Shown: in pieces, positions 1 through 18,129 of the stretch
Numbering within the stretch: position 1 is the first letter of the stretch
How the letters are laid out: the number at the start of each line of letters is the position of its first letter
From: Abditibacteriaceae bacterium
GTDB lineage: Bacteria; Armatimonadota; Abditibacteriia; Abditibacteriales; Abditibacteriaceae
DNA length: 18,129 bases
Reading direction: 5' to 3'
Assembly: GCA_031425655.1 (NCBI GenBank)
Contig: JANPJS010000243.1
Coordinates: 1 to 18,129 of the forward strand
The notes under the pieces: generated by a model
The model's input: only the letters and a program-made list of their open reading frames with translations
Databases searched by the model: none
Told to the model about the DNA's origin: nothing
Made by a program: the position numbers and the translations under genes

Positions 1-1098
1 GAGGATGACGGGCAGGTTTTTGTTATCGTGATTGTTGCCGTTGCCGAGGTTGCTGCCGTAGAGGATTTGCGTGCGGTCGAGCAGGTTCGCATCGCCTTCT
101 TGCGAGGCTTGCAGGCGTTTGAGGAAGGCGGCGAGCTTTTGAAACTGCGCGAGTTCGAGGTTCATCAGCTCCTTGAGTTTGTCTTCGCGCCCGACGTGGT
201 GGGAGAGGTTGTGCGCGTCCGTGGCGACGCCGGGGATGTGCTCGCTGAAGCCATCGAGCTTCACGAGCAGCGTGATGAGGCGGGTGCTGTCCGTGGTGAA
301 GGCGAGGTGCGCGAGGTCATACATCGCGGCGAGTTTCTCGGGTAAATATTCCGGGTCTTTCGGCACGGCGGCATCCACTTTGGGCTTCGGTTTGCGCTCC
401 CACTCCTCGGCGATGAGCAGGCGGCGTTCGACTTCGCGGACGCTGGTGAAGTATTGGTCCAGCCGCTCGCGGTCGCCGCTGCCGAGCTGTTTTTGCAAGC
501 TCGCCGCGCGCGTGGCGACGGCGTCGAGGATGCTGCGTCCGGTGCGGAGGTTTTCGACTTGTTTTTCCACCGATGCGGCATCGCCGGCGATGAAAAGTGC
601 CTTAAAAACTTCTGCGGTGCTGCGCTCGGCGGGCAGCATGACGCCGCTTCCGGTGAACGAAAGCGATTGATTTCCACCTTTGGAAACGACGAGCGGTAGC
701 GCAGCCACGCGGGTTTGATGCCCGATTTGCTCGGCGGCAAATTGGTCGAGTGAAATGCTGTTGCGAAACGAGGCCGTGCCCGGATGGGGCGCTCCGGTGA
801 GGAATGTCGCCTCCGCACTATGTCCGCCGCCAACATCGGGAAGCGAGGTGCCGCTGAAGATGGTGAATTGCTCGCGGAAATCTTTCAGCGTTTCGAGATA
901 TGGCGTGAGCGCATAGCCGCGTCCTGCGGTCGTGGGGTAGAAGTGCCGCTCCAGCACACCCAAGTTGGTGCAAATAGAAATCATGCGGCGCGGGGCTTCG
1001 ACTCCTTTGCCAAAAGCCGGGCGCATGGCGTCGAGAAATGGCAGAGCCATCGTGGCTCCGGCAGCGCGGAGAAAAGTGCGGCGCGAAAGCTGGTTCAT
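1..1098 (-). CDS. DUF1552-family protein (3' end runs off the window)
   Basis: Not in the ORF track because it has no stop in the window. Manual translation from ATG 1098 (RBS AAGGAAA) gives MNQLSRRTFLRAAGATMALPFLDAM...NSISLDQFAAEQIG...DRERLDQYFTSVREVERRL...DSTRLITL...LLDRTQILYGSNLGNGNNHDNKNLPVIL. It has a twin-Arg leader and typical DUF1552 motifs, and lies downstream of a DUF1592 gene as usual. Confidence 0.9.
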   Translation of the reverse strand, partial: MNQLSRRTFLRAAGATMALPFLDAMRPAFGKGVEAPRRMISICTNLGVLERHFYPTTAGRGYALTPYLETLKDFREQFTIFSGTSLPDVGGGHSAEATFLTGAPHPGTASFRNSISLDQFAAEQIGHQTRVAALPLVVSKGGNQSLSFTGSGVMLPAERSTAEVFKALFIAGDAASVEKQVENLRTGRSILDAVATRAASLQKQLGSGDRERLDQYFTSVREVERRLLIAEEWERKPKPKVDAAVPKDPEYLPEKLAAMYDLAHLAFTTDSTRLITLLVKLDGFSEHIPGVATDAHNLSHHVGREDKLKELMNLELAQFQKLAAFLKRLQASQEGDANLLDRTQILYGSNLGNGNNHDNKNLPVIL

Positions 1099-1131
1099 AG
1101 TGTTTCCTTTTTACAAAATCATGGGCGGCTG

Positions 1132-3825
1132 TCATTTACTGCGAAAAAGTTCGCTGGCGACGACTTCCTGCACCAGTGAGCGGATGCCATGTTTGCCCGG
1201 TTTAGTCTTGGCGACGATGGCGTCAATCGCGGCGCGGTCGGAAAAGCGAATGCCGGCTCCGGTAGCGTAGATGATGAGTTGGCGGGCGACGTTGTGGGCG
1301 AGGGCGTCTTCGTTTTTCAAGAGCAGTTCACGATAGCCGTTCAGGTCGGCGAATTTGTGCCCGCTGCTGAGTTCACCGCTGGCGTCCACTTCGGAGCCGA
1401 GGCGGAGCCGGGCGCGGTTTTGGTAGGCGTGCAGCCCGAAAACTTCCACGCTTGGCTCGTCCTTTTTCGGCTCACCGGCGAGGCGATAGCGGTCGCGGTG
1501 GCCGCCGATGACATCGAAGCTTTCGAGCGCCATGCCGGGCGGATCCATTTTGGCGTGGCACGAGGCGCAAGCCGGGTCGGCGCGATGCTTTTCGATCATC
1601 TGGCGAATGGTGACCGCGCCCGTAGCATCCGGCTCGACGGCAGGAATGTTGGGCGGCGGCGGCTGGCGCGGGATGCCCAGAATGCGCTCCATGACCCACA
1701 CGCCGCGCATCACCGGCGAAGTGGCGGTGCCGTTGGCGGTGACTTTCAAAACCGACGCCTGCGTAAGAAAGCCGCCGCGCGGCGAGCCTTCCGGCACCTT
1801 CACTTCGCGTAACTCCGCGCCGTTCACGCCTCGGATGCCATACAATTCAGCGAGGCGTTGATTGATGACAATCGTGTCGGAGGCAATCAGTTCGCGCACG
1901 CCGCGATTTTGCGTGAGCAAACGGCGGAAAGTAGCGCGCGATTCATCGAGCATGGAGTCGTGCAGCCACGGGTCGAATTCAGGATAAAGCTTCGGGTCGG
2001 GCGTGGTGAAATCAATCTTCTTCAGTTCCAGCCACTCATCCGTGAAATGCTCCACGAAACGCTCGGAGCGCGCATCGGTCAGCATCCGCTCCACCTGCGC
2101 CTTGAGAACGGCGGGCTGCGAGAGCGTTTTCTTGGCCGCAAGGTCAAGCAGCGTGGCATCGGGCAGCGAATTCCACAGGAAATAAGAAAGCCGCGAAGCC
2201 AGCGCGTAGTCTCCAATATTTTTGCTCAGAATAGCGGGAGATTTTGATTTTTGATTTTTTAAAACATCATTTTGTCTTCCATCATTCTGTTCCAACCCGA
2301 TGAACAAAAAGTCCGGCGAGCAAAGAATGGCTTTGTAGCCCGTGAGCATCGCTTCCTCGAACTTTGTGCCGCGCTCGATTTCCGCCGCCACGATGGTGGC
2401 GTAGGGCGTGACTTCATCTGCCGCCACGGGCCGGCGGAAGGCCCGCGTGGCGAAACTTTGCAGCAATTTGCGCTGTTCCTGCGCCGAGGCTTTGCCGGTC
2501 GGCATCGTTTCGCCGAACAGCGACCGCTGACTCGCGGGCGGCCATTGGTCATTGATCGGCCCCGTCACCTCGAACCAATCGTAGGCCACGCCAGGCCCCG
2601 CATAAGTGGCGACGCCGTTGTGCGAGGGCCAGTTGTGCGCCCCGGATGCGGGCAGCGTCATCGCGTGAAATGAGATGCGCTCGCCGGGATTCAGCCAGAT
2701 CGGGAATTCGTGGACTTTCGGCTTCAGCGAAGGCGCATCGAAGAAGCCGATGACTTTGCCCATGAGCGACACACGGACAATTTCAGTCGTCTCGGTCTTC
2801 CCGTAAAACTCCACGTTCTGTAGATAGCCCGCGTCGGGTTTTTCCTGCGGCAACTTGGTCAATTGCCAATTGCCCTTTTCATCCTGAAAAGGAGGCATGG
2901 CATACGTCTCGAAATTCTGCACCAGACCACGCACTGCCGGGACGGCTTTGTTTCGCTCCCAGCGCAAGCCCCAGGTGGAAAACTTCACCCGATACCAGCC
3001 GCTGACCGGAGGATTGAAGCGGTCAATTTGCAAGCCCTCCGGCTGGTGCGCCCCGATAACTCCGGTAAGCACCGCGACGGAGTCCGCATCCCCATCGAAA
3101 TGCGCCGCCCGGTAGCAGTTCCCAAAATCATCACGAGGATTGCCCACAACACTCGTCGAGAGGCCGGGCGCGAGTTCGAGGCCTTTGAGCGGAGCCGCGT
3201 TGTGAGTGGCGATTGCACTGCGCGCCGTGCCCTGACGCGCCGCCGGTTCGCGCCACGTTTTGGTTTCGGGAGCCTTTGCTTCGTTCACGATGGCCGCGCG
3301 CAGGGCCACGTCCGCCGCCTGCAAATACTTCGTCATCTGCACGTGCGAAATGTCGAGCGCGCCCGCGACTTTGTCGAAGCCGAATTGCTGGCCGTCTTCG
3401 GGCAGCAATTCCTTGACGCGCAGCAGCGGTAGCGCCAGCAAATCGCGCAGCGTTTGCTCATATTCCACGCGGTTCATGCGGCGAATCGTGGTGCGGCCCG
3501 ATGCATTCGCTTCGGAGGCGGCCAATGCAGTTTTCAGTTCGCCCAGAAATGCCTGCCGCGCGGCGGGCGTGGGCTGCGCCGCTTTCTTCGGCGGCATTTC
3601 GCCGGCGCGCACGCGGTCGAACACGCGAATCAGCACGCCGCGCTGATCCGGCCCGATGCCGCGCAGCGAAAGCTGATCTAAGCGCAGCCCGCCCTTTTGC
3701 ACGTCGGCATCGTGGCAACTGACGCAATTCTTATTAAGGAACGCATTCGCAGGAGCCTCGGCGGCGTGCAGCACCGCAGGCGCCGACAGCAGCGCGACGA
3801 AGGCAAAAACGTTTTTCATGGTCAT
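1132..3825 (-). CDS. DUF1592/DUF1588/DUF1587/DUF1595/DUF1585 multidomain protein with planctomycete-type cytochrome c domain
   Basis: 897-aa ORF with signal peptide, CVSCH and CASCH heme motifs, and the motifs RRMNRVEYEQTLRDLL, FATRAFRRPV, LASRLSYFLWNSLPD, RGGFLTQASVL and TSPVMRGVWVMERILG. The start may be ATG 3819. Confidence 0.92.
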   Translation of the reverse strand: MTMKNVFAFVALLSAPAVLHAAEAPANAFLNKNCVSCHDADVQKGGLRLDQLSLRGIGPDQRGVLIRVFDRVRAGEMPPKKAAQPTPAARQAFLGELKTALAASEANASGRTTIRRMNRVEYEQTLRDLLALPLLRVKELLPEDGQQFGFDKVAGALDISHVQMTKYLQAADVALRAAIVNEAKAPETKTWREPAARQGTARSAIATHNAAPLKGLELAPGLSTSVVGNPRDDFGNCYRAAHFDGDADSVAVLTGVIGAHQPEGLQIDRFNPPVSGWYRVKFSTWGLRWERNKAVPAVRGLVQNFETYAMPPFQDEKGNWQLTKLPQEKPDAGYLQNVEFYGKTETTEIVRVSLMGKVIGFFDAPSLKPKVHEFPIWLNPGERISFHAMTLPASGAHNWPSHNGVATYAGPGVAYDWFEVTGPINDQWPPASQRSLFGETMPTGKASAQEQRKLLQSFATRAFRRPVAADEVTPYATIVAAEIERGTKFEEAMLTGYKAILCSPDFLFIGLEQNDGRQNDVLKNQKSKSPAILSKNIGDYALASRLSYFLWNSLPDATLLDLAAKKTLSQPAVLKAQVERMLTDARSERFVEHFTDEWLELKKIDFTTPDPKLYPEFDPWLHDSMLDESRATFRRLLTQNRGVRELIASDTIVINQRLAELYGIRGVNGAELREVKVPEGSPRGGFLTQASVLKVTANGTATSPVMRGVWVMERILGIPRQPPPPNIPAVEPDATGAVTIRQMIEKHRADPACASCHAKMDPPGMALESFDVIGGHRDRYRLAGEPKKDEPSVEVFGLHAYQNRARLRLGSEVDASGELSSGHKFADLNGYRELLLKNEDALAHNVARQLIIYATGAGIRFSDRAAIDAIVAKTKPGKHGIRSLVQEVVASELFRSK

Positions 3826-4042
3826 TGTTTTATTACAAAGCGCGTTGTTTAGACAGCCAACGGTCTCAGTATGTCAAAACGGGTTTCAAGTAGGATTTGA
3901 CATACGACACAGCCCCACCACACTGTCCCAGCGCGGCTCATCAACATTAGACCTCTTGCATCAGTAGTCGGTGAAATGGTTGTCGAAAAGCGCGTAGGCG
4001 CCGAATAACCATCCACACGAGGCTTTGCCCATCTCGTTCATC

Positions 4043-4315
4043 ATGCTGCGTCTTCTTATACTCATCGCCATTGCCATCGCCGCCCGCGCATGGCTGCTCT
4101 TTAGCACGCCTTATGTTCCGGTCATCAACGGCGCTTATTATTTGCTTCAGGCGCGCTCGCTGCTGGAAAAGGGCGCGTTCGGCGTGCCGGATTTGCCGCT
4201 GACTTTCATGATGCACGCGGCGCTGGCGAAGCTGCTCGGCGCGATGATGGAACAAAACGCGGCGATTGTGCTGGCCGTGAAACTCGCTGAGGCGACGCTG
4301 CCCGCGTTGGCGGCG
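4043..4315 (+). pseudogene. 5' fragment of a membrane protein (possibly GT-C/PMT-like), truncated by a sulfatase remnant
   Basis: MLRLLILIAIAIAARAWLLFSTPYVPVINGAYYLLQARSLLEKG..DLPLTF.. reads as a TM helix plus loop. At ~4311 the sequence switches to an antisense copy of 10552-10755. Confidence 0.5.
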
Positions 4316-4439
4316 CGGCGCTGTAATAGCCGAGGTCGCCTGCGCCCATGTCATCGGTGAGCACGAAAACGATGTTGGGCGCGGCGTGTGCGGCGAGCAT
4401 CGAAAGCAGCAAAGCGGTGAAAAATGCGAAGGTTTTCAT
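4311..4439 (-). pseudogene. 5' remnant of a sulfatase (paralog of 9421-10755) with an in-frame 72-nt deletion
   Basis: [43 protein letters not shown] versus [38 protein letters not shown](24 aa)YYSAAP in the intact gene. Confidence 0.88.
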
Positions 4440-5533
4440 GGTTTGGAGCCGGTAATTTCAGCGCAGAGCTTAAAAAAGGCGCGTTTGCGCGCCGAACTAA
4501 GACCCCAGTTTACCGGCACGCTTTGATAGCCTTCGTCCAACGATTCGCCTTTGCGGCGAAAGTCGAACCAACCCCACGAAGCGTGTTCAGCGAGAGCAGA
4601 CACGAAATTGTTGGCAGGTTGATCGAAGTTTTCGTGATCGTCTTCGTTAAAAACAATCGGCTTTGGCGTGTAGCCGGGAACAGCGCGCGTTTGATGCACC
4701 ATTTCGGCGATGCGCTGCGACTTTGTCACGCCGTTGCCGTGCAAGAGTAGAAAATCCGAGGCGCGCACCACATTTTCGCCGGGAATCGCGCCCCCGCCGT
4801 AACTGGTGCTCACCAAAAGGCGCCGCCCGTCGCGCTGCGTTTTTTGCACGCGCTCGATAAGTTCGTGCACGCGCGCCGGTTTGAGAATCGCGTGGTCGTA
4901 AGCGGTAACATTGCACTCGTTGTCCACTTCGATGAGCACATTGCGCCAACCGCCGTCCAGCACAAAGCGTGTGGCTTCGTCGGTGGCGCGCAGCACGGCG
5001 GCTTCGTCGCGCAGGCGTTGGTCTTGGCCGAAATAGAAGTAGCCCAAAATGACGGCCATGCCGTTTTCGTCTGCCGCATCCAACACGCGCGCCATGCGCG
5101 CGGCAAATTCAGGCCGCAGCGCGCCTTCGGTGGTGAATGCGCTGTTCTCCCACGGCTGCGCCTTCGAGTAGCCTTCGGGCGAGCCGCCCTGAAAGTTCAC
5201 CGTGACAGCCAGCAGTCCGTGCCGCTTCCATTGCGGCAGCGCGGCGATGAATTCGCGCACATTGCGTTCGGCGTCCCATTTTCCGGTGTCGGCGTAGGCC
5301 CAACGCGAGGCCGTCTGGGGGTTCAAATCGTCGAAAGTCGCCTGCACCATGCGCGAGTTGAGCAGCAAGCCTTCGACGCGGTGCCCGTTCCACACGCGGC
5401 CCTGATAAGTCGGCGCGCCGTTGATGTAAAAATCCGCGCCCACGATGGAAACCGTAGTTTTGCGCGGTTTTTCGGCGCCTAACGAAGATGAAGTAGGCAG
5501 AAGTAATGCGGCGCAGAGGGCGAGTTTTTTCAT
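4436..5533 (-). CDS. Secreted TIM-barrel glycoside hydrolase-like protein (clan GH-A / GH5-like)
   Basis: 365 aa from ATG 5533 (MKKLALCAALLL signal peptide). Candidate acid/base motif DNECN and nucleophile motif IVFNEDD. The stop overlaps the next start (ATGA). Confidence 0.7.
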   Translation of the reverse strand: MKKLALCAALLLPTSSSLGAEKPRKTTVSIVGADFYINGAPTYQGRVWNGHRVEGLLLNSRMVQATFDDLNPQTASRWAYADTGKWDAERNVREFIAALPQWKRHGLLAVTVNFQGGSPEGYSKAQPWENSAFTTEGALRPEFAARMARVLDAADENGMAVILGYFYFGQDQRLRDEAAVLRATDEATRFVLDGGWRNVLIEVDNECNVTAYDHAILKPARVHELIERVQKTQRDGRRLLVSTSYGGGAIPGENVVRASDFLLLHGNGVTKSQRIAEMVHQTRAVPGYTPKPIVFNEDDHENFDQPANNFVSALAEHASWGWFDFRRKGESLDEGYQSVPVNWGLSSARKRAFFKLCAEITGSKP

Positions 5534-5535
5534 GG

Positions 5536-5868
5536 TTATTCTTTTCGTTTGGCGCCCAGTGGTGCGAAAACGGGTGGAATCATGCCTGTGTTCCACTGGG
5601 CGAATTGGTCGTCGAGGCGCTGCAAAATGTCGGGGTTTTGTGCGGACAAATCGGTTTGTTCGCCGATGTCCTGTTTCAGGTTAAACAGCTCTTTTTTGTC
5701 TTTGGTTTTCACCAGTTTCCAGTCGCCGACGCGCACGGCGTATTGCGCGCCGTTTTCCACGCGCCAGAAGAGCTTCGTGTGCGGCCCGCCTTTGTTTTTG
5801 CGCTGCAAATAAGGCAGCAAATCCACGCTGTCCATGACGCGATCTTGCGGCATTTTGGTGTTTGCCAA
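5536..5868 (-). pseudogene. 3' remnant (333 nt) of sulfatase, near-identical duplicate of 10760-11092
   Basis: Direct alignment shows about 13 mismatches in 333 nt by eye. It lacks the N-terminal three quarters, including the CxPxR motif. Confidence 0.92.
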
Positions 5869-6095
5869 TTTACGGAAGTGAAGAAAAGGGCTGGTTCCTG
5901 TCGTTTCACGTCCTCACACGCTACGTTAAGGTGACTTTTTTCAACGGCACGTCACTGCAACCCATTCCGCCCGGCGGCACGCCCAAAAGCAAAGACGCGC
6001 GCTGGCTCGACATCTACGAAGACGACGAACTCGACGAGGCGCAAATCGCCGCGTGGGTGAAACAAGCGGCTGAACTGCCCGGCTGGACGCCGTAG
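5865..6095 (+). pseudogene. 3' fragment of a DUF1801 (YdhG-like) protein
   Basis: PIYGSEEKGWFLSFHVLTRYVKVTFFNGTSLQPIPPGG..KDARWLDIYEDDELDEAQIAAWVKQAAELPGW resembles the C-terminal half of DUF1801 proteins. It has no real start and abuts the sulfatase remnant. Confidence 0.72.
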
Positions 6096-6149
6096 ACGGG
6101 CGTTCGTCGCGTAGCGGTTTTTTCACGATTCGGAGAGAATGTTTTGCGG

Positions 6150-6187
6150 ATTAAGCCGCAATTCTGCGACTTAATAACTTGTTAGGC
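6150..6187 (+). other. attI-like integron recombination site 1 (core GTTAGGC at 6181-6187)
   Basis: GTTRRRY core immediately before a cassette. GTTAGGCGTTG is perfectly complementary to CAACGCCTAAC at the cassette's attC. The site is 30/38 identical to 14180-14217 and has no attC structure upstream. Confidence 0.72.
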
Positions 6188-7090
6188 GTTGTTCACCTCT
6201 CGACATGAAAAAACACCTGCCGCTCGTGCCCCGGTGTTTGGGTTTAAGGCGTCCGCCTCCCAAGACCCGCCGGCAACGCATCCTGCGCCGTGCCGAACGC
6301 ACGCTTTCGGTCGTGCTGTTGCTTTATCTAAACCTTCTGCTGTTCCCGCAGGTGTTGTTTGCGCATAGCGTCTCCACCCAGGGTATCACGATTTACTCCC
6401 GCTCACCGCTGCCGGGTGAGGCCGCCGCGTGTGCCGAGCGGGCGGCGGCATTGCTGCGCCGTTCCGAATTGGCGGTGCCGTCGCGTCGCGAGCGGGTTTT
6501 TGTGTGCAATTCGCCGGGGCTGTTTCGTCTCTTCCGCCCGATGGGGGATCCTTTTGCCGTTTCCTTCCCGCTTACGGACCATGTTTTTGTGGCGGCGGCA
6601 GACTTACCCAGCGATGTCGCGCGACGTTATGGGGCGGATTTCAACACTCGTTCTCTGTCCGGTGTTATTGCACACGAGATTACGCACGGCTTGATCCGGC
6701 GACGATTGGGTTTATGGCGCGGGCTGCGGTTATCGGACTGGGTTAGTGAGGGGTATTGCGACCATGCAGCGCAGGAGAGCAGTTTCCCCGAAGCGGAGGG
6801 GTTGCGCCTCATGGCCTCCGGCCAGAGCCATCCATCACCGTCGTATCGCTATTTCACGTATCGCCAGATGGTGCGTTACCTTCTGGAAGGACGAGGGCTG
6901 TCCTTTTCGGACGTTGTGGCACGGGCTGCAGACTCCTCCGCCGTGAAGGCAGAGACACGGGCTTGGTTACAGACTCAGAACGCTCAATGACAATGACCGC
7001 AACGCCTAACCATGCGCTGCAGCGAACCCGGCCAGCGCGTCGCGGTTGCAATCGAATGCCCTCGTGGGCTGGGTCGCTGAGCTTGGATCG
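6182..7090 (+). mobile_element. Integron gene cassette 1 (single cassette)
   Basis: Bounded by the G/TT crossover points at 6181/6182 and 7090/7091. It holds one ORF followed by an attC. Confidence 0.85.
6205..6990 (+). CDS. Cassette-encoded putative zinc metallopeptidase (HExxH, gluzincin/peptidase MA-like)
   Basis: 261 aa with an N-terminal hydrophobic segment, AHEITHG, and a downstream WVSEGYCD glutamate motif. Confidence 0.65.
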   Translation: MKKHLPLVPRCLGLRRPPPKTRRQRILRRAERTLSVVLLLYLNLLLFPQVLFAHSVSTQGITIYSRSPLPGEAAACAERAAALLRRSELAVPSRRERVFVCNSPGLFRLFRPMGDPFAVSFPLTDHVFVAAADLPSDVARRYGADFNTRSLSGVIAHEITHGLIRRRLGLWRGLRLSDWVSEGYCDHAAQESSFPEAEGLRLMASGQSHPSPSYRYFTYRQMVRYLLEGRGLSFSDVVARAADSSAVKAETRAWLQTQNAQ

Positions 7091-7096
7091 TTAAAC
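7004..7096 (+). repeat. attC site (93 bp, different family from array 2)
   Basis: R'' GCCTAAC at 7004, L boxes CTGCAGCGAACC / GGTCGCTGAG with extrahelical bases, R' GTTAAAC at 7090. Confidence 0.9.
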
Positions 7097-7136
7097 CCAA
7101 AACATCCGCCTTCTTCGTGAGGGCGGATGCTTTTGG
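7097..7136. terminator. Terminator-like hairpin, diverged copy of 7886-7922
   Basis: CCAAAA-CATCCGCC...GGCGGATG-C-TTTTGG inverted repeat. Confidence 0.55.
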
Positions 7137-7174
7137 TTCTGGAGCGGCAAGTCTGACGGGGGAATGCTGTTTCA

Positions 7175-7198
7175 CGGGGACAAGAGTGTCCCCGCCAC
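7175..7198 (-). repeat. REP-like palindrome with GTGG foot
   Basis: The minus strand reads GTGG-CGGGGACA-CTCT-TGTCCCCG: a tetranucleotide foot plus a perfect 8-bp stem. Confidence 0.45.
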
Positions 7199-7203
7199 GG
7201 TGG

Positions 7204-7273
7204 TTATTTGGCGCGTGCGTCGCGCAGCGGCCAATTGGGGTCGGACGTGTGCGCTTCTTAGAAGATTTCGGTG
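7204..7273 (-). pseudogene. 3' remnant of sulfatase, duplicate of 7971-8040 with a nonsense change
   Basis: 7216-7273 matches 7983-8040 at 56/58. AAA has become TAA at 7258-7260. It ends [11 protein letters not shown] versus [11 protein letters not shown]. Confidence 0.88.
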
Positions 7274-7380
7274 ACGACATTTTGGACGACGTCACCGTGG
7301 AAAACAGCGTCGCCGCGCGGGGTAGCTTCGGCGGCACCGCACCGCAACAAGTCGTGGAGCAGTTGCAGTGCGCGTCAGAC
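7264..7380 (+). pseudogene. argH: 3' terminal fragment of argininosuccinate lyase
   Basis: DFGDDILDDVTVENSVAARGSFGGTAPQQVVEQL matches the characteristic ArgH C-terminal SVxxRxSxGGTAPxxV motif. Confidence 0.72.
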
Positions 7381-7491
7381 GATGGACTAATATTAACGGG
7401 GGCACCCTTGTTCACGGAAAACAAATTTTGGGTTAAAATTGGCCCATCGCCAGTGTGGGAACAGAACTTTAATCTTCGCGGTCGAACCGGT

Positions 7492-7851
7492 ATGAAACGA
7501 ATTCTTCCCTTCTTGATTTTCGCGTTGACTGCGTTCGTTCTGGTTCTCACGCCCGTTGTGGCCAAGCGTGCCGCACCCAAGCCTGTCGCCCCGGTGGTTG
7601 CTAACGCTGTGGAATACTCAGCGCCGCACGAGCAAATGGGTTTCGTGGTCGCAACCGACACCACCAAGCGCAAGGAGCTTTGGCGCGAACAGATTTACAC
7701 TGTCCGCATAGACCCCGATTTGGAGCGCGACGTTCAGGACGTCTTCATCACCTCTCTTGCAATCGAGCGTGGATCACTCGTCGTGACCAACGAAAGACAG
7801 GAGATATTCGACCTTGACCTCGCCACTCGAAAAATCACCAAACGAAAATAA
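7492..7851 (+). CDS. Small secreted hypothetical protein (beta-rich)
   Basis: 119 aa from ATG 7492 with signal peptide MKRILPFLIFALTAFVLVLTPVVA. The upstream extension in the ORF track is a chimera of remnants. Confidence 0.75.
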   Translation: MKRILPFLIFALTAFVLVLTPVVAKRAAPKPVAPVVANAVEYSAPHEQMGFVVATDTTKRKELWREQIYTVRIDPDLERDVQDVFITSLAIERGSLVVTNERQEIFDLDLATRKITKRK

Positions 7852-7885
7852 GTGCGCCGCGCTGCACTGTGCGGCGGCGAATGTA

Positions 7886-7922
7886 AAAAGCCTCCCCCTT
7901 CATCATGAAGGCGGAGGCTTTT
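7886..7922. terminator. Bidirectional rho-independent terminator between convergent genes
   Basis: AAAAGCCTCC-C-CCTTCAT-C-ATGAAGG-C-GGAGGCTTTT stem with A/T tails. Confidence 0.7.
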
Positions 7923-7970
7923 CTGTTGAGCAAACAACATCAACCTGTGGGGCGAGGAATTCCCCTCCCC

Positions 7971-9320
7971 TTACTTCGGTTTTGCGTCGCGCAGCGGCCA
8001 ATTGGGGTCGGGCGTGTGCGCTTCTTTGAAGATTTCGGTGGCGCGCTGCACCAGTTCGGGATGCTGGGCGGCGAGGTTGCTTTTTTCGCCCGCGTCGGTT
8101 TTGAGATCGAAGATTTGAATAGGCCTGCTGGGGCCGTTGCGCACCGCTTTCCAGTCGGCCCAGCGCGCGGCTTGCAGGCTGGGGCCTTCGTGCAGTTCCC
8201 AGTAAAAATAGGGGCACTGCGGCGCGGCGCCGCCTTTGAGAAACGAAAGCAGCGAAAGGCCATCGGTTTTGCAGTCGGCGGGAATTTTCGCGCCCGCGAT
8301 TTCGGCGGCGGTGGGCAGAAAATCCCAAAAGGCCCACGGCTCGTCGCGCACTTTATCCGCTGGAATTTGCCCCGGCCAGCGCGCGATGGCCGCTTGGCGC
8401 AGCCCGCCTTCGTAGAGTTCGCGTTTGTAGCCGCGCAAACCGTTGTTCGCCTGCTCGAACAGCTTGCCTATTTCCGATTGCGGCGCGAACGACGAACCGT
8501 TGTCGCCCGCCATAATCACGAGGGTTTTTTCGTCGATTTTCAGTTCTTGCAGCAAATCGAGCAAGCGTCCGAGGTCGCTGTCGAGGCGCGTGACCTGCGC
8601 GGCATAGGATTTTTGCTGGGTCGTCCACGGCTTGTCTTTGTAAATTCCAAAATCGTCGATTTCGTGGCGTCCGTGCGGCAAAGTAATGGCGTAAAACAGG
8701 AAAAACGGCCCGTCTTTTTGGGCGCGCACCCAGCGCAGCGCTTCGTCGGCGATCCGGCTTTGCGCGTAGGTTTTGCCCACAGTTTTGCCGTCGTTGCCGG
8801 GCAAATCGAAGCGTTTGTCGTCGTTGTAAAGATACGTCGGAAAATACGAATGTGCATGACGCTGGCAGTTGTAGCCGAAAAAGTGGTCGAAGCCCTTTTT
8901 CAGCGGGCTGCCTGTGGTGTCGAACATGCCCATGCCCCATTTGCCCACGCAGGCGGTGGCGTAACCGGCAGTTTTGAGAATCTGCGCCACAGTGCGCGTG
9001 TTTTCGGGCAGCGGCATTTGGCCTTCGGGCTGAATTTCGCGGTTGGCGCGCACCGGCGCGTGGCCGCTGTGCAGGCCGGTCATCAGTGAGGCGCGGCTGG
9101 GCGCGCACACCGTGGTGCCGCAGTAGGCTTGCGTGAAGCGCGTGCCTTCCTTGGCCATGCGGTCGAGGCGCGGCGTTTGGATGAGCTTTTGCCCGTAAAC
9201 GCCCACGTCGCCCTGCGCCAAATCGTCGCTGAGCACAAAAATGATGTTCGGCTTGTCGGCGGCGCCCGCGCCCAGCGACAAGCACAGCAGCAGCGCCCAA
9301 ACGAAGAATTTTAGTTTCAT
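7971..9320 (-). CDS. Arylsulfatase family protein (S1, Cys-type), 'sulfatase C'
   Basis: 449 aa with signal peptide, [36 protein letters not shown] and [10 protein letters not shown]. Confidence 0.95.
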
Positions 9321-9361
9321 GGGTGAAATTTTACCGAGCCGGGCTGCGTCTGTCGGTTTTT

Positions 9362-9417
9362 GCAGAAAAATGTTGGGCAGAAAAATGAATTCTATTTTTT
9401 GCCCAACATTTTTCTGC
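9362..9417. repeat. Long intergenic palindrome built of GCAGAAAAAT units (REP-like)
   Basis: GCAGAAAAATGTTGGGCAGAAAAAT-gaattct-ATTTTTTGCCCAACATTTTTCTGC, with arms of about 24 bp. Confidence 0.75.
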
Positions 9418-9420
9418 CTA

Positions 9421-10755
9421 TCAACGGGTGCCTCCTGTTGCCGTAGCGAGCAACTTCGGCAGCGATTGGCGCCACGCCAGCGCGGCGGCTTTCATTTTTG
9501 CCGTCACATCGGTTTTTTCGTCGGCGAGGTTCTTTTCTTCGTTCGGGTCGGCCAACACGTCGTAAAGCTCGGTGCGCGTGCCGTCAGTGTTGATTAGCAG
9601 TTTCCACTGGCCTTCGCGCATCGCCACGTTCGGGCTGCGGTGCTCGGCTTGCGGCGGGTAGGCGAACGACGTGTCGTTGCGCCCGTATTCCCAGAAAATC
9701 GGCTCGGTGCGCGGCGAACTTTTGCCCAGCAGCGCGGCGCTGAAGTTTTCGCCGTCGCTTGCGTAATCGGCGGGCAGTTTCGCTCCCGCGAGGTGGCAGA
9801 GCGTGGGCAGCATATCCACGGCGGTCAGCACAGTGGTTTCGTCCACGCGCGCCGGAACATTTCCCGGCCAGCGCGCGATAAACGGCAGGCGAATACCGCC
9901 TTCGTAGAGGCTCAGTTTGCTGCCGCGCAGGCCCAGCGTGCGCTGTTTGTCGAAAGTCGGCAGCGCACCGTTGTCGGAGGCGTAAATCAGCAGTGTGTTG
10001 GCGGGCAGCGCGTGCATCAAGCGCCCGATTTGCGTGTCGTTTTCTTCCAAAACGGCTTTTAAGTTGGCTTTGGTAGCGCCCTTGGGCGCGTCGTCGGCGG
10101 GCACCCACGGTGTGTGCGGGTCGTCGAGCCACAGGTTCACGAAACACGGTTTGTCGGCGTGGCGCTTGAAAAAATCGAGGGTCTTATCCACGAAAAACGC
10201 GCTGCGATTCCAACGTTTGACGGGGTCTTTGTCGCTCCAAATCCAGTTGGTGGCGGTGATTTCGGGGTGTGGCTCCGGGCTTTCGTAGGTGCCCACGCCT
10301 TCGTCGTAGCCGTAGGCGGCGAATTTGGGTGGGTTTTCCACATCGCGCCCGCCGCCGAGGTGCCATTTTCCGATGTGCGCCGTGGCGTAGCCCGCGTTTT
10401 TGAGAATGCGCGGCAGCGACGGCGCTTCGGTGTCCAGAAAATCGGCTTGTTCGCACTCGCGGTTGCCTTTGCGCGATTGCAAATAGCTGGTGATGTTCCA
10501 GCGCGCCGGAAACTGCCCGGTGAGGAGACCACAGCGCGACGGCGAACAAATCGGCGCGGCGCTGTAATAGCGCGTAAAACGTGTGCCCTGTGCGGCGAGG
10601 CGGTCGATATTCGGCGTTTTGGCCAGTGTGCCGCCGTAACAGCCGAGATCGCCCGCGCCCATGTCGTCGGTCAGCACGAAAACGATGTGAGGCGGCGCGG
10701 CGTGTGCGCCAAGCGTCGCAAGCAGCAAGGCGGCGAAAAGTGCGAAGTTTTTCAT
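9421..10755 (-). CDS. Sulfatase family protein (S1, Cys-type), 'sulfatase B'
   Basis: 444 aa from ATG 10755 with signal peptide, [28 protein letters not shown] and [12 protein letters not shown]. Confidence 0.95.
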
Positions 10756-10759
10756 GAAA

Positions 10760-12097
10760 TTACTTGTCGCGTTTGGCACCCAGTGGCGCGAATACGGGCG
10801 GAATCATGCCTGTGTTCCACTGGGCGAATTGGTCGTCGAGGCGCTGCAAAATGTCGGGGTTTTGTGCGGACAAATCGGTTTGTTCGCCGATGTCCTGTTT
10901 CAGGTTGAACAGCTCTTTTTTGTCTTTGGTTTTCACCAATTTCCAGTCGCCGACGCGCACGGCGTATTGCGCGCCGTTTTCCACGCGCCAGAAGAGCTTC
11001 GTGTGCGGCCCGCCTTTGTTTTTGCGCTGCAAATACGGCAGCAAATCCACGCTGTCCATGACGCGATCTTGCGGCATTTTGGTGTTTACCAACGCGCACG
11101 CAGTGGCGAAAACGTCGAGCGAGGAAACCATTTCGTCATAAGTGCCCGTTGGCAATTTTCCGGGCCACGAAATCACAAAAGGCACGCGCGAACCGCCTTC
11201 ATACATCGAGCCTTTGCCCGCGCGCAGCGGCGCGTTGTCGCATTTAACGGCGTTCAGCGGCCCGCCGTTATCGCTGAAGAAAAACACGATTGTGTTTTCG
11301 GCTTGGCCGCTGGCTTTGATGGCGTCCAAAACGCGGCCTATGCCGTCGTCCATCGCCACCGTCAGCGCGGCATAGGCGCGGCGTTTGGGGTCTTCGATGT
11401 GCTTTACACGCTCCAAATATTGCGGCGTGGTGTCCAGCGGCGTGTGAGCCGCGTTATAAGCCAAATACAAAAACCACGGCTGCGCCTTGTGCTTTTCGAC
11501 GAAAGCCGCGCCCTCGCGCGAAAACGCGTCGGTGAGATACTCTTTTTCGTCCACGTCTTCGCGATTGCGCTGCAACGGAATGTTGTATTCGGCCTTGTTT
11601 TTAACGCCCGGCAAATAGCGGTGCCCGCCGCCGATGAAGCCAAACCAATCGGTGAAACCGCGCACCGTGGGATGGAATTTCGGATGCGCGCCCTGGTGCC
11701 ACTTGCCGATGCCGCCCGTGACGTAGCCCGCCTCTTTTAGCACTTGCGGCAGCAAAATCTGATCGGTCGGCAAGCCCGATTTTTCGTCGTCCGGCCAGTA
11801 ATTGGGGTTGCGTTCGTGCCCGAAACGCTGTTGATAGCGCCCCGTGAGCAGTCCGGCGCGCGTCGGGCTGCAAAACGGGTGGCTGACGTAGCCGTTTGTG
11901 CAAACGAGGCCGCTTTTCGCCAGCGCATCCAATCGCGGCGTCGGAATGTCTTGGCTGCCTTGAAAACCGAGGTCTTTGTAGCCTAAATCATCGGCGATAA
12001 TCACCAAAACGTTGGGCCGCTTGTCGGCGCGTTCGGCGGTGCGCGCCGTGGTGCAAAAGGCCCCAAGGGCCGCAAAAAGTGCGAAGTGCAATTTCAT
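10760..12097 (-). CDS. Sulfatase family protein (S1, Cys-type; GalNAc-sulfatase-like), 'sulfatase A'
   Basis: 445 aa with PNVLVIIADDLG, CSPTRAGLLTGRY, GYVTGGIGKWH, SDNGG and GKGSMYEGGSRVP. Confidence 0.95.
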   Translation of the reverse strand: MKLHFALFAALGAFCTTARTAERADKRPNVLVIIADDLGYKDLGFQGSQDIPTPRLDALAKSGLVCTNGYVSHPFCSPTRAGLLTGRYQQRFGHERNPNYWPDDEKSGLPTDQILLPQVLKEAGYVTGGIGKWHQGAHPKFHPTVRGFTDWFGFIGGGHRYLPGVKNKAEYNIPLQRNREDVDEKEYLTDAFSREGAAFVEKHKAQPWFLYLAYNAAHTPLDTTPQYLERVKHIEDPKRRAYAALTVAMDDGIGRVLDAIKASGQAENTIVFFFSDNGGPLNAVKCDNAPLRAGKGSMYEGGSRVPFVISWPGKLPTGTYDEMVSSLDVFATACALVNTKMPQDRVMDSVDLLPYLQRKNKGGPHTKLFWRVENGAQYAVRVGDWKLVKTKDKKELFNLKQDIGEQTDLSAQNPDILQRLDDQFAQWNTGMIPPVFAPLGAKRDK

Positions 12098-12108
12098 AAT
12101 TTTAAAGC

Positions 12109-13926
12109 CTACATCTGCGCAACGAGCGCTTCAAATTCGTCTATTTGGCCGCGAATGATGCCGAGACTGGCGTTCCAGAACGCGATGTCGTGGGTATCGA
12201 GTCCGAAGCGGCGGGCCAAGGTGGCAGCGTCGGCCATGCCCGCTGCGCCCAGCAGGTCGTCGTATTGCGCGCGAAAACGCTCCGGGTCGCGTTGGTAGCA
12301 GGCATAGAGGCCGAGGCCGAAAAGCAGGCCAAAAGTGTAGGGGTAGTTGTAGAAAGTGGGGCCGTAGTAATGGCCTTTAACGGCCCACATGTAAGGATGC
12401 AGCGGCTCCAAGTGCTCGCCGTAAGTGGCGCGCTGCGCCTGCGTCATCAGGTCGCAAAATTCGCTCGCCGTCAGGTCGCGACTGGCGCGCTTTTCAAAAA
12501 CCGCTTGTTCAAACAAAAAGCGCGAGTGAATATCCACCACCACCATTAAATTCCGTTCTAAGGCGCTGTTAAGCAGCGTGAAACGCTCGCTGGCATTCGC
12601 CTGTGCGACGGCGGCCTCGAAGATCAGCGTTTCGCAAAATATGCTGGCGGTTTCGGCCAAGGTGCTGGGCACGCCGAGTTGCAAAGGTGTGCGCCCTGCC
12701 AAAGTCAGGTTGTGATAAGCGTGGCCGAGTTCGTGCGCCAGCGTGCTGACATCGTAAAAAGAGCCGTCGAAATTCATCAGCACACGCGATTCGCCCGGTC
12801 GGATGCAGGTGCAATAGGCGCCGCCGATTTTGCCAAGGCGCGGCGCGGCGTCTATCCAGCCTTCGCGAAACGACTTGGCCGCGAAATCGGCCAATTCGGG
12901 TGAGTAGCGCCCGAAGTTTTCGACGATGAACGCCGTGGCTTCGGGCCATGACCACGATTTGTTGGCTTCGCCAAGCGGAGCCTGAAGATCGAACCATGCC
13001 AACTGCGGCAGATTTAGCGCGCGCGCTTTGGCGTCCATGTAGCGCCGAAAATCGGGAAACGACTGCACGCAGGCGCTTTGCATGGCTTGCAATGTTTCGC
13101 GGTCGATGCTGTTGCCGATCAGCGTCGGTTCCACGTCGTTTTCAAAGCCGCGCCGCTTGCGCAGCGTGCGCTGATAGCCTTTGATGCCGTTGAGCGCGGC
13201 GCAGAGCGGCAGCGCCACGGTTTCCCACGCTTGAATTTCCGCCTCGAAAGCGGCCTTGCGCACCGCGCGGTCGGGCGACGAAGCCAAAGCGCGCACCGCG
13301 CTCATCGGCAGCACGCGTTCGTTTTGCGGTTCGCTTTGTGAACTGTTTTCGGGTAGCGCCACGGTGACCGAAAGCAGCGCCGTCATGTTGCCGTGCAACT
13401 TGGCCCAGCCGCCCAAAGCCATCGGTTGCAGCGCGGCGGCGAGGTTTTCTTCGCTTTCGCTCATTTGGTGCTGTGCCAAAACCTCGGCACGGCGCAGAAA
13501 AAACTCGTGTTCGCGCGCCAGCGGCGAAGCGGCGAGCAGCGCTTCGATATCGCCCGAACCCAGCCACGCCACCAGCCGCGCGTTCAGTTGGCCCAGCAGC
13601 ACGCCTTGGGTTTCGAGGCGCGATTGGTAGGCTTTGGCCGTGTCGTTGCGCGCGTCTGTCGTGACATAGCAATGAATATAAGAGCCAACCGTGCGCAGCC
13701 GCTCACGAAGCGCATTGACGCGCCCCAGCACCTCTTCGACGCGTTGCACGAAAACCTCGTCGGCGTCTGAGGCATTTTCACGTCGCCGCACTTCGTAGCG
13801 GTCGAACAGCGCGGCCAAGTCGGTAATCGCTTCCAAGACGCGGGCGAACTCGTCTTGAAAAGCCTCGGATTCGAGCGAAGGGAACACCGAAGAAATATCC
13901 CAACGCGGCAGTGGTGTTTGGTTCAT
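12109..13926 (-). CDS. pepF: Oligoendopeptidase F, peptidase family M3B
   Basis: 605 aa with PRWDISSVFP N-terminus, GKIGGAYC, TLAHELGHAYH zinc motif, LAETASIFCE and FYNYPYTFG. Confidence 0.93.
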   Translation of the reverse strand: MNQTPLPRWDISSVFPSLESEAFQDEFARVLEAITDLAALFDRYEVRRRENASDADEVFVQRVEEVLGRVNALRERLRTVGSYIHCYVTTDARNDTAKAYQSRLETQGVLLGQLNARLVAWLGSGDIEALLAASPLAREHEFFLRRAEVLAQHQMSESEENLAAALQPMALGGWAKLHGNMTALLSVTVALPENSSQSEPQNERVLPMSAVRALASSPDRAVRKAAFEAEIQAWETVALPLCAALNGIKGYQRTLRKRRGFENDVEPTLIGNSIDRETLQAMQSACVQSFPDFRRYMDAKARALNLPQLAWFDLQAPLGEANKSWSWPEATAFIVENFGRYSPELADFAAKSFREGWIDAAPRLGKIGGAYCTCIRPGESRVLMNFDGSFYDVSTLAHELGHAYHNLTLAGRTPLQLGVPSTLAETASIFCETLIFEAAVAQANASERFTLLNSALERNLMVVVDIHSRFLFEQAVFEKRASRDLTASEFCDLMTQAQRATYGEHLEPLHPYMWAVKGHYYGPTFYNYPYTFGLLFGLGLYACYQRDPERFRAQYDDLLGAAGMADAATLARRFGLDTHDIAFWNASLGIIRGQIDEFEALVAQM

Positions 13927-14020
13927 AGAGTGGCAGTTTAGCGAGCGGGGGGCACGAAGTTATGGGTTTTTGCCGTCCGTTGGGTCGCTTCCGGTTTGAG
14001 TAAACAGCGCTGGCGTCGTT

Positions 14021-14095
14021 TCGGCGCGTTCGCGCGGCATGCGCTACGTCGCAAAAAGTTCCAAAGATCGCAAAAAGTGCGAATCGTAATTGCAT
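14021..14095 (-). pseudogene. 5' remnant (signal peptide) of sulfatase A, diverged duplicate of 12024-12097
   Basis: MQLRFALFAIFGTFCDVAHA versus MKLHFALFAALGAFCTTART. Identical 15-mer CGCAAAAAGTGCGAA at 14069 and 12071, shared TCGGCGCGTTCG, and a 1-nt frameshift. Confidence 0.75.
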
Positions 14096-14179
14096 GAAAG
14101 AAGTTGGACTGCGCGCCGCTATTTTTGCGGCGAATCGCAATTTGCGGCGCCTTCGCGCGTTTGCGAGAGTTGCATTCGA

Positions 14180-14217
14180 ATTAGGCCGCAGGACTGCGGA
14201 CTAATAACCTGTTAGGC
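14180..14217 (+). other. attI-like integron recombination site 2 (core GTTAGGC at 14211-14217)
   Basis: GTTRRRY core heading the cassette array, preceded by CTAATAACCT and a palindrome. Homologous to 6150-6187. Confidence 0.75.
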
Positions 14218-14271
14218 CGATGCGCGCAGCTTGGTCGCGTGTCATGCTAAAATATGTTGCGGTGATTGATT

Positions 14272-14583
14272 ATGCAAGGAGAAAACTTTAAGTTCCAGTT
14301 CATCATGGTTTTGAGCGTGGCCTTGCTCATCGCTATATTTTTGCCGTTGTCTTTAGGCGTTTTTATGCCAAGTGTTTTTCCTATCAAGCGTGTGGCAGGC
14401 TTACAAACTATTTGTTTTGGTGTCGTTGTCGCTCTTGGTTTGTCCCTCGTTTGCTACCTGCTCGTGTTCTTTGAGGCAAGCAATCCAGTTTTGACGCAAG
14501 ATCGTTCCAACGGTATCATCTTCGGTTTCGTCATTGCGGCTTTCGGGGCAATACTCAAGCTCGCAACCAGGCCGCGAAACTAA
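14272..14583 (+). CDS. Cassette-encoded small membrane protein (about 3 TM helices), unknown function
   Basis: 103-aa hydrophobic ORF filling the cassette, with its stop 10 nt before the attC. Confidence 0.7.
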   Translation: MQGENFKFQFIMVLSVALLIAIFLPLSLGVFMPSVFPIKRVAGLQTICFGVVVALGLSLVCYLLVFFEASNPVLTQDRSNGIIFGFVIAAFGAILKLATRPRN

Positions 14584-14593
14584 ACCAACACCG

Positions 14594-14685
14594 GACTAAC
14601 AAGGCGCTGCACCCGACCGCCTACAGCTTCGCTCGTCGTTCCTCCTCGCTACGCTTCCGGCGGCGGGTGAGCTTGGTCGTTGGGC
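14594..14685 (+). repeat. attC site
   Basis: GACTAAC-AAGGCGCTGCACCCGACCGCC...GGCGGCGGGTGAGCTTGGTC-GTTGGGC. Confidence 0.92.
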
Positions 14686-14688
14686 TGC

Positions 14689-14717
14689 TTGCGCGCAGCT
14701 TGGATGCGTGCGATAAT
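14689..14717 (+). promoter_or_regulatory. Putative cassette-internal sigma70 promoter
   Basis: TTGCGC (14689-14694), 17-nt spacer, TG-c-GATAAT (14712-14717). Upstream of RBS GAGGG and ATG 14737. Confidence 0.5.
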
Positions 14718-14736
14718 GTTGAAACGAGGGAAACAC

Positions 14737-15132
14737 ATGGCACTGAAACTCAACCAAACTTATTCAAGACAAGAAATTAGCCATATGTTGGGCGGCAGCG
14801 TTCAGGCTTATCTGCCGTTCAAAGGCGGCAGAGTTACTTGTGGGTGCTTTCGTGTTGAAGAAGAATACAATCCAGGCGCTCCCGAAGAAGTCATGTTTGG
14901 CTGCGATGTTCCAATGCCAGATGTAGAGAAATCGGCAGAAATGGTTTATGCACAAGCCAAACGTGGTGAAGCTGTTCCCGTCTTTATCTTCCGTGAGCCG
15001 GCCAAATGGGAGTATGTAGGAGATTATCGGTGCGTAGGTTTGTTGCGTGATGCGGCTTTGCTCCGGCAGAAGACACAGGCACATCCGCGCCGAGGCGTCA
15101 TCACCGGCGTCTTGCGCTTCGAGAAAGTCTGA
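14737..15132 (+). CDS. Cassette-encoded hypothetical protein, probable stand-alone SRA/PUA-like domain
   Basis: 131 aa. YSRQEISHMLGG-x-Q...VPVFIFREPAKWEYVGDY resembles SRA-like domains of modification-dependent nucleases (recalled pattern, not searched). Confidence 0.55.
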   Translation: MALKLNQTYSRQEISHMLGGSVQAYLPFKGGRVTCGCFRVEEEYNPGAPEEVMFGCDVPMPDVEKSAEMVYAQAKRGEAVPVFIFREPAKWEYVGDYRCVGLLRDAALLRQKTQAHPRRGVITGVLRFEKV

Positions 15133-15153
15133 ACCGAAAGGCACCAACAAGCC

Positions 15154-15241
15154 GCCGAACAAGGCGCTGCACCCGACCGCCTACAGCCTGCGCTCGTTCC
15201 TCGCTTCGGCTTCCGGCGGCGGGTGAGCTTGGTCGTTAGGC
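15154..15241 (+). repeat. attC site
   Basis: GCCGAAC-AAGGCGCTGCACCCGACCGCC...GGCGGCGGGTGAGCTTGGTC-GTTAGGC. Confidence 0.92.
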
Positions 15242-15279
15242 CGGTGCGCGCAACTTGAAGAGAATTACAAGGGGTTTAG

Positions 15280-16266
15280 TTACAAGTCAATAATCCAACG
15301 ACATACAGACGCAAGCTGGCTATCATCGGTCAAGTTAGCTGCATTCGTCAGTGTCCCGTCTGCGAGTTGTGTCCAAATTTCATCGGCCATGCCGCTGACA
15401 ATGGCGGCGCCGACGAACACCGAAGCAGGTGCGAGGTTGAGTTTGGAGAAGGCATCTCGGATGCGTAACAAAGCGGTTCGTGCTGTTTTCCAGTGTTCAT
15501 CAGCACCAGCGGGGTCAACACCACCTTTAAGTTCGCCTAATGCAACATAAAGCGCACCATTGAGCACTGCCGTGTCAAAGTCTTGCGGAACACACGCGAG
15601 CAGACACAAATCTATATTCTTCCCAACAATTGCCGGGCTGTAGTTGTAGCGAAGAGTGCGCGAGCCTTGAGCATTTGTCCAGCTAAGTGCGTTCGTTTGA
15701 AATTCGATGTCCGGGTCGCTGGAAGTGCCAGTGAGCCACTTTTTGGTTTTGGCGTGCCGCCATTCAAACGGGACGTTCGCTAATGATAGAGCGGCGATGA
15801 TATTGCGGGTTAACTTGCGCTGCGCGATGGCTCCGCCAATGTTCCGCATTGAACCGCCGACGGTATCGCCGCGTGTAATCAGGAACCGATAAACCAACTC
15901 ATCAACCCAATCCGCTCCTGCTATGTCGAGAAAGTTAGCGATAAAGTCTCGCACTGCTTGTTCTTTGGTGGTTGCATCCAGATGACCTGCTGCTTTGTCC
16001 GAAATTCCTGCCGCCGCCACTAGAGCAGCTTGGATGGTAGACAGAGTAAGCAAATCTGCTGGCCTTGATAGCGGTAATGCAACGGCTTTGAGCGCACGCG
16101 CTTGGGTGATGAAAGGCGTGGCCTGCCGATTCTTCTCAAGTGCCAGTTCAAGGAAGCCTGCGCGCGTCTCGGCGTGGCTTGTGACGAGATCGGCTTTGGT
16201 GGTGAGGTGCGATTGATAAGGTTGGCCGGAGTTCTTGTTGCCTACGGGCTGTCCAGTTGCGTTCAT
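15280..16266 (-). CDS. Type II restriction endonuclease, AvaI/BsoBI family
   Basis: 328 aa from ATG 16266 (ATGA overlap with the MTase stop). Motifs TRAGFLELALEKN, ELVYRFLITRGDTVGGSMRN, KNIDLCL and ELKGGVDPAGADEHWKTA. Confidence 0.92.
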   Translation of the reverse strand: MNATGQPVGNKNSGQPYQSHLTTKADLVTSHAETRAGFLELALEKNRQATPFITQARALKAVALPLSRPADLLTLSTIQAALVAAAGISDKAAGHLDATTKEQAVRDFIANFLDIAGADWVDELVYRFLITRGDTVGGSMRNIGGAIAQRKLTRNIIAALSLANVPFEWRHAKTKKWLTGTSSDPDIEFQTNALSWTNAQGSRTLRYNYSPAIVGKNIDLCLLACVPQDFDTAVLNGALYVALGELKGGVDPAGADEHWKTARTALLRIRDAFSKLNLAPASVFVGAAIVSGMADEIWTQLADGTLTNAANLTDDSQLASVCRWIIDL

Positions 16267-17726
16267 TGCGGTTTCTCCCAAACATAGATGCATTTGCGGA
16301 GGGCGTCTCTTCCATGTTCTCCCATTTGTTGGCTGCTGTTGCCCTTGCCCTGTTGCAAAACGGTGATGAGTGGCACCCGAAAACCCAACTTCTCAGCGAT
16401 GTCGGACAAGATCAAGTCAACTGATACGCTTGCGCCAGCATAGCGCACGTTATCATTGACCATAAACAGCGGCGCACCCGGTTTTAGAACGCGCAAACAC
16501 TCGAAAATCACGCAAGCCATTTCATAAAAGTAACCCTTTACCATACGAGGAATGCCAGCATTATTAATGAGTTTCCGTTCTTTCTGATTGTCGAGGTGTT
16601 CAAGAATCGCTTGCAAAAGTGCTTGGCCGTTAGCGGCTTCAATGGGCGCGTGCCAATCGGGATTTATTTCCAGCAGCGACTTGGAGCGATTCTCAACAGT
16701 GCAAGATAGCATTTCTTGCCGCAATTTAATCAGTGCATCGCCAGTAACGCCGAGCAAGGCCAATTCCAGTGCATAAGTGCGTGTATAATCGTAGCGATTA
16801 CAATAAGGGGGCGAAGTTAGAACCGCATCAAATGAATCGCTTGGCAGTCTCTGCAATTCCTGCAAGCACGACCCATGTAAAACTTTTAGTTGCCCCAGCG
16901 TGGCGTTAGGATGTTCCGTCTCAAACAGCCCGCTTTGCTCATCGGATATGCGCGTGTCACAAATAATGTCACTTAGTTTGGCGGTAATTGCTTGGCCAAA
17001 ATCTAAAACCGCACCCTTATCAAAAGGCTTAATACCTTGTCGCCGACCGGAGCGAGCATCCCAGCGCAAGTATTGTCCATCTTTCCGCGTGTAGCTGATG
17101 CTCTCCAGAATGCACAGTAACGCGAATTGCAGCACAGCTTGCACACGCGGGGATTCATCGGTAATCGCCGCAAGATAACGCTCTATGGCTTCCAGTGTTG
17201 CAGGTGGATAAGCACCGTCAGTAATCTTGAGAACTCCCAGAGTGGAGCGTGTAGGCGAATTTCGCCACGGTTGCACCGAGCGCCACCGTTCTATTACGGC
17301 AAAATCGTCGGGGGTAGACTCGCGTCTCAACAATTGCCGTGCGTGCATAATTTTTACGCCGATGGGCAATATCTCGATTCCCGTCGCGTCGATACCTAAC
17401 GCATTGGCCGCAAATAAGGCCGTTCCGCTTCCGGCAAACGGGTCGAGAAGGTGGCCGCTGAGAACACCGCCACCTTGCAGTAATTCCTCAACCAGCGCCG
17501 CAGAAAAAGCCTCCTTGTATTTAAACCAACGATAAGAAGACCGAGTTTTGTTGGCTTGGAACGAAACGAGTTGCCGATTCACAAAAGGCGCTACACTGAA
17601 CCGTGTCTCAAATTGTTGTTGCAATTCCGCATCATTCGCTTTGATTCTGTCAAGAAAGCAGCGAGAAATACTATCCAACGGCTTGAAAGCGATACCAGTG
17701 GAAGGCGGAGAGAGGACTTGAATCAT
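16263..17726 (-). CDS. Cognate DNA methyltransferase (probable N4-cytosine, alpha-type motif order)
   Basis: 487 aa with YRWFKYKEAFS, motif I DPFAGSGT preceding motif IV TSPPY, and C-terminal KGNSSQQMG. Coupled to the BsoBI-like REase. Confidence 0.92.
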   Translation of the reverse strand: MIQVLSPPSTGIAFKPLDSISRCFLDRIKANDAELQQQFETRFSVAPFVNRQLVSFQANKTRSSYRWFKYKEAFSAALVEELLQGGGVLSGHLLDPFAGSGTALFAANALGIDATGIEILPIGVKIMHARQLLRRESTPDDFAVIERWRSVQPWRNSPTRSTLGVLKITDGAYPPATLEAIERYLAAITDESPRVQAVLQFALLCILESISYTRKDGQYLRWDARSGRRQGIKPFDKGAVLDFGQAITAKLSDIICDTRISDEQSGLFETEHPNATLGQLKVLHGSCLQELQRLPSDSFDAVLTSPPYCNRYDYTRTYALELALLGVTGDALIKLRQEMLSCTVENRSKSLLEINPDWHAPIEAANGQALLQAILEHLDNQKERKLINNAGIPRMVKGYFYEMACVIFECLRVLKPGAPLFMVNDNVRYAGASVSVDLILSDIAEKLGFRVPLITVLQQGKGNSSQQMGEHGRDALRKCIYVWEKPQ

Positions 17727-17829
17727 ATTGGGGCATCAATTATTTTCTGTGTGCTTCAAATCATGCGCTGCTACACTGTTCACAAGCAGAGTATAATCGA
17801 ATGCAGTCCTTCCAACGTCCCCAACACCG

Positions 17830-17913
17830 GCCTAACAAGGCGCTGCACCCGACCGCCTACAGCTTCGCTCCCTCGTTCCGGCTTCCGGCGGCGGGTGAGC
17901 TTGGTCGTTCGGC
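17830..17913 (+). repeat. attC site
   Basis: GCCTAAC-AAGGCGCTGCACCCGACCGCC...GGCGGCGGGTGAGCTTGGTC-GTTCGGC. CACCGGCCTAAC is perfectly complementary to GTTAGGCCGGTG at 15235. Confidence 0.93.
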
Positions 17914-18016
17914 GGCTGCGCGCGGCTTGGCTGAATGTGTCATACTCAAAGACAAGTCAAGGAGGCTGCCATGAACACTAAAGAACTTACTACCTACCGG
18001 ACAGTTTAGGTAAGGC

Positions 18017-18129
18017 ATGAAGTGGGACAAGGGCTTTTGGGAGATTTTGTTGGGCCACAAGCCGTTCGAGCCAGTTCCAGCCGATGCGAAACAGGCTCAG
18101 GTCGCGCCGGTCGTTGCGGTCAACGAGAC
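18017..18129 (+). CDS. Possible start of the fourth cassette's gene (truncated by window)
   Basis: Open frame MKWDKGFWEILLGHKPFE... runs to the window end. The alternative start at 17971 has the better RBS but stops after 12 codons. Confidence 0.3.
   Translation, partial: MKWDKGFWEILLGHKPFEPVPADAKQAQVAPVVAVNE

What the first reader, a model, noticed from the sequence alone, without database searches (positions are those of the whole stretch)
6150..14217. Two homologous solo attI-like sites with a covarying palindrome, each loaded with cassettes, and no integrase
Seen: ATTAAGCCGCA-ATTC-TGCGACTTAAT-AACTT-GTTAGGC (6150) and ATTAGGCCGCA-GGAC-TGCGGACTAAT-AACCT-GTTAGGC (14180) align without gaps at 30/38. 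Both have an 11-bp inverted repeat with one mismatch, a variable 4-nt centre and a compensatory A-T to G-C change, 5 nt before the core. Each heads a cassette whose R'' matches that core. Where intI would normally sit there is a DUF1801 fragment (site 1) or a sulfatase remnant plus pepF (site 2). Known: attI usually lies next to intI, is poorly conserved and is not strongly palindromic. Inference: a distributed integron in which several chromosomal attI landing pads are served in trans, with the palindrome as an accessory IntI or host-factor site.
Basis: partly seen in the sequence, partly recalled or inferred. Interest (0 to 1): 0.8.

Follow-up and report, generated by a model that had tools for sequence, protein, structure and literature searches.

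The report
Scattered orphan integron docking sites
The two repeats are real gene-cassette docking sites (attI) that have lost their own recombinase gene; this bacterium carries about a dozen such sites and one intact recombinase elsewhere, which probably still loads them, so gene capture is spread over the chromosome instead of confined to one integron.

Summary
Observation confirmed: 30/38 identity, 10/11-pair arms, cassettes behind both sites, no intI trace beside them. The genome has one intact integron integrase (C103) whose own attI carries the same palindrome. The full palindrome occurs 7 times in 6 Mb, always at the head of a cassette array. About 12 intI-less arrays start with this attI type. 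The palindrome is not a separate element: its right arm is the L box and its left arm sits where DR1 sits in attI1. Loops of 3-5 or 12-14 nt point to helically phased protein binding, not a hairpin. Many such sites in relatives arose by intI deletion or by copying of attI. Two orthologous intI-less pairs diverge right at or just after GTT and carry different cassettes, and spacer length tracks the resident integrase type (27/27 and 24/32). Service in trans is therefore likely but not shown for these two sites; no excision was seen in contigs. Print knows CALINs, trans activity and one CALIN with its own attI; I found no report of this multi-site pattern. This scan noted orphan multi-copy attI before in other genomes. 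New variant of a known kind.

The parts
5546..5868 (-). Displaced copy of the 3' end of the sulfatase at 10760-12097 (98% over 300 nt); left flank of site 1
   Evidence: (D1)
5862..6095 (+). DUF1801 gene fragment (profile positions 27-84 of 85), stop 18 nt before the third box
6113..6187 (+). attI site 1: third box GCGG 6114-6117; left arm (DR1 position) 6150-6160; loop 6161-6164; right arm with L box 6165-6175; spacer 6176-6180; R box 6181-6187, crossover inferred G6181/T6182
6182..7090 (+). Single cassette: 261-aa ORF 6205-6990 without Pfam or NCBIfam match, attC 7004-7096 of a type foreign to this genome's main attC family; R'' pairs 7/7 with the core
7103..7129 (+). Terminator-like hairpin directly after the array; no further cassette-start signature
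12109..13926 (-). M3-family oligoendopeptidase (PepF-like), host gene
14034..14095 (-). Remnant of a sulfatase 5' end (71% to 12036-12097), where the intI 5' end would lie
   Evidence: (D17)
14143..14217 (+). attI site 2: third box GCGG 14144-14147; left arm 14180-14190; loop 14191-14194; right arm with L box 14195-14205; spacer 14206-14210; R box 14211-14217
14212..14679 (+). Cassette 2a: ORF 14266-14583 (no family), attC 14594-14685, 93.5% identical to attC on C314 and C100; R'' pairs 6/7
14680..15235 (+). Cassette 2b: ORF 14716-15132 (weak DUF6697), attC 15154-15241
15236..17907 (+). Cassette 2c: reverse-oriented BsoBI-family endonuclease (15280-16293) plus DNA methyltransferase (16263-17726), attC 17830-17913
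17974..18129 (+). Start of a fourth cassette broken by a repeated element that also lies at five other contig ends (probable IS); end of contig

Best explanation
Both sites are orphan copies of this lineage's ~65-75-bp integron attachment site, and they belong to a genome-wide set served by one integrase in trans. Shown: anatomy (R box, 5-nt spacer, L box in the right arm, a DR1-positioned left arm, a third phased box), homology to the attI beside the intact intI on C103, cassettes with matching R'' behind them, and about 12 such intI-less heads. Origin, shown in relatives: integron platforms appear at new loci, then intI is deleted, or only attI with 0-200 bp of upstream DNA is copied, and the head stays. 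Inferred from class 1 integron biochemistry: IntI binds the double-stranded boxes, with the two arms on one face of the helix, and recombines the folded bottom strand of a cassette's attC at G/TT. Inferred from comparison: orphan heads keep gaining or losing cassettes after intI is gone, and the ones kept match the resident integrase's spacer length. How the copies are made, and how the cassettes are transcribed (probably read-through from the host gene upstream), is not shown.
For: One IntI over cut-off, 428 bits, catalytic motifs present. Its attI has the same arms. Full palindrome 7 of 7 times at array heads. 13 of 35 arrays have a strong right arm at the head, 12 without intI. attI1 read from a real record has the same 11+5+11+5+GTT layout. 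Loops 3-5 nt in 33 and 12-14 nt in 17 of 51 sites; upstream GCGG peaks about 10 bp apart. Five long-loop G000 sites: boxes 88% alike, spacers 39%. G014/G024 pair L279/L277: 89.8% over 1502 nt ending exactly at GTT, different cassettes, no intI; second pair L127/L128 likewise. G013 L177/L182: 100% identical 63 bp, unrelated flanks, different cassettes. Solo spacer equals resident type in 27/27 sites (5-nt genomes) and 24/32 (6-nt genomes), and spacer type maps to one IntI branch, 99/97. Site-2 attCs are 90-94% identical to attCs of other arrays.
Against: No direct sign of activity at these two sites: no attI x attC excision joint among the listed joints in contigs of 3 runs (contigs drop rare variants, 47 joints not shown). 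No ortholog of either window site in 26 family genomes. The window sites belong to a short-loop subfamily more like G002/G003 solo sites than like the resident long-loop attI, and site 1 has G to A in a nearly invariant arm position. Different cassettes in orthologous pairs can come from differential loss or homologous exchange; L127/L128 share their last attC but not the gene before it. Three of five G014 solo sites are absent at the orthologous place in G024, so turnover is fast. Box conservation and spacer matching could reflect descent from the resident integron, not later selection. Kin are not independent, and the G000 motif was trained on G000 sites. 48 of 99 sites lack a good left arm. 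No sigma-70-like promoter at either head.
Confidence: 0.65

Rival explanations
1. Inert relics: each solo head is what is left of a full integron after intI loss. The cassettes were loaded while intI was still in cis, and the heads now simply decay.
For: intI 5' fragment beside the C211 head. Remnants beside 8 of 90 fetched loci. G009's full integron locus holds an internally deleted intI in G018, and G014's holds a 3' stump in G041. G000's C186 array lies where G001 and G002 keep intI. Degenerate arms in about half of the sites. intI decay is common (PMC2426708, passages).
Against: Orthologous pairs with no intI in either genome differ exactly from GTT on. C211 keeps a perfect 11/11 palindrome and ten attCs beside a 23-codon intI stump. 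Five G013 copies share only 56 bp upstream of GTT and no intI.
Confidence: 0.2
2. Heads and cassettes are moved and swapped mainly by host homologous or one-sided recombination with DNA from relatives, using attI, attC and flanking genes as anchors; the integrase is not needed at solo sites.
For: The window is full of displaced gene ends around both sites (D1, D14, D15, D17). Left ends of copied heads vary (-56 to -197) with no fixed GWT. L127/L128 share the terminal attC but not its gene. G002 L106/L115 look like two alleles with replaced attI and cassette.
Against: Explains arrival of a head better than its loading: divergence exactly at GTT still needs an integrase event at an intI-less site in some donor. 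It does not explain box-over-spacer conservation.
Confidence: 0.08
3. The palindrome works as a folded hairpin or cruciform, or binds a host factor, making these a different kind of site from attI1.
For: Stem folds with z -1.7 to -3.3. Covariation at arm positions 5 and 6 across 51 sites, p=0.002 and <0.0001. G-T mismatches outnumber A-C, 29 to 15.
Against: Loop lengths fall in two classes one helical turn apart with 1 of 51 between; 21-22 of 51 break the variable pairs; most mismatches (68 of 112) are not wobble; within-genome p=0.03 and 0.09. No copy outside array heads. Same geometry as DR1 and L in attI1.
Confidence: 0.05
4. The sites are secondary (attG) hot spots that resemble attI by chance or convergence.
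For: attG insertion is efficient and makes intI-less cassettes (bioRxiv 10.1101/2022.09.11.507474, passages). Some G000 arrays (C95, C137, C102) have no arm at their head.
Against: attG consensus is only GWT plus short motifs, whereas these share 70-90 bp with other attI sites and exact box spacing.
Confidence: 0.02

Closest known systems
attI1 of class 1 integrons (DR2, DR1, L, R; about 65 bp)
   Same: GTT core, 5-nt spacer, L box, a directly oriented accessory box 11+4/5+11 nt before the spacer, similar total length (record read; PMC4792948, PMC8946536, PMC3146285, passages).
   Different: Here the accessory box and L box are near-perfect inverted copies, the loop comes in two phased lengths, a 6-nt spacer class exists in relatives, and most copies have no intI beside them.
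CALIN and SALIN elements (Cury et al. 2016, PMC4889954; Loot et al., bioRxiv 10.1101/2022.09.11.507474)
   Same: attC arrays without a neighbouring intI; half of CALINs lie in genomes with an IntI; loss of intI in one of several integrons is named as a possible origin (passages).
   Different: CALINs are defined without attI and the tool matches only class 1-3 attI exactly; they are treated as cassette donors or attG products. Here the arrays keep an attI and appear to act as recipients.
[quoted passage not shown]
   Same: Direct precedent for an intI-less array headed by the cognate attI (passages).
   Different: One extra site in one prophage, no test of loading; here about a dozen per chromosome across a family, with differently loaded orthologs.
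Decayed chromosomal integrons (intI pseudogenes; PMC2426708; Xanthomonas, bioRxiv 10.1101/2025.06.18.660453)
   Same: Frequent intI deletion or frameshift with array retained (passages).
   Different: There loss is described as freezing of the array; here a working integrase remains elsewhere and many heads coexist.

Membership tests
Integron attI site | R box with GTT crossover followed by a cassette whose R'' complements it | tested here: met
   7/7 at site 1, 6/7 at site 2
Integron attI site | Inverted L box 5 nt before R (simple site) | tested here: met
   Same register as attI1 record and as the C103 attI
Integron attI site | Homology to a site directly upstream of an integron integrase gene | tested here: met
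   C103, relatives' intI loci, 6 of 31 collection hits with intI adjacent
Integron attI site | Recombined as double-stranded DNA by the cognate IntI | not testable with these tools
   Needs an assay; phasing is indirect
Complete integron (at these two loci) | intI gene adjacent to attI | tested here: not met
   No remnant by tblastn or profile
Complete integron (at these two loci) | Pc promoter for cassettes | tested here: inconclusive
   No sigma-70-like hit at either head; promoter consensus of this phylum not covered
CALIN | At least two attC sites with no intI nearby | tested here: met
   Site 2 has three attCs; site 1 has one and would be a SALIN
attG-derived cassette (SALIN mechanism) | Insertion at a bare GWT genomic site unlike attI | tested here: not met
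   70-90 bp attI homology upstream of the crossover
attC site | R'' box and extrahelical bases on a long folded stem | tested here: not met
   No R'' before the left arm and no bulge in the 11-bp stem
Integron integrase (C103 protein) | TIGR02249 above cut-off, full length, no stop | tested here: met
   428 bits against 265, positions 4-313 of 315

The most novel reading that the evidence does not exclude
In this bacterial family the integron is a network: one integrase, itself changing locus over time, serves 10-20 selected docking sites. The ~60-bp head is copied as a unit without intI (five G013 copies start at the same base), lands behind host genes that supply transcription, and is kept or tuned to fit the resident integrase's spacer. 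Many CALINs in other phyla would then be live recipients, missed because tools cannot see non-class-1-3 attI.
Probability: 0.3. Interest if true: 0.78.

Novelty: new variant of a known kind. Interest (0 to 1): 0.58.

Why it matters
The textbook integron has one attI beside intI, and CALINs are read as dead ends or donors. If orphan attI sites stay loadable, one integrase can place cassettes in many expression contexts, and counts of active integron platforms in environmental genomes are too low. The family also gives a natural series (two loop phases, two spacer classes tied to integrase clades) to test how IntI reads attI and what the accessory repeats do. A searchable attI motif that spans several phyla is a practical gain.

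Tried and rejected
Whole integron moving as a giant cassette: AAC overlaps the intI stop in 3 of 18 ends listed (one more) against 18% of 3104 long ORFs, so no enrichment; empty alleles were too diverged to show junctions. Fixed GWT at the left end of copied heads: not seen. Host regulon box: full palindrome absent outside array heads; lexA exists but only 249 nt upstream are assembled. Known RNA family: no Rfam hit. Orthologs of the window sites: PepF-like gene found in 16 of 26 family genomes; none of the 10 loci inspected showed the motif or an attC, two had under 350 nt of flank. Reads: only contigs were available; runs X2 and X3 do not cover the sites, so no allele comparison. An exact short pattern in three genus mates was no better than its control and was replaced by a profile. 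About a third of the 31 collection hits (Clostridia, Bacteroidota and others) had neither intI nor a convincing attC and may be chance hairpins. Literature searches found no paper on multiple orphan attI per chromosome or on integrons of this phylum; the library lacks most subscription papers, and I read no supplements, where attI lists could bear on novelty.
Full report
Observation. The window is the whole contig C243 of a 5.98-Mb, 97% complete genome. The two 38-mers align at 30/38 and nothing else in the genome is within 9 mismatches of either 34-mer. Arms pair 10/11, with A-T to G-C at position 5. Each GTTAGGC heads a cassette: R'' pairs 7/7 at site 1 and 6/7 at site 2. Site 1 has one cassette with a foreign-type attC; site 2 has three cassettes with the genome's own attC type and a fourth cut by a repeated element at the contig end. 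No intI trace lies upstream. Contigs of run X1, possibly the source, bridge both sites without differences. The family label Abditibacteriaceae comes from an earlier scan note.

The genome. One protein passes the integron-integrase cut-off (C103, 428 bits). Its attI has the same arms with a 14-nt loop. An attC profile found 66 sites; with the divergent one at 7004 they form 35 arrays. Thirteen arrays have a right arm scoring 16 or more at the head, twelve of them without intI (the matrix was trained on 11 of these). Seven other arrays lie within about 1 kb of a contig start, so their heads may be missing. A pattern scan gave 15 hits against 2-3 in shuffles, 10 at heads. The full palindrome with at most one mismatch per arm occurs 7 times, all at heads. 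Among the five long-loop sites, boxes are 88% alike and spacers 39%.

What the palindrome is. attI1 read from a plasmid record has an 11-nt DR1 box, 5 nt, an 11-nt segment ending in the L box, 5 nt and GTT; the window has 11, 4, 11, 5. DR1 and DR2 are described as accessory IntI sites that favour attI x attC recombination (PMC8946536, PMC3146285, PMC4792948; passages). So the right arm is part of the core site and the left arm is the DR1 equivalent; they look palindromic because both approach one binding consensus (inference). Of 106 collected sites, 99 passed a right-arm filter and 51 had a left arm at 7/9 or better (null mean 2.7 of 97); loops were 3-5 nt in 33, 12-14 nt in 17 and 8 nt in one, and upstream GCGG boxes recur about every 10 bp. 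This fits proteins bound on one face of double-stranded DNA. Covariation is real but partial: 29/51 and 30/51 Watson-Crick pairs at the two free positions, within-genome p 0.03 and 0.09. An exact pattern found 31 loci among 185,579 species; 6 have intI directly upstream and 10 a convincing attC matching the core; they include Armatimonadota, Acidobacteriota, Chloroflexota and Fraserbacteria, and the rest are unverified. Of 9 metagenome hits, 3 have long intI matches, 3 have remnants, 1 has none and 2 lack flank.

Relatives. A profile of the head plus cassette start hit 20 of 24 family genomes and 1 of 16 outside, up to 19 hits a genome; hits include some attC junctions. I examined 60 top hits from that call and 30 loci. 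Origin by intI loss is documented: remnants beside 8 of these 90 loci and beside C211; G009's integron locus carries an internally deleted intI with attI and another cassette in G018 and no integron in G016, G022, G014 and G004; G014's locus carries a 3' stump in G041; G000's C186 array lies where G001 and G002 keep intI. Origin by copying is also seen: five G013 solo sites share exactly 55-57 bp upstream of GTT with the intI-linked site, two of them identical over 63 bp with unrelated flanks and different cassettes, and G017 L176 is 96% identical to its genome's own head over 200 bp with 27 intI codons. Left ends vary between genomes and show no fixed recombination triplet, so the copying mechanism stays open; the giant-cassette idea failed.

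Are orphan sites used? Of five G014 solo sites compared with G024, two are shared and three are absent. In both shared pairs no intI lies in the flank examined, and the cassettes differ. L279/L277 are 89.8% identical over 1502 nt ending exactly at GTT. L127/L128 diverge 20 nt after GTT and share the last attC but not its gene, so homologous recombination may have taken part. G009 L130 has a variant head with another cassette in G018. Spacer length is tied to integrase clade (99/97 support) and solo sites follow the resident: 27 of 27 in three 5-nt genomes, 24 of 32 in six 6-nt genomes (sites with ambiguous arms dropped, kin not independent). G000 is 5-nt throughout while its genus mates G001 and G002 are mostly 6-nt, and two close homologues of site 1 in G002 have 6-nt spacers. 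Site-2 attCs are 90-94% identical to those of other arrays. Against: no excision joint was listed in contigs, no ortholog of either window site was found, the window heads are not close to the resident attI, and site 1 has a change in a nearly invariant base.

Mechanism. Most likely (0.65) the C103 integrase binds these heads as double-stranded DNA and inserts cassettes at G/TT through the folded attC bottom strand, as known for class 1 (PMC8946536, passages). Expression is unresolved: no sigma-70-like promoter at either head; a crude ORF count finds the upstream gene co-oriented at 54 of 78 sites with a near ORF, which allows read-through. Rivals are inert relics (0.2), recombination-driven exchange (0.08), hairpin or host factor (0.05) and attG convergence (0.02).

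Comparison and novelty. CALINs, their possible origin by intI loss, and trans use are in print (PMC4889954, PMC9668308, bioRxiv 10.1101/2025.06.18.660453, bioRxiv 10.1101/2022.09.11.507474, PMC9229058, PMC2426708; passages only). One prophage has a CALIN with its own attI (PMC9892861, passages). Searches found no account of a dozen attI sites per chromosome or of differently loaded orphan orthologs. Unchecked notes of this scan report the same pattern in at least six other genomes; they are not evidence, but they show it is not unique to this DNA. Verdict: a real feature, a new variant of a known kind, directly testable; interest 0.58.

Noticed in passing
   Followed up: partly
window 15280-17726: Intact-looking BsoBI-type restriction-modification pair carried as one reverse-oriented cassette; a contig of run X2 matches part of it at about 89%.
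   Followed up: partly
window 7004-7096: This attC type is very abundant in other organisms of the laid runs (summed depth 570-3600) and unlike the genome's own attC family, so the cassette is probably foreign.
   Followed up: partly
G000 C186:31762 and C193:52636: attI-like right ends inside arrays; the C193 one looks like a hybrid of a cassette end and an attI spacer plus core.
   Followed up: no
G000 arrays and relatives: Most cassettes begin with a shared GC-rich ~20-nt signature after GTT (29 of 51 starts by a fuzzy pattern) and have a conserved stretch before R''.
   Followed up: partly
G000 C23, C33, C48, C84, C126, C278, C286: A repeated ~65-nt element end containing one exact arm-like 11-mer, apparently an IS or MITE end; unrelated to cassettes.
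   Followed up: no
G000 C24, G024 L277, G014 L279: The place behind a phosphomannomutase-like gene (my reading, no family search) holds different attI types in two genera and none in most other family genomes: possible independent reuse of one locus.
   Followed up: partly
G011 (one contig, 93% complete): Ten profile hits for attI-like heads but no intI over E 1e-60, and one intI remnant: the end state where no integrase is left.
   Followed up: no
G013 L144, L174, L177, L182; G002 L010: First cassettes are often very short (120-210 nt) and appear to have no ORF.
   Followed up: no
G000 C14:3965: A cassette starts a few bases after what looks like a tRNA 3' end whose last bases mimic the arm (tRNA not checked).
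   Followed up: no
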